Source of the DNA: a virus
Virus record (IMG/VR): IMGVR_UViG_3300020219_000012
Coordinates: 36,343 to 100,342 of that record
Length of the DNA: 64,000 nt
Strand: one strand, 5' to 3'
Positions 1-64,000 of the stretch are shown one piece after another (positions within the stretch are counted from its first letter, which is position 1; each line of letters opens with the position of its first letter). The notes under the pieces were generated by a model. That model was not told the origin of the DNA and searched no databases. It saw only the letters and a list, made by a program, of their open reading frames with translations. The position numbers and the translations under genes are program-made.

Positions 1-10
1 CCCGCCTCCG

Positions 11-946
11 GTGCTGGATCGCATGTCCGAGTTTCCGCTCGGCGAGGTGTTCTCGACTCTGACCTCGCTGGGCATCGGCCTGCGCCCCGAGGAGTTCCAG
101 CGCATCGTCCTGGTCAAACAGGGAGCGAAGGCCTTGGCTGACAAGCTCGCCCACCACCGCATGGTCTTCGACGAGACCAAGACGGCCGCCAAGGCTCCGA
201 GCTGGACTCGGGAGTTCGGGCCCTACTCCGTCGACGACTGCAACGAGAAGGTTGCGATGCTGCTCGCTCCTTACATGCAGGAGCGGTCTTGTTATCCGGA
301 GATTCTAAACGAGCGACTCGCTCGTATGGAGAAGCGCGGCGGCAGTGAAGACGCGGTGCGCGAGTCCCAGCGCCAGTGGTATCCGATGACAGACGAGCAG
401 AAGCGTCTGTCGTCGGGCGTCCACGGCCTGGTGCCGGCAAGCCTGGCCCTGGCGGCGGGGTTCCTGGTTTTCAAGAAGGCGTTCCCGGGACTCATGGCCA
501 AGGCCCCGCCGACGCTGCAGGCGATGGGGAAGTTCCCGTGGTTGCTCCCGCTACTACTTGGCGCTGGCGTCGCAACATCAGTTGGGGTTTCCAACATGAC
601 CGCCCCAATGCCCCTTACTAAACATGGGGCGAGTCGCGGGCTTGACGCTAAAAACACTGGGGCCTACCATGAGCCCAAGGTCGCGACGATCGCGCGGCTT
701 GGTCTGATCCCACTTGCATATATGTACTCAGGCATTCAGCAGAAGCGATGGGAACGAGGAGAGCGACTCAATGCTCTCGATCGTTTGATTGCGGTGCGGC
801 CTGAAGTCTTCGCTCTCGGTTCTTTCGCCGCTGGACCTTCCGTATGGAATGGCGTTAAAAGACTTACCGGCGGTTTGCTCAAGTCGGGCTCCGAGTCAAT
901 CGAAGATTCGATCATCAACGCGACTCGCCGGCTTGCGAGCCACTAG
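11..946 (+). CDS. Head-module protein, probably 5'-truncated by the window edge, with K-x-A/G motifs and hydrophobic segments
   Basis: Frame is open from the window start; motifs EKVA, EKRG, TKHG, PKVA, LKSG; first gene of the structural operon. Confidence 0.6.
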   Translation: MLDRMSEFPLGEVFSTLTSLGIGLRPEEFQRIVLVKQGAKALADKLAHHRMVFDETKTAAKAPSWTREFGPYSVDDCNEKVAMLLAPYMQERSCYPEILNERLARMEKRGGSEDAVRESQRQWYPMTDEQKRLSSGVHGLVPASLALAAGFLVFKKAFPGLMAKAPPTLQAMGKFPWLLPLLLGAGVATSVGVSNMTAPMPLTKHGASRGLDAKNTGAYHEPKVATIARLGLIPLAYMYSGIQQKRWERGERLNALDRLIAVRPEVFALGSFAAGPSVWNGVKRLTGGLLKSGSESIEDSIINATRRLASH

Positions 947-954
947 GAGAAGAG

Positions 955-1665
955 ATGCCCACCCTTGGTGAACTGATGGAGAAGTTCGGCTCTGCGGCCG
1001 ATTCGAACAATGACGATGCTGGCGACGAGATCGTCCCGGCTGCCAGGCACAATCCGGCCACTGGCCACAACAAGACCGCTTCTGGAGGGGACGCTATGAA
1101 ATCGCTTACGGACATCTACCTTTCGCTCACCCACGTCGACATGAACAAGGAAGCGGCCCAGGCCGCTTACGCCCCGAACGACGACGTCGACTTCGCCAAG
1201 ATGGCGGAAGCGATGGCAGACGCCGAGGCGACCGAGTACGTCGAGCAGGACCAGTCGTACAACGACGACGGCGGCCAGGACATCGTGAAGGTTGCCCAGG
1301 AGTATGACTCCGCCGGCCGCATCATGGCCCGTGGCTTCTTCGACGAGTTCAACAAGCTCGCCGGCGCGCTCGACACCGCCGCGGCGGACAACCAGATGAC
1401 CGAGTCGGTCTCGGCTGCCTCGACCCCTGCGCTGGGTAACCGTGGCCTGCCGACCCTCGAGACCAACTACGCCGGATCGGCCGCGCACGACCAGGCGATG
1501 GAGACCGCGGGCCAGGCTGGCAAGCAGGTCTACCTCGACTCGCTGGCCCCGGCCAAGTCGATCAGCGCTGGCGCTGGCACCGGCGACGACCCCGAGGCTG
1601 CGGCGCTCTCGCTCGGCAGCGGGTCGCCGGCCGGGTTCGCCACGGTCAAGGATCTCCAGGTCTGA
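955..1665 (+). CDS. Acidic scaffold/internal head protein (K-x-A family)
   Basis: AGGAG RBS; KTAS, KEAA, KMAE and KVAQEYDSAGRIMARGFFDEFNKLA; upstream of the capsid gene. Confidence 0.65.
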   Translation: MPTLGELMEKFGSAADSNNDDAGDEIVPAARHNPATGHNKTASGGDAMKSLTDIYLSLTHVDMNKEAAQAAYAPNDDVDFAKMAEAMADAEATEYVEQDQSYNDDGGQDIVKVAQEYDSAGRIMARGFFDEFNKLAGALDTAAADNQMTESVSAASTPALGNRGLPTLETNYAGSAAHDQAMETAGQAGKQVYLDSLAPAKSISAGAGTGDDPEAAALSLGSGSPAGFATVKDLQV

Positions 1666-1711
1666 CCTGTTGATCTGAGATCGTCCACCGAACCAACAGC
1701 TGAGGACACCC

Positions 1712-2137
1712 ATGAACTCTCTCAAAGAAGTCTACGCAGGCATCGCGCAGCAGGACCACGTCAAGGTGGCTCAGGCTCGCGACACCCATGTCGAGTCGGC
1801 GGATTACTCCGACGTTGACGCTGGCCTCATGAAGCAGGCCCAGGACTACGACAACGTCGGTCGCATCCTCGCTCACAACGTGTTCAGCGACATGCTGAAG
1901 ACGGCCCTCGACGAGTCGGCGCCCGGCGCCGGCGACGAGGAGAAGGCCAAGGCGCTCGCGGCGCTCCTTGCCGCTGCCAATGGCGAGAAGGCGGCCGAGG
2001 GCGAGGACGAGGACGAGTCCGAGGAGAAGTCCGAGGAAGGCGAGAAGAAGGCGAGCGCCAAGGAGGCCATTCTTCGGCGCATGTCCCAGGATCCGCAGTA
2101 CGTGGCCCACCTCGTGGGCAAGTACTACGGTCGCTGA
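1712..2137 (+). CDS. Head/scaffold protein sharing a motif with 955..1665
   Basis: GAGGA RBS; KQAQDYDNVGRILAHNVFSDMLKTA parallels the motif in the previous gene. Confidence 0.65.
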   Translation: MNSLKEVYAGIAQQDHVKVAQARDTHVESADYSDVDAGLMKQAQDYDNVGRILAHNVFSDMLKTALDESAPGAGDEEKAKALAALLAAANGEKAAEGEDEDESEEKSEEGEKKASAKEAILRRMSQDPQYVAHLVGKYYGR

Positions 2138-2168
2138 TCACCTCCCCGCTCCTCGCTAGGAGGTCCCC

Positions 2169-2597
2169 TTGGGTTTCACACTCGACCAGCTTCTGGAAAC
2201 GACGGGCGTTGGCGGCCTGTCTGGCCGCGATCTCAAAAAGACCGCTGCCAAGCAGGACGGCCGCGAACTGCTCAAGCTCGCGGAGCGATGCCGTCGTGCC
2301 GCCGACGTTGTCGAGGAGGTCCGGCCGATCGTCGATGAGCGCGACCTCGTCGAGAAGACTGCGGCCGTTCAGATCATTCGTCGAGCCATCGAAGAGATTC
2401 GGGAGATCGACGGCGAGGTGATCGAGAAGGTGGCTTCGCCCTCGACGCCTTCGCAGCAGGCGACCTTCATCAAGGCCGCGCTCGAGGCAGGGCACCCGCC
2501 CGAGTCCATCGCCCGCTTCCTCGACAAGGTTCCCGGTGGCGCACCCGCTCGTCCCGCTGAGAAGCGGAAGAAGACAAGCGGCACGATCGTCGGATAG
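2169..2597 (+). CDS. Head-module protein (K-x-A family)
   Basis: GGAGG RBS, TTG start; KTAA, KLAE, EKTAA, EKVAS. Confidence 0.6.
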   Translation: MGFTLDQLLETTGVGGLSGRDLKKTAAKQDGRELLKLAERCRRAADVVEEVRPIVDERDLVEKTAAVQIIRRAIEEIREIDGEVIEKVASPSTPSQQATFIKAALEAGHPPESIARFLDKVPGGAPARPAEKRKKTSGTIVG

Positions 2598-2614
2598 GCC
2601 ACCTGACTCCGACA

Positions 2615-2641
2615 AGCCCGGGTCCTCCGGGCTCTTTTTTT
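2615..2641 (+). terminator. Intrinsic terminator
   Basis: AGCCCGG-GTCCT-CCGGGCT followed by a T-tract. Confidence 0.75.
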
Positions 2642-2704
2642 ACTCCGAAATGGTCGCGCGATTTGACGTTATTCGGGTCACGCGTACCATCAGAAAGGCA
2701 AACG

Positions 2705-3013
2705 ATGAGCAACGTCGAAAACAAAGACGAGCTTCTAAAGGAAGCCGCCGGCGCCCTGGAGCAGTCCCAGCGTCGCATGGAAGCGACGAAGCTGGCGTTT
2801 GAGATGGTTGAGCGCGGGAAGATCGTCCCGTTCTCCGACTATGCATCGTTTGAAACTAAAATTGCCTCCCTCATGAACAAGGACCTCCGGGTCGTTGAGG
2901 AAGCACTCGAGATGGACGGTAGCCTTGCCGATTTTGGCAAGGTCGCATCAGAAGCCCGTCCTACTGGCAACGACCCGGCTAGCAACTTTTTTCACGCGCT
3001 AGCGGACGACTGA
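2705..3013 (+). CDS. Probable scaffolding protein
   Basis: Helical and charged; KEAA, KLAF, KIAS, KVAS; two genes upstream of the capsid gene. Confidence 0.55.
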   Translation: MSNVENKDELLKEAAGALEQSQRRMEATKLAFEMVERGKIVPFSDYASFETKIASLMNKDLRVVEEALEMDGSLADFGKVASEARPTGNDPASNFFHALADD

Positions 3014-3040
3014 TCGCAGTTCCTTTGAAGGAGGACTCAG

Positions 3041-3556
3041 ATGGCATTTCCGGTTCCTAAGGATGTTCGCACCACCCGTGATTTCGAGCTGGTTCTAGGC
3101 CAGGACGAAGTCCTTCGTCAGTCGATGGCAATCGCTGATCTGACCAAGAATCTAGATGTTGGCGAGTGGGTCAAGCCTTCCACCAGCGGCGGCGTCACCA
3201 AGGCGGCCAAGCTCGTCGTTGGCGACACGCTCGCAGCGCCGGCGCTTGGCGCTCGCGCTTCCTGGACCCGCTTTCGTCCCGGCGATGCGTCGACCGGCCA
3301 GTCGGACGCTCTCGCAACCGGTACCTGCGATCTCCTGGGCGGCACCTACCAGGCCAAGACCAAGATCTACGACACCGCCAGCGTGCTGTTCGCGCCGGGT
3401 CGTCTTCTAGTCGCGAAGTGGGACTCGGTCAACGACCGAGGCTATCTCGACGCCCTCGACCCGGCTGCCGCCACCATCCGTCAGCTCCAGGCTGTCGTTG
3501 GTCGCTGCATCGAGGTCGCCGGTGGCGTCCTTCATTACGAGAGCCCGGGCCTCTAA
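3041..3556 (+). CDS. Probable capsid decoration/cement protein
   Basis: AAGGAGG RBS; 171 aa; immediately upstream of the major capsid gene. Confidence 0.55.
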   Translation: MAFPVPKDVRTTRDFELVLGQDEVLRQSMAIADLTKNLDVGEWVKPSTSGGVTKAAKLVVGDTLAAPALGARASWTRFRPGDASTGQSDALATGTCDLLGGTYQAKTKIYDTASVLFAPGRLLVAKWDSVNDRGYLDALDPAAATIRQLQAVVGRCIEVAGGVLHYESPGL

Positions 3557-3601
3557 GGGTCTCCTGGTAACCCCCCAAAGAAAGTACACAGGAGAAATCC
3601 C

Positions 3602-4495
3602 ATGGACCAGATCGACGCCGCAACTTTCAACAACCTGTTCATCTCGAAGCTCGACACCCACGACGGTCTCGAGAAGGCCGCCCAGGCGGGTGGCGCCTTC
3701 GTGCGTGAGCGCCTGCGCGAAGTCAGCTTCGCGCGCAGCATCGTGCCGCCCGAGTACGTCACCAAGGCGGACTGCCAGCGCTCGGTGAACCACGACACCC
3801 TCGTCAAGATCGTCGACATCGAGCCGCAGTCGTCTGCCGCCGCTGTCAACTTTCGCGGCAAGGCGTTCGAGCGCTACATCGAGGGCGATCGCTACGAGAT
3901 CCCCTTCTTCAAGATCGAGTCCGAGAAGTTCCGCAAGAACGAGGCGGAGCTCCTGGCCTACGACTACCCGGTGACCAAGGTCATCGAGGAGAACTCGGTC
4001 AAGGACATCCAGAAGATCGAGGACGGCAAGTTCATCGAGTTCACCAACGCGGTCATCGTGGCCAATGGCAAGACCATTACTCCGGCGGCGGCGGGACCCG
4101 CAACCTCGGAGAACCTCGTCAAGCTCTTCAAGGCGCTGGATACCGACGAGCTCGCCGTCGGCACCATCCTGATGCACAAGGCTGACTGGGATGACTTCAT
4201 GACCCAGGAGTCGGCTGTCATCGGAAGCCCGCTCGCCTCGGAGATCCTGGTCAACGGCTACAAGTACAACACCATCCTCGGCCACAAGCTGGTGGTGACT
4301 ATCAAGTCGTCGATCGTCGTCCCCGGCGACATCTACATCTTCACGGACCCGAAGTACCTCGGTAACTTCTACATCCTGAACGACACGAAGTTCTACATCG
4401 AGAAGCGTGGCGACATGGTGTCGTGGCAGACCTGGGAGTACATCGGCATGGGCTACGGAAACCTCCGCGCCTGCGCGAAGATGACCCTGACCTGA
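3602..4495 (+). CDS. Major capsid protein (HK97/encapsulin-like fold)
   Basis: 297 aa; VRERLREVSFARSIVPP, EIPFFKIES, DIQKIEDGKF and C-terminal WEYIGMGYGN pattern; strongly biased codons; position in head module. Confidence 0.8.
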   Translation: MDQIDAATFNNLFISKLDTHDGLEKAAQAGGAFVRERLREVSFARSIVPPEYVTKADCQRSVNHDTLVKIVDIEPQSSAAAVNFRGKAFERYIEGDRYEIPFFKIESEKFRKNEAELLAYDYPVTKVIEENSVKDIQKIEDGKFIEFTNAVIVANGKTITPAAAGPATSENLVKLFKALDTDELAVGTILMHKADWDDFMTQESAVIGSPLASEILVNGYKYNTILGHKLVVTIKSSIVVPGDIYIFTDPKYLGNFYILNDTKFYIEKRGDMVSWQTWEYIGMGYGNLRACAKMTLT

Positions 4496-4534
4496 TCCAT
4501 TGACCGACTGCTGGTCTGAGGATACCGTCACCCC

Positions 4535-5014
4535 ATGAAGTTCAACGTCACCAACGTTTCCACGCGGTCTGAAAAGGGCGCGCGAAATGTCTTCCTGACG
4601 GAAGCCGGCAAGCTCCTCAAGGCGGGAGATTCGATTGCGTGCAATCGTATCGACAGCGGAACTTGGGGCCTGGAGAAGGCCGGCATCCTGAAGATCGAGG
4701 AAGGCAACTTCCCGACCCCGCCGATCTTCACGGATAAGCCAAAGGCCATCGAAGATGACCAAACTGCCACGGCCCCCAAGGCTGAGGATGTTGCGGTTCG
4801 TCGGGCCGAGGCCGAGGCCATGGACAAGCGGATCGCCGCTGCCAAGGCGCTCGATGATGCGAAGGTCGCTGCCGAGGTTGCCGCCAAGGCGCCGCCGGTG
4901 GTGGCGCCTGCGACTGACGAGTCGCATGACTCGCCGGTGACCGACGAGTCGCATGACTCGCCGGCCGCTGGCACGACCACGGCTTCGAAGAAGCATCGCG
5001 GCAGCAAGTTCTAA
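4535..5014 (+). CDS. Hypothetical virion protein with TDESHDSP tandem duplication
   Basis: ORF after the capsid gene; Ala-rich tail; GACGAGTCGCATGACTCGCCGG duplicated. Confidence 0.6.
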   Translation: MKFNVTNVSTRSEKGARNVFLTEAGKLLKAGDSIACNRIDSGTWGLEKAGILKIEEGNFPTPPIFTDKPKAIEDDQTATAPKAEDVAVRRAEAEAMDKRIAAAKALDDAKVAAEVAAKAPPVVAPATDESHDSPVTDESHDSPAAGTTTASKKHRGSKF

Positions 5015-5043
5015 ACCTGCCGGCAACCCCGGGAGGCTAGGAC

Positions 5044-5520
5044 ATGCCTACGACGATTGGTACTGAGGAGCAGCGCCGGGCGCAGGAAGCGCGGCGGCTG
5101 CTTCGCCTTTTCTTGAACGACACCCCGGAGCTGAATCGCTTGATTCGGACCCAGGAGTCAGACGACGCCAAGCTCGACCTGGCGTTGCTGCTGGCCGTCG
5201 ATGATTACAACATCACGGCTCCGCTACTGGGCAACGTCCAGGTATGGAACTTCCCGTCGATGTTCATGCTCATCTACGGGGCATCGATTCAGGTCCTGCG
5301 CAGCGCCGGACTCCTGCAGTCGCGCAATGAGTTGGCCTACAGCTCCGGCGGGGTCTCGGTTCGGATCTTCGACAAGACCCAGCTCTACCAGAGCTGGATT
5401 GCCCAGTTCGTCGCCGAGTACGAACTAAAGAAGCGCAACTTCAAGATGGCGCTCAACATCGACGCCGCCCTCGCGGGTGGCGTCTCCTCTGAGTATTCCA
5501 TCCTCAACTACTTCTGGTGA
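5044..5520 (+). CDS. Probable head-tail adaptor/neck protein
   Basis: 158 aa, helical; position between capsid and sheath. Confidence 0.55.
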   Translation: MPTTIGTEEQRRAQEARRLLRLFLNDTPELNRLIRTQESDDAKLDLALLLAVDDYNITAPLLGNVQVWNFPSMFMLIYGASIQVLRSAGLLQSRNELAYSSGGVSVRIFDKTQLYQSWIAQFVAEYELKKRNFKMALNIDAALAGGVSSEYSILNYFW

Positions 5521-5523
5521 ACC

Positions 5524-6396
5524 ATGCTGGCGTTCTCCAGGCTCGATATCATCATCGCCGAGCTCGGTGGTCCGCCATCGAACATCGCCCGCGTGCTTGT
5601 ATGCTGGGAGCTGGTCACCCAGCACAGCGGCCTTCCTGCGACGCAGTTCTTCGTGGAGCGGTCGCTGTCTCCGCAGTTCACGGACGGCGAATACGACGTA
5701 ATCAGTAATGCGATCCCTGGGGCCGCTGGCGATTACGTCTACGAGTACACGGACATCACGCCCAACCTGTTCAGCTTCTGGCGGATGTACTTTTATCGAA
5801 TCCGTGCGGTGACGCCGGACGGGACCGTCTACTCACAGATCCGCAGCTGGGAGACGTCGCCGCGCCCGCACGAGCTCGCCATCATCGAGCGCCATGACTT
5901 CGTGCTTCGGTACCTGCAGGGGCAGCCCAGCTTCGCCTTCGTGGAGCGCACCATCGGGTCCGCCCGCTGCAACTGCTACGACGCCACAGCAGGTCGCAGT
6001 CGGAAGTCGAACTGCACCGACTGCCTGGGGACCGGGCGGCAGCGCCCGTTCTTTGAACCGATTCCGCTCTACGTCGACTACAACCCCGACGAGAAGCTCG
6101 TTCAGATCGCCAGCATGGGCGAGCTCCAGATGAACGAGAAGGACTCGTGGTTCTCGGCTTACCCACGGGTCAAGCCGGGAGACATCATCTACCAGGTACA
6201 GAACGCCATGCTCTGGCGCATCTCCCGGGTCAGCGTCATCCAGCCCATGGGCACGACGATTCAGCACGTCGCCCGCCTGACCGGCCTCGAGCGCAACGAG
6301 GTTGAGTACCAGCGTCTGGTTCAGCGGATTGCCCCGGAGAGCCTCCAGGGAATCGTGCAAGAATGGGAAATGCTCAAGCGGGAGCGGATGTTCTGA
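5524..6396 (+). CDS. Probable head-closure/neck protein with Zn-binding motif
   Basis: CNC..CTDCLGTG and PRVKPGDII motifs; synteny. Confidence 0.55.
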   Translation: MLAFSRLDIIIAELGGPPSNIARVLVCWELVTQHSGLPATQFFVERSLSPQFTDGEYDVISNAIPGAAGDYVYEYTDITPNLFSFWRMYFYRIRAVTPDGTVYSQIRSWETSPRPHELAIIERHDFVLRYLQGQPSFAFVERTIGSARCNCYDATAGRSRKSNCTDCLGTGRQRPFFEPIPLYVDYNPDEKLVQIASMGELQMNEKDSWFSAYPRVKPGDIIYQVQNAMLWRISRVSVIQPMGTTIQHVARLTGLERNEVEYQRLVQRIAPESLQGIVQEWEMLKRERMF

Positions 6397-6641
6397 TGCG
6401 CCCATTTCTAAACGGATTCGCCCGCGAGCTAGTCAAGCTCGCCGCCTTCCCGCAGCAGGAGCAGAGCCCTGGCTCGTTTGATGCCGCAACTGCCACGTCG
6501 ATGGATTCGACCTCCGGGACTGGAGCGAAGGCTGGCGTGAAGGCCGCAGTTCCCACGCAAACCGCCCAGGCCCCCAAGAAGATCTCGCCCACGCCGCTCA
6601 CCACCCCAAACGCCATGGTCGACGTCGCTTCGAAGTCGTAA
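6396..6641 (+). CDS. Small K-x-A family protein
   Basis: MRPFLNGFARELVKLAA; TGATG overlap with the previous stop. Confidence 0.55.
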   Translation: MRPFLNGFARELVKLAAFPQQEQSPGSFDAATATSMDSTSGTGAKAGVKAAVPTQTAQAPKKISPTPLTTPNAMVDVASKS

Positions 6642-7162
6642 TGAACATCTCTTCCTGGATATCCTTTGAGCCGGGCTCCGGCGACGAGAAGTCTGAAGAG
6701 ATCGACTCGCTGGCGAAGTCGCGGCTTGCCGCGCAGATCCAGACCCGCCTCCGCAATCAGGTCGACCCCGGCATCGACCTCCAGTCCGCTCGGCGCGCTC
6801 AATCGATCCAGGCCAGGGAAGCTGACGGGCAGATCGTCATCAGCGAAGACGACCAGGCCAAGCTGTTCTCCGGGGGCCAGGAGCAAGGCGAGGACGACTC
6901 TGAGCCGCCCGCTGGCAACCTGGACGATCTGTTCAAGCCAGGCTCCGGTGTGCCCGAGTCGGTCAGCAATCCCGATGGATCGACTCAGCTTGTTTTCAGA
7001 TCGATCAAGGCCGCCGACGTGTTCGGCGAGCAGACCAAGCTGCGCCGCTCCGAGGCGACCGAGCACGCCATCTCGGATGCGCTTCGCAATGGCGTGGTCG
7101 ACGCCATCGAGAATGCGACCGATGAAGTCGAGCGTATGCGGGGCGGGGGCCGCGGCAGATGA
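6641..7162 (+). CDS. Hypothetical neck/tail-completion protein
   Basis: TAATG coupling; synteny. Confidence 0.5.
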   Translation: MNISSWISFEPGSGDEKSEEIDSLAKSRLAAQIQTRLRNQVDPGIDLQSARRAQSIQAREADGQIVISEDDQAKLFSGGQEQGEDDSEPPAGNLDDLFKPGSGVPESVSNPDGSTQLVFRSIKAADVFGEQTKLRRSEATEHAISDALRNGVVDAIENATDEVERMRGGGRGR

Positions 7163-7824
7163 GCGAGCCGGTCATCACACAGGACAACGCCCGTAGCCTC
7201 CACGACGAGACGCAGCGGTACGTGATGCCCCATCAGGTCATCAAGAACCACATCCTCGAGGTCTGCCAGCTTCTCTTCGCCGACGCCACCAACCCAACCG
7301 GGTATACGTGGTCGCCCGAGGAGGAGAAGTCGACCATCCGAATCTGCGACAAGCACGCCTTCAACCTCGACAACGTCGGGGCTAACCCAGCCGTGGTGGC
7401 CAATCGAGGACCTCAGGCGTGGGCTAAGACCTCCGGATTTCGGCAGCTCCAGGGCGTGGACCTGCGGACGGACACCAGAACCTATATTGACCTGGTCCGA
7501 GGCAGCGTCATCCTGTCCTGCTTTTCCAGGTCGGGCCTTGAGGCTGAGGACGTGGCGGGGTTCCTGTTCGAATCCCTCCAAGTCTTTCGCGATGTCCTGC
7601 GGAAAATCGCAAGACGAGGTATCATCGTGCCGCATCATCTGGGGTTCTTCAGGATCGAAGCCTCCAGCATGGGCGAAGAAGCTCTCGTTAAAAGTGACTC
7701 GCGCCCCGACATCTCGGTTGTCCCCGTGGCTATCCAGGCAACGGTCCAGCGGCGCTACAGCGTAGAACCCACGAACTCCCAGAAGCTGCAGAACATCGAA
7801 GTCCGGACAAGCAGGCGTGGTTAG
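7159..7824 (+). CDS. Probable tail terminator/completion protein
   Basis: ATGA overlap; directly upstream of the sheath. Confidence 0.5.
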   Translation: MSEPVITQDNARSLHDETQRYVMPHQVIKNHILEVCQLLFADATNPTGYTWSPEEEKSTIRICDKHAFNLDNVGANPAVVANRGPQAWAKTSGFRQLQGVDLRTDTRTYIDLVRGSVILSCFSRSGLEAEDVAGFLFESLQVFRDVLRKIARRGIIVPHHLGFFRIEASSMGEEALVKSDSRPDISVVPVAIQATVQRRYSVEPTNSQKLQNIEVRTSRRG

Positions 7825-7845
7825 CAACTCATGAGGAGCATTTAG

Positions 7846-10677
7846 ATGGCATACCGCCGACCTGCAATTGAAGTCATTCAGGAGTTCCAGGAGGCCGCTG
7901 CCTCCCTGTCGCTTCCCTCCTTGCCCGCCGTTATCGTGGGGCCCGGTTATCAGATCAAGGACGACGTTAACGTCGGCGTCTATTCTGAGACCGACCTCGC
8001 CGTGACCTCCTACGTCTACTCGGGGCTGTTCGCTGGATCGATCGTCGATCTGGCCGACGCCCCGGAGGACGAGGCCGCAGCCAACGCGCACAAGTCCGTT
8101 GGGGTCGAGCTCAAGGATGCCTTCTTGGTCAAGGAGCCCGCGCTCCCCTCGACCTCGCAGATTACCGGCAAGCTCGCCACGACGAACCTGTTCCAGGACG
8201 TCACGGTTGGAGTGTTCTCCTCGTTCGATCCGGACGCCGATGAGGCTCCAACCTTCTACGTTGACGTCATCAGCGGCGCCGGGCTGGACCCCGCCGACGT
8301 CGGCCGCAAGCTGGTCATCGACAAGAACAGTGACAACGAGCTCGTGGTGGCGGCGGAGTGGAAGTCCTCGCTTCCCCTCCTCAACGTTGTCTACCGCGTC
8401 CTCGAGTTCCGCGAGTCCGAGGTCTACCCCGAGACCGACTTCGACGTCGCCGGCATCTCCAAGGATTCCGTCGGCGTTGACATCAACCCCGGCCTCAAGA
8501 CCGTCACCGACGCGGTCCCGATGACCGTGGTCGAGGGTACCGTCCTCCTGTCGTGGCGCGCGCTGCGGCCCGACCTGGCCGGCGCCTTGACTGCATTCAC
8601 CGACCTGGACTCACTCGAGGCGGTATTCGGGGTCGGCTCGATCGTCCCCGCCAACACCGGCGCCTACGCGATCAACCTCGCCCTTCTGAACACCACCACG
8701 GAGGTGAACTTCACGGGGCTTGGGGCCGCGCTGTTCACCAGCGAAGAGAACGCTTACCAGGACGCCCTCGAGTACCTCGAGAACAAGGATGTCTACGGCG
8801 TCGCGATTCTCACGCAGAACGCAGCCGTTCATCAGATCCTGAAGACCCACGTGACCGGGATGTCCCTGTCGACGGTCGGACGCGAGCGAGTTGGTTTTCT
8901 CAACCGCGTGCTCAGCACGGTCGAGGTCGCGGTGCCGGCTTCTGGCATCGGCAACGAGATCACCGCCGGCGCCAGCAACGGCATCAGCGGCGCCACCAAC
9001 ACAGAGTTCAAGGATCCAACCAACGGATCGTTCATCACGGACGACGTCGGCGTCGGCTACTTCCTTGAGATCGTCGACTACACGGCAGTCTCCGGCGTCC
9101 ACCGGTCGGTAACCCCCAACGAGCGCGACTACCTCAGATCCGGCCCAGACCAGCTGCAGATCGTCGGGGCGGCTTTTACGGGGACCGACATCGGCCGTAA
9201 GATCATCGTTCGCGGCGCCACCACCGGTGCCAACAACATCGTCTTCACGATCAGTGCTGCTGCCAGCGCGATCAAGGCGACGGTGACCCCGACGCCGACG
9301 GCCGAGCTCATGCTCAGCACGACCCGGGCATGGATCGCGGACACCCAGCGCGTTATCACGCACAACGCCGCGGACGCGGTCGTTCTGGCAACCAGCACCT
9401 GGTCGTTCCTCAACGGCGCCTTCACGGCTGCCGATGTGGGCCGCCTGCTGTTCGTGGCCGGCACGGCCACCGCGGGCAACAGCGGCGCCTTCACGATCGC
9501 CGAGATCGTCAGCGCCACGTCGATCCGGACGGTCGAGGCTCCCGCGGCTGACGAGACCCTTGGTGTCGGTGTGACCCAGAGCGTCTACACCGTCAACCGC
9601 GAGCCGGCTCGCGACGTCACCTCGGACTCGGTCAACGGTACCAGCCGTGAGTGGACCATCCTTGGCGGCGCCTTCACGTCGGCCGACATCGGTCGACGCC
9701 TCAGTGTCGCTGGGGCATCCAGCGCTGGTAACAACAGCGCCCTCCATGTCATCGAGTCCATCGTCTCCTCGACCGTGGTCAAGACCGACAACACCACGAC
9801 TCCGGTCACCGAGACGTTCAGCGGGCTCGCCGTCACCCTCTCCACGCTTGACGTGGTGTCGGTGACTCCGAGCGCGGACGAGGAAGACTACATCCTCAAC
9901 ACCCGCCACCAGATCGCCAGCATCTCTTCGGAGAGCTCGCTGGTCTTGGTTGCCGATGCGACCGCCGGCTTCGGCGGCACACTCGGCAGCGTCGAGTACC
10001 GCATCACCAAGGATCTATCGCTCACCGAGCAGGCGACCCTGCTGGCTGGCTACGCGACGTCGCTGGGCACCCGTCGCCTGGTTTCGTCCTGGCCGGACGT
10101 CCTGGCAGTGTCCGTGAACTCCCTGGCCACGAAGGTCCCCGGCTACTTCGCCGGTGCCGTTCTGGCCGGCATGACGGCCGGGCTGCCCAGCCAGGCCGGG
10201 TTCACCAACCTGACCATGACCGGGTTCGTGGGTCGCGAGAACTCGGATGACCGGTTCTCGGACGCGCAGCTGGACGTCATCGCCGGCGGCGGCAACATGA
10301 TCCTGACCCAGTCGGTGCCGGATGCGGCGCTGGGCGTGCGCCATCAGCTGACGACCGACCTGTCGACGATCCAGTTCCAGGAGTTCTCGGTCACCAAGAA
10401 CGTCGACCTGATTGCGCGGTTCTTCCGTGGCGTCTACCGGCCGTTCCTGGGCATCTACAACATCACCGATGGGCTGATGGACCTGCTCAAGACCCGAGGC
10501 GAAGGTGCGTTGGCGTTCCTCAGGTCGCAGCGTGTGGCACGGCTCGGTCCGCCCATCCTGACGGGCGAGATGACCCGCATCGAGACTTCCGAGACTCAGC
10601 CCGACACCGTCGAGATCGACATCGAGATCAGCGTGCCGCTGCCGCTCAACAACATCAAGCTGACCCTGCTGGTCTAA
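7846..10677 (+). CDS. Contractile tail sheath protein with inserted repeat domains
   Basis: MAYRRPAIEVIQE N-terminus; C-terminal PGYFAGAVLAG, RHQLTTD, EFSV and VPLPLNNIKLTLLV typical of sheaths. Confidence 0.85.
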   Translation: MAYRRPAIEVIQEFQEAAASLSLPSLPAVIVGPGYQIKDDVNVGVYSETDLAVTSYVYSGLFAGSIVDLADAPEDEAAANAHKSVGVELKDAFLVKEPALPSTSQITGKLATTNLFQDVTVGVFSSFDPDADEAPTFYVDVISGAGLDPADVGRKLVIDKNSDNELVVAAEWKSSLPLLNVVYRVLEFRESEVYPETDFDVAGISKDSVGVDINPGLKTVTDAVPMTVVEGTVLLSWRALRPDLAGALTAFTDLDSLEAVFGVGSIVPANTGAYAINLALLNTTTEVNFTGLGAALFTSEENAYQDALEYLENKDVYGVAILTQNAAVHQILKTHVTGMSLSTVGRERVGFLNRVLSTVEVAVPASGIGNEITAGASNGISGATNTEFKDPTNGSFITDDVGVGYFLEIVDYTAVSGVHRSVTPNERDYLRSGPDQLQIVGAAFTGTDIGRKIIVRGATTGANNIVFTISAAASAIKATVTPTPTAELMLSTTRAWIADTQRVITHNAADAVVLATSTWSFLNGAFTAADVGRLLFVAGTATAGNSGAFTIAEIVSATSIRTVEAPAADETLGVGVTQSVYTVNREPARDVTSDSVNGTSREWTILGGAFTSADIGRRLSVAGASSAGNNSALHVIESIVSSTVVKTDNTTTPVTETFSGLAVTLSTLDVVSVTPSADEEDYILNTRHQIASISSESSLVLVADATAGFGGTLGSVEYRITKDLSLTEQATLLAGYATSLGTRRLVSSWPDVLAVSVNSLATKVPGYFAGAVLAGMTAGLPSQAGFTNLTMTGFVGRENSDDRFSDAQLDVIAGGGNMILTQSVPDAALGVRHQLTTDLSTIQFQEFSVTKNVDLIARFFRGVYRPFLGIYNITDGLMDLLKTRGEGALAFLRSQRVARLGPPILTGEMTRIETSETQPDTVEIDIEISVPLPLNNIKLTLLV

Positions 10678-10710
10678 GCCGCCCCACTAGCTAGGTAAGG
10701 AGACTCAGCA

Positions 10711-11484
10711 ATGCCACTTCGTCCACAGGCCACGACCAGCTTCAACAACTGGAACTTTCACAACCACCACGTTCAAGAGGAACTGATGGGTGGAGAGTTC
10801 ATCTCCGCCGAGACCACGCTCATCGCGGCAGGTCCGCCGCGCCTGACCGACGTCGGCAACGGCGACACCGAGATTTCGGCCGACGAGGGCGACCTCGTCT
10901 TCCCGATCGGCGTTCTCGAAAACGTGGGCATGAGCCAGTCCAAGCAGCTGCAGCGGATCTTCGAGATCGGCTCGAGCCGCAGCTACTTCGTGCCCGGCCG
11001 CACCGTCGGGTCGCTGACCCTGGGGCGCGTGCTCTATCACGGTCCCTCGCTGCTCAAGGTGCTCTACGCGCACTACAAGCAGAGCCGCGGCGACATCCGC
11101 TTCAACCACAAGGGCAAGGGCGCCACGATGAACCAGGGCGGCGTCCAGGTTCCTGACCCGAACGCTACCCTGCTCGAGCTCGCCTCGCTGCAGAACGAGC
11201 TGCACCGGGTGAAGTTCAACCCGGGCTACGACGACCTGTGGCTCAACCTGGCGTCGGATCTATTCAACCAGCCGACCGGCATGGCGATCTACTTCCGCAA
11301 CCAGCTCGACATGACGGTTGGCGGCGTCTACCTCGAGGAGTGCTACATCCAGGGCCACCAGCTCTCGATCAGCTCCGGCTCAGCGCTCCTCATGGAGGGC
11401 GTCTCGCTGCAGTTCGAACAGGTTCGCCCGATCCGCATGCGCCTCGGTGGCGCAGGCCAGCCGCTCTACGCTAACGTCGGCTAA
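10711..11484 (+). CDS. Tail tube protein
   Basis: Follows the sheath; PIGVLENVGMSQSKQLQRIFEIGS and GGVYLEECYIQGH. Confidence 0.75.
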   Translation: MPLRPQATTSFNNWNFHNHHVQEELMGGEFISAETTLIAAGPPRLTDVGNGDTEISADEGDLVFPIGVLENVGMSQSKQLQRIFEIGSSRSYFVPGRTVGSLTLGRVLYHGPSLLKVLYAHYKQSRGDIRFNHKGKGATMNQGGVQVPDPNATLLELASLQNELHRVKFNPGYDDLWLNLASDLFNQPTGMAIYFRNQLDMTVGGVYLEECYIQGHQLSISSGSALLMEGVSLQFEQVRPIRMRLGGAGQPLYANVG

Positions 11485-11486
11485 TC

Positions 11487-11741
11487 ATGAACCGGCAGGC
11501 ATTCGCAGATGAGCTCATGAAGGTCGCCGCCGGTGGCCTGTTCACGCGCATGGGCGCCATCGGTGCAGCATCAGGCCTTGGCGCCCTGGGCCTTGGCAAG
11601 ATGAAGCACATGATGACCGGCGATCCGTATGATGAGCCGGCGGACAACGTCCTGGGAGCCGCTGCCAAGGGCGGACTTGGCGGCCTGTCGGTTGCTGGAC
11701 TCTTGCACCTGATTGGCAAGGCGTCCCGCAAGGTGCCCTAG
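11487..11741 (+). CDS. Small K-x-A family membrane-like protein
   Basis: AFADELMKVAA; Gly-rich hydrophobic helices. Confidence 0.55.
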   Translation: MNRQAFADELMKVAAGGLFTRMGAIGAASGLGALGLGKMKHMMTGDPYDEPADNVLGAAAKGGLGGLSVAGLLHLIGKASRKVP

Positions 11742-12244
11742 CCCCAGGCTGGCACCCCGGAGAGCGCCTTCAGCGCCCGCTTCTCACAGGCATCCTCCCA
11801 GCCGGGCTGGACCGTCACCCGGATCACCTTGATGGTGAAGTAGGTGATCTGGTACTTCTCGCTGGGCGGGACGTACCTGATCTCGACCGAGCGCGGAAAC
11901 ACGGCGTCCATCGCAGCGATGAAGAGGATGATGGTGTCGCGCCAGTCAGCCTGAATGGGGCGCAGCGGGAACATCTGGTAGATGTAGTCGTCGCCATCCT
12001 TGGTGTGCTCGATCATCCAACGCGAGCCAGACTGCCTGAACTCCTTGTAGTGGATGGCTGTGATGCCCATCGCCTCGGCTGAGCCGGAGAGGCGCTCTCC
12101 CAGATCCCGGCTTGCCTTGTCGAGCTCGAGCTCGTCATGGAGCAGCTGGTCGATCTCAGCCGCACGGCGGCGCACCGACTCCTTGTTCTCTTTGGCTTCG
12201 TCGGCCTTCCTGGCGACCGATCCGGAATCAAACATTCGTCCCAT
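11738..12244 (-). CDS. Hypothetical protein
   Basis: 168-aa ORF convergent with the structural operon. Confidence 0.55.
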   Translation of the reverse strand: MGRMFDSGSVARKADEAKENKESVRRRAAEIDQLLHDELELDKASRDLGERLSGSAEAMGITAIHYKEFRQSGSRWMIEHTKDGDDYIYQMFPLRPIQADWRDTIILFIAAMDAVFPRSVEIRYVPPSEKYQITYFTIKVIRVTVQPGWEDACEKRALKALSGVPAWG

Positions 12245-12309
12245 GAAAGGGACGGTATGCCAAAACCTACGCTTCCGTCAACGCCGATGCGCAGGCTAAA
12301 AAAGGTGGC

Positions 12310-12663
12310 TCACGTGAACATGTAGACGCGAAACTTCGCGTTCGCCGTCGTCGTCACCGACAGAGCGGTCAGCCCGCCATTGGGATTGAACCAAGCCCAG
12401 AACCCGCCATCGACCGAGATGGGTAGGACCTCGGTGGAGCCATTGATCTTGAGGTCACCCTCCCCGGTCTCTACTTCGATGTAGCAGGCCTTGGCGTCGG
12501 TCAGCCGGCCCATCAGGCTCTGGTCGGTCTGCGCGCCAGTGATGCCCACGTCGTCGACAGTGCGCTGCGTGTAGATCAGCGAGGCGCTGAACGTGCGGGT
12601 CGGCGGGGTCGCCTCGGCGCCCAGAGGAAAGGAGATCGTCCCGGCGATGGTCAAGGTCGGCAT
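12310..12663 (-). CDS. Hypothetical beta-rich protein
   Basis: 117-aa ORF. Confidence 0.55.
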   Translation of the reverse strand: MPTLTIAGTISFPLGAEATPPTRTFSASLIYTQRTVDDVGITGAQTDQSLMGRLTDAKACYIEVETGEGDLKINGSTEVLPISVDGGFWAWFNPNGGLTALSVTTTANAKFRVYMFT

Positions 12664-12678
12664 CGCCCGATACTACAC

Positions 12679-13470
12679 CTACTCAACGAGCACGGCAGCC
12701 CGGTCGATCTTCTCGTGGAAAGCCGGGTCCGCCGAGGCGACGAAGCTAAGGAGCGCGCCCGCAGACTCGCGATACTCGGTCGGGGTCATCGCACCGGAGA
12801 GGTGCTGGATCCTCTGAAGGATGAAGGCCGTCTGAAAGACGTCCTGCATGCAGTAGGTGTCGATCTCAAGGAACTTGCCCTCCTTGAATGCATCGTAGAC
12901 CTTGCTGCCGTCGATGCCGACCTTGCCGGGTAGACCCATCAGCATCGCCAGGTTTGCCATGTGCGGCCGCTGGAACGATCCCTTGTTGGTCCAGAGCTCC
13001 GCCAGGTCCATGTGGTGACCGGCGTAGCGATCGCGATACTCCTTGGACCACTGCGACTTGCCGCCCTTGTTGTCGTCGAGAAGGCCGAAGTACCACGGCA
13101 TGGGGATACCGTAGCGAAAGGCCCTGGTTTGCAAGACCGGAACATCAAACCCTCGGCCATGCCAGTCGACCAGGCGAAGCGGTTCCCGTTGCTCGAATAG
13201 AGAGCCGGAGGCGGCGGCGCTCCACCGCTCAATCATCTCCTTCTCGCTCTTGCCGCCAGCTAGGCCGCCGGCCGCGCAGCCACCCTTGACCGGCCTGAAC
13301 CGTTCATCCAGGGCCAGCATCCCGATCGTCACAACCCTGTGCATTGAGATCGGCGGGAAGTCCGGGACGGGCTTCCCCTTCTCTGCCGAGATCCTGCACT
13401 CCTCGGCCCACGTCGACTGAAGCTCCGTCTCCGGGATCGTCTCGATGTCCTGAACCAGATATTTGACCAT
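12679..13470 (-). CDS. DEDD 3'-5' exonuclease (PolB-proofreading-like)
   Basis: DIET, GRGFDVPVL, HMDL, GKVGIDGSKV and YCMQDV motifs. Confidence 0.85.
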   Translation of the reverse strand: MVKYLVQDIETIPETELQSTWAEECRISAEKGKPVPDFPPISMHRVVTIGMLALDERFRPVKGGCAAGGLAGGKSEKEMIERWSAAASGSLFEQREPLRLVDWHGRGFDVPVLQTRAFRYGIPMPWYFGLLDDNKGGKSQWSKEYRDRYAGHHMDLAELWTNKGSFQRPHMANLAMLMGLPGKVGIDGSKVYDAFKEGKFLEIDTYCMQDVFQTAFILQRIQHLSGAMTPTEYRESAGALLSFVASADPAFHEKIDRAAVLVE

Positions 13471-13909
13471 GCTGCTTCTCCAGGAAGAGCCATCGCCCTT
13501 CTCGTCGGTGGACCGGACGACCGATTTTCACCATCTCTTCGTAGGTGAAATTTCCTGTCTTGGCCGGCAGATCGCTTGGGTGGATTCGATACGCAGTATC
13601 TAGAGAGACTCTGACAATGCCAAAGGCCTCCACCCCCGCCCTGTCCATTTTTCGCAGCATAGAGATCTGTGGGCCCGAGAAGGTGTGCTTGAGCATCTGT
13701 CCAATGCGGCGCCCCCTGTGGAGGGAGTTCGGCATCAGTGGCTGAATCTGCTTGGCCTCCACCGCCAAGGGCCTCTCGTCCAGGCGCCAGCACAGCAGGT
13801 CTGGGATCCCGAGCGTGTAGCCATCGTTTGGCCTGACGATGACTGCCGCATCCCCGTAGATGAGCTCGAGCGTCCTGATGAGCGCATCGACGAATCCGCG
13901 CTCAACCAT
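13304..13909 (-). CDS. PD-(D/E)XK nuclease, Holliday-junction resolvase/VRR-NUC-like
   Basis: GIPDLLC..LAVEAK and SGPQISML. Confidence 0.65.
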   Translation of the reverse strand: MVERGFVDALIRTLELIYGDAAVIVRPNDGYTLGIPDLLCWRLDERPLAVEAKQIQPLMPNSLHRGRRIGQMLKHTFSGPQISMLRKMDRAGVEAFGIVRVSLDTAYRIHPSDLPAKTGNFTYEEMVKIGRPVHRREGRWLFLEKQHGQISGSGHRDDPGDGASVDVGRGVQDLGREGEARPGLPADLNAQGCDDRDAGPG

Positions 13910-14504
13910 ACCGCCTGGCCTTGCCGATCTCGAAGGTGGTCTTGACCGCCGCCCCCGTGGCATCAATTCGTATCACTTGCTCTCCCAGCCCGGGCTGCTT
14001 GAAGGTCGGGTCCCTGGGCGGCCAGGAGCCTGACATTTTAATAACCGCCGCGACGGTCGGGTTGAGCCAGGTGAGCATCTCATCGACGGTGCACCAGTTG
14101 ACCCCCAGTGGCTTACGCGATGACATGCGGGGTATGAGATAGAGCTCGCCCAGCGGCGAGGAGAACTGGATGTATCTGATATTCATCCACTTGACGTATC
14201 GGAGTTCCCAGAGCTCTGGGTCCAGGTGGGTCGTGCGATACACTTCGGCGAGCCGCTCGTTGACTCGCTCCCAGGCCAGTATCACGCTATCGAGCTCCTT
14301 GTCGAAGCGAGAGGTGTCCTCGTCTCGGATGGAGTTCTCGACCTGCAGGCAAAGCTGGTCCAGGTATGGCTGAACCTTCGGATCGCCGGCCGCGTAGTCA
14401 TTCCATCCGGGGAGACGCTCAGATTGAAGACGTGTCACTTCCCGGACGAGGCGAGCTCGCAGCTTCGCCTCCGTCGTCATGGGTTGGTCGCTGGTCATGA
14501 TCAC
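13902..14504 (-). CDS. Hypothetical protein
   Basis: 200-aa ORF in operon. Confidence 0.55.
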   Translation of the reverse strand: MIMTSDQPMTTEAKLRARLVREVTRLQSERLPGWNDYAAGDPKVQPYLDQLCLQVENSIRDEDTSRFDKELDSVILAWERVNERLAEVYRTTHLDPELWELRYVKWMNIRYIQFSSPLGELYLIPRMSSRKPLGVNWCTVDEMLTWLNPTVAAVIKMSGSWPPRDPTFKQPGLGEQVIRIDATGAAVKTTFEIGKARRYG

Positions 14505-14817
14505 CCCATATATCGATGGATAGGGTCCGGACCTTCGTAAGGTCCTGGCCCTTGAATTGTTCAGAACGAATGTAACCCTCGATCGTCACCCAGGAGCCCA
14601 GTCGGGCCTCGCGTGCGACCTTCTCGGCGTCCCTGCCGACCACCTCTACCAGCACGCGGTTCTTGCGTGCTCTGGCCTCACCGTCTGGATTGAGCCAGCT
14701 TTCGACCATGCATAGCTGAAAAGAAGTCAGCTTCGTCCTGGGACTGAGTGAACTGACCGTTGGCGTCGAGACCACAGTCCCCTGAAGCCAAGTCCGGTTG
14801 ATGAACGGTGGCGGCAT
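14419..14817 (-). CDS. ssb: Single-stranded DNA-binding protein
   Basis: INRTWLQG..P..VEVVG..GSWVTIEGYIR OB-fold pattern. Confidence 0.75.
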   Translation of the reverse strand: MPPPFINRTWLQGTVVSTPTVSSLSPRTKLTSFQLCMVESWLNPDGEARARKNRVLVEVVGRDAEKVAREARLGSWVTIEGYIRSEQFKGQDLTKVRTLSIDIWGDHDQRPTHDDGGEAASSPRPGSDTSSI

Positions 14818-15166
14818 TTCGTTCCTGTGACTCTGCCATAGCCATGCGTAGTTTGCGCAAGGCGCTTACCTCGATCTGCCTGACCCGCTCCCGGGTCAAG
14901 TCCATCGCATCGCCAATCTCGTCGAGCGTGTGGGACCCGCCGGCCTCGGCTCCAACGAAGGTGCAGTTCATGTACCCCGCCTGCCTGATGGCGAAGGGGC
15001 AGCCGCGATTGGTGCACGGCTCATTCGGGAAGACCTGCCGCAAGTCCGGGCATCGGTCGGCCAGCACGCGACTCGGCGTTCCGATGATCCGATTCACCTC
15101 TTCGGTGTTGAACTCGCGCTTGATTCTCACGGTGTGTCTGTTCCTGGGGTTACTGCGCCGGGTCAA
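14678..15166 (-). CDS. Sigma70 region-4 HTH protein with Cys-rich N-terminus
   Basis: TLDEIGDAMDLTRERVRQIEVSALRKLR. Confidence 0.75.
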   Translation of the reverse strand: MTRRSNPRNRHTVRIKREFNTEEVNRIIGTPSRVLADRCPDLRQVFPNEPCTNRGCPFAIRQAGYMNCTFVGAEAGGSHTLDEIGDAMDLTRERVRQIEVSALRKLRMAMAESQERNAATVHQPDLASGDCGLDANGQFTQSQDEADFFSAMHGRKLAQSRR

Positions 15167-15731
15167 GCAGTGACATACGCTATCACGGACGGATCAGCTT
15201 TTCACGCAGGCAGTCGCGGTGTACGTGGCAGACGGCAAGGACCGACTCGTCGACAACGAAGAAGTCCGGATCCGCTGGATCGAGTAGACCGCCGGCCAGC
15301 TCCACCGCAGGGGTGGAGGGCTTGATGGGCTGTCTGCACAGCACACATGTTTTCATATAATGATTCCGCCGCTAAGATCTTTGAGAATCCTTACCGACGG
15401 AAGGCCTAGCCCGTGGCGAGCCTGGTACCACTTGGGGACGGGGAACAGATCGTCGATATGCTGTGACGGGAAGACCAAGCCGAGGATCTCATCCAGTCGC
15501 CAGTGCACGCCCCAGCCTCCGTTTTCGGAGTGCCACTCATGGGTGAGTGGTCGGTCGTCCAGCCAGTGCATGACCTCAACCGCCCACCCGTAGTCGCGTG
15601 GGACCTCGACGCGGGCGGCCTTCCCGCACATTCGGCACCAGGTCTGAACCATGACCGACTCGGACTTGGTCTTCCGATTCGACCGAAGCCACTCGCGGTT
15701 GAGGTCTCGGAGGTGGAGGCACTTGAGGCAA

Positions 15732-16262
15732 TCACCCGCCGCTGGTGGCCGTCTGGATCGTGAACGAGGAGAGGTCATCGTCGGTCTCCTTCGTGAGTCC
15801 ACGGCTGTGCACGGGCAGGGTGGACATCGTCTCCCTGGCCTCTCGGATTGCAGCCAGCGATTCACCCACGCCGGGTAGCGCCAGGTCGAGGCCGGCCAGG
15901 CTCTGCATGGCGAAGTCGAGGCGATTCTCGACGCGGGCCGCGGTCGCCCGAAGATCGGAGGCGAACGCCCCGGCATCCATCCGCGACTGCCGCGTGAAGT
16001 TCTCGAAAAGGTCGATGACGTTCTTGAACGTGGTCACCAGCGGGCGAGAGATGGCGGCGCGAACCCGGTCGTCCCCGAGGGCGGCGCGCTCGAGGAGGTT
16101 GGTGATCGTCAGCAGCGTGTTGTCGGGGAGAACCTGCACGAGCTCCTCGCAGACCCTGCACACATACACGTTCTGCTTGGGCAGATCGATCCTGCCCATC
16201 ACGGACTCACACACAGGACACTTCACATCGTTGGCCTTGGTCATCTGATTCTCCTTATCCAA
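15732..16262 (-). CDS. Zn-ribbon hypothetical protein
   Basis: CPVC..CRVC. Confidence 0.55.
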   Translation of the reverse strand: MDKENQMTKANDVKCPVCESVMGRIDLPKQNVYVCRVCEELVQVLPDNTLLTITNLLERAALGDDRVRAAISRPLVTTFKNVIDLFENFTRQSRMDAGAFASDLRATAARVENRLDFAMQSLAGLDLALPGVGESLAAIREARETMSTLPVHSRGLTKETDDDLSSFTIQTATSGG

Positions 16263-17640
16263 TCGGCATCACGATCGCCTTAAACTGCTCATCCTCGCCG
16301 CGGATCGTAACGGGCGAGGTTGCCTGATCTTTGGTGGGCGCAAACCCTAGTCGGATAAGGCCACTCTTGCACGCCAGTACAGCGGTCAGCAGGAAGCTGG
16401 CGTCGATTGCGACGTTGACCGAGGCCGGTCCGTCGAATCTCCTGGCCCCAATGGATTCCTTGAAACGCCGCCCCGACGGACCCGCGGAGGTGATGCTCAG
16501 CTCGTCACGTAAGACGTCGACGGCCAGCTCGATCCGCGTGTCGCCCTCGCCTCCATCGAGCTTCTTGAGGACGCGCTCGAGCTCGAGGCGGTCAACCGAC
16601 CAGTGACCGCGATGGCCGGCATTTACAGACCGCCAGTTTTCCAGTCCCTGGGTCCCGGTGGCGCCCTTCATGGTCGCGTCGGCGACGGCCTGGTAGTCCG
16701 CGCCGCGGGCCACTATCTGAGTTTCGCTGATCTCGATGGCCGTCCATTCGCGATTGGCCACCGTCCGCAGATAGCGGAAGAACTGCTCACCCACCACAAT
16801 GCCCGGAGGCAGCACACTGCCACGAGGCTGGACCTTCATCTGCGGCAGCTCGAGAATATGAAGGCGTACGCCGTCGGTGCCGACCGCCGTGCACACCACG
16901 GTTCGGTTGGCATCCAGGCTGAAATCGAACAGCACCCCATGCAGACCTGGGCGCGTCGGATCTTTCGAGGTGGCGGCCATGACCCGGTTGCAGATCTCCT
17001 CGAAGTAGAAGGCGGGGACCACCGCCCTAGCCTCCCATGCACGAATGAGTGGCCGAGATGGGAAGATGGCTTGGTCGGCGGTCTGCGGCATGCAGTGCTT
17101 TCCAATCCAGAACCGCCCGTCGCTCACTCCGACGGGGACTGTCTTGAAATTCTGTCGCATTGCATTCGCCGCACTCCTGGCGCGGCGGGCGGGCACGATG
17201 GCCGAGAAGCCAGCGCCGCCGGGCTTCGCCACGCCTACCGCAACGGCGGTCCACAGGGACGTTGAGGCGGCCTCCACGGTCATGCGATCCGAGTCCGGCT
17301 CATAGCCAAGCCTGACGTTGGACAGGAAGGGTAGCGCCTTGGTTGAGGGGATCGCCTTCTCGGCCGCGGACAGGAATCCGAACAGCACCTCACTGTCGAT
17401 CTCCACCCCTACAACCCGTCGGTCGGTGGCGGACGAGCTGGAGACGAAGCAGTCCGTGGGTGGCTTGGCCTTCCTCTTGACCTGCGATTCGTGACGTAGC
17501 TCCTCCGCGGTGACGATCTCCACCTCGCGAACCGGCACGGCGTCCGTCTCTGTCAGTCGGGCCTTCCGTGGTGGGCGGCGTGGGGCGAGGATCTCGGTCG
17601 CCAGGGTGGCCGGCGACAGCTTGTTTTCCATGGTGGGCAT
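16255..17640 (-). CDS. dnaN: DNA polymerase III beta sliding clamp-like protein
   Basis: LPFLSNV, DPTRPGLHGV, VGTDGVRL, IDASFL and KAIVMPI motifs. Confidence 0.8.
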   Translation of the reverse strand: MPTMENKLSPATLATEILAPRRPPRKARLTETDAVPVREVEIVTAEELRHESQVKRKAKPPTDCFVSSSSATDRRVVGVEIDSEVLFGFLSAAEKAIPSTKALPFLSNVRLGYEPDSDRMTVEAASTSLWTAVAVGVAKPGGAGFSAIVPARRARSAANAMRQNFKTVPVGVSDGRFWIGKHCMPQTADQAIFPSRPLIRAWEARAVVPAFYFEEICNRVMAATSKDPTRPGLHGVLFDFSLDANRTVVCTAVGTDGVRLHILELPQMKVQPRGSVLPPGIVVGEQFFRYLRTVANREWTAIEISETQIVARGADYQAVADATMKGATGTQGLENWRSVNAGHRGHWSVDRLELERVLKKLDGGEGDTRIELAVDVLRDELSITSAGPSGRRFKESIGARRFDGPASVNVAIDASFLLTAVLACKSGLIRLGFAPTKDQATSPVTIRGEDEQFKAIVMPIG

Positions 17641-17693
17641 CGGTCGTTCTCCTGGATCCCGTGACGTCGGGGTCCAGATCTCTTATGCCAGCT

Positions 17694-17731
17694 AAAAAAG
17701 TGACCTCTCCCCGCGTGGGGAGGGAGAGGTC
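17694..17731 (-). terminator. Intrinsic terminator
   Basis: GACCTCTCCC..GGGAGAGGTC stem followed by TTTTTT. Confidence 0.7.
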
Positions 17732-17833
17732 CACGGCACAGGTGCGCCCCCACACACGACGCCAACATCAAATCCATCGCGTTCCACCGAAACGAAGGAT
17801 TCGATTATTGGATACCTGCTCCTCTCGTAACTC

Positions 17834-18298
17834 TTATGCCAGCAAAGAGGCGTCGATCGGCGTGCCGCGGGGCAGCTCGTCGATGACGGTCGGGTCAAGG
17901 AACTCAACATCCGCAAGGCCGCGGTCATCGACAACATCCCGGAACCGCAACGAGAACTCGATGTTCACGGTTGACGAGTGTCCGTTCGGGTGACAGACCC
18001 CGAGCCTGCAGCGCCCACTGGCCTCGTAGGTCTGGGCCTCACCGGCCTTGCCGCCTGTCGAGCTCGGCTGGGTCAGGACCTGGATCTTGTTGTTGGCGAT
18101 GAAGTAGCGGCAGCCACTGGGATGGCCGTCGCTCATCTTGGTGAGCGCCTTGCGCAGCGCACAGATCATCTTCTCGTTCGGCGTCAGCGTGGCCACGCGC
18201 TTCGCCTTGCGATCAAGGCGATGGTTGACGGTCGCCGGGATGATGTTGCTGGTCGGCGCCTTGCGTTGGGCGGCGAACATTTCTTTGCGGATATGCAT
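17834..18298 (-). CDS. Hypothetical protein
   Basis: 154-aa ORF. Confidence 0.55.
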   Translation of the reverse strand: MHIRKEMFAAQRKAPTSNIIPATVNHRLDRKAKRVATLTPNEKMICALRKALTKMSDGHPSGCRYFIANNKIQVLTQPSSTGGKAGEAQTYEASGRCRLGVCHPNGHSSTVNIEFSLRFRDVVDDRGLADVEFLDPTVIDELPRGTPIDASLLA

Positions 18299-18302
18299 TG
18301 GC

Positions 18303-19478
18303 CTACTCTACCTCGCTTTCATCATCCTCAGCATCCCCCAGCCGATAGCCACGGAACTCGGTCTTGACCTTGGTCTTCTGGATCTGGGCGATGTCGGATT
18401 CGAGTCCCGGGTTGGCCCGAGTCGCGACCTTGAGGAACTTCTTGAGCTTGCGGGAGTCTATGCTGGCCACCTCCTGGATTTCATGGCCGTACTCCATCAG
18501 GACATCAAGCAGCTCCTGCATGTCCCAGACTGCCGACGCCTTGGATCGGTACCCCCAGCACCACTTGTCGCCGATAACGACGGAGTCGTTCTCTTTGACG
18601 TAGGCCTTGAGGCGGGCCTTGAGCTCCTTGCTGAGGGCGTCCATGACAGTGATCCGCTGGGCGGCGTCGATGGCCTGGTCTTGGCTGATGACCTGGGTGT
18701 TTGTGACACTCAGATCCTGCGACAGCGGGCAGTGCTGGATGACATCGCAGTACTGGCAGTGCTTGCCGGGGATCGGATCCCAGTTCGAGATCTCCAGGAT
18801 CTTCTGCTCCTTGAGCATCAGCGTCTGCTCAAAGAGCTGAAGGTCTTTGACGGTCCTCTTGGTCTCCGCGTAGAAGCCGTACCGCAGGTACCAGATCCTG
18901 GCCGTGTACTCCTCGATGTGAGGATACAGCTTGGATGCCAGCCAGCAGTACATGGTCAGCTGCTCATGGGCGTCCAGCTCGGCCTGGGTCATGACATGCG
19001 GCTGGCTCTTCCAGTCCGTGACCGTGCAGTGCTTCTTGTTAACATCAACGACGTCAAGAATGCCGCGGTAACTGGCGTTGTCCCACTCGGTATCATCGAA
19101 CGCCTCATCGAGGGCGACCTTCTCCTCCACGCCGTAGATGTGCTTTGAGATCTGATATCGCTCCGCCCACAGCCGAACCCAGGACATGATTTCGCCGATC
19201 TCGGCGAGGATGGTGTGCGGGGTGTGGCTGGCTACCGCGTCGGAGATCTGGTCCAGCGACAGGCTGCTGGGCTGGATCTGCGCCTCCTGGCAAAGGGAGA
19301 TGAGCTCCGCGATCGCCTCGTGACAGGCGGACCCGCGCTCGGCGGCTACTCGGATATAGCGATCGTCGACCTTGTCGATGTAGTGGAGTTTCAGATACCT
19401 GGGACAAGCGGCGTTGGTCAGAAAAGAGGGTGAAAGTTTCAGGGACAGTTCCTGCCCCAGGACCTTCAGCTTCTTCAT
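18303..19478 (-). CDS. RecB-family PD-(D/E)XK exonuclease
   Basis: LSPS..CPR, GSACH, RGILD, TDWKS, QLTMY and CQYC motifs. Confidence 0.85.
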   Translation of the reverse strand: MKKLKVLGQELSLKLSPSFLTNAACPRYLKLHYIDKVDDRYIRVAAERGSACHEAIAELISLCQEAQIQPSSLSLDQISDAVASHTPHTILAEIGEIMSWVRLWAERYQISKHIYGVEEKVALDEAFDDTEWDNASYRGILDVVDVNKKHCTVTDWKSQPHVMTQAELDAHEQLTMYCWLASKLYPHIEEYTARIWYLRYGFYAETKRTVKDLQLFEQTLMLKEQKILEISNWDPIPGKHCQYCDVIQHCPLSQDLSVTNTQVISQDQAIDAAQRITVMDALSKELKARLKAYVKENDSVVIGDKWCWGYRSKASAVWDMQELLDVLMEYGHEIQEVASIDSRKLKKFLKVATRANPGLESDIAQIQKTKVKTEFRGYRLGDAEDDESEVE

Positions 19479-20482
19479 TGCGTGACTTCAGTCCCCGGCG
19501 GTAGCGCCGTCGTAACGGACTGGGTGACGGCCGCCGCCTTCGCAGCAGACTTGGCCCTCGCCGACTCCTCCTCCTTGACCTTGCCCTCGAGGATCTCGAT
19601 CAGCTTGGCGTCGACCGCGTACTTCTTGAGAGAGGCCAGGCGCTTTGCTTCTGGTGCGCCGAGCTTGTCGAACAACTCCTTGATGCGCGGGGTCGCCAGG
19701 CGCTCGCGCTCGAGCGGCGTGGGACCGTCTTCGCCTTCCGCGGCAACCTGCGCCAGGGGCTGGCGCATCACCTCAGGCTCGTTGGTGCCGTCCGTGAGCC
19801 AGTCGCGCAGGACCTTGGCGACCTGGGCACCCGGCTTCTCGATGTACTGACCGTCCAGATCGGAGCAGCGTGTCTTGGTGATCGACAGCGCATGGTCATT
19901 GTTCATGTCGCCGACGACATCGAACTCGTACTCAAGGCCATCCCGCTGAACCGGAGCCAGACCAATCTTCTTGGGAGCCGTCTTGCCAGTGCGCTCGTCC
20001 TTCTCCAGGACGTACTCGGTCTTGGTCCTCATCGTGGCGATGACGTGAGCGCTGGAGCGAAGGACGCCCTCCACCATGCTGTTGTGCTGCGGGGTAACGT
20101 CCCGCCAGGCGTTGAAGGAGCTGCCACTGTTCGAGCGCTTGGCCGAACGATCCACCTGCTCCAGGGCGCCATCCTTGCCGGTCCAGGCGTGCGACAGGGA
20201 GTCGATGACGATCACGTCATAGCCTGCCGCGTCAGCCGCCGAGATCGCCTCGACGTACTTGGCCGGAGCGAAGCTGGCGAGCTCGAGGACATCGAACTCA
20301 AACTTGCCAGCGTACTTGGAGGCCGAGCCGCGCTCCGTGTCGATGACGGCAACCCGGCCGCCGGGCACGAGGTTGCAGGCGATTGCCAAGGCGGAGTAGG
20401 TCTTGCCGCTGCCCGCGGGGCCGATGAGGGCGATGCGCAGGCGGGCCTGCTTCTTGGTGGCCTTAACGAAATTCAAGCTCAT
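19475..20482 (-). CDS. AAA-family ATPase (Sak4-like recombination protein)
   Basis: GPAGSGKT, VIDTERGS, IDSLSHAW and EYEFD; adjacent to the exonuclease. Confidence 0.85.
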   Translation of the reverse strand: MSLNFVKATKKQARLRIALIGPAGSGKTYSALAIACNLVPGGRVAVIDTERGSASKYAGKFEFDVLELASFAPAKYVEAISAADAAGYDVIVIDSLSHAWTGKDGALEQVDRSAKRSNSGSSFNAWRDVTPQHNSMVEGVLRSSAHVIATMRTKTEYVLEKDERTGKTAPKKIGLAPVQRDGLEYEFDVVGDMNNDHALSITKTRCSDLDGQYIEKPGAQVAKVLRDWLTDGTNEPEVMRQPLAQVAAEGEDGPTPLERERLATPRIKELFDKLGAPEAKRLASLKKYAVDAKLIEILEGKVKEEESARAKSAAKAAAVTQSVTTALPPGTEVTQ

Positions 20483-20947
20483 GAGTCAGATCCTTTACCG
20501 GAGTGATGCCGGGGTGAAACGAACAGGGGCGCCAGCAACATGCCGCGCCCCGTCTGTCCTAAGAACCTTATGCCGGCGGTCTGTCACTGGGCAGCGATTG
20601 ACGCCTCCAGCTGAGCGATCTCCTCCGTCAGGGCCGTCGCCTCCGTCGCCTCGGAGGCCGTCTTCTCCAGGACGCCATCGAGGGTCGCCAGACGAGATCT
20701 GGCAATCAGCAGGGCGTCCTCCTGGGCGCCCCTGACGCTCTCCACCCCGTACTTCTCAATCACGAGCGCGTGTCCTGAATCTCCCTGGAGGGCTGGAAGA
20801 TGCCGAGCTTGCCGAACCAGGCGGACACCACCTTCGTCACGTTGAGGCCACCAACCACCTCGCCGTAGTGAGTGATCTCCATGACGACATCGCCGTTGGA
20901 CTTGATGGTCGGAGTGACCTGCGGGAGATCGAGCTTTTGCGGGTTGT

Positions 20948-21262
20948 TCATTTTCTGTATCCCCTTCCCTTTGCCATGAATCGCCTGTTCGGGTTCAACG
21001 GGTCGTAGCGCCCTTCTCGTGCTGCGTCCCTGTTTGCCGACGCGCCATGATCGAGGGCGCCGGCTGGATTGCTGTGAGAGATGATGTGAACCGCCTTGAG
21101 CATGCAGGGGACGTCGAAGACGTCAGGCTCGGCGTCGGTGCCATGATCGAGCGCCAGGCGTGGGACCATGCTCTCGCACGGCACCGGGTCGTTGACCTCT
21201 GCCATGGGGACGATCTTCTCGAAAACGTGCCCGTGCGGACATTCGAAATCGTAAAGCGGCAT
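20948..21262 (-). CDS. FmdB-family Zn-ribbon protein
   Basis: MPLYDFECPHGHVFE. Confidence 0.65.
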   Translation of the reverse strand: MPLYDFECPHGHVFEKIVPMAEVNDPVPCESMVPRLALDHGTDAEPDVFDVPCMLKAVHIISHSNPAGALDHGASANRDAAREGRYDPLNPNRRFMAKGRGYRK

Positions 21263-21447
21263 CAGCGAACCTTCTTGATCTTGAAGAGGTCTAGTCGGGC
21301 GTCCAGGGCATCCTGGACGAATCCCGAGAAGGTCATCCCGTTGTTGCTTTCGAGGAAGCTCTCGACTCGCTGCACTGTGTCAGCCGGAAGGCTGACGGTC
21401 TTACGAGCAAAGCCTCCTGCGTAGCCGAGGCTGCGGTGACGACCCAT
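21262..21447 (-). CDS. Ribbon-helix-helix protein
   Basis: RKTVSLP..FSGFVQDAL. Confidence 0.55.
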   Translation of the reverse strand: MGRHRSLGYAGGFARKTVSLPADTVQRVESFLESNNGMTFSGFVQDALDARLDLFKIKKVR

Positions 21448-21809
21448 TTAGACGTCCCAGCCCTTGCCGCGAGCCACGCGCTTGGATGCGTAGAACCGGA
21501 GCATCTTGTCGCCCATCTGCTGGCCCACGTCGTAGGCCTTCTCAGCGAGCGCGTTGCGGACCTGGTAGCTCGGATGCTCGGCCCGGAAGGAGATAAAAAA
21601 CCGGGGCGGCACGCCGTTGGCGCTGACGTGCACGCCAGTAGCGGTGCAGCCCATGGACTCAATCTCCGCCTTCTGCTCGATGATGAGGGTGGTCAGTGCA
21701 TCGTCGACCACGAGCTCGGCGTCGCTGGTGAGGGGTAGGCCGGCAATCCTTGGCTCCATGGAAAGTATGAGTACTTCGTAAGACGGTCTTAAGTCAACGG
21801 CGTTGAGGC

Positions 21810-21838
21810 AAAAAAAATAGGCCCCGGTCAAGGGGCCT
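21810..21838 (-). terminator. Intrinsic terminator
   Basis: AGGCCCC-TTGACC-GGGGCCT followed by ATTTTTTTT. Confidence 0.75.
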
Positions 21839-21861
21839 GCTTTTCCGATGGGGCTGGAGGG

Positions 21862-22005
21862 TTACTCCGCGTCCGCCTTCTCGTCGTCGGAGTCGTCGCC
21901 GGACTCCTCGGACTCCTCGTCCTCGTCCTCGTCTTCGTCCTCGGACTCAGACTCCGCCTCGGGCTCGTCCTTCTCGGTCTCGGTCTCGGTCTCGTCGTCG
22001 GGCAT
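21862..22005 (-). CDS. 47-aa hyper-acidic protein (30 of 47 residues D/E); absent from the ORF track
   Basis: GAGGAG RBS; MPDDETETETEKDEPEAESESEDEDEDEDEESEESGDDSDDEKADAE; followed by a terminator. Confidence 0.65.
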   Translation of the reverse strand: MPDDETETETEKDEPEAESESEDEDEDEDEESEESGDDSDDEKADAE

Positions 22006-22014
22006 GGTATCTCC

Positions 22015-22407
22015 TCAGGGTTTCGCGGAAGCCGAAGTGGCGTCCTTGGTTGCGGTCTTCGGCTTGGAAGCCGTACTGCCGGGATTATCACCGAGGTTTG
22101 CCTTGGCGTCATCCCCCTTTGCCTCGTCCTTCGGGACGTCGTCCAGACGAATCTGGCTGAGCAGTGCCTGGACTCGGGTGACGCACTTCGCGCAGAGGTC
22201 GACGAAGTGGATCTTGGTGGTGTCAGTGAGGAGGGACCCCTCGACGTAGACCCTGGGGGCGGTCGGGGTTGCGACCAGTCCGCCGTTGAACGCGGCGGTC
22301 CCGAGGGCTGCCGGGGCGGAGGGCTCATCGGATGGAGGCTGCGAATCCCCCTCGATGACCTTGTCGCAGCGATCGCAGATGATCTGAGTGACTTTCTTAA
22401 CGGCCAT
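22015..22407 (-). CDS. Lsr2-N-terminal-like Zn-binding protein
   Basis: MAVKKVTQIICDRC..FVDLCAKC..ALL resembles the Lsr2 dimerisation domain. Confidence 0.5.
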   Translation of the reverse strand: MAVKKVTQIICDRCDKVIEGDSQPPSDEPSAPAALGTAAFNGGLVATPTAPRVYVEGSLLTDTTKIHFVDLCAKCVTRVQALLSQIRLDDVPKDEAKGDDAKANLGDNPGSTASKPKTATKDATSASAKP

Positions 22408-22588
22408 TTTTCTTTCCTCGAATCGGTTGCGGTGTGTTGTCCCAGACGTAAACGATCTGGGTGTCGCACTGTCGACATAGCGTGTTCGACAGGGCTGTAT
22501 TTTCTACGCGCCCCCCGCGGGCGTCGCGGCACTCGTGGGGGACGGGGAGGAAGGGGCGGATGCTAGTACGCAGGACCCTGGGCATGAC

Positions 22589-23080
22589 TCAGTCTGGCAC
22601 AGGGCCGAGCATCATCAGAGAGTCGAACTCCGCTAGCGCCGGTGGCGTTAGGTAGACCAAGCCGCCATGCAGACGGCAAATGCTCTCGGATGCTGGGAAT
22701 GATCTCTTGCTCCAGAGCTCGCGCAGGCGCTTGAGTCGCCCCTCCTTCAGGTTGTGCTGATAGAAGGCCAGGCAGCGCAGGAAGCCATCGAGATAGGCCT
22801 CTCGATAGACCTTGGCAAAGTAGGCAGTGACTTTCGCGTTGGGATCGCTGGTGAGCGCCTCGGTGGCCGCACGACCGGACTGCGCCGCCGCCTCGGCCAT
22901 GTCCTTGGCTTGCGCCTCGAACGCCTCGGGGAACTGAAGGGCTGAGCCGTTGACCGTGATCTGCCCACAGGATCGGCAGACCAGCGGCAACTCGGCATCG
23001 TTGACGGCTCGCTTGCTGGACGCCGGCGTGGCTAAAAACTGGAACAGGCGGTCAGAGCCGCACCGGCCACAGCTCTGCAC
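22589..23080 (-). CDS. Zn-ribbon hypothetical protein
   Basis: CGRC..CRSC. Confidence 0.5.
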   Translation of the reverse strand: MQSCGRCGSDRLFQFLATPASSKRAVNDAELPLVCRSCGQITVNGSALQFPEAFEAQAKDMAEAAAQSGRAATEALTSDPNAKVTAYFAKVYREAYLDGFLRCLAFYQHNLKEGRLKRLRELWSKRSFPASESICRLHGGLVYLTPPALAEFDSLMMLGPVPD

Positions 23081-23082
23081 GG

Positions 23083-23286
23083 TCAGCTCCGCGGCCCTGC
23101 CGCCAGAGTCACCTCATCCCGAGCGACCTTCTCTTCGAGGGCCGCCAGGGCATAGGACATCAGAGACACCTTCTTCATCACGCAGAGCATCTTCACGCGC
23201 GTGTGGAAGCTCTCAGGGACCTCGACATGGAGGTTCTTGACCTTCTCCACGTCCTTGACATCAGATGCCTCTTTGTCGTTAGCCAT
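23083..23286 (-). CDS. Ribbon-helix-helix protein
   Basis: KNLHVEVPESFHTRVK..SLMSY. Confidence 0.6.
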   Translation of the reverse strand: MANDKEASDVKDVEKVKNLHVEVPESFHTRVKMLCVMKKVSLMSYALAALEEKVARDEVTLAAGPRS

Positions 23287-23447
23287 GGTTAGTGGGTATC
23301 ATCGAATCAGGGTTCAGTCAACACCGCCAGGCAGCCAACATCAGAGTCAGAAAGCCGAACAGGACGATGAATGTCCCGTCCGACGTCAGCGGCCAGCGCG
23401 GCATCCGCCGTTCCTGGCGATTGCCTTCGATCATAGATCTCCTCGGC

Positions 23448-24053
23448 CTAGAGGCCGACGTGGGTCAGGACTTGATCAATGAGGGATTCGGGCGTGTTGG
23501 TGCCGTCGAGCAGGGTTGCCTTGTACGTCTTCGCCAGCGCCAGGTAGCGCTGCCTCAGCTCCTCGACCTTCTCGATCTTGTCGCTCTCGAAGACGACATC
23601 CTTGTACTTCTCGCGGCTCTTCATGCGGGACAGGCTGACTTCGGCCGGGATGTCGATGACGAACAGGTGGTCCGGCAGCAGGACGCCGTCTGCGGTCGCC
23701 GAGTCGTAGACCTGCTCGATCTGCTTAACTTCGTGATGGTCTGGCTGGAACACGCGGCCCGACAAGGTCGGGTGACGATCGCAGACCACGTGATGACCCA
23801 TGCGGAGACAGGCGCCGAGCTCGGCGTTGGCCTGCAGGCCGTCGGCGGCGAACAGGTAGAGGTATGCCTCCTGGGCGATCTTGACCTCCCCCCGCAGGCC
23901 TTTGCGAATGAGGGCGCCGACAGTGTTCTCGGACGGAAACCAGTACCGCAGGGAGTTAACCCCCTTGCCGGCCAGGCGCTGGCAGATCATGCGCGCCAGG
24001 GTGGTCTTTCCACCGCCGTCACCGCCCTCCAGGCAGATGTACTTTCCGGTCAT
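23448..24053 (-). CDS. tmk: Thymidylate kinase
   Basis: LEGGDGGGKTT, LFAAD, VVCDR and LPD motifs. Confidence 0.9.
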   Translation of the reverse strand: MTGKYICLEGGDGGGKTTLARMICQRLAGKGVNSLRYWFPSENTVGALIRKGLRGEVKIAQEAYLYLFAADGLQANAELGACLRMGHHVVCDRHPTLSGRVFQPDHHEVKQIEQVYDSATADGVLLPDHLFVIDIPAEVSLSRMKSREKYKDVVFESDKIEKVEELRQRYLALAKTYKATLLDGTNTPESLIDQVLTHVGL

Positions 24054-25082
24054 GGCGCCTCGATGAGCGAGCTGGCGAGGAGGGTGACTTGCTTGAGGGC
24101 GTCCGCCTGGTCATGCATAGCGTCAGCGACGCGCCGATGGTGGGTGGCCAGACTTTCGATAGCAGCAGCGGCAGCGGTCGCCTTAGCGGCATCCCAGGCG
24201 TCGATGGCCTCAGGGCTTGCGTTCGACTTCGACGGGCCGAGCAGTCGGTACGTGGCCCCCGTTGCTTCCAGCAGATCTTTTTGACTCACACCCAGGACGC
24301 GACTCCTGTCCTGATACAGCTTGTACGCCACCCTGAACCGGTCCGTCTGCTCGTCCGTTAACTGCTGCACCATCTTGCTCCTTGAGTCGTCGGGCCTCTC
24401 GATCCCGGCGAACTTTCTGTTCGTGGCCTGATTGCAAACGCTTCGCCCGGCCGTCGAGGGCACTGGCGATTGCTGTGTATTGATCCGGGAACTCCTCTAG
24501 CAGTTGGTCGACTACATCATCCAGCGCGGCGTCGATCGCTGAGGCGATCTGGCGCATGGCGCGCCCCTTGAGCATCGTCGTCTCCACGCCTGGATCGATC
24601 TTGAACAGGAACAGCTGCGGCGGCGGCGGCTCGTTGTTGTCATCTCCGTCCATCTGACTCCTCGTAGAGAACTCTGGCCTGCATCTCGGCACTTCGTGCC
24701 GAGCGAGCGAGCTTTTTCATTTTGTCGGTCTCGAATAGGCGTCGGTCATGAGCAGAGTCCGCCGACCGCTCCAGCATCCGTAACACAGTTGCCCGAGGTC
24801 CTTCCACACGAGACAGCTCCAACCGAAACATAAACCGCCGAGATTTCTCCAGGAGCAGAAGGCTGCGGACTCTATGGCGGGATGCGCGATACGATCCCCA
24901 AAAACTACTCGAACGGCGCATCTGAGCCTCGGCCCCCTTGGGCGCAGCGTAGTTGATGACTTGCCACTCCCCCATGCCCGGCCTCCTCTGGTTGACGGTT
25001 TGAATGGCTAGGTTGATACTCTCTGGCCTGGGCGCAGGGCGGAATCTCCCGCTTCTGCCATGAACTCTAGAAGGAGATCCCC

Positions 25083-25481
25083 ATGGCCCGCACGAAGCTC
25101 TCGATCAAAGAAACCCGCAATCTCACCAAGCTCAACCGCGCGATCTCCGTCGCCTCCAAGCTGGAGGACGCCGACGACTACTTCGACGCGATTGAGACCA
25201 CGGTCTACTCGGCGGCCGGCGCGATCGCCGTCACCGATGGACTGTCCGTCCTCACGGCCACCGGCGTCGCCCAGGCGATGACCCTGGCCGACGGCACCGT
25301 GGTTGGTCAGCAGATGGCCCTCATCATGCGCAGCACGACCACCGGCGGCAGCATGGTCGTCACTGGCACCTTCACGGGTGGCACGACCCTGACCTTCGAT
25401 GCGGTTAGCGAGCGCGCCAAGCTCATCTGGGTCGGCGCGGCCTGGACGCCGGTCCCCGGCTACAGCGCAACGCTTGCCTAG
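25083..25481 (+). CDS. Probable minor virion protein
   Basis: AAGGAG RBS; Thr/Gly beta-rich; TLADGT..GQ and C-terminal LIW..AAW. Confidence 0.6.
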   Translation: MARTKLSIKETRNLTKLNRAISVASKLEDADDYFDAIETTVYSAAGAIAVTDGLSVLTATGVAQAMTLADGTVVGQQMALIMRSTTTGGSMVVTGTFTGGTTLTFDAVSERAKLIWVGAAWTPVPGYSATLA

Positions 25482-25606
25482 CAAGTAGCTTGCCTGCCAT
25501 GTGCAGGTGGAGTATCGGGGTCCGTCATCGCAAGGTGGCGGGCCCTAGCCCTTTCTGCATTGTCCTTATGCCAGCGGCGTCGACGACGACGTGACAGAAT
25601 CCGACT

Positions 25607-26203
25607 ATGTCAACTCTCGACCGCTACGCCGTCCTCAGCCTGCAGGTCAAGGACAGGTATCCGCGATTCTCCGTGGTCGAGCGGGATAAGTCCTGGCTCC
25701 GCCCCATCTTCTGGCTGCTCCAGAAGATCACCCGGCAGGACTACTCCGGCTTCACCACCACCATCTTCTCCACCATGTACGTCGGATCGGACTGGGCCAC
25801 CAGCTCGACCACGTCACGCTACCGGCTGCTTCGTCACGAGATGCAGCACATCAAGCAGTTCCACAACTGGCCCCTGGGCAGGCGGGCCTGGCCGGTAAAC
25901 CACCTCCTGATGTCGCTGGTCTACCTGCTCCTGCTTCCGGTGATCTGGACTCTGCGGGCCAAGTTCGAGCGAGAGGGCTACACCCAGACCCTGCTGGTCG
26001 AGTACGAGCTCACCGGCCCCATTGCGGATACCCGGATGGAGGAGAACGCCCGCTGGCTGGCAGAGACGTTCGGAGGCTCCGCGTACCTGTACATGTGGAG
26101 GAAGAAGGCTGCTTACGCCTGGGCGATGGAAACCCAGCGCAAGATCAACGCGGGGGAGATTCGGAACCAGCAGGATCGGGTAGAGGTACCCCGAGCTGCA
26201 TAG
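25607..26203 (+). CDS. Zn metallopeptidase-like membrane protein
   Basis: LLRHEMQH (HExxH), a hydrophobic helix and a downstream FEREGY. Confidence 0.7.
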   Translation: MSTLDRYAVLSLQVKDRYPRFSVVERDKSWLRPIFWLLQKITRQDYSGFTTTIFSTMYVGSDWATSSTTSRYRLLRHEMQHIKQFHNWPLGRRAWPVNHLLMSLVYLLLLPVIWTLRAKFEREGYTQTLLVEYELTGPIADTRMEENARWLAETFGGSAYLYMWRKKAAYAWAMETQRKINAGEIRNQQDRVEVPRAA

Positions 26204-27029
26204 CCAGGTCGCGTAACATCATGAACCGCTCGGCCACCCAGTCCGGGGAGGCTTCCCCGATAGCCGGGATACACAGCATGGTCCTGATCGTGGCCAGGCA
26301 CCTCCTGGACAGATCCTTGAATCTCTCGGCATCGTGTCTGGCCTGCCACAGCGGAGACCAATCGCCCATGGCGATATAACGGCGACCGACCTCCATCGCC
26401 AACTCGCCACAGGGATCCTTCTCGGTCGCCATCTTGGTGAGGATGTCCAGGTAGCGCGTGGAGACCTCGAAGGACAAGGTCGCGGCAGCCTCCCGCTGGC
26501 GACGAAGTGCGGCTTGAAGAGCGTGGCAGCAGTCAATGAGCGCCGGGTGGCGTACGCCATCCTCGAGAGTCAGGCCGCAGCTACAGCTGATCACGGGAGT
26601 ACCGGGACCGGCCGTAGGTTCTTGTCGAAGCCGACTTGCCCCAGCATGGACTCCATGCTGCGGCAGGCGCCGCGGGAGCAGTCTCGCCAGTTGGCCGGGG
26701 ACGTCTCCCCGGCCACGTCTTGGTGATGGGCCTGGTGGACTGTCTGGGCAATCCAGCACATGTTCTTGGCGGCCAATCGCAGCAAGTGCGACGAGCCCTT
26801 CTCTTCTGGCATGGGGTCCTTTAATTTGTGCGACGGTGGAAGATCCGATAGACGCTCTCGCCCAGGCGCCGGCACTCCACCTGACTGGAGACGTACAGGC
26901 CCTCCAGAACCATCCGAACCTGGTCCGCAGCAAGGCCTGTAGCTTGCGCCACGGCCGCCGCCGTCACACCATTGGCGTGATTGCGGAGGGCGCCTAGCAC
27001 CTGGTTCTGAATTGACACATTCGACACGG

Positions 27030-27767
27030 TCACGTGTTTTCCCCTGTCGGCACCCCAGCAGTCAAGGTACCTGTCGCTGAACTGACATCGAGCAGACGGC
27101 TTCTCGCCAAGTCGACGGCGACGGGAGACAGGTCGTTGCCGGCGAAGGTGCGTCCATTCCGGAGGGCGGCCACGCCGCACGAGCCTGACCCCATGAAGGG
27201 GTCGCAGACCAGCTCACCCGGAGCCGAACTCTGCTTGATCAGCACCTCATTGACCGCTACCGGCTTCTCGGTCGGATAGCCGTTGCGAACGCGGGGCACC
27301 TTGATGACGTCGGCCACGCCGAGGTTGTTAAGTCTTCGCTTGCCCTTCTCGAAGAACAAGATGAGCTCGTATCGGCACCGGTAGTGGTAGCCCATCCCAA
27401 TCCCCATCTTGTCCCACACGATCGGCTTCCAGAACTTGAAGCCCACCGCCTCGGCCAACGGCTTGGCGACGAACATCGTTTCCTGATCACAGAACATGTA
27501 GAAGTGGGCGTTCTTCTGGAGGGCCGCGTAGACCAACACGAATAGCTCGGTGAACCGGGAATTCGGGAAGATCTCGAACCAGTCATTGCTCGATGACTTG
27601 CTGTGCTTGAGGCGGGTCGTGGTCCCCCGCTTGCGGTGCTTCTCCAGCGACTCATAGGGCGGGTCGGTGATGAGCAGATCGACGCTGCCATCCGGGATGG
27701 ACCGCAGGTAATCGGCCGCGTCGCCCTGGCCAAGATTGAAATCGGTCACGGTCGACTGACTCCCCAT
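27030..27767 (-). CDS. DNA methyltransferase (N4-C/N6-A, beta class)
   Basis: TDPPY..PTEKP..DPFMGSG. Confidence 0.9.
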   Translation of the reverse strand: MGSQSTVTDFNLGQGDAADYLRSIPDGSVDLLITDPPYESLEKHRKRGTTTRLKHSKSSSNDWFEIFPNSRFTELFVLVYAALQKNAHFYMFCDQETMFVAKPLAEAVGFKFWKPIVWDKMGIGMGYHYRCRYELILFFEKGKRRLNNLGVADVIKVPRVRNGYPTEKPVAVNEVLIKQSSAPGELVCDPFMGSGSCGVAALRNGRTFAGNDLSPVAVDLARSRLLDVSSATGTLTAGVPTGENT

Positions 27768-28059
27768 TTGACCATCCTGGCAAACTGACGATCGATCTCG
27801 TCCGAGTCCCGCCCGGCCCTCATCGCGGCCAGCAGGGTGAGGAAGTACGTTTCTGGATCCATGTTTCCCTCGTAGGCGTCGTCCGTCTCATGCGGCTCGA
27901 ACTGGGCTTCCGGGATCGACCAAAGATCGATATCCAGAAACCTCATGCACAGCTCGTCAACTCGAACCAGCCATTCCGAAAAGAGCGGGTTGCCGTGAGA
28001 CATCCCGCGCAGATTGTCGTGATTGAGCAATGGCCACCTTCCTTGTATTCCTTATGCCG

Positions 28060-30261
28060 CTAGAGTGCCCCCAGGCTTTTCAGGAACGGTTCGATGTCAT
28101 GCAGCGTTCTCGATAGCCGGATGGGCGGGATGCTTCCGAGAAACTGGTAGCTGTAGCCGGAGTCGGCGACCCGTCGATCCAGGCAGGCAATGATGCCGAC
28201 GTCGCGAATCGACCGAAGTAGGCGGCCGGTTCGCTGCTTGAACTTCGTGATCGCCATGGGCATGCGGTACCCCTTGAACACGTCCACCACGTTGGCGTTC
28301 TTGTCCTTGGCCAAGATCTCCGCGTTCCGCATCTCGAGGCCCACCAGGACCGGATCGTTGGGTGGTGCAAAGCTGAGCTTTTCCAGGATGACGCAGGTGC
28401 AGGCCTCCCCCTGGATGTCGACGCCCTCGGCAAACGACTCCGTCCCCAGTAACACCGAGTTTACACTGGACCGGAACAGGTCCTGGAGATCTCGATTCGT
28501 GCCCTCACCCTGCACGAGTATCTCGTAGGGCAGGCGTGCCCGCAGGTACCCGGCAGCCCGACGCATCGACTTGTGACTCGTGAACAGAACCAGCGTCCGC
28601 CCCTTGACGATGCGGATGATCGCCTCCATGTGCTCGAGGGCCGCCGCGTTGTAGGCCGCGTTGTCGTCCTTGGACTTGGACTCGTACATCGGCATCGTGG
28701 AGGGCACCACCAGCAGGGACTGCTGATGCCAGTTGAACGGAGACGGGACGACCAGCTCGGACACCCCCTTGAGATCTCGCATGCCCATCTCGCGCCGGAC
28801 GTGGTCAAAGTCTGACCCGCGAGGGTTCTTGATGGCGAGCGTGGCGGAGACCTGGATCACCGGCGAGACCTTGTCGAAGATCTCCTCTCGCATGAACCGT
28901 CCGACCAGCAAGGCCTTCGCCTTGAGCTTCACCTCGGCTGCCCCATCCTCCGACGACTCTCGCTGCGCGAAGTAGACGAGCGATGGAATCCCTCGCGTCC
29001 GGAACTTGTTTAGGCGGTCCGTAACATCCGCGCATCGGTCAGCGAGCTTCCTGAGTCGAGCAGCCATCACGGCGTGCTCGGCATCCTTGGCCTTCATGAT
29101 GGGCTTGCCGGTAGCAACCTTCGGCGCAATCCGACTAGACGTGGCCATGTAGAGGCCAGCGATGTCCAACAGGGCCGCCTCTAGCCCCTCCGACTTCAGC
29201 ATGTCGCCAGGCCCGAACACCACCAGCTCGGCGCCCAGGCGTCGGTCCAGGTCATCCCAGAGGTCGTTGAGAAGTTGCACGGCGTTCGATCTGGCCGAGA
29301 GCGCAGCCTTGCCAAGGCCGAGGTTTTCAAGATCGTGGAGCCCGGACAGGCATCGGTGGACAGCTGACCAGCTGATCGTCGCATCCTCGCCAAGGTGGTC
29401 GCGGGCGATCTCCGGGGCATGGTGCGCCTCATCCATGATGAGAACGTCGAACACCGGCAGGATGCCGTTGTTGTCCTGGCGCAGCTTCTTGTTATAGATC
29501 TCCAGGTCCCACTCTCTCCCCTCCTCCTCGCACTTGAGCTTGGCCTTGCGCAGGCGCGCAGCTTCGAAGGTCAGGTGGCGGTATAGGAGGTGGTAGTTGG
29601 TGACGACGATATGGGCCGCCTTGGCGCGGACCTTGGATGCTGCCAAGAAGCACCCGTCGGCCGAACCGCACTCCCTGGGCCCGTCGCATTCCTCACTGGT
29701 GGTCGAGAACGAGCGCCAGATCTTGTTGGTCGGCCCTGGGCTCTCCTCGCGATCTCCGTCCTTGGTGGTGTCGGCCCAGTCGCGAACCGCGTCGACCATC
29801 TCCTCGTTGCCGTCCCGGACGCCTTCCCACCTGCCGCGGGCGTAGTCGCGGGCGCACAGGTATGACGAGGCGCCCTTGCGCACCGTGAATGAGAACTTCC
29901 ATCCGGTCGCCTTGCGCAGTTCTTCTAGATCCTTGTTTACGATCTGCGACTGCAGGGTCTTGTTGGCGGTGACGATGCAGACCCGCTTGCTGGAGTGGAT
30001 GGCGTGATAGGCGGCCGGCACCGAGTAGGCGAACGACTTGCCCGTCCCCGTCGGGCCCTCGGCGATGGCGTGGGTGCCATTGCGGATGGCCTGATCGATC
30101 GATCGGGCCAGCGCCACCTGCCCGGGGCGAGGCTGATATCCGGAGACCAGCTTCGAGAGGTAGCCCCTTGGGCCAAAGACATCCTCGATGTAGTCCCCGG
30201 ACTCGTCGACCCTGCCGCCATCCAGGAGCCGCAACGTCACATTTTTAGACGGCTTCGACAT
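28060..30261 (-). CDS. DinG/YoaA-like helicase
   Basis: RPGQ, EGPTGTGKS, DEAH, SATL, SPF, EGVD and QRTGRLLR; Fe-S cysteines. Confidence 0.9.
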   Translation of the reverse strand: MSKPSKNVTLRLLDGGRVDESGDYIEDVFGPRGYLSKLVSGYQPRPGQVALARSIDQAIRNGTHAIAEGPTGTGKSFAYSVPAAYHAIHSSKRVCIVTANKTLQSQIVNKDLEELRKATGWKFSFTVRKGASSYLCARDYARGRWEGVRDGNEEMVDAVRDWADTTKDGDREESPGPTNKIWRSFSTTSEECDGPRECGSADGCFLAASKVRAKAAHIVVTNYHLLYRHLTFEAARLRKAKLKCEEEGREWDLEIYNKKLRQDNNGILPVFDVLIMDEAHHAPEIARDHLGEDATISWSAVHRCLSGLHDLENLGLGKAALSARSNAVQLLNDLWDDLDRRLGAELVVFGPGDMLKSEGLEAALLDIAGLYMATSSRIAPKVATGKPIMKAKDAEHAVMAARLRKLADRCADVTDRLNKFRTRGIPSLVYFAQRESSEDGAAEVKLKAKALLVGRFMREEIFDKVSPVIQVSATLAIKNPRGSDFDHVRREMGMRDLKGVSELVVPSPFNWHQQSLLVVPSTMPMYESKSKDDNAAYNAAALEHMEAIIRIVKGRTLVLFTSHKSMRRAAGYLRARLPYEILVQGEGTNRDLQDLFRSSVNSVLLGTESFAEGVDIQGEACTCVILEKLSFAPPNDPVLVGLEMRNAEILAKDKNANVVDVFKGYRMPMAITKFKQRTGRLLRSIRDVGIIACLDRRVADSGYSYQFLGSIPPIRLSRTLHDIEPFLKSLGAL

Positions 30262-30442
30262 GTTATCAGGTGAACCCTTTTGTATTTCGCCGCGTACCGC
30301 TCCGGCGACATGCCGTCGCACACACGCCCGATCAGCGGACCGCATTTCTCGCCGCAGATCCTGACGTGCATGCCGCAGCAGGGCAGGAATGTTTCGTGGA
30401 TCAACGCCTGCCGATCTTTGCGGCAGACGTAGCACATGAAGA

Positions 30443-30811
30443 TCACGGGGGCGGTTCGTCGAACCCGTCATCCGCCCACTGACCGCCAAGCAGGCGATAC
30501 TCGATGGGCTGCCCGAGTTCCTCGGCGTGGCGGATACCACATCCCATTCCGTAGGAGATGCCAAGGTCCTTGTAGACCACGGTCTTCTGGGCCGCCGGAC
30601 GCCAGGCAAAGCCTGCCGAGATGCCCATGTCGCGCTCCTCGGCAACATCGTCATCAAGGCATTGCGGGTAAAGCCCGTGGCTGGCGAACGGCGCCTCGTT
30701 GCGCTGCAGACAGTCCAGCATGGCCGCGGCCAGGTAGCTGGCGTTGGTCTCGCGATCGCCCGCAAAAGGGCTTTCCAGGATGACCCGAATGAAGCGTTCA
30801 GGCGGCGCCAT
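30443..30811 (-). CDS. Nucleoside-deoxyribosyltransferase-like phage protein
   Basis: VILESPFAG, EAPFASH and DLGISYGM. Confidence 0.6.
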   Translation of the reverse strand: MAPPERFIRVILESPFAGDRETNASYLAAAMLDCLQRNEAPFASHGLYPQCLDDDVAEERDMGISAGFAWRPAAQKTVVYKDLGISYGMGCGIRHAEELGQPIEYRLLGGQWADDGFDEPPP

Positions 30812-31778
30812 TGGTCACCTCGGGCTTCGTGCGATCCTCGACAACGAGATCCAGGTTGGCGATGCGGCGGGCGTCGACGTCAGCGAAGCGGGTGTTGATC
30901 TCGCCGACCATGACGTTGCGGGCGTTTAGCTGGTGCGCGAGCACCTCCCTGAGCTGAGCGACCTGCGGCGGGTCGATGACCATCTTCTGCATCTCCATGT
31001 CGTGCTGGATCTGCCCGAGGATCATCTGGTTGGTCTGCATCCCGCTGCCGCACAGGATGAGGTTGTAGAGGAGGACGCCCATGGGCACCGTCCGAACATC
31101 CTGCACTTCGGTCTTGGGGGCGGCATCATCCGCCGACTTCGCGGTCTCGCCCGTCTCCGCCGGCTTCCCGTTCGCTCCCAGAATTGTCGACATGCTGCTT
31201 CCTCTTCCTGGCCCCGATGAGGGGCGCTTCGGTGTTGTTGTAAAAGTTGCGCCTCATACCATACTGAACAACCAGCAGGACGACGCCGAGGACGGTCATT
31301 GAGATGCGCTGCCAGATCTCCAGATCGAACGAGACGATCGATCCCTGCCATGCGGCAAGGAGCCCGACCGCGCCGATCGCCAGGCACAGGCCGGTCGCTT
31401 CCCCGGCCTCAAAGTTCTTGCGCCGATCGTTGCGGCGCAGGAGCTCCTTCCCGACCCGTTGGTCCAGTAGACGGGCGATGTGCTTGCTTTGATTGCGGGG
31501 GCCAACGACCTCCGGCCGGGTCATTCGGCGGGCTGCGCCTCACCGGCGCACGGCGGGCAGGCAACGGATTCCTTGGCGATTTCCCAGCCGGGGATGTCGC
31601 CGCCGATAGTGCTGTAGATGCGATCGCGACGCTCGAGCACCTTGGCTACGGGGCGCGTTCCGGCTAGCTGGGGGACGTGGCAGACGGTGCAGCGAAAAGA
31701 CATTAGTGATTCCTGATGATTGGCGAGTGACGGATGGAGGACTTCTGAATTAGATCTATTCATTAACCGCCGGCCTTC

Positions 31779-32111
31779 CTAGAAGGCCTTGCCGTGGCGA
31801 TGGGGACGGGTGCGGTTGTAGGCCATCTTGTCTTCGATGGCCTGCTCCAGGTCGAGCTTGTACTTGCCTGCCATGTCGAAGATGCGGATCATGGCGTCGG
31901 CGAGCTCGATCGAGAAGCCTTCGGGCTTGGGGCTGTCGCCCTTGCGGTAAACGTCCCTCAGCGGGTTGCCGGTGCGAGCTTCCTCGAGGGCCTCGGATAG
32001 CTCGCTGTGGACGAGGGCGATCTCTTCGCCGACCGTGCGAGTGCCTTCGTGCCAGCCTTTCGACAGGGCGTTCTGGTAGGCGGCGTCAACGAGTTCCTGG
32101 ATCGTAGGCAT
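31779..32111 (-). CDS. MazG-like NTP pyrophosphohydrolase
   Basis: LVHSELSEALE, ELADAMIRIFD and KMAYNRTRPHRHGK. Confidence 0.8.
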   Translation of the reverse strand: MPTIQELVDAAYQNALSKGWHEGTRTVGEEIALVHSELSEALEEARTGNPLRDVYRKGDSPKPEGFSIELADAMIRIFDMAGKYKLDLEQAIEDKMAYNRTRPHRHGKAF

Positions 32112-32597
32112 TAGTTAACTTCCCTGGGAAACTCGAACCGTGGCGGAGGTGGCGGTTCGATACCTGTTAGCTGCGCGATAACCGTGCGCAGGAATCCGGT
32201 GATGTACTCTGCGGTCTCTTCCTGGGTCAAGCACTCGGCGATGCTTGCGGCCTCTTTGCCGAATAGCACCAACCTGGCCTCGATCATGGCGGGTGTCTGG
32301 ATGAGTTCCGGATCGTCGAAATCCTCGTCATCGACCGTTCTGCCCGTGACACCTTCGCTCATGCCTGTTTCCTTCTTCCGTCTCGTTCGCACCACTCCTG
32401 CTTGGAGGGCATGTCCGGCGGCGACGCGGTGGCGGCGCAATCCCGGCAGCAGGCGACCTCGTTGCTGCCGCTCGGTGGCGACTCGGCATCGAAGCCCTTT
32501 GCGGTGTTCGGAAAGTACCAGTACGCCGTGGGCTTGCCGCACAGGCAGCAGCACTCATGCGGGGCGCCCAGGCCGTCTGGCTCCTTGTGGACCTTGA

Positions 32598-33326
32598 TCA
32601 CTTGGTCACCCATCCGGTGATGCGGCCCTTGTAGGGCTCGAAGTTGTGGTCGACCACGATGTAGCCCCCCAGCCTTCCGTTGCAGTTGAGGCCGATCACC
32701 TCCGTGCCCTCGAATGAACTCTTGTAGGGCCAGTGGTAGTGGCCGTGATAGAGGATGCGTGGATTGGATCGGCGAACACATTCTTGAACCTTGGAGATAC
32801 TGCCCTGACAGCGATAGACGATGTTCATCGGCAGCTGGATATCTGACAGATTCCTGGGTCGCTCCGGGGCGTCATGGGTGAGCAGGATGTCGACCTGGCC
32901 GGTGACGATCTCGCTGTCGAGGATCTCTTCCTCGGGCCACCAGGACTGCCCTTCGATGCGGCTGTTCTTGTCGATGGACGCGGCGCCGCCTAGGGCGCCC
33001 ACGGTAACCACTCGGCCATCATCATTGATGAAGGCGTGTCGAGTACCCCTGCGCATGTAGACCAGTTCGGCGGGCCAGTCGGTCTTGGTCCGCAGGACCG
33101 GGTGGACGTCGTGGTTGCCGTCGATGAAGTACATGCGTTGCTTGCGAGCCCGGAGGGCCAGCGCGAGCCCTTCGGACTGGTCGCAGCCAGGCCAGATGAA
33201 TCCCCAGTCGCCGACCTGGAAGATGGTGTCGATCTTGAGCGCCTTGGCGTGGTCCAGGACCTTGAGGGTCCACAGGAAGTCGCCGTGGGTGTCGCCCAGG
33301 ATGATGTATCTGGTCTTGGTCATCAC
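32598..33326 (-). CDS. Calcineurin-like metallophosphoesterase
   Basis: GDTHG, GDWG, GNHD, THD and HGHYH. Confidence 0.85.
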   Translation of the reverse strand: MMTKTRYIILGDTHGDFLWTLKVLDHAKALKIDTIFQVGDWGFIWPGCDQSEGLALALRARKQRMYFIDGNHDVHPVLRTKTDWPAELVYMRRGTRHAFINDDGRVVTVGALGGAASIDKNSRIEGQSWWPEEEILDSEIVTGQVDILLTHDAPERPRNLSDIQLPMNIVYRCQGSISKVQECVRRSNPRILYHGHYHWPYKSSFEGTEVIGLNCNGRLGGYIVVDHNFEPYKGRITGWVTK

Positions 33327-34317
33327 GACCTCGCTTTTAGCTCGGCCATCTCTTCTTCTAGGCTGCCAAGCACGGACTGCGTGTACTCGAGCTGCCGCTC
33401 CATCTCACCGAGCTGACTCCTGAGGTCGTTCACCTCTTCTTGCTTTGCAGCTAGCTGCTCGGCGAGCCTGGACCCCTCGAGCTCGTCCACCCGCGAGCGG
33501 AGATGCGCGACCATGCCGATCACGTTGGAGTCGCCGTTACTCGTCTTTCTCATACTCCCTATCGAACTTCGGATGGCACTCGGGACAGGGCGCCGTGCAG
33601 CCGCCGCAGCATTCACTGATGCGGACGGTGCAGCGATCTGCAACGAGGATGCTGCCCTCGCCGCCGCACGTCTCGCACTCCTCGTCGTCGTCCTCGGACG
33701 TCATCTCGGAGTTGTCGAGGTTGGAATCGCTCAGGTCAAGGGGCCCGGGCCGATCCTCGGTCAATGGAGACCTCCACTCTTCTTCTCCGCTTGCGGCAGC
33801 GGCGCGCCGAATAGGTCGAGCTGGTTTGGGTCTGGCCTGTTCTCGTGAGCAGAGACGGCCTTGACGGCAGCGTTGACCGCGAGGATCCAGTCCTCGCTCG
33901 GCTTCTTGCCCTCCGCCTGGCCATGGCGGTAGTGCTTGTAGACCTCCTTCTGGATATGGGACGGGACCATGCGCCAGTGCTTGGGGCACATCAGCTTCTC
34001 GGGCTTGCACTCCCTCTCGCAGTCGCGGGCATAGCAGACATTCTTCACGGCCCGGCGCCTCGTTCCATGGCTGCAAGGAAGAGGGCTTTTTCTTCCGCGA
34101 CGTTCCTTACCGGGGAGGCGTCCCCGAAGATGCGGCTGCGAACGAGGGTGATGGCTCGTTCCTCTTGGGTGACCGGACGCCCGCTTGGTAGGGCGCCGGG
34201 TTCTGACCTGGGTCTCATGGTCTGCATAGTGACAGCGAAGTCTCCTTTTTTGAATCGTACGCCAACAGGTAATCGGACCCCGGTCTGCCAACGGCTCCAT
34301 TCGTTGGGTCGGGAGCA

Positions 34318-34405
34318 TGGCGGAGAGAGGACGAGTCGAACGCCTGACCATTGCGGGCCTCATCCCATTAGCAGCGGGCGCCGGCGCCTCGCCGGTACAC
34401 TCTCC
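34318..34405 (-). tRNA. tRNA-Ser(GCT)
   Basis: Cloverleaf, loop CT-GCT-AA, long variable arm, encoded CCA. Confidence 0.75.
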
Positions 34406-34410
34406 ATTCG

Positions 34411-34496
34411 CGGAAGACGGAGGTCTCGAACCCCAGCCGGTTGCCCGGCCCATCTGATTTCGAATCAGCGGCAGCCCCAAGGCTGCTTCATCTTCC
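34411..34496 (-). tRNA. tRNA-Ser(CGA)
   Basis: CTGA-TTCGAAA-TCAG anticodon arm, long variable arm, G73. Confidence 0.75.
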
Positions 34497-34502
34497 AGTC
34501 GG

Positions 34503-34584
34503 CGGAGAGCGGGTGAGTCGAACACCAACCTTGCGATCGCACCCGCTTCCAACGGGGCCAGGCTCCACAGCCTGCTCACTCTCC
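34503..34584 (-). tRNA. tRNA-Ser(GGA)
   Basis: CCCG-TTGGAAG-CGGG; TTCGA T-loop. Confidence 0.75.
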
Positions 34585-34590
34585 AGGTCG

Positions 34591-34676
34591 CGGAGGGCGG
34601 AGGTAACGATCCCCAGCCGCTTGCGCGGCCCCTCCGGTTTCAAGCCGGTGCCGGGTCCATACCCAGTTCACCCTCC
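34591..34676 (-). tRNA. tRNA-Ser(TGA)
   Basis: CCGG-CTTGAAA-CCGG; atypical T-loop GATCGTTA. Confidence 0.7.
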
Positions 34677-34908
34677 AGGAAATCAGGCGCTGTACAATGC
34701 GCCCGTGGACGACGACATCGATACCGAGAAGATCCCGCGGATCGAGTCGCTGCCCTGCAACATCTGCGGCTTCAACACGTCCAACATCATCCCCGATGTG
34801 AAGTGCCTCGGGTGTATCGAGACCGAGTACCGGCTCCCGCGGTACCTGGCCTCCCGCGAGGGCAGGGCCAGGGTCCGAGACATGATCGCCGCCTACGATG
34901 ACACCGAC

Positions 34909-35448
34909 TCAAGCATCGAGCTCGCCGTTCCAGTAGCAGACATCCCGGACCCAACCTCTCCAGGATTCGGGCATTCCCGTCCTCCACGTCAACGTTAGCC
35001 TGGCGTCCGGCAGCTTCTTGGGCTTCACCGGCGTCGAGAGGAGTCGCATCCTGACCTGCGCCGGAGTGTGGCCACCCTTCTTTTGATTACACGGGAAGCA
35101 GGCGATGACCACGTTCTCCCAGACCGTCGTCCCGCCGTGCGCACGGGGCACGACGTGGTCGTAGGTGATCTCGCTCCGAGGGACCGGAGCATTGCAGTAC
35201 TGACAGCGCCCCTTGTCGCGGGCGTAGACGTTCTCGCGGGAGAACTTGACGACCCTCTTCCTGCCACGAATGGACCGCAGGAAGCGGACGACTGACGGCA
35301 TCTTCAGGCTGAAAGTGACGGACTTGATCGATGAGTCTTCGTACTCCTCGACCACCTCGACCTTGCCCATGAAGAGGAGGGTGATGGCCCGCTGCCAGTG
35401 CACGCGGGCCACGGGTTGGTAGCCTGTATCAAGAACGAGCGTTTCCAT
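34909..35448 (-). CDS. HNH endonuclease inside the tRNA array
   Basis: RDKGRCQYC, TYDHVVPRAHGG, WENVVIACFPCNQKK. Confidence 0.9.
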   Translation of the reverse strand: METLVLDTGYQPVARVHWQRAITLLFMGKVEVVEEYEDSSIKSVTFSLKMPSVVRFLRSIRGRKRVVKFSRENVYARDKGRCQYCNAPVPRSEITYDHVVPRAHGGTTVWENVVIACFPCNQKKGGHTPAQVRMRLLSTPVKPKKLPDARLTLTWRTGMPESWRGWVRDVCYWNGELDA

Positions 35449-35477
35449 AGAGCCATCCTCCTTCCATGCTGATGCGG

Positions 35478-35557
35478 TGCCGGCGGCGAGAGTCGAACTC
35501 ACACGAACGAGTCGGCGGGATTTGAAGCCGCTGTGTCTGCCATTCCACCACGCCGGC
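35478..35557 (-). tRNA. tRNA-Leu(CAA)
   Basis: Leu-type D arm GGAATGGCAGAC; loop TT-CAA-AT; C-C mismatch at 31-39. Confidence 0.7.
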
Positions 35558-35566
35558 AAAGCTTCG

Positions 35567-35647
35567 TGCACGAGGAGAGATTCGAACTCTCACGGTTTTA
35601 CCCGGCGGATCCTAAGTCCGCAGCGTCTACCATTCCGCCACTCGTGC
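35567..35647 (-). tRNA. tRNA-Leu(TAG)
   Basis: GCGGA-CTTAGGA-TCCGC. Confidence 0.85.
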
Positions 35648-35653
35648 AAATCG

Positions 35654-35734
35654 TGTCCAGAAGGGGAGTCGAACCCCTACGGTGTTACCCTCCAGCACCT
35701 CAAGCTGGCGCGTCTGCCATTCCGCCACCTGGAC
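35654..35734 (-). tRNA. tRNA-Leu(GAG)
   Basis: CCAGC-TTGAGGT-GCTGG. Confidence 0.85.
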
Positions 35735-35745
35735 ATTCAGAAATC

Positions 35746-35772
35746 GTACAAGAGGTGGGAATTGAACCCACC
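35746..35772 (-). pseudogene. tRNA 3' fragment (T arm and acceptor 3' strand only)
   Basis: GTGGG-TTCAATT-CCCAC-CTCTTGTA with no 5' half. Confidence 0.55.
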
Positions 35773-35782
35773 GCGGTCGGAG

Positions 35783-35855
35783 TGTGTCCGGCAGGGGTCG
35801 AACCTGCAGTCTCCTCTTTAGGAAAGAGTTGCCCTATCCATTAGGCCACGGACAC
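35783..35855 (-). tRNA. tRNA-Arg(CCT)
   Basis: CTCT-TTCCTAA-AGAG; D arm GCCTAATGGATAGGGC. Confidence 0.85.
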
Positions 35856-35894
35856 GTAGCGCTCAGGCCGACGGGGACAATCTCGGCCAGTTCG

Positions 35895-35967
35895 TGCCAA
35901 GGTCTGGAGTCGAACCAGATTCTTCCGATCTTCAGTCGGACGCTCTGACCACCAGAGCTACCAAGGC
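35895..35967 (-). tRNA. tRNA-Phe(GAA)
   Basis: TCCGA-CTGAAGA-TCGGA; two U-U mismatches in the acceptor stem. Confidence 0.7.
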
Positions 35968-36025
35968 AATCGGGGCACGTGACGGGTACACGCACCATGA
36001 AATTAGGAGCAGGGTGGCCGCATTG

Positions 36026-36099
36026 CGCGCCTCCAGGGAATCGGACCCTGCTCGCACGGTTTAACAGACCGTTGTACTCACCAGAGATACTAGAGGCGC
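36026..36099 (-). tRNA. tRNA-Asn(GTT)
   Basis: ACGGT-CTGTTAA-ACCGT. Confidence 0.75.
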
Positions 36100-36104
36100 A
36101 TTCG

Positions 36105-36177
36105 AGCTACTCCGGGGAGTCGAACCCCGCTCACCGCATTACAAGTGCGGTCGTGCCCCCGCGGCACGTCGAGTAGC
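36105..36177 (-). tRNA. tRNA-Thr(TGT)
   Basis: CCGCA-CTTGTAA-TGCGG; atypical D arm. Confidence 0.75.
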
Positions 36178-36182
36178 AGTCG

Positions 36183-36254
36183 TTCGAGAGGAAGGGGTCG
36201 AACCTTCATTAACGGTTTCAGAGACCGGTGTCCTGCCGATTGGACGACTCTCGA
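36183..36254 (-). tRNA. tRNA-Gln(CTG)
   Basis: CGGT-CTCTGAA-ACCG; U1-A72. Confidence 0.8.
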
Positions 36255-36255
36255 A

Positions 36256-36329
36256 TGGAGCGGGCTGCCGGAATCGAACCGGCATCGACGGGTTGGAAAC
36301 CCGAGGCACTACCAATATACCAAGCCCGC
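36256..36329 (-). tRNA. tRNA-Gly(TCC)
   Basis: CGGG-TTTCCAA-CCCG; U73 and encoded CCA. Confidence 0.85.
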
Positions 36330-36388
36330 AACTGTGACCGCTTGGCCGGCGGTCACCTTCGCTGTCGCTATTCAGTTGTCAGGAGTCG

Positions 36389-36472
36389 TGGGTCTGCTCG
36401 GAGTCGAACCGAGATGGCAACTAGTACAACCGGGTTACAGCCGGCACCGAATCCCTATCGGTCTACAGACCC
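36389..36472 (-). tRNA. tRNA-Tyr(GTA)
   Basis: CCGG-CTGTAAC-CCGG; long variable region. Confidence 0.75.
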
Positions 36473-36500
36473 ATTGAGCCACCACCGGGGCGAGGGGGCG

Positions 36501-36573
36501 TGGCAAGCCGTGGGGGAGTCGAACCCCCTCGTCCGGCTTTGGAGACCGGACCGAAACCGTATCTGTACGACTT
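36501..36573 (-). tRNA. tRNA-Trp(CCA)
   Basis: CCGGT-CTCCAAA-GCCGG; encoded CCA; weak D arm. Confidence 0.7.
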
Positions 36574-36593
36574 ATAATCGAACCAACCTTTCC

Positions 36594-36634
36594 GAAAGAA
36601 GAAAGGCCTGGGAACCTTCTGGTTCGCCCGGCCT
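36594..36634 (-). terminator. Attenuator terminator upstream of the tRNA array
   Basis: AGGCCGGGCGAACC-AGAA-GGTTCCCAGGCCT followed by TTCTTCTTT. Confidence 0.7.
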
Positions 36635-36661
36635 CTAGTCACACCCTGTAGGGAGAGAAAC

Positions 36662-36805
36662 TTAGAGACCGGGCCGCTCCCAATCGAGATTGGTCAGGCG
36701 CTGCTCGACTGAAAACGAGCTATGACCGCCGATGGCGCACGGATACACGGCGGCCGGGGCGGTTGCCCTGGGCGTCGCGGTCGTGGGCTGCATCAACGGT
36801 GACAT
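36662..36805 (-). CDS. Putative 47-aa leader peptide of the tRNA-array attenuator
   Basis: MSPLMQPTTATPRATAPAAVYPCAIGGHSSFSVEQRLTNLDWERPGL; its 3' end is complementary to the terminator 5' arm. Confidence 0.55.
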   Translation of the reverse strand: MSPLMQPTTATPRATAPAAVYPCAIGGHSSFSVEQRLTNLDWERPGL

Positions 36806-36815
36806 CGAGTCTCTA

Positions 36816-36844
36816 CTGTTACGCGCGGCCGCAAATCCTGTCAA
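36816..36844 (-). promoter_or_regulatory. Sigma70-type promoter for the tRNA array
   Basis: TTGACA-17 nt-TAACAG. Confidence 0.55.
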
Positions 36845-37117
36845 CGTCTTTTGAAAACTTTCACGAAGGATTCGGCTTTGCGTCGCCGTGCTCCCAGATC
36901 TCGGAGATCTCAGCGAGCAGGTGGCGCAGCGACGAGGCGGAGTCCATACGGGCCGAGTCGTTTGCCGTGCGCAGGCCGCGGACGCCCACGTTCACCATCG
37001 CCGACATCAGGATCGCCAGGCTGTTGTGGCCAGTGGTGTGCTTCCTGGCGAGGTCCTCCAGATCTTTGAATATGATCCTGAGATCCTCGATCTCTCGCCT
37101 GGCGTCTTCTACGTCAA

Positions 37118-37504
37118 TCATGCTGCACTTCCTTTATTGGTGATGATGCGGAGGCTGATCTTGTTCAGCTCCTGCATGGTCTCGTGCATGTGCTTTGAGC
37201 CGCGGCTCTTGCCATCCCAGTAGACCAGGGCAGCATCAGCGTACTCGGCCATCATGCGATTCCTGCGTCGGCCGGCGCTTTTGCCGTAGAACTTCCAGTC
37301 CGCGGACGTGACCGGAAACGGCTTGACGGGAATGCCGCAATGCTTGGCCCAGTCGACCCCGGCCAGGTCGACGCCGCGGGCCATGCCGGAGACAACCTCG
37401 GTGATCTCGAACTCGGGGTGGACGGCCATGAAGGCTTCGACGTGGGCGCCGATCTCCTTCGTCGACGGATGCAGGTCGCGACTGCCTGCAATGATCAGCT
37501 TCAC
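37118..37504 (-). CDS. YspA/SLOG-family protein
   Basis: IIAGSR, VSGMARGVD, AGRRRNRMMA and WDGKSRGSKHM. Confidence 0.8.
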   Translation of the reverse strand: MKLIIAGSRDLHPSTKEIGAHVEAFMAVHPEFEITEVVSGMARGVDLAGVDWAKHCGIPVKPFPVTSADWKFYGKSAGRRRNRMMAEYADAALVYWDGKSRGSKHMHETMQELNKISLRIITNKGSAA

Positions 37505-37727
37505 AATTCCAATCTCCTTGGGTGAACGAGCTCGGGGTGCAGGCGATGTAGATCCTCGACCGCCTTGGCAATCGACACACCCGCTGGCGCCACACGCTCC
37601 CAGGCTTCGTAGCCGTCAACGTGGGCCTGATAGAGGCCAGGCGCCAGCGCCTGCCAGGTGAGCAGCGCGGCCCAGGCGATCGGGTTGACGCGAATGACTT
37701 CCAGGTCGGTCAGCTCGTCGGCCACGA

Positions 37728-38306
37728 TTACACTGTTGCCAGCGGAAGCTTGAAGAGACGGGCGCGGCGATACACCTTGCCCGCGTACGCCTTGCACGAT
37801 CCACTCATGCCCTTGTTGCCGCAGCCGTAGCCCTGCAGCGCCCGGGTCACTGTCTTGGCTCGCTTGAGCCAAGCGGTCAGTTCGGCGACCGTGGTCCGGT
37901 AAGCCAGGTCGATGTCTCGCAGAGCAAGACACCTGGCCCAGGTCGAGGCAGTCGCCTGCGTGATGCCGCAGAAGAAGTTGCCTGTGGCGCCGGCGGGCCG
38001 CTTGGTCGAGAGGTACGAGCCGGTCACGCGCTCGCCATTGATGAGGCGCGACACCGACCAGGGCACGAAGTCGCTCTCGGTGTCGGCCAGGCCCAGCAGC
38101 AGCTCGAGCGGGAAGTCGGCGGTGGCGTGGGCCTGGGCCGCGATCACGACCGCTTCGGCGTGGTCGCGCGACCCGATCCGGCCTTCGGCCAGGACCCGGT
38201 CCACGTACCGGCTGTCAACCGTCGCCGCCCGAGGCGACGCCGTCGCCGCCCGAGGCGACACCATCGTTAGCCATACGATCATGGCGGCAAGTTTTAGAGC
38301 TCTCAT
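37728..38306 (-). CDS. Secreted lysozyme/SLT-fold transglycosylase-like protein
   Basis: Signal-like N-terminus; ADTESDF (catalytic Glu), GITQ, ALQGYGCG and YAGKV. Confidence 0.6.
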   Translation of the reverse strand: MRALKLAAMIVWLTMVSPRAATASPRAATVDSRYVDRVLAEGRIGSRDHAEAVVIAAQAHATADFPLELLLGLADTESDFVPWSVSRLINGERVTGSYLSTKRPAGATGNFFCGITQATASTWARCLALRDIDLAYRTTVAELTAWLKRAKTVTRALQGYGCGNKGMSGSCKAYAGKVYRRARLFKLPLATV

Positions 38307-38411
38307 CAGTCCTCCTCGGAATGTTTTATCCCCACTCGGAGGGTGAGTGGCGTTTACTTGAGCGGTTACAAATCGCGGTATTGACATCGGCGATCGAGTA
38401 GGATCTCGCCC

Positions 38412-38882
38412 ATGGCAATTGGCGACATCACCAACATTGGTCCCGACGGCACAAACGTCACGGTAGCGGTTGAGCTGCTCGCCAGCCGCGCCACCGTCAA
38501 CAGTCCACCGTCGGGCGCGTCGGCGGGCCTGTCGACTGAAATCATCTCGGAGGCCATGGAGGCCTTCAAGGGAGTGCCCGACACGATGACCCTGGTGCTC
38601 TACAGCACCGCCGGGACGGGCGTCATGACCGCGACGGCGCGGCTGTGGTTCTACGATCCGGTCGCAGCCGATTGGTTCCCGGCGGGGACCGGCGTTGATG
38701 GCACCAAGGGCACCATCAACGCACTGACCGCCATGGGCGAGACGGGCGCGGACAAGATCCGCCACATTGAACCCATCTTCTTTCCGTTTCACTGCACTCG
38801 CATCTATCTCGAGATCGTCGCCATCGCCGGCACCGGCACAGAGGTCAAGGCGCACCTGGCGGCCCGGCGGCCCGGTCGATGA
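38412..38882 (+). CDS. Probable virion protein
   Basis: AGGA RBS; Thr/Gly-rich beta protein. Confidence 0.55.
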   Translation: MAIGDITNIGPDGTNVTVAVELLASRATVNSPPSGASAGLSTEIISEAMEAFKGVPDTMTLVLYSTAGTGVMTATARLWFYDPVAADWFPAGTGVDGTKGTINALTAMGETGADKIRHIEPIFFPFHCTRIYLEIVAIAGTGTEVKAHLAARRPGR

Positions 38883-40480
38883 AAAAGACCTTCTCGCGTG
38901 GGTACACCGGCCTGGTGGCGGTGACATTCGTTGGCGTGCTCGGCGTCGCGTTCCTGTCATCGCCGAGCACGACGATCACCTACCCGACCGATCAGTTCCG
39001 GTCGTCGTTCGCGGCCCACCTGGAAGCCACGTCCCTTGGCTCTGACCCGGACGTCCAGGGGCTGGTCTTCAATTTCTACGACACCGGTGCTGGCGAGGGG
39101 CGGTGGATCTACCTGCGCATCTCAGCCGAGAAGATCTTGTGGCACCTCAAGCGCGGCGAGGCTGCGGCCTCTGTCACGCTAGCTGACAAGATGCTGACCT
39201 GGCAACAGCTTAGCAGCGCTGGGGCGCTAGCTAAAAGCTACGGAGCGTTCCCGTCCCTGATTACCGAGGACCCCATCAACCCCGGCGAGTGGATCGCTGC
39301 CGGGGCGCTCGATGGCACCGGCAACCCCGCCTACTACTCCGGCGACGGCCTGGTCATCCTCGAGGCTCTCAGCGAGCTCTACGATGAGACCGGAGATCTA
39401 GACTACCGCACAGCGGGGATCGCCCTGGGCGGGTGGCTGCTCGACATGATCGACGAGCCCAACGCTTGGCTGACCTCGTTTGGCTATGCCGGCACCGCAT
39501 ACCCGGCCCCGTTCAAGTATGTAGACTCCGCTGGCAACTATTCCGATCAGATCGTCCCCTCCGAATGCTTCAACTACATCGGCGCCCTCACTCACCTGAG
39601 CGCCATCACCAGCGACGCCAGCTACGGCGCCCGTGTGGACGGCGCCCGCGACTTCTACGCCGACTCCCAGCACGCCGACGGATACTATTTCGATCACTAC
39701 ACGACTTGGCCTAACTACCCCGCAGCGCCACCGAACTACAACCCCGCCGACTGGGCGCCCTTCCATGTTGGCAACGCGCAGGTCTTGGCCGACAACGTCC
39801 TCAACAGCGCCCTGGGCGCCGTCAAGGCCGGAGACACCGCCGCCGCCAACCTCGCCTTCACCTGGATAAACCAGGCCGTAGATCAGAACGGCGGGGTCCC
39901 TGGCTACCTGTCCCAGTCGGGTGGGCACGGTTTCGGGGTCCAGGATGTCTACTTCGATGTTGTCTCCTCCGGTCAGTACCGCTCGCTGGCGCAGTGGCTC
40001 AATCAGACTGCTCGCGCCACGCAGGCCGTGGCATTCCTGGAAGCAGCGCAGAGCGCCAGCGGCGGCTTCTCGTGGGGTCTCTATCAAAAGCTGGGTCTAT
40101 CGGCGACCGGCGCCACCGATGACGAGGCCCCGCACACTGGCTTTTGGGCCACGGCGGACATGTCGACCTACGCCACGACGCTGACCCCGGCCATCGGCTA
40201 CGACAGCCTGATCCCGCAGAAGCGCCTGACGCTACTGACCGCGACGCCAGCCGGCGTCGACATTGGCTCGACGCCAACCCAGATGACGGCGACCGCGACC
40301 TACAGCGACTCGTCCACGGCCAGCGTTATCGCGAATGTGTTCTGGCACCAAGACGACATCACGAAGGCAACCATCACTCAGGCGGGACTCGTGACACCGG
40401 TCGGAACCGGCAACTCCAACGCCTACGCAACGATCGGCAGATTCACCGACGCCGCATTCCTGGCCACCGCGGCCCCCTAG
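38879..40480 (+). CDS. Membrane-anchored or virion protein: glycosidase-like alpha-hairpin domain plus C-terminal Ig-like domain
   Basis: N-terminal TM; LSELYDETGDLDY motif; QMTATATYSD..W..ATITQAGLVTPVGTG Ig (Big_2-like). Confidence 0.6.
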   Translation: MKKTFSRGYTGLVAVTFVGVLGVAFLSSPSTTITYPTDQFRSSFAAHLEATSLGSDPDVQGLVFNFYDTGAGEGRWIYLRISAEKILWHLKRGEAAASVTLADKMLTWQQLSSAGALAKSYGAFPSLITEDPINPGEWIAAGALDGTGNPAYYSGDGLVILEALSELYDETGDLDYRTAGIALGGWLLDMIDEPNAWLTSFGYAGTAYPAPFKYVDSAGNYSDQIVPSECFNYIGALTHLSAITSDASYGARVDGARDFYADSQHADGYYFDHYTTWPNYPAAPPNYNPADWAPFHVGNAQVLADNVLNSALGAVKAGDTAAANLAFTWINQAVDQNGGVPGYLSQSGGHGFGVQDVYFDVVSSGQYRSLAQWLNQTARATQAVAFLEAAQSASGGFSWGLYQKLGLSATGATDDEAPHTGFWATADMSTYATTLTPAIGYDSLIPQKRLTLLTATPAGVDIGSTPTQMTATATYSDSSTASVIANVFWHQDDITKATITQAGLVTPVGTGNSNAYATIGRFTDAAFLATAAP

Positions 40481-40542
40481 TCGCGGGCTAACCTGTGTAG
40501 TCTCCGGCTACACCCCATTTCAAAAGAAAGAGGCACGAACAG

Positions 40543-41253
40543 ATGGCCATCCACCTATCCGCGCTCGCAAAGCAAACTCCCGGCGTTCGTAATCCCAAGC
40601 TCGGCAAGACCCGGGACCCGTTCGGCTTGCTCCTTCATACGACGGGCGGCGGTGTTACCCCGCTCGCCAAGAAGAAGAAGCAGCTGCCGGTGGATGTGGC
40701 GATCCGCATCTACATCGGCAGCCAGAACGGCAGCAACGGCTATATGTGGGGCGGCCCCGGCTACGTGCTCGAGCACAACGGCACCCTCCATCAGATCGCC
40801 CCCGACAACATCCTCACCAACCACTGCGGCGGTGACGATCGGGCAAAGTACGTGGGCGGCTCATGGATCAAGGAGGCGAGTCCCGCCGCCCTGGCCAAGT
40901 GGCACGCCCAGTGGGGCCCGCGCTACAAGGCACCAAACCAGCTCTACCCCAGCAAGTCGCCCAACACCGATTATGTCGGCGTCGAGATGATCCCCTGCGG
41001 TGACGGCTTTGGCATCCCGATGCGGCCGGGGCTGCGCTTCTCCAAGGAGCAGCACGACATGGCGATCGACCTGGGTCGTGAGATGGCCAAGCGCCACGAG
41101 TGGCCCGCCGGCTGGCAGCGTGGATCGCGGCTGGTCGGCCACGAGGACGTTCAGCTGCTTAACCGCATGGACAAGAACGGCGGCTGGGATCCAGGCTGGC
41201 TCCGCGAGAAGCCGTACTTCGACTTCGACTACGTGCGCAACAATATCGGCTGA
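40543..41253 (+). CDS. N-acetylmuramoyl-L-alanine amidase (endolysin)
   Basis: LLHTT, GTLHQIAP..HCG, VGVEM, VGHED and DPG. Confidence 0.8.
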   Translation: MAIHLSALAKQTPGVRNPKLGKTRDPFGLLLHTTGGGVTPLAKKKKQLPVDVAIRIYIGSQNGSNGYMWGGPGYVLEHNGTLHQIAPDNILTNHCGGDDRAKYVGGSWIKEASPAALAKWHAQWGPRYKAPNQLYPSKSPNTDYVGVEMIPCGDGFGIPMRPGLRFSKEQHDMAIDLGREMAKRHEWPAGWQRGSRLVGHEDVQLLNRMDKNGGWDPGWLREKPYFDFDYVRNNIG

Positions 41254-42132
41254 GGTCGGGCAGCTAGCTGCGCGTCGATGTCGACGACGCAGGCCTTCCA
41301 CGTCTCATGGTCACAGCCCATGCCGAGAAGGCGGCCCATTCGCTCATAGGTGGCCAGCTCATCGCAGATCTCTCGGCGGATCTGATCGAGCTGGACGGTG
41401 GTGCAGCCGGGCCCGTATGACCGAATGAGGTCCTGGGCCAGCCCCGGCGCGGTCGACACCCGCCCCATGGCGTAGCGGACGTAGCCGAGCAGCATGTACC
41501 AGAGGTCTGTCTGGTTGACGGCGACTGTGGTCATGGTGTCTCCCGGTTAGTACGGACGATCTGGCGCTTGCGGTATTTCAATTGGAACCCCCTCGGTCGT
41601 GGGCGGTGCGAAGGCTGCCCGGCGGGCCATGAGGTCTCGGTTGCTCTGTGCCTGGCACTCGTCGCGCTGCGCAGTTAGCGCACGGAGTTGGCCCATGACA
41701 GTGCGAAGAAGCATGTCCCTGTCCTCCAGGGCGTGAGAGAGCTTTTCATACGCAGCCCTCTCGTCGGCAAGCTGCCGGCTACGTAGGAGCAGCTCATTGC
41801 GCAGCCCCCGGGTGACCCCGGCGGCAAGCGCAAGGCGTTCGGGGATCTCCAGCTCGCCTGCAGGGATGTCGTTGTTGTTGAGCCAGTTGATGACGTCCAG
41901 CACCCACAGCTCGTGTTGGGCCTCCATGCCGCTTTGCTTCACGACCCATCCATGACGTATTCCATGTCCTCGGGAATGACGATGATGCGGACGACCCGCT
42001 CCTTCGTTGTGCCCGGGGGGATGATCCGCGTCTGGAGTTGGGTGAGCTGGTTCTGGAGGGCGGCATCGCACATGGCGGCCGTCAGCAGGTCGATGAAGGT
42101 GGCGGTGTCTTTGGACTCTTTGGTATCGGACA

Positions 42133-42927
42133 CTAGAGTGCCTCCCAGGCGGCGATGATGGCCGGGTAGACCGGGCGGAGTAGGGTGAGCATGGCCTCGG
42201 CGTAGACCCGGACCTCGTACTGGGCGTGCGGATCCAGGCGGAGCTTGAGCAGGTGCAGGGTGTTGTGCAGGTCGTTCTGCCAGTACCACTCGGTGTACGT
42301 GGCGACGGGCAGGACAGTGCGGGCGAGCTCGGCGGCCATCTTGTGCTTGTCGAGCAACTTCTCGTAGGCGTCGAAGGCTCGTTCGTTCGACTCCTTCATG
42401 ATGTTGAAGCAGCCGACGGGGTCGGCGACCAACTCATCCGATGAGCCCTGCTTGTTGTTGGTCGACTGCTTCTGCATCCGATCTTTGGCTGGAACGTAGA
42501 ACTCGCGAGCTGCCTTGACGTAGCGGTAGCTGACTTCGTTGATGCTCGCCGTTCGATGACGGACCAGCTGCCTTGCCACGAAGATCGGCATCTTCATGTA
42601 GAAGCGGACTTGGCAGAACTCAAGCGGAGTGGTGTGGCGATGCCGGATCAGGTAGCCGGTCAACTTGGCGTCGGCCTCCTCGGTTCTCTCCTCCTTGTTG
42701 CGAAAGGAAGTCCGGGCCGTCCTGGCAGGAGTGCGGTCGTTGCCCATGGTGTCAACCAGCGCGACGAAGCCGTGATCGAGAACAGCGATCTCGGATGCCG
42801 GGCTGTGCTTGCCCAGACGCAGACGAAGCTGGGCGGGGGGGATGGCTTCGGCCTTGGCCTTGGTAATCGGTGGAGGTGGGGTGGGCTTCGCCTTGGCCGA
42901 CCTTTCGAGGGATCGTCTCTTGGTCAT
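42133..42927 (-). CDS. thyX: Flavin-dependent thymidylate synthase
   Basis: HTTPLEF, RQLVRHRTASINEVSYRY, ARTVLP and HAQYEVR. Confidence 0.95.
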   Translation of the reverse strand: MTKRRSLERSAKAKPTPPPPITKAKAEAIPPAQLRLRLGKHSPASEIAVLDHGFVALVDTMGNDRTPARTARTSFRNKEERTEEADAKLTGYLIRHRHTTPLEFCQVRFYMKMPIFVARQLVRHRTASINEVSYRYVKAAREFYVPAKDRMQKQSTNNKQGSSDELVADPVGCFNIMKESNERAFDAYEKLLDKHKMAAELARTVLPVATYTEWYWQNDLHNTLHLLKLRLDPHAQYEVRVYAEAMLTLLRPVYPAIIAAWEAL

Positions 42928-43328
42928 GAATCGATCTTTCCCCACCCATGCGGCAGGATGCAGTTTTCGGGGGCGCCGTTGAACATGGGCCCCAGTTGCT
43001 CGTCGGTAAGGCCGGCCAGGCCGCAGCCGACACGTGTCACGAAGAACGTGAGCTGCGGGTTGGCCTCGGCGTAGAAGAGCAGGAGCTTGGCGTGGCGGGC
43101 GATGGTGTTAAGCGGAAGTGTCAGGAGGTTCTTGTCTTTGGTCGGCAGGGCGTAGCACCTGGGAGCGTAGGCATCCGGCATCGGCCCCTCGCCAACACCC
43201 CAGGCCGCGCCCAGATCGCTTCTGGCATACCTGGCAGCGCCGGCGCCGTGAATGCCGGCCAGGTTGGAGCCGAACACGAAGACCTGGCCCGACTTGGGGT
43301 CAAAGACCCGGTCGATCTCCATCGTCAC
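42924..43328 (-). CDS. Conserved phage protein (FVFGSNLAG family)
   Basis: VFVFGSNLAGIHGAGAA, YALPTK and VTRVGCGLAG. Confidence 0.75.
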   Translation of the reverse strand: MTMEIDRVFDPKSGQVFVFGSNLAGIHGAGAARYARSDLGAAWGVGEGPMPDAYAPRCYALPTKDKNLLTLPLNTIARHAKLLLFYAEANPQLTFFVTRVGCGLAGLTDEQLGPMFNGAPENCILPHGWGKIDS

Positions 43329-43480
43329 TTAGGCTTCCCTCGGCGCTCGTGGCGGATCCAACCGATGCGCTCGGCAGCCTCGATGATCTTGGCAGCCGTC
43401 AGCTTGGGGGTGACCTTGATGGGGGTCGTCATCGGGAGATGGCTTCGGGATAAGCGGCCGTCTCTTCTCTTCTTTGTAGA

Positions 43481-43738
43481 TCACTTGATTCGAACTCCTC
43501 GCAGCTTTTGGCGCTGCTGGGCGGCGCGGCGGTCCAGCAGCCAGCAGACCGGCATCACGGTGACGAAAAAGGCCAGGACCAGGACCAGCCCGGAGACCAG
43601 CGGCATCCACAGCGGCGCCACCACCCAGTGCCAGGACCAGTCGATGTGATCAGTCAGGCGCAGGGCGACGAAGATCAAGAACAGCGCTCCTGCCAGCCCA
43701 ATACTGCCAGACGCTGTGTGTTTTGCCGAATTGCTCAT
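43481..43738 (-). CDS. Small two-TM membrane protein
   Basis: LFLIFVALRLT..IDWSWHWVVAPLW. Confidence 0.7.
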   Translation of the reverse strand: MSNSAKHTASGSIGLAGALFLIFVALRLTDHIDWSWHWVVAPLWMPLVSGLVLVLAFFVTVMPVCWLLDRRAAQQRQKLRGVRIK

Positions 43739-44257
43739 AGGGTCTCGTTCCTCCAGTCGTTGTACAGGGCGGTTAGAAGGCTCGCGCCCACCGTGGCACG
43801 GTCGCCCTTGTCGTCGAGCGACCTGGACTCGAGCTCGAGCAAGGTCCTCTCGATGATGGCGCCGATGCGAGCCCAGTCCGGGTAGGTGGCGGCGCTCATG
43901 CGACAGTGAGTCCGCTGGTATTGGACTGGTCGTCGTGGATCTGGGCGGAGGACGGGACAGATGTGGCGATCGGTGTCGTCACGACAGCGTGCGCCCGCTG
44001 CAGGCGATCGACGTGGATGTGGGCCACCTCGGGAGCGGCGTAGGCGACCGACTTCAGGTAAGCGTCCACCTCTTCGACGAACCTGCGGTGGACGCCGAGC
44101 TCGGACTCGAGCGAGGCGATGTGGCTGACGAGCCGATCGATGTGACCGCCGAGCATGACAGCGCCGACGTGGTCGGCCTGGGCCAGGAGCTTGATCTTGT
44201 ACTCAACGATACCGCTGAGCTGATCTGGGGAGAGGCGCTGAAGCGGAACGTTCCTGA

Positions 44258-45019
44258 TCATGGGATTACCTCGTAGCAGTCGTCGACCCAGACGCCGCTC
44301 TCGATGAGCGTCACCTTGGCCAGCGCAGAATTGCGCTTCCAGGTGTCGTCGGCATGCCGAGGCTCACGAACGGCGGGGCAAGCCACACAAGCGATACCAG
44401 CCTGCGCGATGAGCTTGGCGCACTCGCTGCACGGGTACATCGTGGTGACCAAGGCGCAGCCGCGGACGCTCACGACGGCGTTCAGGATGGCGTTCATCTC
44501 GGCGTGCACGACCAACGCGTATTTGGTTGGACGGTCAGCGAGCCGCTCCGGTGTGTCCTTGACGCCCTTGGCAAAGCCGTTGTAGCCCAGGCCAATGACC
44601 CGGCGGTCCTCGTTGACGATGACGGCGCCGACCTTGGTGCTGGGGTCCTTGCTCCAGGAGCTGACGTTGACCGCCAGGCCCATGAAGCGCTGGAACCAGG
44701 GCGGGGTGATCTTGTCGCGAACCGGAGGTGAGGTCCGGGCGAGTTCGACCGCAAGGCCGTTCTCGTCCTGGTACTGAATGAGCACGTTGGGTTTGCTTTC
44801 CTTGGGCCGGCGATGGCCCGGCATGTTGATGGTGACCGCCCGTAGCCGGGCGTCTTGGCGCAGGTGGCGGAAGGCGACCAGATCTTTATAGAGCGAGTCG
44901 TGGATGCTGTAGACGATGGACTCGACGCTGAGGCTGTCGACAACTTGGGCGGGCCTGATACCCGAGCCGAGCGTACTGCGGCGCCAGTCGACGAGAGGGC
45001 GGAACCGTTCGTAGCTCAC
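44258..45019 (-). CDS. dCMP deaminase
   Basis: SKDPSTKVGAVIV, GYNG, HAEMNAI and PCSEC. Confidence 0.9.
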   Translation of the reverse strand: MSYERFRPLVDWRRSTLGSGIRPAQVVDSLSVESIVYSIHDSLYKDLVAFRHLRQDARLRAVTINMPGHRRPKESKPNVLIQYQDENGLAVELARTSPPVRDKITPPWFQRFMGLAVNVSSWSKDPSTKVGAVIVNEDRRVIGLGYNGFAKGVKDTPERLADRPTKYALVVHAEMNAILNAVVSVRGCALVTTMYPCSECAKLIAQAGIACVACPAVREPRHADDTWKRNSALAKVTLIESGVWVDDCYEVIP

Positions 45020-45865
45020 GGCTGACCTCGCTTCTTCTCGAGGTCACGGCGGCGCTGCCACCAGCCGCGGATCTGTTCCGATAGGGGCTTGTCCCGCTTG
45101 ACCACGAACTCGATGATGTCAGCTGCCGCCTTGTCGCCGCCCCTGGCCTCGGCCACCGCATCCCGGCTGGGCTGGCTGGTCAGGTGCAGGTAGCGGCAGT
45201 GCGGGCAGGCGTAGTGACGAAGGTAGGTGTCGGGTCGCTCTCGCTTGGCTTCGACGATGGCCTGGTCGGCCTCGGCGACCGTGTTGTACCGGACCTTGCG
45301 AAAGCACCCGCGATCCGGGTTCACTCGACAGCCAACCGAAGCTGGGGCAACCGCAGATCACCCAGCCGCAGGTCCTCCTTGTTGCACGCGAGGCATTTAC
45401 CGCAGCGGCTCTCGATCGCAGCTTTGCCGCAGTCATTGGCGGTCAGCACCCGCTGCACCCAGTATCGCGCCACCTGCTTTTCGAGCTCGGCGATGAGGGA
45501 GTGCTGGGCGTCGATCCTCACAATGAGCGGCGCCAGCGAGGCGATCGCCCTCTTGGCATCTCCGCGCAGGCCCTCGATCACCGACCGAACGGAGGCGCCC
45601 TCCTTGGCCAGTGCTGGGCTGACGTCGCTGATCGCCAGGTAGACGTCTCGCTGCGCGGCCTCGGCCTTGGCCTTCCACTGATCACGCTCGGCCACGAGGA
45701 CCGGGAATTCGCGAGCGGCAATCTGCGCCATCTCGGCGGTCCATTGTTCGAGGGCCACCACCAACGCGCACCCGACGTGCTCGCAGACAGCGCCCTCGGC
45801 GCACTCTACGGTCGAAGACGTTGGGCGCGCAGCCAGCAACTTCTTGAACTCTGTGTAGTCGGTCA

Positions 45866-46882
45866 CTACTTGGCTTTCTTCTTGCGGTACTTCAAGATCT
45901 TGCCAACCAGGGCCGACTTGCCACCCGGCAGCTTGGAGGCGCCAACGATCTTGCACGGGCCGGCGGCGTACTTGCGCAGGTCGGCGAGCGATTCGTTCAT
46001 CAGGTCCTTGCCGCTGAGCCTGGCGAACCGACGGGCCTTGTTGTAGGCGGCCTTGCCCTGGTCGCTCACATGAACAGCTTCAGCGCGCACGTCGGCGGGT
46101 TCGTCGTGGGCGCTGTCACCTTCACGCCACTCCTCATCGTCATCTTCGTCGATTTCCTCGCTGTGCACGGTGGACGACAGCAGCCCGCCAGCATGGTGGC
46201 CGATGACCTTGTACTCACAGACCCGCATCTTGCGATAGCTCTCGTCGTTGGGCACGCAGACCACGTGCTCGGGGTCGACCTCGCAGATCACCACGGCCCC
46301 GTCCGAGTGGAAGCTGTCGGCATACGAGAGGTCGCCGACGTGATAGCCGAAGTGACAAGCCGTCTGCGGGTCGTCGGAGACGAGGTTTCGCTCCATCCGG
46401 TTGACCACGCCCGGCGAGTTGTCGACCTTGCCTGTGTAGCAATCCGTGAGGTCCGCCTTGACGCCCTTGTAGGCCAGGAAGGTGCCGTCCTTCTGAAGCG
46501 GAATGCCCGAATGCTGCAGGAAGTTGAAGAGCTGGTTCACCGACCGGTGGCTCGGGTTCTTGGCCAGCCGCTCATAGAAGTTGAACACGGGCTCGGGGCT
46601 CTCGCCCTGGGCTGCCATCTCGCGGATGCGACCCTGGATGGAAATAGGCAGCGGTTCACCGTCATAGAAGATCTTGCCGTCGGCGCTCGCCGCGAACCGA
46701 CCCTTGGCCCACTGTGCCAGCGAGCCTGCCAGGGTCAAGCTGCGGACCACGCCGTCCCAGTCCTCGGACAGCACCGCGCTATGGATGGCGCTGTACTGAA
46801 TGGAGCCCTTGAGAAAGGTGTGGGGGGTGCCGGCGTGGATGACGGTCGCAGACTCATGAGTGATCGTGAAGGCGGGGCGCAT
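45866..46882 (-). CDS. T4 rIIB-like protein
   Basis: LAKNPS, DGTFLAYKGV, CHFGYHVG and KMRVCEYKV; adjacent to rIIA. Confidence 0.85.
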   Translation of the reverse strand: MRPAFTITHESATVIHAGTPHTFLKGSIQYSAIHSAVLSEDWDGVVRSLTLAGSLAQWAKGRFAASADGKIFYDGEPLPISIQGRIREMAAQGESPEPVFNFYERLAKNPSHRSVNQLFNFLQHSGIPLQKDGTFLAYKGVKADLTDCYTGKVDNSPGVVNRMERNLVSDDPQTACHFGYHVGDLSYADSFHSDGAVVICEVDPEHVVCVPNDESYRKMRVCEYKVIGHHAGGLLSSTVHSEEIDEDDDEEWREGDSAHDEPADVRAEAVHVSDQGKAAYNKARRFARLSGKDLMNESLADLRKYAAGPCKIVGASKLPGGKSALVGKILKYRKKKAK

Positions 46883-48986
46883 GGTTCTTGGCTTTCTTGG
46901 CGGCGCGAGCAGCGTCCGCCTGGGTGAGCTTGTGGTTCGAATCGACGAGCTGAACGTAGTCCATCCAGATTCCGGGGTTGCCGGTGCCGGTGGGATTCCA
47001 GAGCGAAGAGATCCCTACGTGCGCAAAGAGTGGGTAGCGATCCAGGATGGCCTTGAGTTCTCGAGCGGCCTCCGAATCCCCTGGGCGGATGTTCAGGCGC
47101 TTCGTCAGGTCGGTCAGGACGGCAGCCTTGTTGGCGCCCAGTCCCTGGACGACCTTCGCGGCGTGGGCGTGGCGGGTATATAGCCTGTTGATCGAATGCT
47201 GGTCGCCCAGGTCATTGACCATCGCAGCCAGGCGCTGACTGCTCGGCGCACCAGGGCGATGGCTATAATGGCCATGGATATTCTCGCGCTCGAGGCGGGC
47301 CCACTGTAGCTCGACGATGAGATCGGGGAGGTCGGGGGTGCTATCCAGGATCTGCTTGGCCAGATCCTTGCGCCAGACCCGGTATTCGGTGCCAACGACC
47401 AGGGCTGGGTTGATCGGTTTTTTGTCGGTGGTCTTGTAGCCATAGACCTTCGGCATCGTGAAATCGAAGGCTCTGCAGAGGGCATCGTCGGCGATGTAGT
47501 CGGGATAGAAGTCCCTGTACTGGTCCGCCTTGAAGTTGTGGGTCACGACGTACACGTCACCCTTGTCGGGCACCCGTGACTCGGTATCCCAGTGGGCCGA
47601 GTAAGGATTCTTGTAGTGAGTTCTGGGGATGAGCTTGAAAGTAGAGACCTTGTGCTTGGGGTTGTTGACCTTCTTGGGCTTCTTGTAGGGCGCGGTATAC
47701 GGGCAGATCGAGAGGAACTCGACCCGAACGCCGACCATGCCCGAGGCCTCGATGGCCGCATCGAGGGCGATCTTGGCCTCGCCGAACGTCTTGCCCGGGG
47801 CGGGCCGAATCACGTAGTCGTTGAACGCCAGGCGATAGCCGACGAGATCCTCGCCGGTGTCATCGATTAGGAGGCGGACGTCCTTACTGACCGATATGCG
47901 GGTCGAGGCCGACCGGTTGTGGACCAGGCTGAAGTCCGCCGCGTCGTAGATGAGCTTGACGTGGGGGTCGGTGATCTCATTCCAATCCTCAGGGAACGGC
48001 AGCTCCAGGGTGTTGAGCACCTGAGCCCGCAGACGCATCTCCCAGGGAGAGATGCCGGCACCGCCGAGTGAACCCAGCGTGTGCTGGACGAACTCGTCGA
48101 CCAGGTCGTTGATCTTTTCGACCAGCGCCGCCTTGGTCCGATCGGTGTACTTGAGCTCTTCGCGGGATGCCGAGACCTGCACCTCGCCGATCCCGAAGAA
48201 GAGCGACCCTGAGATCCTGGGCATGAACTTGCCCAGCTGGTCCCGCGGCAGCTGGTCGATGTTGACCCGGTAGGGCACGCAGCCCATGACTGCGATCCAG
48301 CGGGTAGATCCGCCCTGGTCGGCCGTGCACAGGCTGCCGTGGGTCAGGATCGTGCTGGCCTCGGGAATGGGGGGCAAGATGATGTTGATGGCCGGCCGGG
48401 GGCTGTAGTGCTGAAAGAGCTGTGACGCCTTGGTGTTGAACTCGTGGACGTCGGCGGGGCGCGTGGCGATCTGGATCTCGATGCCGGTCTCGGCGGATGG
48501 CTCTTCGTGGACGAGCTGGATCTCACCCTTGTCGGATGGGTCGAGCACGGCAATATAGATTCGCTTCACCCCGCCATGGTGGCTGATGACCGTGAATGAG
48601 TCCGAGTAGGCAAAGCCGGACTTGGACCCGATGCCCAGCATGCCGACGGCATCGTTGGTGCCACGGCGCGTGGAGGCGCCGTACTGAGTGTAGATCTCGA
48701 ACACCTCGTCGCGGGACAGGCCCTTGCCGTGATCGCGCACCGTGAACAGCGGTTCGTCATAAGTCGGAACATGGATCTCGATCGGCCGATCGGCTATCCC
48801 GGCCTCGCGATGTGAGTCCCAGGCGTTGCTCGAGTACTCGCGCAGAACGGCTAAGATCTTGTCGGAGTAGATGCCCTCACGGAGCAGGCCCATGATGTGG
48901 GGGGTGTCCTTGTGGGAGATACCGAACGAGGCGCTCGCCGTCGAACCACTGCTATGAATGGCTCGCTGGTCGTCGGATGGCTTCAT
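46854..48986 (-). CDS. T4 rIIA-like GHKL ATPase
   Basis: IYSDKILAVLREYSSNAWDSH, DHGKGLS and GMLGIGSKS. Confidence 0.85.
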   Translation of the reverse strand: MKPSDDQRAIHSSGSTASASFGISHKDTPHIMGLLREGIYSDKILAVLREYSSNAWDSHREAGIADRPIEIHVPTYDEPLFTVRDHGKGLSRDEVFEIYTQYGASTRRGTNDAVGMLGIGSKSGFAYSDSFTVISHHGGVKRIYIAVLDPSDKGEIQLVHEEPSAETGIEIQIATRPADVHEFNTKASQLFQHYSPRPAINIILPPIPEASTILTHGSLCTADQGGSTRWIAVMGCVPYRVNIDQLPRDQLGKFMPRISGSLFFGIGEVQVSASREELKYTDRTKAALVEKINDLVDEFVQHTLGSLGGAGISPWEMRLRAQVLNTLELPFPEDWNEITDPHVKLIYDAADFSLVHNRSASTRISVSKDVRLLIDDTGEDLVGYRLAFNDYVIRPAPGKTFGEAKIALDAAIEASGMVGVRVEFLSICPYTAPYKKPKKVNNPKHKVSTFKLIPRTHYKNPYSAHWDTESRVPDKGDVYVVTHNFKADQYRDFYPDYIADDALCRAFDFTMPKVYGYKTTDKKPINPALVVGTEYRVWRKDLAKQILDSTPDLPDLIVELQWARLERENIHGHYSHRPGAPSSQRLAAMVNDLGDQHSINRLYTRHAHAAKVVQGLGANKAAVLTDLTKRLNIRPGDSEAARELKAILDRYPLFAHVGISSLWNPTGTGNPGIWMDYVQLVDSNHKLTQADAARAAKKAKNHAPRLHDHS

Positions 48987-49256
48987 GCAACTACTTTCTT
49001 TAGTTAGCCCCGCGCAGGTGCGCGGAGGCCCGCTCGTAAAAGGCTTCGCGGTCGGGGCCGACCTGACGGGGGCAGACCTGGTTTTTGAGGATCATCTCCC
49101 AGGCGGTGGCGTACCAGCGCTCCCAGCCGGCATGGGTCGATAGCCGCACCGACGCCTTGCAGGGGCAGTCGACGAAGATCGTGACCCGACCATCTCCTTC
49201 GGGCAGGGCGGGCAGCACCAGGTCGGCCTGGCATTTGGGGCATTGCATGTTCGCCG

Positions 49257-49472
49257 CTACCCCTCGATGAGCTTGTTGAGGGCCTCGACGTCGAGCCTGT
49301 GGTAGGCGCCCGAGCTGCTGTTCATGCGCTTGAGCCTGACGCCCTTCTTCCTGAACCGGGTGGCGACGGCGGAGGCGTGCTTGACGGTGATGCCGAGATG
49401 GGTAGCCACCTTATCGACGGTAGATGAGCCTTGCCAGGCGGTGACGAAGGCCGTGGGGTCGAGTTGCTTCAT
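49257..49472 (-). CDS. Small HTH-like protein
   Basis: VDKVATHLGI..RFRKKGVRL. Confidence 0.55.
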   Translation of the reverse strand: MKQLDPTAFVTAWQGSSTVDKVATHLGITVKHASAVATRFRKKGVRLKRMNSSSGAYHRLDVEALNKLIEG

Positions 49473-49498
49473 GGAGATACGGTTTCCTTGGTGACAGG

Positions 49499-52400
49499 TC
49501 AGAACGGCGGCTTTTTGCCCGAGCGGGGCTTTTCATCTTCGAACACGGGCATGGGGCCCGCGTAGAAGTCATCGAGGGGCTCGAGCACCTCGCTGCGAGC
49601 CACAGCGGCAAGCCCGCCGCTCGCAAATGCCTCGCCCAGGTTGCCCCGGAAGTTGGTCGTGGCCTTCGACAGCTCTTTTAGGTAGGCATTGAAGGCCTGG
49701 CTCTTTCTCCAGATCTTGTGGTGTCGGTAAATGAGCCCCTTCTGGTTCAGGAACCGCCACAGTCTGTCCATGTCATCCTTGGGCAGGTTCAGGATGTCGG
49801 TCAAGGTTGGCTTGGTGATGAAGTCAGCTTGGTTGAGCAGGTCGATGACCACCTCGGCCTCATCGAACGACATCAGCATCTTCTTGATGGCCGAACGTCG
49901 CTCGTCGGTCAGGTTGTTGACGTCCTTGTGCTTGCGCGCGTACTCGAAGTACGCCATCGCCGGCTTGCGGTAGTTCCAGTCCATGAAGTCCGCCGCAAAG
50001 TTTACGTGCTCGATGGTGACCAGCACCTTGCGAGCATCCTTGTCAGTCGAGAACAGCCGGGCCGCAACGCTGGCGGCGATGCGGGCGATCTTGAGCCGCA
50101 GGTCTGACTTGTACGCCAGGGGCACGTCGCAGTCGTAGACCTCGCCCATCTCGCGGGCATGGAAGGCGATGCGCTCCTCGGCCTCCTCGGAGAACTCGAC
50201 GTGGTGAGGCTCGCGCGACCACACCCACAGCAACAGGCTGTGGCACAGGTCCGCGGTGTAGTTGTGCTTGAGCGCCGACGAGGTCCAGCGCCGGTTGATC
50301 ATCTCGCTGCTGACCTCGGACTTCTCCGCGACCACGGCCAGGTCCACGCGGCGCAGGTCCGAACCCTCCTTGAACATCTTCATCACGGCGCGGATGCCGC
50401 TGTTGTAGTCCGAGAGCTGGCCTTGGCCCTCGCGCGGGTTCGACAGGAAGATCATCCGGGTGCGGGCCCAGGTTTCATGGCCAACGCCCGTGCCCTGGGC
50501 GATCGCCCGGCCGTCACTGCGCACCTGGGTCAGCTTCTGGACCTCCTCCATGGGAATGCCCGAGAACTCATCGATGACCAGGAGGCGCCGATCGTTCTGC
50601 GGGATCTTGCCCCATTGCACCGTCCATTGGCTATTGATCTGGACCAGGGCAAATAGCAAGCCTGTGCGACTGGCACCCTCGCCCGCGGTCATTTCGCCCA
50701 GGCCGTAGTGCTGGATCATCCGGTCGATCATCGTGCTCTTGCCGGTGCCGGTGTCGCCGACGACGAGCAGCTCCCACCAGCCCTTGCGCACCCACTTGCC
50801 ATCCAGCTTGAAGCCGATGACCGAGTGGTAGCAGAGGTCTACCGCGATGGAGAGGTCCATGCGGCCGCCGATCTGATGGACGTTGGCGGTGAGGTCGGCA
50901 TGGATCTCCTGGAGCTTGTCCTCGACGCTCTGGCCCTCGCGCGGTCGAAACAGCTTGAGACTCTCGTAGTGGTCAGCCGTCATCACGAACTGGTCGACGT
51001 CGTTCTGCGCAGGCTCGGCCTTGTCGAATAGCAGGCAGACTCGCTGGTCCTTGGGGAAGTTGAAGACCGAGGCCTCGACCATGTACTTGCGGTTGGGCTG
51101 CAGGCCATGGCCCATGAAGAACGCCCGCTGCACCACGTGCTTGACCGCCTTGGTGGTACTGCCCTCCTCTTCGGCAGGAGCGTCGGGCCGTACCGAGGTC
51201 TGCTCCTCCATGTAGATCTGCGCGTAGTCCACCATCGGGATGAGCTGCACCTCCTCGAGGTTGGTCTGCTCGTCGTAGGTGATCCGGTTCTTGAAACACT
51301 TGGGCTGGATGCGGCAAAACGATCGGACATGTGACGTCTTTTCGTTGTTGTTGACGCCGATGAGCTCGAGCACCTTGGCGTCCTCCGCGGAGAACACGAA
51401 CTGCAGCTTGCCGTTCGCCCCGTTCTTACCCAGCGCGCAGTCGTCGCAATACTTGCCGTTGTCGACCCCGCAGGTCACCTTGCCGCGCAGCGGGATGCCG
51501 AACGGCGCGGTGGCCTTGGCCGCCACCTGCACCGGGGTCCGCACCTTGGTGCCAAGGTAGCAACCGCGACTGGCATCCGAGAGGTGCACCGTGGGGACCT
51601 CGGCCGGATCCTGATCCGACACGTTCTTGATCCAGCTGCACTTGTCCGCGCCCACACAGGCAACCTTCTCCTCGCCCGTCTTGCCCCCGTTCGCACGGAT
51701 CATCCGGCAGCTGAAGTGGAGGCTGCCGGCATAGCCCGTGTTGACCACCGAGGCTGCGTTGAGCAAGCGCCCCGGTAGCTCAGTCGGATTGGGAAAGTGC
51801 TTCTTGGTCCAGTTGGCCATCAGGTGGTTGGCCTCCTGCTTGTCGATGCCAGCGTCCACCATGAACCCAACCATCGGCAGGATGACCTTGTTGCGGTTAG
51901 GCCCGGTCGGCTTCATGCCGTTCTCGAGCATGTCCTTCATGCAGACCGGAAAGTCTGAGTCGCCGGTCAGCGGGCGGGAGATCTTGGCCCGCGGACGCAG
52001 CCGGTCCATGTCGAGGCGGACCTCGTAGAGGTCATGGAACTGACGCCACCAGGTCACCGCCTCATCGAGCGGCTCGATGTTGCTGTACTCGTGCGGGCTC
52101 CACACGTGGCTGACCGGCAACGCTTCCTCGGAAGGGAAGTCAGTGCGCGGCTCCTTGGCCCGGGTGCGGATCGCCTTGGCATCCCAGTCCAGGAGCTCAC
52201 GGCAGGTCAGCTCGTACTTGAACAGGTTAGAGCCCGCGTGCGACGAGTTCGGGATGCGCCACTGCCGGGCCCGCGAATAGACCGAGCGGTCCAGTGTCGG
52301 GATGTCCAGGTAGTCGGCCAGCTGCAAGACCGCCATCTTGACGATTGCCGTCAGGTGCCGGTGCGGAGTGATGCCGAACACCTCGGGCCGCACGATGACG

Positions 52401-52873
52401 TGGAACCCCTTCTGCCCCGAGTACCAGCACTGGATGTGCGACTGCTTGACCCCAAGGGTCATGAACCAGGAAACCACCTTCCGCGCGTCTGCCAGGCTGG
52501 ACCGCACTGAACGCATGAGCCGTTCCTCCTGGTCGCCGGACTCGTCTTCCTTGGGCTTACAGTCAAAGTCGAAAAATACGCCGTTGTAGTGCATCTGGGA
52601 CTCGGCGAAGTCCTCGTGCGAGGGCGTGGGCACGGAACCCCGTGAGACCTCCTGTGCTGCTTCCTGCGCGGCCTTACGCTCTGCCTCCAGGGTTGAGACG
52701 GCGTCCTTGAATCGTTGCACTGTGGTGAAGCACTGGACGTTGCCGGAGGGCACGACGATCCGGCTCCGGATGTCGGAGATCTTGTACCGGTGCCACACGG
52801 TGAATCGGCCTGGAACCTTGGCCAAGCCATAAGTGCCATCCACGTAGATATAGGTTTTCGAGAATTCGCTCAA
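49499..52873 (-). CDS. AEP primase - MCM-family helicase fusion
   Basis: FDFD, SGQKGFHV, DRSVY..WRIPNS (AEP); Cys-rich linker; GDTGTGKST, ASRTGL, IDEF, SNP, RVDL (MCM AAA+). Confidence 0.85.
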   Translation of the reverse strand: MSEFSKTYIYVDGTYGLAKVPGRFTVWHRYKISDIRSRIVVPSGNVQCFTTVQRFKDAVSTLEAERKAAQEAAQEVSRGSVPTPSHEDFAESQMHYNGVFFDFDCKPKEDESGDQEERLMRSVRSSLADARKVVSWFMTLGVKQSHIQCWYSGQKGFHVIVRPEVFGITPHRHLTAIVKMAVLQLADYLDIPTLDRSVYSRARQWRIPNSSHAGSNLFKYELTCRELLDWDAKAIRTRAKEPRTDFPSEEALPVSHVWSPHEYSNIEPLDEAVTWWRQFHDLYEVRLDMDRLRPRAKISRPLTGDSDFPVCMKDMLENGMKPTGPNRNKVILPMVGFMVDAGIDKQEANHLMANWTKKHFPNPTELPGRLLNAASVVNTGYAGSLHFSCRMIRANGGKTGEEKVACVGADKCSWIKNVSDQDPAEVPTVHLSDASRGCYLGTKVRTPVQVAAKATAPFGIPLRGKVTCGVDNGKYCDDCALGKNGANGKLQFVFSAEDAKVLELIGVNNNEKTSHVRSFCRIQPKCFKNRITYDEQTNLEEVQLIPMVDYAQIYMEEQTSVRPDAPAEEEGSTTKAVKHVVQRAFFMGHGLQPNRKYMVEASVFNFPKDQRVCLLFDKAEPAQNDVDQFVMTADHYESLKLFRPREGQSVEDKLQEIHADLTANVHQIGGRMDLSIAVDLCYHSVIGFKLDGKWVRKGWWELLVVGDTGTGKSTMIDRMIQHYGLGEMTAGEGASRTGLLFALVQINSQWTVQWGKIPQNDRRLLVIDEFSGIPMEEVQKLTQVRSDGRAIAQGTGVGHETWARTRMIFLSNPREGQGQLSDYNSGIRAVMKMFKEGSDLRRVDLAVVAEKSEVSSEMINRRWTSSALKHNYTADLCHSLLLWVWSREPHHVEFSEEAEERIAFHAREMGEVYDCDVPLAYKSDLRLKIARIAASVAARLFSTDKDARKVLVTIEHVNFAADFMDWNYRKPAMAYFEYARKHKDVNNLTDERRSAIKKMLMSFDEAEVVIDLLNQADFITKPTLTDILNLPKDDMDRLWRFLNQKGLIYRHHKIWRKSQAFNAYLKELSKATTNFRGNLGEAFASGGLAAVARSEVLEPLDDFYAGPMPVFEDEKPRSGKKPPF

Positions 52874-53322
52874 GCTGGCTCCTGAAAGGGAAGACGGAGG
52901 TGGCGGCAGGGTCCTTTTGCCGGCTCGGGACCTGTGGCCTTTTGACCGTGGAATGAACTCAATTCACCCCACCCAATCTTCTGAGACCGAAATCCCGAAA
53001 AAGAATCGTGAACTTGGTTCAATGAAAAAGAGGGATCAGAGAGAATAAGTAGAACTCATAGAAAAAGAGAAGAAAGAATATTTTAATAGAAGTCATATAT
53101 TTATATATGTCCCTTTTTTCTTACCAGTGTTCAGGTACTTAGGGATCTTCTTCTTAAGAAAGTAGTGAATAGCGACATGTAGGGGAAGATGACATCCATA
53201 ATGACCTTTGAGGATATGTATGGTCAATGTAGTCAGAAAAAGCTAAAAAACGTAATGGCCCTTACATTGTGAAGTCCTCATAAGTCGCATCACGTTTTGT
53301 CACTTAGCCGACTTTATCCACA
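52874..53322. promoter_or_regulatory. AT-rich putative replication origin
   Basis: Only long AT-rich non-coding tract in the window; CATATATTTATATATG near-palindrome; TTATCCACA at 53314-53322. Confidence 0.6.
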
Positions 53323-53912
53323 GGCAAAGGGGTCGTGATCAGACCCGGATCTTGCCCCCCTTCCATGCCGATCAGGATGCGTGCAAGGCGAGCTGGGATC
53401 ATCCGGTTGCGAGACGCCAAGAGCTCGAGGGTCAGGTCTTCTGACGCGGCGCGGTAATACTGATTGCGAAGGGAGGTTCGCAGCTCAGGGGTGGTCTGCT
53501 TGCAGTAGTTCTCCCAGGCGTGAATCAGGCTCAGGTGGTCCTTGGCCACGCAGTGCTTCGTCCCGGCCGCCACGCACCGCGGGACCAACTTGACTGGGCT
53601 CTCTCCGAAGTTGGCCGGATCGGTGCGGGGGATGAGTCCGAAGTGGTACTCATAGGCAAAGCTCTGCACGGTCCGCATCCTGCCGTTGGAGTAGAAGTAG
53701 CCCCAGCCGCTGCGGTCGATCTTGCCACCCCACACCTCGCAGCGAGCCAGCTCGCGGAGGTAGGGGTCGTGGTGCTTGACCACGGTCTCGGGGACGACCT
53801 GCTTTTCAAACTTGTCCCAGTTCCGGATGATGTCGGGCGCGGGCAGGTAGCGGTCCGAGAACGGGCGCGCCGGGGCGAGGCGCCGGACCGGCGTGATCTT
53901 GAACTCCCTCAT
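53304..53912 (-). CDS. Degenerate HNH/His-Me-finger protein
   Basis: CEVWGG..GWG..AYEYHFGLIP..CVAKDHL. Confidence 0.55.
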   Translation of the reverse strand: MREFKITPVRRLAPARPFSDRYLPAPDIIRNWDKFEKQVVPETVVKHHDPYLRELARCEVWGGKIDRSGWGYFYSNGRMRTVQSFAYEYHFGLIPRTDPANFGESPVKLVPRCVAAGTKHCVAKDHLSLIHAWENYCKQTTPELRTSLRNQYYRAASEDLTLELLASRNRMIPARLARILIGMEGGQDPGLITTPLPVDKVG

Positions 53913-54861
53913 GCGGCACCAAAGACCGCCCCGTACTTCTGGCAGACCTCGAGCGGCGACTCCTCGAACTGGGCGTAGAAGGCGCGGGTGGCGGCTGCGG
54001 CCGCGAGGCCCTTGGGGTATCGGCAGCCGACCTGGAGGACGAGGTTGACCCCGTCGTCCAGCTTGCGGAACAGCCGCAAGGCGGCGACCCCTTCCTCGTT
54101 GAACAGGGGCGCGCCGTCACCGCCGAACAGCTTGACGGTCTCGCCGGTGTCCATGACGACCAAGATCTGCTCGCGCAGGTAGTCGAAGCGCCAGCCGGCA
54201 TCGACCAGGGCCTTGGCCGCGCCGGCCCAGGCGTCTTCGGATTCAGGCTCGGCCAGGCAAACGATCAGCACTTCACTCGCGCGGGCTCCTTGCATGTTCC
54301 AGAACGGGTGATAGAGCGACAGCTGGTGTTGCTTGAGGACGGGCATGACGTGTTCGTCAAGCCAGGCCTTCTTGTCGAAGTCGGTCATGTGGACTCCGGG
54401 TTGTAGGGGATTTGTTCGCCGAGGCCGGTGGTCTGGATCCAGGGCTGGTGGCCCGCCAGCACGGCCTCGAGATAGGCGGCGATGCGAGCATTGCCCGTAC
54501 GCTGCGGGTAGTGGACGACGCCGAAGTAGTGGAGAGACCGAACCGCGCGATAGGCGCAACCCACGACGCAGAGCACCTTCTCGGGCGCCGGTGGATGAGT
54601 GACGCAGCCAGTGCGGGTTTTGGCGTCGAGCTCGGCGGTCTCGAGCTCGGCAACCTGGCTGGCATGGGCGAGCGCATTCTTCAAATCCGACGTGGTCCAA
54701 GCCGTCATGGGCACGTAGCCTCCTTGGCTCATGGTTGGCCGGCGACCCTGCGCCTCGCCACGAGGGGCCGTCAACCAAACGCTTCCGGAAATCTCTAACC
54801 TCCGGAATGCTCGTGACGTGTCTTGTGGTGCGACGAGGAGAGCTCCACAACAGCTTGTGGT

Positions 54862-55296
54862 TCACCTGGGATGCAGGTGCGCCTTCTCCGATGCTGTCTG
54901 TTCTGCGTTGTCGAGGATCACCTGCGCGGCGTCTTCGCTGACGTTGAGCGACTGGGCGCCGCTGCGAATCAGTTCCTTTATCTGAGACTCATCCATGATG
55001 CCGATGCAGAGCGAGAGCATGTCGGCGAACTTCACGACGTCCGATGCGGAGCCGGCCGCGTTGTACATGTCGATCTCGAGGGCGCAGATCTTCTTCATGA
55101 GCGACGGAGTTATGTGACCCGCGAGCAGGACGTCGCTGAGCAGCGGGCCGAGGAGCAACGGCTCACTGGCCACGGTTGGCGCATAGCACCTGATGAGTCG
55201 CAGGTGCTCCTGCGCGAGTCCGGGCTTGAACTCGTTGAGCTTGGGGAAGCGGGCGGTGACAGAGAGAAGGATGTCTAGATCGGTCCGTTTTGGCAT
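54862..55296 (-). CDS. Hypothetical protein
   Basis: AAGGA RBS; preceded by GGCATAAG. Confidence 0.55.
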   Translation of the reverse strand: MPKRTDLDILLSVTARFPKLNEFKPGLAQEHLRLIRCYAPTVASEPLLLGPLLSDVLLAGHITPSLMKKICALEIDMYNAAGSASDVVKFADMLSLCIGIMDESQIKELIRSGAQSLNVSEDAAQVILDNAEQTASEKAHLHPR

Positions 55297-55325
55297 GTGG
55301 ATTCCTTTTCAGAATCCTTATGCCT

Positions 55326-55346
55326 AAGAAAAGCGGGGCAGCCCGC
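55326..55346 (-). terminator. Terminator closing the GGY-NN array
   Basis: GCGGG-CTGC-CCCGC-TTTTCTT. Confidence 0.65.
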
Positions 55347-55528
55347 CAGTCCTCGCCGGCCACGCCCAACCTCGCCAGCCCTGCCTTGCCGCGCCCGACC
55401 GAACCTAACCCGACCTAACCCCGCCAGCCTGACCGTGCCATGCCATTCCCAGCGCAGCCTGACCGCGCCGAACCTAACCCTGCCAGCCTATCCTCATCAT
55501 GCCTCACACCGCCGAGCCTCGCCTTGCC
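55343..55528 (-). ncRNA. GGY-NN pentamer repeat array (putative guide RNA precursor)
   Basis: 34 pentamers (28 begin GGC/GGT) with variable dinucleotides, split by 4-nt GGCT/GGCC steps; starts 10 nt after a stop codon and ends at a terminator. Confidence 0.8.
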
Positions 55529-55537
55529 ATCTGAAAA

Positions 55538-56011
55538 CTACGCGGCTTGCTGTGCTTCTGCGATGAACTGCGTGACGTTGGCCAAGAGATTGTCGAGCTC
55601 TCCCTCGAGCCCGAGCACCTGAGCGATGGCCCGGCTCCGCGTCACGATGCCCTCGATTCGAGTGAATTCGCGTTGCAGGGTTTCGAGCGCACGTTGCCGA
55701 TCGTTCACCAGGCTTACTGTCTGCACGTACCCCGCTTCACGTTGATCCGACGGATCATGCACATAGGCCACCACCGAAACGGTCCTACGGTCCACGGTGG
55801 CGTTGATCTTCACGGAGCGAATGAGGGTTCGCGCCTGGTCGAGTCGCCTCTCGTGCGCCGCCCGGGTGTCATCCCAGGTGAACGCATCATGCAGCGGGCT
55901 AGTGACCGGACGAGCATCCTCGATGACCAACTCAGGAACGAGTCGTCCTCCCCCCAGCTGGGTCAACTCCGCTAGACGTTTGGCAATCGCTTCCCTTTGG
56001 GCGAGCGTCAT
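55538..56011 (-). CDS. Conserved partner of the RAMP-like gene
   Basis: GRLVPELVIEDARPVTSPLHDAFTWDD..RLDQARTLIRSV; 3 nt after the RAMP-like stop. Confidence 0.75.
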   Translation of the reverse strand: MTLAQREAIAKRLAELTQLGGGRLVPELVIEDARPVTSPLHDAFTWDDTRAAHERRLDQARTLIRSVKINATVDRRTVSVVAYVHDPSDQREAGYVQTVSLVNDRQRALETLQREFTRIEGIVTRSRAIAQVLGLEGELDNLLANVTQFIAEAQQAA

Positions 56012-56014
56012 GGA

Positions 56015-56845
56015 TTAGGCCTCCACTCCGTTGCTGGTGATTTCCTGCACCTTGGTCTTGGCCCGACCGTTGGCCGTGGCCGGTGCAAACGACCGGTGCT
56101 TACCGACTGCGTCGAGGTACCAGGTGTAGAGCTCCTCGGTCTCTTCGTTGGAGAAGTTCGGCTCCTTCATGCCAGCGAGCTGCACATCGCGCCCACCCTC
56201 CGCCACGATGCGCTGATAGTCGGGGTCATCTGAGCCGGCGATATTGAACAGCCCGTAGTTGCCGGCGCCCTTCTCGTTGCGATAGTCGCCGATGCCGATG
56301 TACATGCCAGCTGCCGCCAGGAGGTTGGCCACCGACTGCAGCTGGAGCTGCGGCATCACGTACGACACTGTGATCGAGCACGCCCACTCCTGCATGTAGC
56401 AGCGGGTCCGCACATCCGGCGCCCGGTTCATGCCGGCCTGCCGGACGATCCGCATATCGAGCTGGGGTATGCCGAAGATGTCGATGCGATCACCGACCAC
56501 CCACAGCATGCGACCGACCTCGGCCTTGCTGACGCCCGGCAGGTCGAGCGCCGCTGCCCGCATCGCTCCGCGGAACGCGGATGAGAGGTGCTGCACGAAC
56601 GTCGGCCCCTCCTTGTTGTTGAAGTAGATGGAGCTCTGGTACTCCTCGAGCGGGCGGTGCTTGAGCGAGGACTTCTTGTCGGCCTCGGTCTTGCGCCCCA
56701 TCGGCAGGAGCAACTCCTGCTTGGTCTTGTTCGACAGGCAGTTGTGCAGCATGGGCGTCGTGCCCACGAGATGGAACGTAGCCTTCCCGCGCTCGACGTT
56801 GATGATCTGAACTTCGCCCGACTTTTCGTTCGCCTTGGTCGCCAT
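56015..56845 (-). CDS. Solo RAMP (Cas7/Csm3-like) RNA-binding protein
   Basis: GGAGA RBS; LVGTTPMLH, SSAFRGAMRAAA and Gly-rich loop GIGDYRNEKGAGNYGLF. Confidence 0.75.
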   Translation of the reverse strand: MATKANEKSGEVQIINVERGKATFHLVGTTPMLHNCLSNKTKQELLLPMGRKTEADKKSSLKHRPLEEYQSSIYFNNKEGPTFVQHLSSAFRGAMRAAALDLPGVSKAEVGRMLWVVGDRIDIFGIPQLDMRIVRQAGMNRAPDVRTRCYMQEWACSITVSYVMPQLQLQSVANLLAAAGMYIGIGDYRNEKGAGNYGLFNIAGSDDPDYQRIVAEGGRDVQLAGMKEPNFSNEETEELYTWYLDAVGKHRSFAPATANGRAKTKVQEITSNGVEA

Positions 56846-56925
56846 TTTGTTTCTCCAGTGAATGTGTGGGAGCGTTATTGCTCTATTCCACTTATGCCTG
56901 GAGCGATTGAGTGAAGTGCCAGTGA

Positions 56926-56963
56926 CTAAAAAAGAAAAGTCACCGAGGTTGCCCTCGGTGACT
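56926..56963 (-). terminator. Strong intrinsic terminator
   Basis: AGTCACCGAGG-GCAA-CCTCGGTGACT followed by TTTCTTTTTT. Confidence 0.85.
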
Positions 56964-56965
56964 AG

Positions 56966-57016
56966 TGGACCTGCTGGGACTCGAACCCAGGCCTCGTCGA
57001 AACCAAGGGCCGACCC
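56966..57016 (-). ncRNA. Mini RNA resembling the tmRNA tRNA-like domain
   Basis: GGGTCGG-CCCTTGGTTTCGAC-GAGGC-CTGGG-TTCGAGT-CCCAG-CAGGTCC-A; G3:U70 and A73. Confidence 0.5.
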
Positions 57017-57035
57017 TACCATGGTCGGATTATTG

Positions 57036-57674
57036 TCAGTCGAATCCACCCAGCATCTCGCTCACTGATCGGAACTTGCGCCCCGCGATGACGATGTGGT
57101 CAACCATGGGAATCCCGACCAGCTCGCCCACCGCCTGCACGCGCCGGGTCAAGGCCATGTCCTCTTGGCTGGGCGTGGGGTCCCCGGTCGGGTGGTTGTG
57201 GGCGATGATGCAGCCCGCGGCCGAGATGCGAATGAGGGGCCGGAAGATTTCCCGGGGATGAGCCTCGACGCCGTTCAGGGTCCCCCGGGCCACCTCAATC
57301 TCGGCAATGACCTGGTTTCGGGCGTTGAGCGCCAGCACCACGAACACCTCCTGTTTGAGCCCGGCGAAGAACCCCTGGAGCCGGTCGAACACCGACTGCG
57401 GGGTGGATACTACCCCTAGTGTCCGGCAGGTCATTGCACGCCGACCCAGCTCGAAGATGGCCGCCGTCTTGCGGGCGCCGACCCCGCCCACGGCCTGCTT
57501 GAGCTCGAGGTGCGGGGCCCGGCCGATGGCCTCGATGTCACCGACCCCTTCCAGGAGCCGGTCGCTGGCGCGCGTCCCCAGGGCCAACGCCAGGAGGTCC
57601 TTGTCTGACAATTTATCAATCACCCGCGGGCTCCTTCTTTGTGGGGCTCGTCTGGTCTGGATCTGTTTGGTCAC
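57036..57674 (-). CDS. radC: RadC-like JAB-domain protein
   Basis: LSDKDLLALAL, QEVF, HPREIF, AHNHPTGDPTPSQED and DHIVI. Confidence 0.9.
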   Translation of the reverse strand: MTKQIQTRRAPQRRSPRVIDKLSDKDLLALALGTRASDRLLEGVGDIEAIGRAPHLELKQAVGGVGARKTAAIFELGRRAMTCRTLGVVSTPQSVFDRLQGFFAGLKQEVFVVLALNARNQVIAEIEVARGTLNGVEAHPREIFRPLIRISAAGCIIAHNHPTGDPTPSQEDMALTRRVQAVGELVGIPMVDHIVIAGRKFRSVSEMLGGFD

Positions 57675-57864
57675 GGTGAAGTCCCTTGGTTCAAGTGTTG
57701 TTCACATGGCGCGCACAGTTGATGCGCCCGCTCGGGCGGCAGCGCGTCCCCGCAGCGGGGGCAGTGCGTGGCCTCTGTCTTCCACGCACCGCCGACGGAG
57801 TTGGAGCACCAGCCGTCGCACGAGCACGGCCTAGCCGGGGCCGGCACGAAGTCGTCGCCGAATG

Positions 57865-58050
57865 TCACAGCTGGCGCCGCCCGGACCGCCTCGCCCGCGC
57901 GAGCGCCGACTCGCGCAGGTACTCGCAGGTGCTGACGTCGGCCGCGGCAGCGTCGATCACGGCTAGCTCGTCCGGCGTGAGACGCACCAGGACGGCGTTG
58001 GTGCGACCCGTGGAGGGGCGGCCCGGGCCGCGGCGGGCAGGGGTGGTCAC
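57865..58050 (-). CDS. AT-hook/RHH DNA-binding protein
   Basis: RGPGRP..VLVRLTPDELAVIDAAA..EYLRESAL. Confidence 0.65.
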   Translation of the reverse strand: MTTPARRGPGRPSTGRTNAVLVRLTPDELAVIDAAAADVSTCEYLRESALARARRSGRRQL

Positions 58051-58351
58051 GCGGTCATCTCGCGCTCGGCCACCCGCGCAACCTCGTGCGCGTAGTCTGA
58101 CCACGCGCCTAGTCGGTCCCGGTCGTCGCCGTCCACGCCGGCCCGGCAGGCCGAGAGCAGCCCCGCGAGAGACAGGGCGCCGGCCACGACCTGGTCAATG
58201 TCGCCGTCGATGGCATCTGACGTGTACCCGGCGCCTACCATGCCGGTCTCCTCCAGCGATGACACGGCGTCGGCCGAGAGCGAAAGAGTGCGGCCGGCGG
58301 GGGTGATGATTTTCAGGTTTGTCATGGTCGTGGTCCTCGGTGCGGGGATGG

Positions 58352-58927
58352 TCATGCGACGCCAGCCTCGGCGAGCGCCTCAGCAGCGCGGGCGCGGCTC
58401 GCGGTGTCGTAGCTGGCGTAGTAGATCTCGGTGTACCGTGGGCCCTCCACGCCGGCGTATGTGTGCGCGGCGGCGCTCCGGGCCGCATCGTCCCAGCCCT
58501 CGACGTAGATCGGCTCCGTCGGATCCTCGGCGATCTGGGCCTCGACAGCGGCCACGCCGTCCCGGGCGCCCAGCGTGACGGCGCGCGCCTCGCGGGGGTC
58601 GGCGATCCCGGTGGCCTCGACATGCGCGATCGACTCCTCCTGCTCGGCGATCGCCATCATCGCCCAGTCGTACTCATCCTGTCGCTCGGACGCCTCCAGA
58701 CGGAGGATCTCCTCTTCCTCCTTGGCGCTCGCCCACGCATCCCCCGCCGCGTCGGTCCTGTCGGCCCACCACGCGTCATATGTGGCCTGGACCGCGTCGA
58801 CGGCGGCATCGTGGGCCTCGTCGGCGGCCTCTGACCGCTCCCTAGCGACGGACTGGATCGCCCACAGCTCCTCCAGATCGTCGGTCAGGCTGGATACCGT
58901 GGCGGTGGCGGTGTCGGTGGTGGTCAT
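58352..58927 (-). CDS. Acidic Ala-rich hypothetical (early-type) protein
   Basis: GAGGA RBS; MTTTDT start. Confidence 0.55.
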   Translation of the reverse strand: MTTTDTATATVSSLTDDLEELWAIQSVARERSEAADEAHDAAVDAVQATYDAWWADRTDAAGDAWASAKEEEEILRLEASERQDEYDWAMMAIAEQEESIAHVEATGIADPREARAVTLGARDGVAAVEAQIAEDPTEPIYVEGWDDAARSAAAHTYAGVEGPRYTEIYYASYDTASRARAAEALAEAGVA

Positions 58928-58973
58928 GGTGTCCTCTTGTGGTGGTGGTGCCGCGCGGTGGTGGCGGGATGCT

Positions 58974-59570
58974 TCACGGGGACACCGGGGAAAACCGAAG
59001 GCCCCATGCCGCTTCAAGCGCCTCGTGGTGCTCGACCGCAACGTGGTCTTTCATGCCCGTTGACTCGAGGGTCGCACCGTAGAACCCCCAACAGGAGTCA
59101 CCCACGGCGGGATCTTCGCGACGGACTCGGGTGTCACAGGTACCGCACACGATCTCCTCAACCGACGCGATCACGTACCCCCAGACATCGCCAGACAGAT
59201 AAACAGAATACGCCTGGACTTCTGCGGTCAGGCACTTGCGCACCTTGTCGCGAATGGACCGTGTGATCTTCTGCACTCCGTGGCACTTGCGGATCGCGGC
59301 GGGTGTTGCGACGATCACGCCAACCTGCCCGGAATCCCACGCGCAAGAGACTCTCGTGGTGGACATACGGAGTCCTCCGTGGTCGTACAGGTACACGGGT
59401 AGGACCACGGATCCCTTTGGTGCGTGCTCCTTGATCCACTCGGTCGGTTCCTCGTCTGGCTGGGTGTCTCCGAGTGTGTGGCGACGATGCCAACAAGCCA
59501 GGAGGCCAAGGGTATCGAACTCGCGGGGGTCGGTTGGATCGTTGTCCGGTAGCACTTTGACGGTAATCAT
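58974..59570 (-). CDS. Conserved phage early protein of unknown function
   Basis: PREFD..HRRHTLGD..LPVYLYDHGG..WDSGQVG..DSCWGFYG. Confidence 0.7.
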   Translation of the reverse strand: MITVKVLPDNDPTDPREFDTLGLLACWHRRHTLGDTQPDEEPTEWIKEHAPKGSVVLPVYLYDHGGLRMSTTRVSCAWDSGQVGVIVATPAAIRKCHGVQKITRSIRDKVRKCLTAEVQAYSVYLSGDVWGYVIASVEEIVCGTCDTRVRREDPAVGDSCWGFYGATLESTGMKDHVAVEHHEALEAAWGLRFSPVSP

Positions 59571-59762
59571 TGTGAAATCTCCATATCCGAGGGACGGCAG
59601 ACAGGGCACGGCCCTGGGCCGCGATGGTCGGACGTGCACGTCTCGCGCGCCATGAAGATGGCCCGCGCGTCGACGGCGGCGCTGTATGCGTCCCATGCGG
59701 CGTCGGAGGCGGTGGTCATGGTGGCGGTCCTTGGTGCGGGTGGGGGTCTCTCGTCGACCGTA

Positions 59763-59809
59763 AATAGACGATAGCGACTATCGGGCGTGGCGTGAATAGA
59801 CGATAGCGA
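59763..59809. repeat. 15-bp direct repeat (operator-like)
   Basis: AATAGACGATAGCGA at 59763 and 59795. Confidence 0.7.
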
Positions 59810-59877
59810 TAAATCGACTGGCCGGCCCGGGGGAGGGCACGGCGTCGGCGTCGGGAGGGCGCAGACGGGGCAGGGCG

Positions 59878-60486
59878 TCATGCGCCGCGCAACGCGCGCG
59901 CCGACCGCGCGATCGAAATCAGGACGTCGCGAAATTCAATGGGCGACCGCGACGCCTCGCGCTTGCCTACGCGTGGGCGCACCTCGCCGCTTTTTACATG
60001 ATTGCCGCACCAGCTCACGAGGGCACCGGCCTTGTGCGCCGACGAGCCCCAGCGCAGCGGCGGCAACTCGACGCCGAACGCGTAGAGCCACGTGGCTTTC
60101 TTCGCGACGTGGCCGTACCGATGCTGTTCGACGTGGGCCGACCACCCGCCGCATGTCCCGCGCTGCCATCCGCCGCCACGTGGAGGGACCGGCAGGCCAA
60201 ACGCCGGCCACGCGTCGCTGTATGCCGGGTGCTCGAGCACACCCCCGACGCGCCGAACGTTCGCCAGCGCCGACGCGAAGCACCCGCCGTCTTCGCCGCG
60301 CTTGTGGCCCCATCGCGCCTCGACGAGCCCGGCGAGCCGACACCATCGCGAGCACGGCGGGTGTGCCACGACTGGCCACGGACCGGCGTAGAGCCGCGCA
60401 TCGCGTGCCTCGTCCCACGGGTCGACGTCGGGCAGTCCCTGATACACGCCGCGCGGCGCGGGCTCGACGTATAGGGCTGCGATCAC
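59878..60486 (-). CDS. Atypical cytosine-methyltransferase-like protein
   Basis: VVAHPPC, GGVLEHP and GHVAKKATWL. Confidence 0.55.
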   Translation of the reverse strand: MIAALYVEPAPRGVYQGLPDVDPWDEARDARLYAGPWPVVAHPPCSRWCRLAGLVEARWGHKRGEDGGCFASALANVRRVGGVLEHPAYSDAWPAFGLPVPPRGGGWQRGTCGGWSAHVEQHRYGHVAKKATWLYAFGVELPPLRWGSSAHKAGALVSWCGNHVKSGEVRPRVGKREASRSPIEFRDVLISIARSARALRGA

Positions 60487-61415
60487 ACCCCACCACCCTC
60501 GGCGACGGCGCGCATCCGCAGCTCGGCGATCAGCGCGTCCCGCTCGGCCCGCAGCGCGGCGATCTCGTCGTCGGCACGCACCTCGTCGCGGTGGGCGTGC
60601 TCGGCGACCCAGGCGATCACGTTTCCACCACGGATCAGGCCGGCCCGCAGCGACGCGATCTGCGCGTCCCGCTCCGTCGCCGCGTCGAGCAGCGCCGGGA
60701 GCGCGTCGAAGACCATGGCGGTGAAATGCGACTCCCACCGATCCAGCGCGACCTCGGAGGGACACGCGGCCTCTTGTGTGTACCCGTGCGGGCAGCACGC
60801 GTCCTCGTCGGCCTCGTCGTAGCACAGCCCGGACGGCGCCTCGGCCAGGAGCGCCCGCAGCGCGGCGACCTGCTCGGGGGTGATGGGGTCACTCATGATC
60901 GCTCTCCTTGTTGATCTGCAGATCGGCGCGACGCCGAGCTTCCTTGAGCTTGCCGATAAATTCCTGCATGTCGCGAGCTAGACCCTCGCGTGCGGCGATC
61001 GCCGACTCCAGAACGTCGAGGCGATCTCCGATTATCGTTTCCTCGAGCTGGTCCATCTGCCGATCCAGGTAGCGCAGGCGCGCGGCCTGCGCTCTGGTGG
61101 TCGCCCCTTGGAGCTCCATTTGTGCGAGCACGCTGCGTTCTTCGGCGATCTGGGCGTACCTCGCGACCTGCGCGGGGGTGATGTCAGCCACGGTCCACCT
61201 CCACGGTGGGCAGATCGTCGACGTAGATGTTCGGCGTCTCACCCTTGTGCGCGAGCGATGACACGCGCAGTCCGGGGCGGCGCTCCTCGGCCACCGCGAG
61301 CGCGCGCGCAGCCGTCGAGGCCAACACATGGACCGTGACGTTCGTGCGCCATTGCTTGGCCGGCGTCGGCGGCATCGACCCGGCGATCACCCACAGGCGC
61401 AGATTGTCTGGCAGG

Positions 61416-61922
61416 TCACTCATTGGAATCCTCCTTATCGGCGAAGTGCTGCTCGATCGCGTCGGCGATCTCGCCACCCGCATGACGGGACCACCTCGCC
61501 CACCCGGTGGCGCGCATTCCGCCCGGGTCTTGCGGACCGGCGCACAGGAACGCCACCACCTCCTCGATGACCTTGCGGCGCTCGTCGGCGACGGCGACGC
61601 GCACCCGCGAAGGAATCATCGTCTCCGTGGCGAACGTCTCGAACTGCGCGCGGTCGCGCTCGACGTAGACCGCGTTGGTCTGCTCGGACTGGTCGCGGAT
61701 GAGCGCAGCGAGACGCAACACCTCGACGTTCGCCGTCAGCGCGCGGGTGCGCCAGTTAACGGGCTTGCCGGCGCACTCACCATGCATGGCAGCCCAGCAG
61801 CGATCGATCGGGCACAGGCACGCGCCCCCGTTGACGCACGTGCGCCAGGCGACGACATCGGCGGGCGTGGCGATGCGCTGGTCGCACGTCGGGCAGCGAT
61901 CCGTTGCGATGGTGTCACTCAC
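61416..61922 (-). CDS. Cys-rich RCPTCD-family paralog 4
   Basis: RCPTCD..CLCPIDRCW..C..VNWRTRAL. Confidence 0.65.
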   Translation of the reverse strand: MSDTIATDRCPTCDQRIATPADVVAWRTCVNGGACLCPIDRCWAAMHGECAGKPVNWRTRALTANVEVLRLAALIRDQSEQTNAVYVERDRAQFETFATETMIPSRVRVAVADERRKVIEEVVAFLCAGPQDPGGMRATGWARWSRHAGGEIADAIEQHFADKEDSNE

Positions 61923-62631
61923 TGGGATTCTCCTTGCTGCGATACGACCGCCGCGGCTGAACCGATCCCTGCGCGATTCGCTCGCACACTTCCGCGAAGG
62001 CGCGCGCGCGACCGTCAGCGATCCGCATCTGCATGTCGTTCCCCTCGGCCAGATAATCACTACTCGCACGGTTCCAAGCGCCTCCGCGCTCAACACACCA
62101 TCTGTACAGCGACGAGCGCTCGGCGTGGAGCGTCGCGAGTTTGGATAGCGCGGCGTCGCGCTCGATCGTCACCTCGTCGCGCTGCGCTCGCGCCTCGTCG
62201 CGCTCGACGATGGCCGCGGCTAGGGCTGTGGTGCGCAGATCGCGGAGCACCTCGTCGAGCCGCGCGCGCACATGGGCGCCCTGCGATCGTTCGTTGTCGC
62301 ACCGCGATCGCGCGTCGTCGCGCTCGTCAGTGAGCCGCAGCATCCCGTCCTCCGCAGCCTCGGCGCGTGCCTGCCATGCGGCCACCTCCGACGCCATCGC
62401 GCTGTAGCGGCCGGCCCACTCGTCGCGCTCGGCCTCCGCTGCCAGCGCGCGGTCGCGCCAGTGCATGCGGAGCCGGCCGACGCACTCGCCGGTCAGAGGC
62501 GACCAGCAATGGTCGCGTGGACACACGCAGGCCAGCCCGTGGTCGCAGTCCAGCGCGGTATCAATCTCGGCGAGCGAGACGCGTCGCCGGTCGCACGTCG
62601 GGCAGCGCTCTGCTGCGATGGGGTCACTCAT
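61915..62631 (-). CDS. Cys-rich RCPTCD-family paralog 3 with coiled coil
   Basis: RCPTCD..CVCPRDHCW..C..HWRDRAL. Confidence 0.65.
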   Translation of the reverse strand: MSDPIAAERCPTCDRRRVSLAEIDTALDCDHGLACVCPRDHCWSPLTGECVGRLRMHWRDRALAAEAERDEWAGRYSAMASEVAAWQARAEAAEDGMLRLTDERDDARSRCDNERSQGAHVRARLDEVLRDLRTTALAAAIVERDEARAQRDEVTIERDAALSKLATLHAERSSLYRWCVERGGAWNRASSDYLAEGNDMQMRIADGRARAFAEVCERIAQGSVQPRRSYRSKENPSE

Positions 62632-62950
62632 TTGGATTCTCCTTGTTGGCGAGATCGCGCAGCTCTAGCAGCCGTCCCTCGCTCGCCGAGTCACACTCCA
62701 GCGATGCGAGCCGGTCGCCGATGTCGCACGCCTCGAGTAGCGCGGCGCTGAGCGACTCGACCTTCGCGATGGCCTTGCGGCGCTCGTCGGCAACGGCGGC
62801 TGCGATCCGCGTCGGCTCAAGCCGGCGGTCCTTGCGGCAGTCGTAGCACTGCCGGTGCGTGTCAGCCGCGTCCGCCTCCGCAGTCTCGGCGCGTGCCTTC
62901 CATGCGGCCACCTCCGACGCGAACACGTCGGCGGGGGTGGTCTTGGTCAT
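62624..62950 (-). CDS. Mosaic protein sharing modules with its neighbours
   Basis: ASEVAAWKARAE and AVADERRK modules. Confidence 0.55.
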   Translation of the reverse strand: MTKTTPADVFASEVAAWKARAETAEADAADTHRQCYDCRKDRRLEPTRIAAAVADERRKAIAKVESLSAALLEACDIGDRLASLECDSASEGRLLELRDLANKENPNE

Positions 62951-63201
62951 TCTGTCTCCGAAGGCGACGGCGACCAGCGGAACCCCGCTAGCGCGGCTTT
63001 GGCCTCCGCTGCCAGCGCGCGTGCGCGCCAGTCGATGGGCGGTTGGCTGCACCCGCCGCCCACCAGCAGCCAGCAGCAGTCACGTGGGCACAGGCACGCG
63101 CCCCCGCTGTCTTCGCACGCCCTCCGTACGGCGTAATCGGCGAGCGAAGCTAGGCGTCGGTCGCACGTCGGGCAGCGCTCCGCTGCGATGATGTCAGACA
63201 T
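62947..63201 (-). CDS. Cys-rich RCPTCD-family paralog 2
   Basis: RCPTCD..CLCPRDCCW..C..IDWRARAL. Confidence 0.65.
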   Translation of the reverse strand: MSDIIAAERCPTCDRRLASLADYAVRRACEDSGGACLCPRDCCWLLVGGGCSQPPIDWRARALAAEAKAALAGFRWSPSPSETE

Positions 63202-63433
63202 TGGGATTCTCCTTGCTGTTGAGCCGCAACACCTCGGCCTCCGCCGTCAACGCGCGGGCGCGCCAGTCGACGCGCTCGCCGGTACACGCGCTGTGCATGG
63301 GCGCCCAGCAGCGATCGAGCGGGCACAGGCACGTGGCCCCGCCGTCGCACGCCCTCCATGCGGCGTAATCGTCGAGCTGGGCCCGGATCTGGTCGCACGT
63401 CGGGCAGCGCTCCTCCGTGCCGATCTCGGTCAC
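63194..63433 (-). CDS. Cys-rich RCPTCD-family paralog 1
   Basis: RCPTCD..CLCPLDRCW..C..VDWRARAL. Confidence 0.65.
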   Translation of the reverse strand: MTEIGTEERCPTCDQIRAQLDDYAAWRACDGGATCLCPLDRCWAPMHSACTGERVDWRARALTAEAEVLRLNSKENPNV

Positions 63434-64000
63434 AGGGGCACCCCCGGCTTCCCGGCGTTGAGGCGTGCGGCGTGACGCCGAGCCTCGGCGCGGGACCTGA
63501 ACATGGCCACTTCCGCCCACTCGTACGGATCGGCGGCATTGCGGGTATCCGAGACCGCCCACGGCATAGCGAAGGAGAGGGTGACGATGTAACGTCGTCT
63601 GGTCATGGCGTCGACCCCTTCGCGGCGATGCGCGCCTCGACGGAGCGCCAGGCGGTGAGCAGGTCGCAGGACGAACACGCGCCGGCGGCGACTCGCGTGG
63701 GCCAGTGCGTCGAGCAGCCCCACTGCTCGTCGTCAGCCCACGCCCGCAGCGGTTCCACTAGCGCGGCGAAGGCCATGGCGACGCGAGCGCAATGAGCCTC
63801 GGCGTCGTCGATGTCGCGGCCGAGCACGTTCGCCGCGTCGGTCCGGAGGTGGTCTAGGTCGACCATCACGCGTCCAGCTCCGATCGCCACGCGGCGAAGA
63901 ATTCGGCCGTGATGCGGTCGGCCGCCGCCGTTTTTGCCGCCCGCGCACACGCCGACACCGCCGCCCATGCCGCATCCGACGCCCACACCGACGCCTCAGC

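Follow-up and report, generated by a model that had tools for sequence, protein, structure and literature searches.

The leader-peptide attenuators of amino acid operons (trpL, hisL, leuL, pheL and the multivalent thrL and ilvL of enterobacteria; PMC1183508) combine a promoter-proximal short open reading frame (ORF) with an intrinsic terminator ahead of the regulated genes and with an antiterminator that excludes this terminator. In the trp/his class the position of the ribosome picks the fold, termination being favoured once the ribosome stands at the stop codon (PMC1183508). A related type senses translation inhibitors, as does the attenuator of bmrCD in Bacillus subtilis (PMC4191407), where any slowing of a ribosome on the leader ORF switches the genes on; this type controls resistance genes, and no complete set of amino acids is known from its leaders. 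T-box riboswitches sense the state of a tRNA through the same choice between terminator and antiterminator; they bind the uncharged tRNA directly and need no ORF. The pyrBI leader encodes a leader peptide of 44 codons and reads the distance between ribosome and RNA polymerase, with a polarity opposite to that proposed here (a close ribosome blocks the terminator) and with UTP rather than decoding as the signal.

What dozens of spare tRNA genes do in phages and in some bacteria, and when, has been debated for decades. Long tRNA arrays (L-arrays) are non-periodic rows of up to ~40 tRNA genes that are spare copies, are horizontally mobile and lie beside an HNH endonuclease gene (PMC8421152). The long array of Anabaena, otherwise silent, is induced by impaired translation (PMC8421152); it is controlled by the repressor TrcR, which acts on direct repeats at the promoter (PMC10272220). 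A term search of PMC8421152 found no mention of a leader ORF, an attenuator or a terminator, and full-text literature searches found no case of leader-peptide or attenuator control of tRNA genes or tRNA arrays.

The window studied here is a stretch of 64,000 nucleotides from a 100-kb IMG/VR virus record (~55% complete) that originates from microbial mats. It contains a long tRNA array of a mobile kind, preceded by a unit that we take, with a probability of roughly 0.7 and judging from comparative sequence data, for a leader-peptide transcription attenuator operated by the ribosome. Like the attenuators of amino acid operons, the unit has, ahead of the genes downstream, an ORF equipped with signals for translation start, and an antiterminator fold that excludes a terminator-like hairpin. 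It differs from the trp/his class in four respects: the leader has no codon run and instead one or few codons for each of nearly all 20 amino acids; there are three pairing segments rather than four, so that the default in the absence of translation would be read-through; the regulated genes are tRNA genes, whose products would feed back on their own sensor; and most phage copies start almost without a 5' leader. From the bmrCD type it differs in its output, which is tRNAs. With the cyanobacterial L-arrays, as these are described, it shares the traits of the array; the control differs (a proposed leader switch here, the TrcR repressor there).

The leader unit and its relatives

The whole unit is encoded on the minus strand and consists of a promoter-like site, a leader ORF, a terminator-like hairpin and a row of tRNA genes (Table 1). 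The promoter-like site that the first-pass annotation had read as TTGACA-17-TAACAG is present as placed and is kept in the relatives, where a TAnnnn hexamer follows at equal spacing; TAACAG lacks the usual final T. The terminator of that annotation likewise stands as a conserved hairpin with a T-rich tail. A simple consensus scan of the locus called neither the promoter nor the terminator, and to this extent both assignments remain putative.

Table 1. Features of the leader unit and the tRNA array (positions of the window)
Feature	Positions	Strand	Evidence and remarks
Stop codon of the 86-codon upstream gene	36861	-	read from sequence (37100-36300)
-35 element TTGACA	36844-36839	-	read from sequence; TTGAC-type hexamer at the same place in 12 of 12 aligned leaders
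-10-like hexamer TAACAG	36821-36816	-	read from sequence; 17 nt past the -35 element
Leader ORF, 47 codons and TAA	36805-36662 (TAA 36664-36662)	-	no Shine-Dalgarno sequence; ATG 10 nt past the -10-like hexamer
Segment A, 5' arm of the antiterminator	36674-36663	-	takes in the final four codons plus two bases of the stop codon (its first and second); covaries with segment B
Segment B, 3' arm of the antiterminator and 5' arm of the terminator	36637-36626	-	fold computation; alignment of relatives
Terminator-like hairpin	36634-36604	-	GC-rich; with segment A masked, about -19 kcal/mol
T-rich tail (7 of its 10 bases are T)	36603-36594	-	read from sequence; replaced by two short T runs in the relatives
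tRNA-Trp (CCA), first gene of the array	36574-36504	-	sub-threshold Rfam match; cloverleaf read; missed by ARAGORN
Ten tRNAs: Tyr, Gly, Gln, Thr, Asn, Phe, Arg, Leu (GAG), Leu (TAG), Leu (CAA)	36472-35476	-	ARAGORN
HNH endonuclease gene inside the array	35448-34909	-	Pfam HNH_5 and HNH
Four tRNA-Ser (TGA, GGA, CGA, GCT)	34676-34318	-	ARAGORN and Rfam; anticodons read off the sequence

The array has 15 tRNA genes, the number given at first reading: 11 were found by ARAGORN and four are tRNA-like matches below the gathering score of Rfam, with anticodons (Trp CCA; Ser TGA, GGA and CGA) read off the sequence. The row is split by the HNH gene and by an ORF on the opposite strand. In most relatives, too, the first gene past the leader is tRNA-Trp. 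The position of the HNH gene after tRNA-Leu(CAA) also recurs in relatives. The gap between terminator and first tRNA gene is ~15-80 nt in most members (~100 nt in phage record G001), and no promoter was seen in it. An Rfam scan of positions 33500-37500 (E <= 1) returned tRNA-type matches and weak ones at chance level, none of them in the leader; there was no T-box match, and a T-box specifier loop or motif was not found.

The near-leaderless ORF of 47 codons is present as first annotated, and the homologous frame is free of stop codons in all 12 leaders, whose other five frames each add up to 6-15 stops over the set. Its start signals are of two types. In the first, which includes the phage studied here, the ATG lies 9-15 nt past the -10 hexamer in the relatives and has no Shine-Dalgarno sequence; in the second, confined to one subgroup, a 5' UTR of 26-34 nt carries GGAG 6-8 nt ahead of the ATG. 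For an RNA with a leader of 2-9 nt and no Shine-Dalgarno sequence, translation in this host is putative. Its codon-usage score is 0.13, with means of 0.47 for real 47-codon windows and -0.30 for open off-frame windows; as this lies midway between coding and non-coding frames, codon usage does not decide whether the ORF is coding. Two codon-based arguments of the first-pass annotation had to be given up. Codons unusual for the genome were not found, the GC3 of the ORF being 0.77-0.79 versus 0.76 in the phage genes, and codons cognate to the tRNAs of the array are not enriched: the array reads 17 of the 47 leader codons, versus 35% in the phage genes (P = 0.5).

By direct searches the record has no close kin: the leader gave no blastn match in the phage collection, exact 22-mers from the leader and tRNA-Trp gave none in IMG/VR, the 86-aa upstream protein has no homologue, the helicase of this phage has no close kin in IMG/VR, and a SLOG-family neighbour protein, used as anchor, led only to unrelated phages without a tRNA array. 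Relatives were reached via homologues of the HNH gene in large phage contigs, the closest of which directly follow tRNA-Leu(CAA). In one of these, G001, the sequence upstream of tRNA-Trp reads TTGACT-17-TAAGGT, followed 9 nt on by the ATG of a 51-codon ORF, whose stop codon falls within the pairing partner of a strong terminator's 5' arm. G001 has 41 tRNA genes, with Trp first, and the 15 of the phage studied here are an ordered subset of them. The leader unit is also found in the phage records G003 and G004. A homologous leader was not found, where examined, in G002, G005, Virus Rctr197k and Myxococcus phage Mx1; the HNH genes of G002 and G005 are similar to that of this phage.

A pattern scan that combined the terminator pattern with the anticodon loop of tRNA-Trp yielded six metagenome contigs and the bacterial genome G006, a metagenome-assembled genome of 9.1 Mb titled 'uncultured delta proteobacterium'. 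Three further hits (L087, L089 and L094) were discarded as false positives; L094 is a bacterial elongation factor Tu (tuf-like) gene followed by a terminator and tRNA-Trp. A covariance model, R1, was then built from the switch region; the four phage records with the unit gave one match each, two other large phages gave none and G006 gave three: two copies in tandem in front of one tRNA array and one copy in front of a second array. In the 'deltaproteobacterial' order to which G006 belongs, 18 of 151 genomes have R1 matches at E <= 0.001. Thirteen matches, in 11 of the 17 genomes other than G006, were inspected: seven precede tRNA arrays (in G055, G059, G063, G046 and G007), two (G039 and G043) have the ORF and no tRNA gene downstream, and four appear to be plain terminators. 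L125, L129, L131, L135 and L136 were set aside as false positives of the covariance model. A peptide profile added seven further leader peptides from the protein collection.

With the exception of G039 and G043, the unit precedes collinear long tRNA arrays in all relatives with enough downstream sequence. The bacterial arrays are collinear with those of the phages. That of G059 has 37 tRNA genes of 19 types; like that of G001, it is a long, non-periodic array of supernumerary tRNA genes, as is typical for L-arrays. The spread over phages and bacterial chromosomes and the neighbouring HNH endonuclease gene are equally features of L-arrays. The genes that flank the unit in G006 are of chromosomal type (CheA-like, Nuo51-like, SpoIID, TonB), indicating that it is not within an obvious prophage. 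Judged from this distribution, the unit is not phage-specific: it is part of a mobile tRNA-array cassette that occurs both in large phages and in a single order of bacteria with large genomes. As bacterial chromosomes carry it too, a phage-specific role in counter-defence is not required.

Two mutually exclusive folds

Segments A and B can pair over 12 bp with one G-U pair, as had been noted at first reading, and this helix (A:B) is part of the minimum-energy fold of positions 36812-36576, which has -108.7 kcal/mol and a z-score of -5.0 against dinucleotide shuffles. Nine of its bases (36634-36626) also belong to the 5' arm of the terminator, which makes the two folds mutually exclusive. The T tract behind the terminator hairpin (36603-36594) is interrupted.

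The same alternative is found in the relatives. As long as the 3' arm of the terminator has not been made, all ten leaders examined fold into the A:B hairpin (-22 to -33 kcal/mol); when the 13 nt from the stop codon onwards are masked, as they would be by a ribosome at termination, all ten fold into the terminator instead (-19 to -26 kcal/mol). The stop codon is within the A:B hairpin in most leaders and directly before it in the rest, and the distance from the stop codon to segment B is 24-32 nt in every leader. In the alignment of the relatives the A:B core is paired in 91% of cells and the lower stem of the terminator, across 10 relatives, in 98.8%. The upper stem of the terminator and the outer part of A:B have lineage-specific sequences and still keep their pairing. 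At one position of the shared arm, six sequences have G and four have C, and the partner bases follow, on the upstream side in segment A as well as on the downstream side in the 3' arm of the terminator; this compensated change in three segments is probably a single evolutionary event. A GC-rich hairpin with T runs is conserved between leader ORF and tRNA genes; the consensus scan does not call it, and its role as a terminator is putative.

DNA contigs from four runs contain a single variant of the leader, a swap of the adjacent bases 36610/36609 in the 3' arm, which preserves the number of pairs. The phage studied here has the strongest A:B helix of the family (-32 kcal/mol) and the weakest terminator (-19 kcal/mol, with a bulged A). 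Because A:B is so much stronger than the terminator in these fold computations, the switch of this phage may be biased to 'on'.

A pause hairpin in the body of the ORF is not claimed: folding is only mild there (z +1.2 to -1.9).

Amino acid composition of the leader peptides

The leader peptide of this phage has 19 of the 20 amino acids; as first annotated, only Lys is absent. By itself, this is only mildly unusual for 47 residues (P ~0.02-0.08): ~8% of 47-residue protein windows reach 19 amino acids, as do 4 of 176 random short ORFs from this genome, one of the four being the leader itself. The completeness is significant because of the relatives and not because of this peptide alone. Among 28 leader peptides of 39-56 aa, 15 have all 20 amino acids, nine have 19, two have 18, one has 17 and one has 16. 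Thus, 24 of the 28 have 19 or 20, where the chance of reaching at least 19 is 0.06-0.15 by protein windows and 4/176 by random ORFs. Descent from a complete ancestor followed by drift, with 30-50% of positions retained, would give 19 or more with P = 0.10-0.29 and the full set of 20 with P = 0.01-0.06. All 12 leaders analysed have more distinct codons than the null mean. Some bacterial copies have peptides with only 16-18 amino acids, and two of these copies lack a tRNA gene downstream. The leaders contain no run of cognate codons and thus lack the enriched regulatory codons that mark single-amino-acid attenuators.

The set of amino acids is kept while the sequence is not. Peptide identity among relatives is 19-36%, overall only ~25%, with the initiator Met as the sole invariant residue, and the rare residues Cys, His and Trp are at differing positions in related peptides, which is the pattern expected of selection for presence rather than position. 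In three related leaders, substitutions are spread evenly over the first, second and third codon positions (17/14/11, 14/13/13 and 18/16/13). Such even numbers, together with the low identity, indicate that the amino acid sequence as such is not under selection. A short C-terminal motif, Asp-Trp-Ser ... Pro-Gly-Pro/Ser, recurs within one subgroup of leaders. A nascent-chain arrest motif was considered and rejected, as the spacing between Trp and the C-terminus is not fixed and ranges from 2 to 7 residues.

The few amino acids absent from a leader tend to be those for which its array has no tRNA gene: this holds for 10 of 11 absences, and the product of the hypergeometric chances, calculated for the agreeing cases only, is ~0.007. 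Absent from both leader and array are Lys in this phage, Tyr and Glu in the two tandem leaders of G006 contig 2, Cys, His, Ile and Trp in G006 contig 1, and Lys and Tyr in G046; the sole exception is Val in G004. All 20 amino acids are present in the leaders of the fullest arrays, those of G001 (41 tRNA genes) and G059 (tandem leaders); the leaders of G003 and G063, whose arrays are seen only in part, are complete as well. We regard this tracking of missing amino acids with missing tRNA genes as a hint, not proof. Leaders of reduced arrays retain at least nine amino acids that their own array does not serve, and in the phage studied here the array covers 10 amino acids versus 19 in the leader; the leader is therefore no mirror of the array.

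A putative gauge of decoding and its alternatives

From the elements, their conservation, the alternative folds and the bias in composition we infer translation, termination, the polarity of the switch and a physiological trigger, as follows. Transcription would start at the TTGACA promoter, and the 47-codon leader would be translated from an ATG only a few bases from the 5' end of the RNA. A ribosome that keeps in step with the polymerase would be at the stop codon and cover segment A, leaving segment B to pair with the downstream arm; the terminator would form and the tRNA genes would stay silent. If no ribosome is present, or if it is delayed upstream of about the last five codons, segment A would be free when segment B emerges; the A:B helix would then form first, the terminator would be blocked and the polymerase would enter the array. 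With a near-complete set of amino acids in the leader, slow decoding of any one of them could be sensed. As nearly every amino acid is represented, the leader would read the overall speed of decoding and not a single amino acid, the general type of sensor proposed in the first-pass annotation, for which the conservation of the unit in diverged relatives argues. The host anticodon nucleases suggested there would be a hypothetical trigger. The leader would gauge overall decoding capacity with an output that feeds back on tRNA supply, and since this output is tRNAs, the loop would be self-limiting. On the evidence of the compared sequences, the carriers, phages and bacteria, probably turn on their spare tRNA set only when protein synthesis is slow.

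The same switch could respond to ribosome loading or to the coupling of polymerase and ribosome (as in pyrBI, via nucleotide pools or alarmones), with some other cause for the completeness of the peptides. We consider this unlikely, and of all alternatives it deserves most attention: the antiterminator forms first if there is no ribosome at all, meaning that the availability of ribosomes would be read as well, and the leaders hold at least nine amino acids that are unserved by their own reduced arrays. A sensor of loading or coupling, however, needs no complete set of amino acids, and the set is kept though the rare residues move; absent amino acids also track absent tRNA genes. The conservation of the ORF, and the C-terminal motif shared by one subgroup, could also point to a small functional protein followed by an ordinary terminator, with tRNAs made by leak-through or from elsewhere. 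This is improbable: substitutions show no excess at third codon positions, identity between peptides is as low as 19-36%, the blocks that are conserved are also conserved as nucleotides, the stop codon is in or beside a helix that competes with the terminator, and the gap between terminator and first tRNA gene is short (~15-80 nt in most members, ~100 nt in G001), with no promoter seen in it.

At least as improbable is an element that acts as RNA only, either as a leader for the processing or stability of the tRNA precursor or as a stable small RNA, with an incidental ORF. Stable small RNAs are encoded in the tRNA cluster of T4, and the leader folds far beyond shuffled sequence (z = -5) while matching no known RNA family; yet all 12 leaders keep the frame open, unlike the other frames, ATG and Shine-Dalgarno signals are kept, and the bias in composition makes sense only if the frame is read. 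Were this window the only one, a chance ORF with chance complementarity in GC-rich intergenic DNA would have to be taken seriously, a 47-codon ORF with 19 of 20 amino acids being just mildly unusual; the recurrence of the full architecture in diverged phage and bacterial relatives refutes this reading, to which we give practically no weight.

Within the reading as a leader-peptide attenuator, a further step is tempting, for which we put the odds at a little below even: the leader may be a product-feedback gauge of the whole tRNA pool, with each amino acid reporting on the tRNA family encoded downstream. The promoter, the all-amino-acid leader, the long array and the HNH endonuclease would together be a cassette that works as a self-regulating spare decoding kit that moves between bacteria and large phages, silent as long as the decoding of the host is adequate and turned on when any tRNA becomes limiting, be it by the codon demand of the phage, by tRNA-cleaving defences or by translation poisons.

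The idea is readily testable, as every codon of the 47-codon ORF carries a specific prediction, and the leader unit could serve as a compact reporter of decoding speed. If it is true, leader-peptide attenuation would be widened from the sensing of one amino acid to that of general decoding capacity, with tRNAs being both the output and the feedback signal. There would be a mechanism for the published induction of a long tRNA array by translational stress, and the arrays of phages and bacteria would be meant for expression on demand, when decoding lags.

Leader promoters and the genes upstream

The promoter of the phage leader copies, compared between the window (36816-36844) and its relatives, combines a strictly kept TTGACA with a -10 element of the form TAnnnn, of which the final T is often absent, and is preceded by an A/T-rich stretch. 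The gene preceding the leader resembles, at its end, a GGDEF-type cyclase in several relatives (about 1815-2200 on the minus strand of stretch L078; also in L091, L092 and L097); in the phage record G003, the stop codon of this GGDEF-like gene overlaps the -10 hexamer of the leader. The SLOG family, represented in the window by the second gene upstream of the leader, is common across phages.

Positions of the features in the window and in sequence stretches from relatives (L)
Feature	Position	Strand	Remark
SLOG-family (YspA/cpYpsA-related) gene	window 37118-37504	-	second gene upstream of leader
tRNA-Trp	window 36504-36574	-	missed by ARAGORN; weak Rfam match
HNH endonuclease gene	window 34909-35448	-	inside tRNA array, directly after tRNA-Leu(CAA)
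ORF, ~98 codons	window 34702-34998	+	between HNH gene and four tRNA-Ser genes; convergent with array
Three tRNA-Ser genes	window 34412-34676	-	missed by ARAGORN; weak Rfam matches
Tandem leaders, bacterial genome G006	L099 6200-6800		
Tandem leaders, bacterial genome G063	L127 1030-1610		
Tandem leaders, bacterial genome G059	L128 1400-1890		
32-codon ORF, phage record G002	L082 1269-1440	-	before a different array whose first gene is tRNA-Ile

Bacterial leader copies and an unrelated mini-ORF

Three bacterial genomes (G006, G063 and G059) have a tandem pair of complete leaders before a single array, each leader with its own ORF and its own terminator and at a spacing of about 280-500 nt. The tandem leaders of G006 have separate promoters, and the ~230 nt between them gave no match to an RNA family. 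Two further bacterial copies, L130 of G039 and L134 of G043, have 17 and 18 amino acids, respectively, and are followed by no tRNA gene over the next ~1.5 kb; the two are remnants or else regulate another target.

The 32-codon ORF of G002 is unrelated to the leader family of the window, and its codons specify 19 different amino acids. A single long hairpin (z = -2.9) encloses the ORF and pairs its GGAGG with the region of the stop codon; next comes a T run. The principle of the array leader may have been invented here a second time, independently.

Genes within the tRNA array

The tRNA-Trp and the three tRNA-Ser genes overlooked by ARAGORN stay under the gathering score in Rfam, where their only matches are weak and tRNA-Sec-like. 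Two related large phages have tmRNA genes within their tRNA arrays (L048 2192-2543 and L056 2292-2691).

The position of the HNH gene after tRNA-Leu(CAA) recurs in Virus Rctr197k, Myxococcus phage Mx1, several IMG/VR phages and the bacterial genome G006, and this recurrent placement fits a homing endonuclease that moves together with the tRNA array. The plus-strand ORF between the HNH gene and the tRNA-Ser genes encodes two CxxC pairs and has no Pfam match; if this ORF is real, the Ser tRNAs would be cut off from the leader-controlled transcript.

What the first reader, a model, noticed from the sequence alone, without database searches (positions are those of the whole stretch)
55326..56898. 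Candidate non-CRISPR RNA-guided system: solo RAMP/Cas7-like gene, partner gene and GGY-NN repeat RNA
Seen: a self-contained - strand unit, insulated by an upstream terminator. In order it has a GGCATAAG motif (56891-98), a 276-aa ORF, a 157-aa ORF, a 186-nt non-coding array of GG(C/T)+NN pentamers, and a terminator. Known: the 276-aa protein has three RAMP hallmarks of Cas7/Csm3-type backbones (first strand LVGTTPMLH, helix SSAFRGAMRAA resembling PGSSLKGALR, and the C-terminal Gly loop GIG..GAGNYG). These proteins polymerise along RNA with a fixed nucleotide step. No cas1, cas2, cas3, cas6 or CRISPR array is in the window. Inference: each subunit grips one invariant GGY and displays the variable NN, so the dinucleotides would form a discontinuous guide against DNA or RNA (rival phage or host genes), probably silencing rather than cutting. 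From memory, this matches the recently reported phage 'VIPR' repeat-RNA systems; I cannot verify that here.
Basis: partly seen in the sequence, partly recalled or inferred. Interest (0 to 1): 0.96.

Follow-up and report, generated by a model that had tools for sequence, protein, structure and literature searches.

The report
Phage VIPR guide-RNA silencing locus
This uncultured 100-kb phage carries a complete VIPR system, a CRISPR-related RNA-guided DNA silencer first described in 2026 preprints. It is a new example of a known kind, and one of its three guides spells a conserved motif of integrase genes of rival integrating elements.

Summary

- **Transcription unit:** on the - strand, between two intrinsic terminators, lie a phage-specific promoter-like word (GGCATAAG), a 276-aa gene, a 157-aa gene and a 185-nt non-coding GGY-NN pentamer array.
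- **Protein:** the 276-aa protein models as a single-RRM RAMP. Its best fold matches are Csm3, Cmr4 and Cas7-11. Its family profile hits the solved SUSP1 Vipr protein (PDB 36pp) and conserves the GGY-binding Arg, Asp and Arg.
- **Array:** it is unique in the 100-kb genome, far beyond chance, and is a 'staggered' vrRNA array. One-base-short GGCTGGC steps cut it into guides of 9, 12 and 10 units.
- **Relatives:** 107 of 134 related loci carry same-strand arrays downstream of the gene. GGY is conserved and NN carries no information.
- **Target lead:** read with the published skip-one-base rule, nine units of guide B match 25 viral contigs, against 0-3 for five control patterns. All 25 sites lie on the MMQ(Q/H)WADYL codons of P4-type tyrosine integrases, with the skipped base at wobble.
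- **Gaps:** guides A and C have no target. Expression could not be tested.

This is a new member of a known kind. The scan has noted VIPR loci in many other genomes.

The parts
56938..56963 (-). Intrinsic terminator that closes the upstream radC unit and insulates the VIPR unit. It has an 11-bp stem, a GCAA loop and a T-run.
56891..56898 (-). GGCATAAG, a promoter-like word of this phage, 46 nt upstream of the vipr start codon.
   Evidence: 10 copies on the - strand, 0 on the + strand, about 1.2 expected per strand. Most lie in front of genes and some directly after terminators. An earlier scan note reads it as a phage-specific promoter class.
56015..56845 (-). vipr: a 276-aa single-RRM RAMP protein. 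It has a helical insertion (residues 39-71), a long beta-hairpin thumb (124-164), a G-loop GIGDYRNEKGAGNYG (184-198) and a clade-specific C-terminal helical extension (208-249).
   Evidence: AF2 model with pLDDT 87.8. Foldseek top hits are Csm3, Cmr4, type VII Cas7 and Cas7-11, E 1.6e-5. VIA Z up to 9.9. The family profile hits PDB 36pp 'SUSP1 Vipr protein' at E 3.9e-5. hhalign gives 95% probability.
55538..56011 (-). vap-like accessory gene of 157 aa, starting 4 nt after the vipr stop codon. It has an N-terminal helix/beta domain that is weakly winged-helix-like, and a C-terminal helical hairpin.
   Evidence: tblastn finds a homologue next to vipr in all 80 IMG/VR loci, downstream in most. 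It matches phrog_15946. It has no Pfam, NCBIfam or PADLOC family. It is unrelated to SUSP1 vap1. Fold.
55485..55528 (-). vrRNA guide A: 9 units, three with a degenerate scaffold (TGT, GAT, GGA). NN = AA GA TC GG GA AT GA TA, then the junction unit GGCT(G).
   Evidence: No target found.
55426..55484 (-). vrRNA guide B: 12 units. NN = AG TA TC GC CA TG TG AT AT AC CA, then the junction unit GGCT(G). Units 1-9 read the antisense of the codons MMQ(Q/H)WADYL of P4-type integrases.
55377..55425 (-). vrRNA guide C: 10 units. NN = GG TA CG TA TC CG GC AA AG, then the junction unit GGCT(G).
   Evidence: Only chance-level matches.
55344..55376 (-). Short terminal pentamer segments of 4 and 3 units, delimited by GGCCGGC and GGCGGGC steps. 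They run into the terminator. Their role is unknown.
55326..55347 (-). Intrinsic terminator (GGCGGG-CTGC-CCCGCT stem-loop plus T-run) that ends the unit. The next GGCATAAG (55324-55317) starts the following gene.

Best explanation
This is a VIPR (Viral Interference Programmable Repeat) system of an uncultured 100-kb phage from microbial mats.

Shown here:
- One insulated transcription unit encodes a Vipr-family RAMP, an accessory protein and a staggered array of GGY-NN pentamers.
- The array is cut into three full guides of 9, 12 and 10 units by one-base-short GGCTGGC steps.

Inferred from the published SUSP1 work:
- The array is transcribed from the phage's own GGCATAAG promoter.
- Vipr protomers bind one pentamer each. 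Each protomer buries GGY (here through R148, D187, Y188 and R189) and displays NN.
- The filament reads double-stranded DNA as NN-x-NN-x and blocks transcription without cutting.

Inferred from matches found here:
- Guide B is aimed at the conserved C-terminal MMQ(Q/H)WADYL codons of P4-type tyrosine integrase genes, with the skipped base at the wobble position.
- The phage would thereby immobilise integrating competitors (satellites, islands or prophages) in its host, whichever synonymous codons they use.

My odds: VIPR membership about 0.93. Integrase targeting by guide B about 0.65.
For: - Array statistics and uniqueness in the genome.
- RAMP fold.
- Link to the solved SUSP1 Vipr: E 3.9e-5 and hhalign 95%, E 3.7e-8. 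The alignment puts R148 on R138, D187 on D177, Y188 on W178 and R189 on R179. The preprint names those SUSP1 residues as G1, G2 and Y3 contacts.
- Family size: 4134 cluster representatives at E <= 1e-3.
- Conserved synteny: 107 of 134 loci have a same-strand array within 2.5 kb downstream of vipr, and only 1 has one on the opposite strand. A vap homologue lies next to vipr in all 80 IMG/VR loci, downstream in most.
- Unit logo with the register fixed only by the junctions, over 198 segments: G 0.93, G 0.88, Y 0.94, N4 0.05 bit, N5 0.01 bit. Segments have 8-17 units, most often 10. The preprint gives 9-16 units and describes 'staggered arrays' with 1-nt overlap.
- No self-target in the phage genome, as the preprint reports for its systems.
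- Guide B units 1-9 give 25 exact IMG/VR matches. Five other 18-position patterns gave 2, 0, 3, 1 and 3, including a composition-matched reversal of guide B.
- All 25 sites lie in 240-472-aa ORFs (some cut at a contig end). The five tested carry Arm-DNA-bind_3 + Phage_int_M + Phage_integrase. All sites are at MMQ(Q/H)WADYL, in codon phase 0.
- A guide from an unrelated family member (L014) reads a second conserved motif of the same integrases, AAEW(R)IPAERMKM. It scores 16 of 16 over 8 units in phase 0. Shuffled guides reach at most 14.
- SUSP1 VIPR is published to silence a satellite's excision recombinase at codon positions 1-2.
Against: - Transcription of the array, processing at the junctions and binding to the protein are untested. 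No RNA run holds this DNA.
- Units 10-12 of guide B do not match any of the 25 integrases; the best score is 21 of 24. No full-length target was found in IMG/VR or in 401 Pseudomonadota genomes.
- The 25 hits are homologous, so they are effectively one event.
- Guides A and C have no target above chance.
- The host is unknown.
- The accessory protein is unrelated to the only characterised one, vap1. Its fold match to winged helices is weak.
- SUSP1 residues H17 and K33 could not be aligned.
Confidence: 0.85

Rival explanations
1. The system is a VIPR relative that acts on RNA rather than DNA. The guides would be antisense to integrase mRNA and would block or destroy the transcript, as type III Cas7 backbones do.
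For: Guide B, and the independent L014 guide, are both antisense to the integrase coding strand. The closest folds are RNA-targeting Csm3, Cmr4 and Cas7-11.
Against: Published VIPR complexes bind double-stranded DNA, form an R-loop triplex and silence from either strand. Two antisense guides out of two is expected by chance one time in four. No catalytic-loop motif was looked for or seen.
Confidence: 0.07
2. The guides regulate the phage's own or the host's genes (timing or host takeover), not competitors. The integrase match would then be coincidental.
For: Guides A and C have no identified target. The host genome is unknown, so host targets cannot be excluded. Published satellites redirect VIPR to host decoy sites.
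Against: No site in the phage genome scores above shuffled guides. A 9-unit exact match to a conserved protein motif in the wobble register, present in 25 contigs against 0-3 for controls, is hard to get by chance.
Confidence: 0.05
3. The locus is a decayed or orphan RAMP gene beside a G-rich simple repeat (for example a G-quadruplex-forming or recombination-prone tract), with no guide function.
For: GGNNN repeats can in principle form two-tetrad quadruplexes. Three scaffolds in guide A and two in guide B are degenerate.
Against: The gene-array pairing, the strand and the order are conserved in over 100 loci of very different sequence. GGY is kept, NN is free, and segment lengths are quantised. 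The protein is intact, models confidently and keeps its RNA-binding residues.
Confidence: 0.02

Closest known systems
VIPR systems with 'staggered' vrRNA arrays (bioRxiv 10.64898/2026.04.26.720920, fig. S18 legend)
   Same: Solo Vipr RAMP plus accessory gene plus GGY-NN array, carried on a virus. Guides abut with a 1-nt overlap: here the last N of GGCTG is the first G of the next guide. There are no per-guide tails.
   Different: The preprint's type (I-VII) for this clade could not be read, because figures and data files are not held. Here the junction word is GGCTGGC, whereas most relatives use GGCAGGC.
Type II VIPR of Escherichia phage SUSP1 (vipr AVU07_agp039, vap1 AVU07_agp038; PDB 36pp)
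   Same: Gene order is vipr, then accessory gene, then array, all on one strand. The thumb and G-loop region is homologous and keeps the conserved Arg, Asp and Arg. Both have a guide aimed at a competitor's recombinase at codon positions 1-2.
   Different: This Vipr has 276 aa against 195, with an extra C-terminal helical region. The accessory protein is unrelated to vap1. SUSP1 guides are separate RNAs of about 100 nt, each with its own 3' tail and pseudoknot, and one lies upstream. Here there are no tails and one continuous array. The G-loop Trp is a Tyr here.
Class 1 CRISPR backbone RAMPs (Csm3, Cmr4, Cas7, Cas7-11)
   Same: RRM core, G-loop and thumb. VIA Z is 8-9.9 over about 130-160 residues. 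Both polymerise along a guide with periodic base flipping, as the literature describes.
   Different: There are no CRISPR repeats or spacers, no Cas1, Cas2, Cas6 or Cas10, and no cas-model hit. The step is 5 nt with three bases buried. The target is read as NN-x.
Unannotated loci of cultured Gordonia phages ODay and Pipp (MW534375, MN234179)
   Same: Distant homologues of both proteins (26-35% identity). Same-strand GGY-NN arrays with GGCAGGC and GGCTGGC junctions.
   Different: In ODay and Pipp the array lies between vipr and the accessory gene. In Pipp it is annotated as protein-coding gene 43. These are temperate-type phages of about 50-59 kb.

Membership tests
VIPR system | Vipr protein is a minimal RAMP: one RRM core, a glycine-rich loop and a thumb | tested here: met
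   AF2 model with pLDDT 87.8 and order beta1-alpha1-beta-hairpin-alpha2-G-loop-beta4. Foldseek gives 63 PDB hits at E <= 1e-3, with Csm3, Cmr4, Cas7 and Cas7-11 on top. VIA Z is 9.9 (rmsd 3.5 over 150 residues), 9.7 and 8.8.
VIPR system | Sequence homology to an experimentally validated Vipr | tested here: met
   The family profile hits PDB 36pp_D 'SUSP1 Vipr protein' at E 3.9e-5. hhalign against SUSP1 agp039 gives 95% probability and E 3.7e-8 over 52 columns. Only the thumb-to-G-loop third aligns.
VIPR system | GGY-recognition residues of SUSP1 Vipr (R138, D177, W178, R179; also H17 and K33) | tested here: inconclusive
   R148, D187 and R189 align to R138, D177 and R179 and are invariant or nearly invariant in 46 homologues. 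W178 is Y188 here; the position varies in the family and is mostly aromatic. H17 and K33 lie outside the alignable part.
VIPR system | vrRNA of about 9-16 tandem GGY-NN (YNNGG) units with conserved GGY and hypervariable NN | tested here: met
   The guides have 9, 12 and 10 units. Family logo: G 0.93, G 0.88, Y 0.94, NN 0.05 and 0.01 bit. Segments have 8-17 units. Chance control.
VIPR system | Minimal locus (vipr plus one accessory gene) without cas genes or a CRISPR array, mostly on viruses | tested here: met
   The unit has two genes between terminators. No CRISPR array. No cas, PADLOC, NCBIfam or Pfam hit. The genome is a 100-kb virus record with primase-helicase and rIIA/rIIB-like genes.
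VIPR system | vrRNAs are expressed and co-purify with Vipr | not testable with these tools
   No RNA run holds this DNA. The runs laid on the locus are DNA contigs only.
VIPR system | Natural targets obey the 1-nt-skip rule, with the skipped base at codon wobble, on competing mobile elements | tested here: inconclusive
   Guide B units 1-9 match exactly, in phase 0, on P4-type integrases in 25 contigs, against 0-3 for controls. Units 10-12 do not match. Guides A and C have no target.
Type II VIPR (SUSP1 / P. fulva clade) | vap1 accessory gene | tested here: not met
   hhalign of the 48-member accessory-protein profile against SUSP1 agp038 gives probability 0.1%.
Type II VIPR (SUSP1 / P. fulva clade) | Separate vrRNAs, each capped by an invariant structured 3' tail (pseudoknot) | tested here: not met
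   The guides abut at GGCTGGC with no tail between them. The array folds no better than shuffles. SUSP1 arrays, read for comparison, show tails.
CRISPR-Cas class 1 (type III/IV-like) effector locus | CRISPR repeat-spacer array and further cas genes (Cas5, Cas6, Cas10, Cas1-Cas2) | tested here: not met
   No repeat-spacer array in the window. No cas-model hit for the proteins of the unit or its two downstream neighbours.

The most novel reading that the evidence does not exclude
In this Vipr clade the guides would be written against protein motifs rather than particular genomes. A single guide that reads only codon positions 1-2 of the MMQQWADYL motif would silence whole families of P4-type integrases. 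That would give a lytic phage broad, escape-proof immunity against any satellite or island that uses such an integrase. Guide boundaries would be encoded simply by a one-base-short pentamer (GGC-W-GGC) that breaks the protein filament, with no tail, ribozyme or dedicated nuclease.
Probability: 0.3. Interest if true: 0.6.

Novelty: new member of a known kind. Interest (0 to 1): 0.35.

Why it matters
The locus adds a well-delimited VIPR example outside the characterised E. coli and Pseudomonas systems.

- **Different accessory protein:** it is unrelated to vap1, so the role of accessory proteins can be compared across families.
- **Tail-less staggered array:** segment lengths are quantised at 5k-1 nt across about 200 segments in relatives. 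This gives a concrete hypothesis for how guides are measured.
- **Integrase-reading guide:** guide B spells a conserved integrase motif. This extends the published 'silence the satellite's recombinase' logic to an unrelated phage and suggests it is a general strategy.
- **Cultured test beds:** Gordonia phages ODay and Pipp carry the same gene pair and array type, so these ideas can be tested at the bench.

It does not change what is known about the kind itself.

Tried and rejected
Related loci were fetched with the search for related loci instead.
- **blastn against named phages:** no match for the locus.
- **RNA evidence:** no RNA holder is listed for this DNA.
- **Strain variation in the array:** laying four further microbial-mat DNA runs showed only identical low-depth fragments, so there was none to compare.
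- **Full-length guide B:** 0 hits in IMG/VR. Units 4-12 also gave 0.
- **Guide C:** units 1-9 gave 2 hits that are homologous, from 45%-GC contigs, and do not extend. Units 2-10 gave 3 hits in phase 2. I treat both as chance.
- **Guide A:** 3 hits in 38-43%-GC contigs, treated as chance.
- **Guides A, C and the short terminal segments** against the 25 integrase-bearing loci: nothing above shuffles.
- **Self-targets in the phage genome:** none above shuffled guides.
- **Host search:** A scan of 401 Pseudomonadota genomes with up to 3 mismatches gave one match, and the reversed-pattern control also gave one. The host remains unknown.
- **The same guide in relatives:** not found in the other 141 VIPR loci.
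- **Accessory protein:** no Pfam, NCBIfam, PADLOC or PDB sequence match. Foldseek E > 0.3. VIA rows are dominated by the C-terminal helical hairpin. The N-terminal domain gives only Z 5.7-7.1 to winged-helix-type domains. The protein atlas shows only unnamed viral clusters.
- **VIPR type (I-VII):** could not be assigned, because the preprint's figures and data files are not held.
- **Rfam:** nothing in the array. There is only a sub-threshold tRNA-like match upstream.
Full report
**1. What is in the sequence**

The region reads on the - strand. In order it contains:
- The stop codon of a RadC/JAB gene at 57036 (Pfam RadC, E 1.8e-37).
- A strong intrinsic terminator at 56963-56938.
- The word GGCATAAG at 56898-56891.
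- A 276-aa ORF at 56845-56015, preceded by GGAGA.
- A 157-aa ORF at 56011-55538, starting 4 nt after the first one's stop codon.
- A non-coding tract of GGY-NN pentamers at 55528-55344.
- A second terminator at 55347-55332.
- A second GGCATAAG at 55324, in front of the next gene.

The window is the right 64 kb of a single 100,342-bp virus record with 62.9% GC. The record has a cluster of 11 tRNA genes, a primase-helicase and rIIA/rIIB-like genes. It resembles named phages only remotely. The DNA occurs in several microbial-mat metagenomes.

**2. Is the array more than chance?**

I counted in-phase GGY in windows of ten pentamers over the whole genome. Only this place reaches 6 or more, and it reaches 10 of 10. 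Twenty first-order Markov genomes reach 5 or 6 at most.

The tract has stop codons in all three frames of its strand. It folds no better than shuffles, z = -0.77. That fits an RNA held single-stranded by protein.

GGCATAAG occurs ten times on the - strand and never on the + strand, against about 1.2 expected. Most copies lie in front of genes and some directly after terminators. I confirmed only the counts and positions.

**3. The 276-aa protein**

It has no Pfam, NCBIfam or PADLOC family. It matches one PHROG of unknown function.

It has many relatives: 89 in the word-indexed search, and 4134 cluster representatives at E <= 1e-3 with a profile.

An AlphaFold model built from 46 homologues is confident (pLDDT 87.8, pTM 0.80). 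Its elements are:
- Strand 1 at residues 18-28.
- A helical insertion at 39-71.
- Helix 1 at 88-99.
- A long beta hairpin at 124-164.
- Helix 2 at 169-183.
- The glycine-rich loop GIGDYRNEKGAGNYG at 184-198.
- A last strand, then extra helices at 208-249.

Foldseek against the PDB returns almost only CRISPR RAMPs: Csm3, Cmr4, type VII Cas7 and Cas7-11, from E 1.6e-5. The Foldseek-independent aligner gives Z 9.9, 9.7 and 8.8 for Cmr, Csm and Csm3 chains, followed by Cas7, Cas5 and Cas6 of other types.

The family profile hits one solved chain by sequence, 36pp 'SUSP1 Vipr protein', at E 3.9e-5.

I fetched phage SUSP1 and identified its locus from the gaps in annotation and the array scan. Profile comparison with its 195-aa protein gives 95% probability. 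The alignment places R148, D187, Y188 and R189 on R138, D177, W178 and R179. The structural preprint describes those residues as holding G1, G2 and Y3 of each repeat. R148 and R189 are invariant and D187 nearly invariant in the 46 homologues.

**4. The literature**

VIPR is described in three 2026 preprints. A VIPR system consists of a Vipr RAMP, an accessory gene (vap) and vrRNAs of 9-16 YNNGG repeats. The NN dinucleotides read double-stranded DNA with one skipped base per unit, usually the codon wobble base. Binding silences transcription. Most systems are viral. Seven types are defined. Some arrays are 'staggered', with guides overlapping by 1 nt.

SUSP1 uses VIPR to silence the excision recombinase of a satellite.

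**5. Related loci**

I fetched 134 loci from viral and genome collections and 7 from metagenomes.
- A same-strand array lies within 2.5 kb downstream of the gene in 107 of 134 loci, and upstream in 16. Only one locus has an array on the opposite strand.
- tblastn finds a homologue of the 157-aa protein next to vipr in all 80 IMG/VR loci, downstream in most.
- Cultured Gordonia phages ODay and Pipp carry distant versions of both genes and the same kind of array. In Pipp the array is annotated as a protein gene.

**6. Anatomy of the array**

In the window the phase of GGY drops by one base at three GGCTGGC steps. This gives segments of 44, 59 and 49 nt, that is 9, 12 and 10 units. Two short segments follow and run into the terminator.

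Across the family such 4-nt steps are common: 348 in total, mostly GGCAGGC. The distance between successive steps is quantised at 44, 49, 54, 59 and 64 nt.

I fixed the register only by the flanking steps and left out the flanking units. The interior units of 198 distinct segments then read G 0.93, G 0.88, Y 0.94, and essentially random at N4 and N5 (0.05 and 0.01 bit). Segments have 8-17 units, most often 10.

This matches the preprint's description of staggered arrays. The last N of one guide is the first G of the next. How the guides are separated is not known. That the short unit breaks the protein filament is my inference.

**7. Targets**

Using the published rule, none of the three guides matches the phage's own genome better than shuffled guides.

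In the viral collection:
- The full 22-position pattern of guide B finds nothing.
- Units 1-9 of guide B find 25 contigs.
- Five other patterns with 18 informative positions find 2, 0, 3, 1 and 3. One of them is guide B's dinucleotides in reversed order.

All 25 sites are the antisense of ATG ATG CAn CAn TGG GCn GAn TAn CT. These are the codons of MMQ(Q/H)WADYL, read in phase 0, so the skipped base is the wobble base. The motif lies 15-20 residues after the catalytic-tyrosine motif, near the C-terminus of proteins of about 400-470 aa. The five I tested carry the Arm-DNA-bind_3, Phage_int_M and Phage_integrase domains, so they are P4-type tyrosine integrases.

The 25 hits are homologous and count as one event. 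Even so, a random 18-position pattern landing on a widely conserved motif in the correct codon register is very unlikely. That statement is my reasoning, not a computed p-value.

There is independent support. Among 162 other guides parsed from related loci, one (from L014) reads a second conserved motif of the same integrases, AAEW(R)IPAERMKM. It scores 16 of 16 over eight units, also antisense and in phase 0. None of 150 shuffled guides exceeds 14.

Against the reading:
- Units 10-12 of guide B do not match any of these integrases; the best score is 21 of 24.
- No better match was found in 401 Pseudomonadota genomes.
- Guides A and C have only chance-level matches.

The published SUSP1 guide works with a six-unit footprint, so nine units may be enough. 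This is not shown for this system.

**8. The accessory protein**

It belongs to an unnamed, almost purely viral family. It is not related to SUSP1 vap1.

Its model (pLDDT 87.7) has an N-terminal helix/beta domain with weak resemblance to winged-helix domains: Z 5.7-7.1, and Foldseek rows of PadR, ArsR and MarR type at E > 0.3. It also has a C-terminal helical hairpin.

A DNA-binding helper, as the preprint predicts for several vap families, is plausible but unproven.

tblastn finds homologues of this protein in 27 Mycobacterium phage records, none of which appears among the vipr matches at that sensitivity.

**9. Verdict**

The locus is a new member of a published kind.

It differs from the characterised type II system in four ways:
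- A longer Vipr.
- An unrelated accessory gene.
- A tail-less staggered array.
- Probable expression from the phage's own promoter class.

Other follow-ups in this scan have reported VIPR loci in many other genomes, several with integrase-reading guides. I count these as agreement, not as evidence.

The most useful new points are the quantised junction-delimited guide lengths, the integrase motif read by guide B, and the cultured Gordonia phages as test beds.

Noticed in passing
window 57026-56968 (- strand): A tRNA-like element lies directly after the radC stop codon and before the terminator. It has a T-arm-like GGGTTCGAGTCCCAG and an acceptor-like end. Rfam's tRNA-like mascRNA model matches below threshold (25.3 bits, E 0.026). 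ARAGORN calls no tRNA there. The stretch folds better than all 200 shuffles (z = -3.8). It may be a pseudo-tRNA, an attachment-site remnant or a 3' processing signal.
   Followed up: partly
whole genome; window copies at 56898, 55324, 28058, 25572, 20574, 17840, 17689: GGCATAAG occurs 10 times on the - strand and 0 times on the + strand (about 1.2 expected per strand). Six copies are preceded by CT. Most lie in front of genes and some directly after terminators. It looks like a phage-specific promoter word.
   Followed up: partly
L179:3075-3320 (Gordonia phage Pipp, MN234179) and L178:3112-3294 (Gordonia phage ODay, MW534375): Both cultured phages carry GGY-NN arrays between a vipr homologue and a homologue of the 157-aa gene. 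In Pipp the array is annotated as protein-coding gene 43 (hypothetical protein), which is probably a mis-annotation.
   Followed up: partly
L014, array at 5268-5721: A guide of an unrelated VIPR family member reads the conserved AAEW(R)IPAERMKM motif of the same P4-type integrase family. It scores 16 of 16 over 8 units, in wobble-skipping phase and antisense.
   Followed up: partly
27 Mycobacterium phage records (e.g. Gorge, Saal, Florinda, Quico): The first two thirds of the 157-aa accessory protein have tblastn homologues (about 38% identity) in 27 Mycobacterium phage records. None of these appears among the tblastn matches of vipr. The accessory domain may therefore also work outside VIPR.
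   Followed up: no
L122:3745-3888 (- strand) and 5211-5354 (+ strand): This is the only related locus with a GGY-NN array on the strand opposite to vipr, in addition to a same-strand array.
   Followed up: no
L135 (contig Ga0265316_10000001, 461,400 bp), array about 6310-6646: The closest relatives of this Vipr (68-69% identity) include one on a 461-kb contig with a staggered array of about 340 nt. Scan notes describe a 463-kb peat phage with VIPR, which may be the same.
   Followed up: no
window 46854-48986 and 45866-46882 (- strand): Adjacent genes match the rIIA and rIIB lysis-inhibition families (PHROG E 2.6e-86 and 1.5e-56). This is unusual company in a 63%-GC phage that is only remotely like named phages.
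   Followed up: no

What the first reader, a model, noticed from the sequence alone, without database searches (positions are those of the whole stretch)
55343..55528. The pentamer array is organised into discrete units carrying a readable NN code
Seen (- strand): units are delimited by a one-base-short step (GGCT or GGCC). U1 55528-55485 has NN = AA GA TC GG GA AT GA TA. U2 55484-55426 has AG TA TC GC CA TG TG AT AT AC CA. U3 55425-55377 has GG TA CG TA TC CG GC AA AG. U4 (GA TG GT) and U5 (GA CT GG) are short and run into the terminator. The triplet is conserved while NN is diverse, unlike a slippage microsatellite, and a period of 5 fits coding poorly. Inference: three full guides of 16-22 informative nt, processed at the GGCT-GGC junctions, plus degenerate trailer units.
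Basis: partly seen in the sequence, partly recalled or inferred. Interest (0 to 1): 0.85.

Follow-up and report, generated by a model that had tools for sequence, protein, structure and literature searches.

The report
Phage VIPR guide-RNA array (staggered)
The five-base repeat tract is the guide-RNA array of a VIPR system, a CRISPR-like RNA-guided DNA silencer of phages first described in 2026 preprints; it is a new example of a known kind, and two of its three full guides spell conserved motifs of integrase and DnaB-helicase genes of other phages.

Summary
On the minus strand, 55528-55343 is a tract of 34 GG(C/T)NN pentamers. Four one-base-short steps (GGCT x3, GGCC x1) cut it into units of 8, 11, 9, 3 and 3 repeats, and it runs into a terminator.

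It is the vrRNA array of a VIPR system (bioRxiv 10.64898/2026.04.26.720920, .720927 and 2026.10.15.759431), in the 'staggered array' architecture of fig. S18.

- The upstream 276-aa gene folds as a Cas7-type RAMP and keeps the GGY-binding residues of the solved SUSP1 Vipr.
- A vipr-vap gene pair is present in 80 of 80 related viral loci. About 67 of them show same-strand arrays with the same GGC-N-GG step, and units are mostly 8-12 repeats.
- Under the published one-base-skip rule, U2 matches 25 viral contigs at 18-20 of 22 NN positions. All hits lie antisense to the MMQ(Q/H)WADYL motif of P4-type integrases, with the skipped base at the wobble position.
- U1 spells KESG(E/D)IEY of DnaB-family helicases.
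- No target was found for U3, and there is no self-target.
- Cleavage at the steps is untested.

This scan has already noted such loci in at least 116 other genomes.

The parts
56938..56963 (-). Strong terminator-like hairpin (11 bp stem plus T-run) that closes the upstream RadC gene and insulates the VIPR operon
56015..56845 (-). vipr: 276-aa RAMP (Cas7-like) protein, phrog_4652
   Evidence: PHROG hit. A profile of 29 homologues hits PDB 36pp 'SUSP1 Vipr protein' at E = 1.2e-4, with R148, D187, Y188 and R189 aligned to SUSP1 R138, D177, W178 and R179. AF2 model pLDDT 85. Top Foldseek hits are Csm3, Cmr4, type VII Cas7 and Cas7-11, E about 2e-5, probability 1.0.
55538..56011 (-). vap-like accessory gene: 157 aa, phrog_15946, no Pfam family. 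The model shows a winged-helix-like N-terminal part plus a C-terminal helical hairpin.
   Evidence: A homologue lies next to vipr in 80 of 80 related loci.
55489..55528 (-). Guide unit U1, 8 repeats. It reads [KN][ED]SG[ED][IM][ED]Y in the sense direction.
55485..55488 (-). One-base-short step GGCT (unit boundary)
55430..55484 (-). Guide unit U2, 11 repeats. NN1-9 are antisense to codon positions 1-2 of M-M-Q-[QH]-W-A-D-Y-L.
55426..55429 (-). Step GGCT
55381..55425 (-). Guide unit U3, 9 repeats, all with canonical GGY. No target found.
55377..55380 (-). Step GGCT
55362..55376 (-). Short unit U4 (3 repeats), followed by the step GGCC at 55361-55358
55343..55357 (-). Short unit U5 (3 repeats). 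Its last repeat is part of the terminator stem.
55325..55347 (-). Terminator-like hairpin (6 bp, 5 GC) plus T-run that ends the operon

Best explanation
The tract is the vrRNA array of a phage VIPR system (Viral Interference Programmable Repeat), in the 'staggered' architecture.

Transcription (inferred): vipr, vap and the array are read as one minus-strand unit, from just after the terminator at 56963-56938 to the terminator at 55347-55325.

Filament (by homology to the solved SUSP1 complex): Vipr protomers coat the RNA, one per pentamer. They bury each GGY triplet using the thumb Arg and the G-loop Asp-aromatic-Arg, and expose each NN pair.

Punctuation: the one-base-short GGC-N-GG steps break the five-base register. 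One transcript therefore gives separate guide units of 8, 11 and 9 repeats, plus two 3-repeat units. Whether the break is an RNA cut or only a gap in the filament is not known.

Targeting: each unit reads double-stranded DNA by pairing its NN pairs with two of every three target bases, so it reads codon positions 1-2 of a protein motif whatever the synonymous changes.
- U2 reads the C-terminal MMQ(Q/H)WADYL motif of P4-type tyrosine integrases of temperate phages, on the antisense strand.
- U1 reads the KESG(E/D)IEY motif (H4 region) of DnaB-family helicases and primase-helicases of other phages.
- The target of U3 is unknown.

This phage replicates with an AEP-MCM protein, and the part of its genome that is held has neither gene class, so it would not target itself.

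The expected outcome is transcriptional silencing of competing mobile elements, as shown for type II VIPR, with the Vap protein as helper.
For: Identity of the system:
- The literature defines VIPR as Vipr + vap + GGY/NN vrRNAs with a 1-nt skip rule and staggered arrays.
- Vipr membership rests on the PDB sequence hit with conserved GGY-contact residues and the RAMP fold.

Conservation across relatives:
- vipr-vap is present in 80 of 80 IMG/VR loci.
- Same-strand arrays were found in about 67 of the 80 loci, against at most 12 GG in a chain on the other strand.
- At 142 distinct steps the sequence is GG, then C in 95%, then A 69% / T 17%, then GG. The regular NN positions are near-uniform.
- Internal units peak at 9 repeats, and 62% have 7-12.

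Targets:
- U2 NN1-9 (18 fixed bases) gave 25 IMG/VR hits, all in one motif of proteins with Arm-DNA-bind_3, Phage_int_M and Phage_integrase domains. The skipped base falls on codon position 3, and the full guide matches 18-20 of 22.
- These integrases are diverse: 18 clusters at 90% identity, median pairwise identity 47%.
- Patterns of equal information gave 0 hits (U2 NN3-11) and 2 hits in one gene (U3).
- In 401 bacterial genomes the full U2 pattern with up to 3 mismatches gave 12 hits, against 3 for the reversed pattern. At least 9 of the 12 lie in the integrase motif.
- U1 gave 33 hits. In 21 of them NN falls on codon positions 1-2 of the longest open frame, and at least 12 are in the DnaB motif. 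All seven of these proteins that were tested carry DnaB_C.

Self-avoidance:
- There is no self-match of 80% or more in the phage's own genome, and no DnaB_C or Phage_integrase match in it. Its replicative protein is MCM-type.

Cross-check of the code within this clade:
- A guide of locus L039/L041 matches 16 of 16 NN, wobble-aligned, in a methyltransferase gene next to vipr of the related phage L051. The phage's own orthologue matches only 12 of 16.
Against: - No RNA data exist: the only public runs that hold this DNA are DNA metagenomes of microbial mats. Expression, RNA ends and binding by Vipr are therefore inferred.
- The full U2 pattern (22 bases) has no exact match in any collection. The mismatches lie at the 3' end of the guide, where SUSP1 R-loops start.
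- The U1 pattern has only 16 fixed bases, and about 10-20 chance hits are expected at that size. Its purine-rich first codon positions also favour in-frame hits.
- U3 gave only chance-level hits.
- The U1 and U2 targets never lie on the same element.
- A test of 318 guides from related arrays against 1.15 Mb of held DNA showed no enrichment over shuffled guides. That database is too small to be decisive.
- Similarity to the solved Vipr covers only 47 residues.
- The host and the true local targets are unknown, and the genome record is only about 55% complete.
Confidence: 0.9

Rival explanations
1. The tract is a periodic protein-binding RNA without guide function. It would be a sponge or attenuator bound by a ring or multimeric RNA-binding protein that recognises spaced triplets, as TRAP does with (G/U)AG repeats or CsrA with GGA motifs.
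For: Conserved triplets with 2-nt variable spacers are also the layout of a TRAP-binding site (own knowledge). The tract lies in an mRNA 3' region before a terminator.
Against: The adjacent conserved protein is a RAMP with the GGY-contact residues of Vipr, not a TRAP- or CsrA-type protein. A pure binding site does not explain the one-base steps with a fixed sequence and units of 8-12 repeats. Nor does it explain NN strings that spell conserved codon positions 1-2 of integrase and helicase motifs.
Confidence: 0.03
2. The tract is a DNA-level element: a G-rich minisatellite, a G-quadruplex-prone region or origin iterons, with no RNA role.
For: GG every five bases could form two-tier G-quadruplexes (own knowledge). 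The tract is non-coding.
Against: The array is always on the same strand as vipr-vap and next to it in about 67 of 80 relatives, while its NN content is not conserved. The NN positions are near-uniform, unlike slippage repeats. The published biochemistry shows that such tracts are RNAs bound by Vipr.
Confidence: 0.02
3. It is a VIPR array, but the integrase and helicase matches are coincidences. The real targets would be unsampled elements of the microbial mat, or the guides would be decoys or remnants.
For: No full-length exact match exists for U2. U1 has only 16 fixed bases. The hits to one motif are homologous, so each guide's cluster is statistically one event. Named phages with related integrases match only 15-16 of 22.
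Against: 25 hits against 0-2 for patterns of equal information, and 12 against 3 for the reversed control. The skipped base is in the wobble register in all 25. A recombinase is also the experimentally shown target class of SUSP1 VIPR (abstract of 10.64898/2026.10.15.759431).
Confidence: 0.25

Closest known systems
VIPR systems with 'staggered vrRNA arrays' (bioRxiv 10.64898/2026.04.26.720920, main text and fig. S18 legend)
   Same: Phage-encoded two-gene operon (RAMP-type vipr plus a small accessory gene), followed by a continuous tract of GGY/NN pentamers. Successive vrRNAs are offset by one base, with no structured tail and no ribozyme between them.
   Different: The paper gives only a schematic for this architecture and did not confirm it by small-RNA sequencing. 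Added here are the step consensus (GGC, then A > T, then GG), the unit-length distribution and predicted targets. The window uses the minority step GGCT. The VIPR type (I-VII) could not be assigned without the paper's tree.
Type II VIPR of Escherichia phage SUSP1 (PDB 36pp; bioRxiv 10.64898/2026.04.26.720927 and 10.64898/2026.10.15.759431)
   Same: The thumb Arg and the G-loop Asp-aromatic-Arg that hold G1 and G2 of GGY are kept. Guides have 8-11 repeats, against 9-16 in SUSP1. The one-base-skip code is aligned with codons, and a recombinase gene of a competing element is a target.
   Different: The protein is 276 aa rather than 202, and is alignable by sequence over only about 47 residues. 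There is no conserved 3' tail or pseudoknot after each guide and no upstream vrRNA. The predicted targets are integrases of whole temperate phages and DnaB helicases, not a satellite.
Class 1 CRISPR-Cas backbone proteins (Cas7, Csm3, Cmr4)
   Same: Same RAMP fold, the best structural matches. These proteins also form one-protomer-per-repeat filaments with a thumb that flips bases periodically.
   Different: The locus has no CRISPR repeat-spacer array and no other cas genes. The guide is non-contiguous (2 of every 5 RNA bases) rather than 5 of every 6.

Membership tests
VIPR system | Vipr protein: minimal RAMP with RRM core, glycine-rich loop and thumb | tested here: met
   AF2 model at pLDDT 85 with a long beta-hairpin at 120-164. 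All top Foldseek hits are Cas7-type RAMPs, E about 2e-5. The G-loop reads IGIGDYRNEKGAGNYG (invariants).
VIPR system | Residues that bind the GGY triplet (SUSP1 R138, D177, W178, R179) | tested here: met
   The profile alignment to PDB 36pp_D places R148, D187, Y188 and R189 at these positions. R148 and R189 are invariant and D187 nearly invariant in 29 homologues.
VIPR system | Adjacent vipr-accessory (vap) gene | tested here: met
   A 157-aa gene lies directly downstream, and a homologue lies next to vipr in 80 of 80 loci. Its equivalence to a published vap1-6 family could not be tested.
VIPR system | vrRNA: at least 4 tandem YNNGG/GGYNN repeats next to vipr, with conserved GGY and hypervariable NN | tested here: met
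   34 pentamers, 28 of them GGY, with 14 different NN. Across related loci the third base is C 66% / T 20% and the NN positions are near-uniform.
VIPR system | Target recognition by the one-base-skip rule | tested here: inconclusive
   The support is bioinformatic only. U2 gave 25 hits against 0-2 for controls, and 12 against 3 for the reversed pattern. U1 clusters in a DnaB motif. U3 found nothing.
VIPR system | vrRNA is expressed and co-purifies with Vipr | not testable with these tools
   No RNA run holds this DNA.
VIPR type II (SUSP1 clade) | Each vrRNA ends in a conserved structured 3' tail (pseudoknot) | tested here: not met
   Units follow each other directly, separated only by 4-nt steps. 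The tract has no notable fold, z = -0.78. Only one terminator hairpin follows the last unit.
VIPR staggered-array architecture | Successive vrRNAs offset by one base within one continuous tract | tested here: met
   Four steps of 4 nt instead of 5. The same feature occurs at 142 distinct steps in related loci.
VIPR staggered-array architecture | RNA processed at the unit boundaries | not testable with these tools
   No RNA ends are available. The paper states that only the ribozyme and single-vrRNA architectures were confirmed by sRNA-seq.
CRISPR-Cas | Repeat-spacer array with identical direct repeats and adaptation genes | tested here: not met
   No such repeat family lies around the locus, and the neighbouring genes are RadC, vipr, vap and unknowns. 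The whole genome was not scanned for cas1 or cas2.

The most novel reading that the evidence does not exclude
The one-base-short GGC-(A/T)-GG step may be a new kind of punctuation for guide RNAs. A register shift alone, with no hairpin, ribozyme or dedicated nuclease, would split one transcript into independent Vipr filaments, or set where host RNases trim it. The guides would then act as broad 'protein-motif readers': an MCM-using phage with no integrase in the part of its genome that is held could silence whole classes of competitor genes (DnaB-type helicases, P4-type integrases) rather than one particular rival.
Probability: 0.3. Interest if true: 0.6.

Novelty: new member of a known kind. 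Interest (0 to 1): 0.4.

Why it matters
The class itself is no longer new, so the value lies in the details.

- This locus and its roughly 67 relatives with detectable arrays give a sequence definition of the 'staggered' vrRNA architecture, which the discovery paper only sketched and did not verify by RNA sequencing. The definition covers the step consensus and a unit length of 8-12 repeats.
- The locus offers concrete, testable natural targets: a C-terminal integrase motif and a DnaB helicase motif, both read in the codon register. This extends the published idea that VIPR guides track codon periodicity so that synonymous mutations cannot give escape.
- It suggests that a phage can aim such guides at gene classes that were not found in the part of its own genome that is held.

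Tried and rejected
Database and family searches with no useful result:
- Rfam scan of 54800-56100: only sub-threshold noise.
- blastn of the locus against 50,697 phage records: no match.
- tblastn-style locus search with the single Vipr protein: none.

Target searches at or below chance:
- Exact one-base-skip scans for full U2 in the viral, genome and metagenome collections: 0 hits.
- Full U3: 2 viral hits (one tail-fibre-like gene), 2 metagenome hits (one gene) and 3 MAG hits. All are in low-GC DNA with the skipped base off the wobble position. About 17 hits would be expected in 596 Gb under uniform composition.
- U3 NN2-9: 9 hits with no cluster.
- Near-matches of U1 and U3 in ten records that carry the U2 target: chance level. 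One 15-of-18 U3 hit lies in an ambiguous reading frame.
- 318 guides from related arrays against 1.15 Mb of held loci: no enrichment over shuffled guides at any skip size.
- Named phages with related integrases (Stenotrophomonas S1, Achromobacter AchV4, Alcaligenes Piluca, Rhodobacter RcSalem) match U2 at only 13-16 of 22.

Vap:
- No Pfam or PDB sequence relative.
- Foldseek gave only weak winged-helix-type rows, E above 0.3. The wide structural search was dominated by the C-terminal helical hairpin.

Sequencing runs:
- No RNA holder is listed. Contigs of four microbial-mat DNA runs laid on the locus showed no variation in the array.

Other:
- ARAGORN found no tRNA or tmRNA at 56800-57150.
- My first idea, a TRAP- or CsrA-like binding RNA, was dropped once the Vipr match appeared.

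Full report
**Observation**

The minus strand of 55528-55343 was read and parsed by script. It consists of 34 five-base repeats GG(C/T)NN. Four four-base steps (GGCT at 55488, 55429 and 55380; GGCC at 55361) cut it into units of 8, 11, 9, 3 and 3 repeats. The last repeat is part of a terminator-like hairpin at 55347-55332 with a T-run.

Thirty-one of the 34 repeats start with GG and 28 are GGY. The NN positions use 14 of the 16 dinucleotides. A chain of 36 GG at spacings of 5, 4 or 10 compares with 6 for the next best place in the 100,342-bp genome, and with 7-12 in 20 shuffled genomes. The RNA has no special fold (z = -0.78), and Rfam has nothing for it.

**Context**

The window is the last 64 kb of a 100-kb phage record with 63% G+C, from microbial-mat metagenomes. 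CheckV estimates the record at about 55% complete. On the minus strand the order is:
- a RadC-like gene (57674-57036);
- a strong terminator (56963-56938);
- a 276-aa gene (56845-56015, phrog_4652);
- a 157-aa gene (56011-55538, phrog_15946);
- the array and its terminator.

Nearby lie an AEP-MCM primase-helicase and rIIA/rIIB homologues.

**What it is**

A profile of 29 homologues of the 276-aa protein hits one solved structure, 'SUSP1 Vipr protein' (PDB 36pp, E = 1.2e-4). That led to three 2026 preprints on VIPR systems. In those systems:
- A minimal RAMP protein (Vipr) polymerises on a vrRNA made of GGY/NN pentamers, one protomer per repeat.
- It buries the GGY and presents the NN pairs.
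- The NN pairs bind double-stranded DNA while skipping every third target base.
- The result is transcriptional silencing of competing mobile elements.

In the alignment, the SUSP1 residues that hold the two guanines (R138, D177, W178, R179) correspond to R148, D187, Y188 and R189 of the window's protein. R148 and R189 are invariant and D187 nearly invariant among the homologues. The AF2 model (pLDDT 85) is matched in the PDB only by Cas7-type RAMPs: Csm3, Cmr4, type VII Cas7 and Cas7-11, at E about 2e-5. The Foldseek library predates the Vipr entry.

The discovery paper also lists, beside tailed type II vrRNAs and ribozyme-separated arrays, 'staggered arrays with overlapping vrRNAs'. Its fig. 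S18 legend says that individual vrRNAs derive from positions overlapping by one nucleotide. That is the one-base-short step seen here. The paper states that only the other two architectures were confirmed by sRNA-seq.

**Conservation**

Eighty IMG/VR loci encode a homologue of the protein. All 80 also have a homologue of the 157-aa gene beside it. About 67 have a GGNNN array on the same strand, usually just after the second gene and in a few loci between the two genes. The opposite strand never exceeds 12 GG in a chain.

Over 142 distinct steps the sequence is GG, C (95%), one base (A 69%, T 17%, G 7%, C 4%), GG. In 1,552 regular repeats the third base is C 66% / T 20% / A 12%, and both N positions are close to uniform. 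Units between steps peak at 9 repeats, and 62% have 7-12. The step is therefore a conserved punctuation mark, and the window's 8-, 11- and 9-repeat units are typical. Its GGCT is the minority form.

**Targets**

There is no self-match of 80% or more at skip 1 in the phage's own genome: the best scores are 13/16, 15/22 and 14/18.

*U2.* The full pattern has no exact match in the viral, genome or metagenome collections. Its first nine NN (18 fixed bases) hit 25 viral contigs.
- All 25 hits lie antisense to the codons of M-M-Q-(Q/H)-W-A-D-Y-L near the C-terminus of 400-470-aa proteins. The three tested carry Arm-DNA-bind_3, Phage_int_M and Phage_integrase domains.
- The target bases that vary among hits are the skipped ones, which are the third codon positions.
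- The full guide matches 18-20 of 22 positions, above the 80% cut-off used in the paper.
- The integrases are diverse: 18 clusters at 90% identity and a median pairwise identity of 47%.
- Patterns with the same information gave 0 hits and 2 hits in one gene.
- In 401 bacterial genomes, the full pattern with up to 3 mismatches gave 12 hits, against 3 for the reversed pattern. At least 9 of the 12 are at the integrase motif.
- Relatives of these integrases sit in temperate phages of Pseudomonadota. Those with a different motif variant score only 15-16 of 22.

*U1.* This pattern (16 fixed bases) hit 33 contigs.
- In 21 of them the NN pairs fall on codon positions 1-2 of the longest open frame.
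- At least 12 are the KESG(E/D)IEY stretch of DnaB-family helicases or Toprim-DnaB primase-helicases. All seven tested have DnaB_C.
- This is weaker evidence: roughly 10-20 chance hits are expected at 16 bases, and the pattern's purine-rich first positions favour coding frames.

*U3.* It gave only chance-level hits.

*Other checks.*
- The held part of the phage genome has no DnaB_C and no Phage_integrase match.
- The U1 and U2 targets were not found together on one element.
- Within the clade, a guide of L039/L041 matches 16 of 16 NN, wobble-aligned, in a methyltransferase gene next to vipr in the related phage L051. Its own orthologue matches 12 of 16. By itself that has about a 0.08 chance expectation.

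**Mechanism and its status**

- Shown here by sequence: the anatomy, the conservation, the RAMP fold, the conserved GGY-contact residues and the motif-level matches.
- Taken from the literature: the filament, the one-base-skip pairing and silencing.
- Inferred: co-transcription of the array with vipr-vap; that the register shift separates filaments or directs cleavage; that U4 and U5 have any role; that Vap binds DNA. The Vap model shows a winged-helix-like N-terminal part and a helical hairpin, but without significant structural matches.

**Novelty**

The kind is published, and this scan has already noted such loci in at least 116 other genomes. This is a new member. The added value is a sequence definition of the staggered punctuation and two predicted target classes.

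Noticed in passing
L039:2971-3010 (same guide in L041) against L051:2687-2709: A guide of one related phage matches 16 of 16 NN, with the skipped base on the wobble position, in a SAM-methyltransferase-like gene just upstream of vipr in another related phage. Its own orthologue (84% amino-acid identity) matches only 12 of 16. This looks like targeting of a relative's allele while sparing self.
   Followed up: partly
L046:4282-4849 and L042:4300-5033: In some related arrays the unit boundary is a nine-base piece, GGC(A/G)GTCNN. That is the four-base step followed by a first repeat that starts GTC instead of GGC.
   Followed up: no
L013, L014, L018, L021, L040 (related loci): In a few relatives the array lies between vipr and the vap-like gene rather than after it.
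   Followed up: no
window 56926-57028, minus strand: A stretch with a tRNA-like T-arm (GGTTCGAGTCC) lies between the RadC gene end and the strong terminator. ARAGORN calls nothing there, and Rfam was not run on this stretch.
   Followed up: partly
window 49499-52873, minus strand: A 1124-aa primase-helicase with an MCM P-loop domain (phrog_18685). The nearest phage relatives are at only about 28% identity (Bacillus and Microbacterium phages).
   Followed up: partly
window 45866-48986, minus strand: rIIA-like (710 aa) and rIIB-like (338 aa) genes lie side by side.
   Followed up: no
window 55296-55326, minus strand: Just after the array terminator, an inverted repeat GGATTC-7 nt-GAATCC covers the ribosome-binding site of the next gene (ATG at 55296). 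An 8-base motif GGCATAAG also occurs at 56898-56891, upstream of vipr.
   Followed up: no
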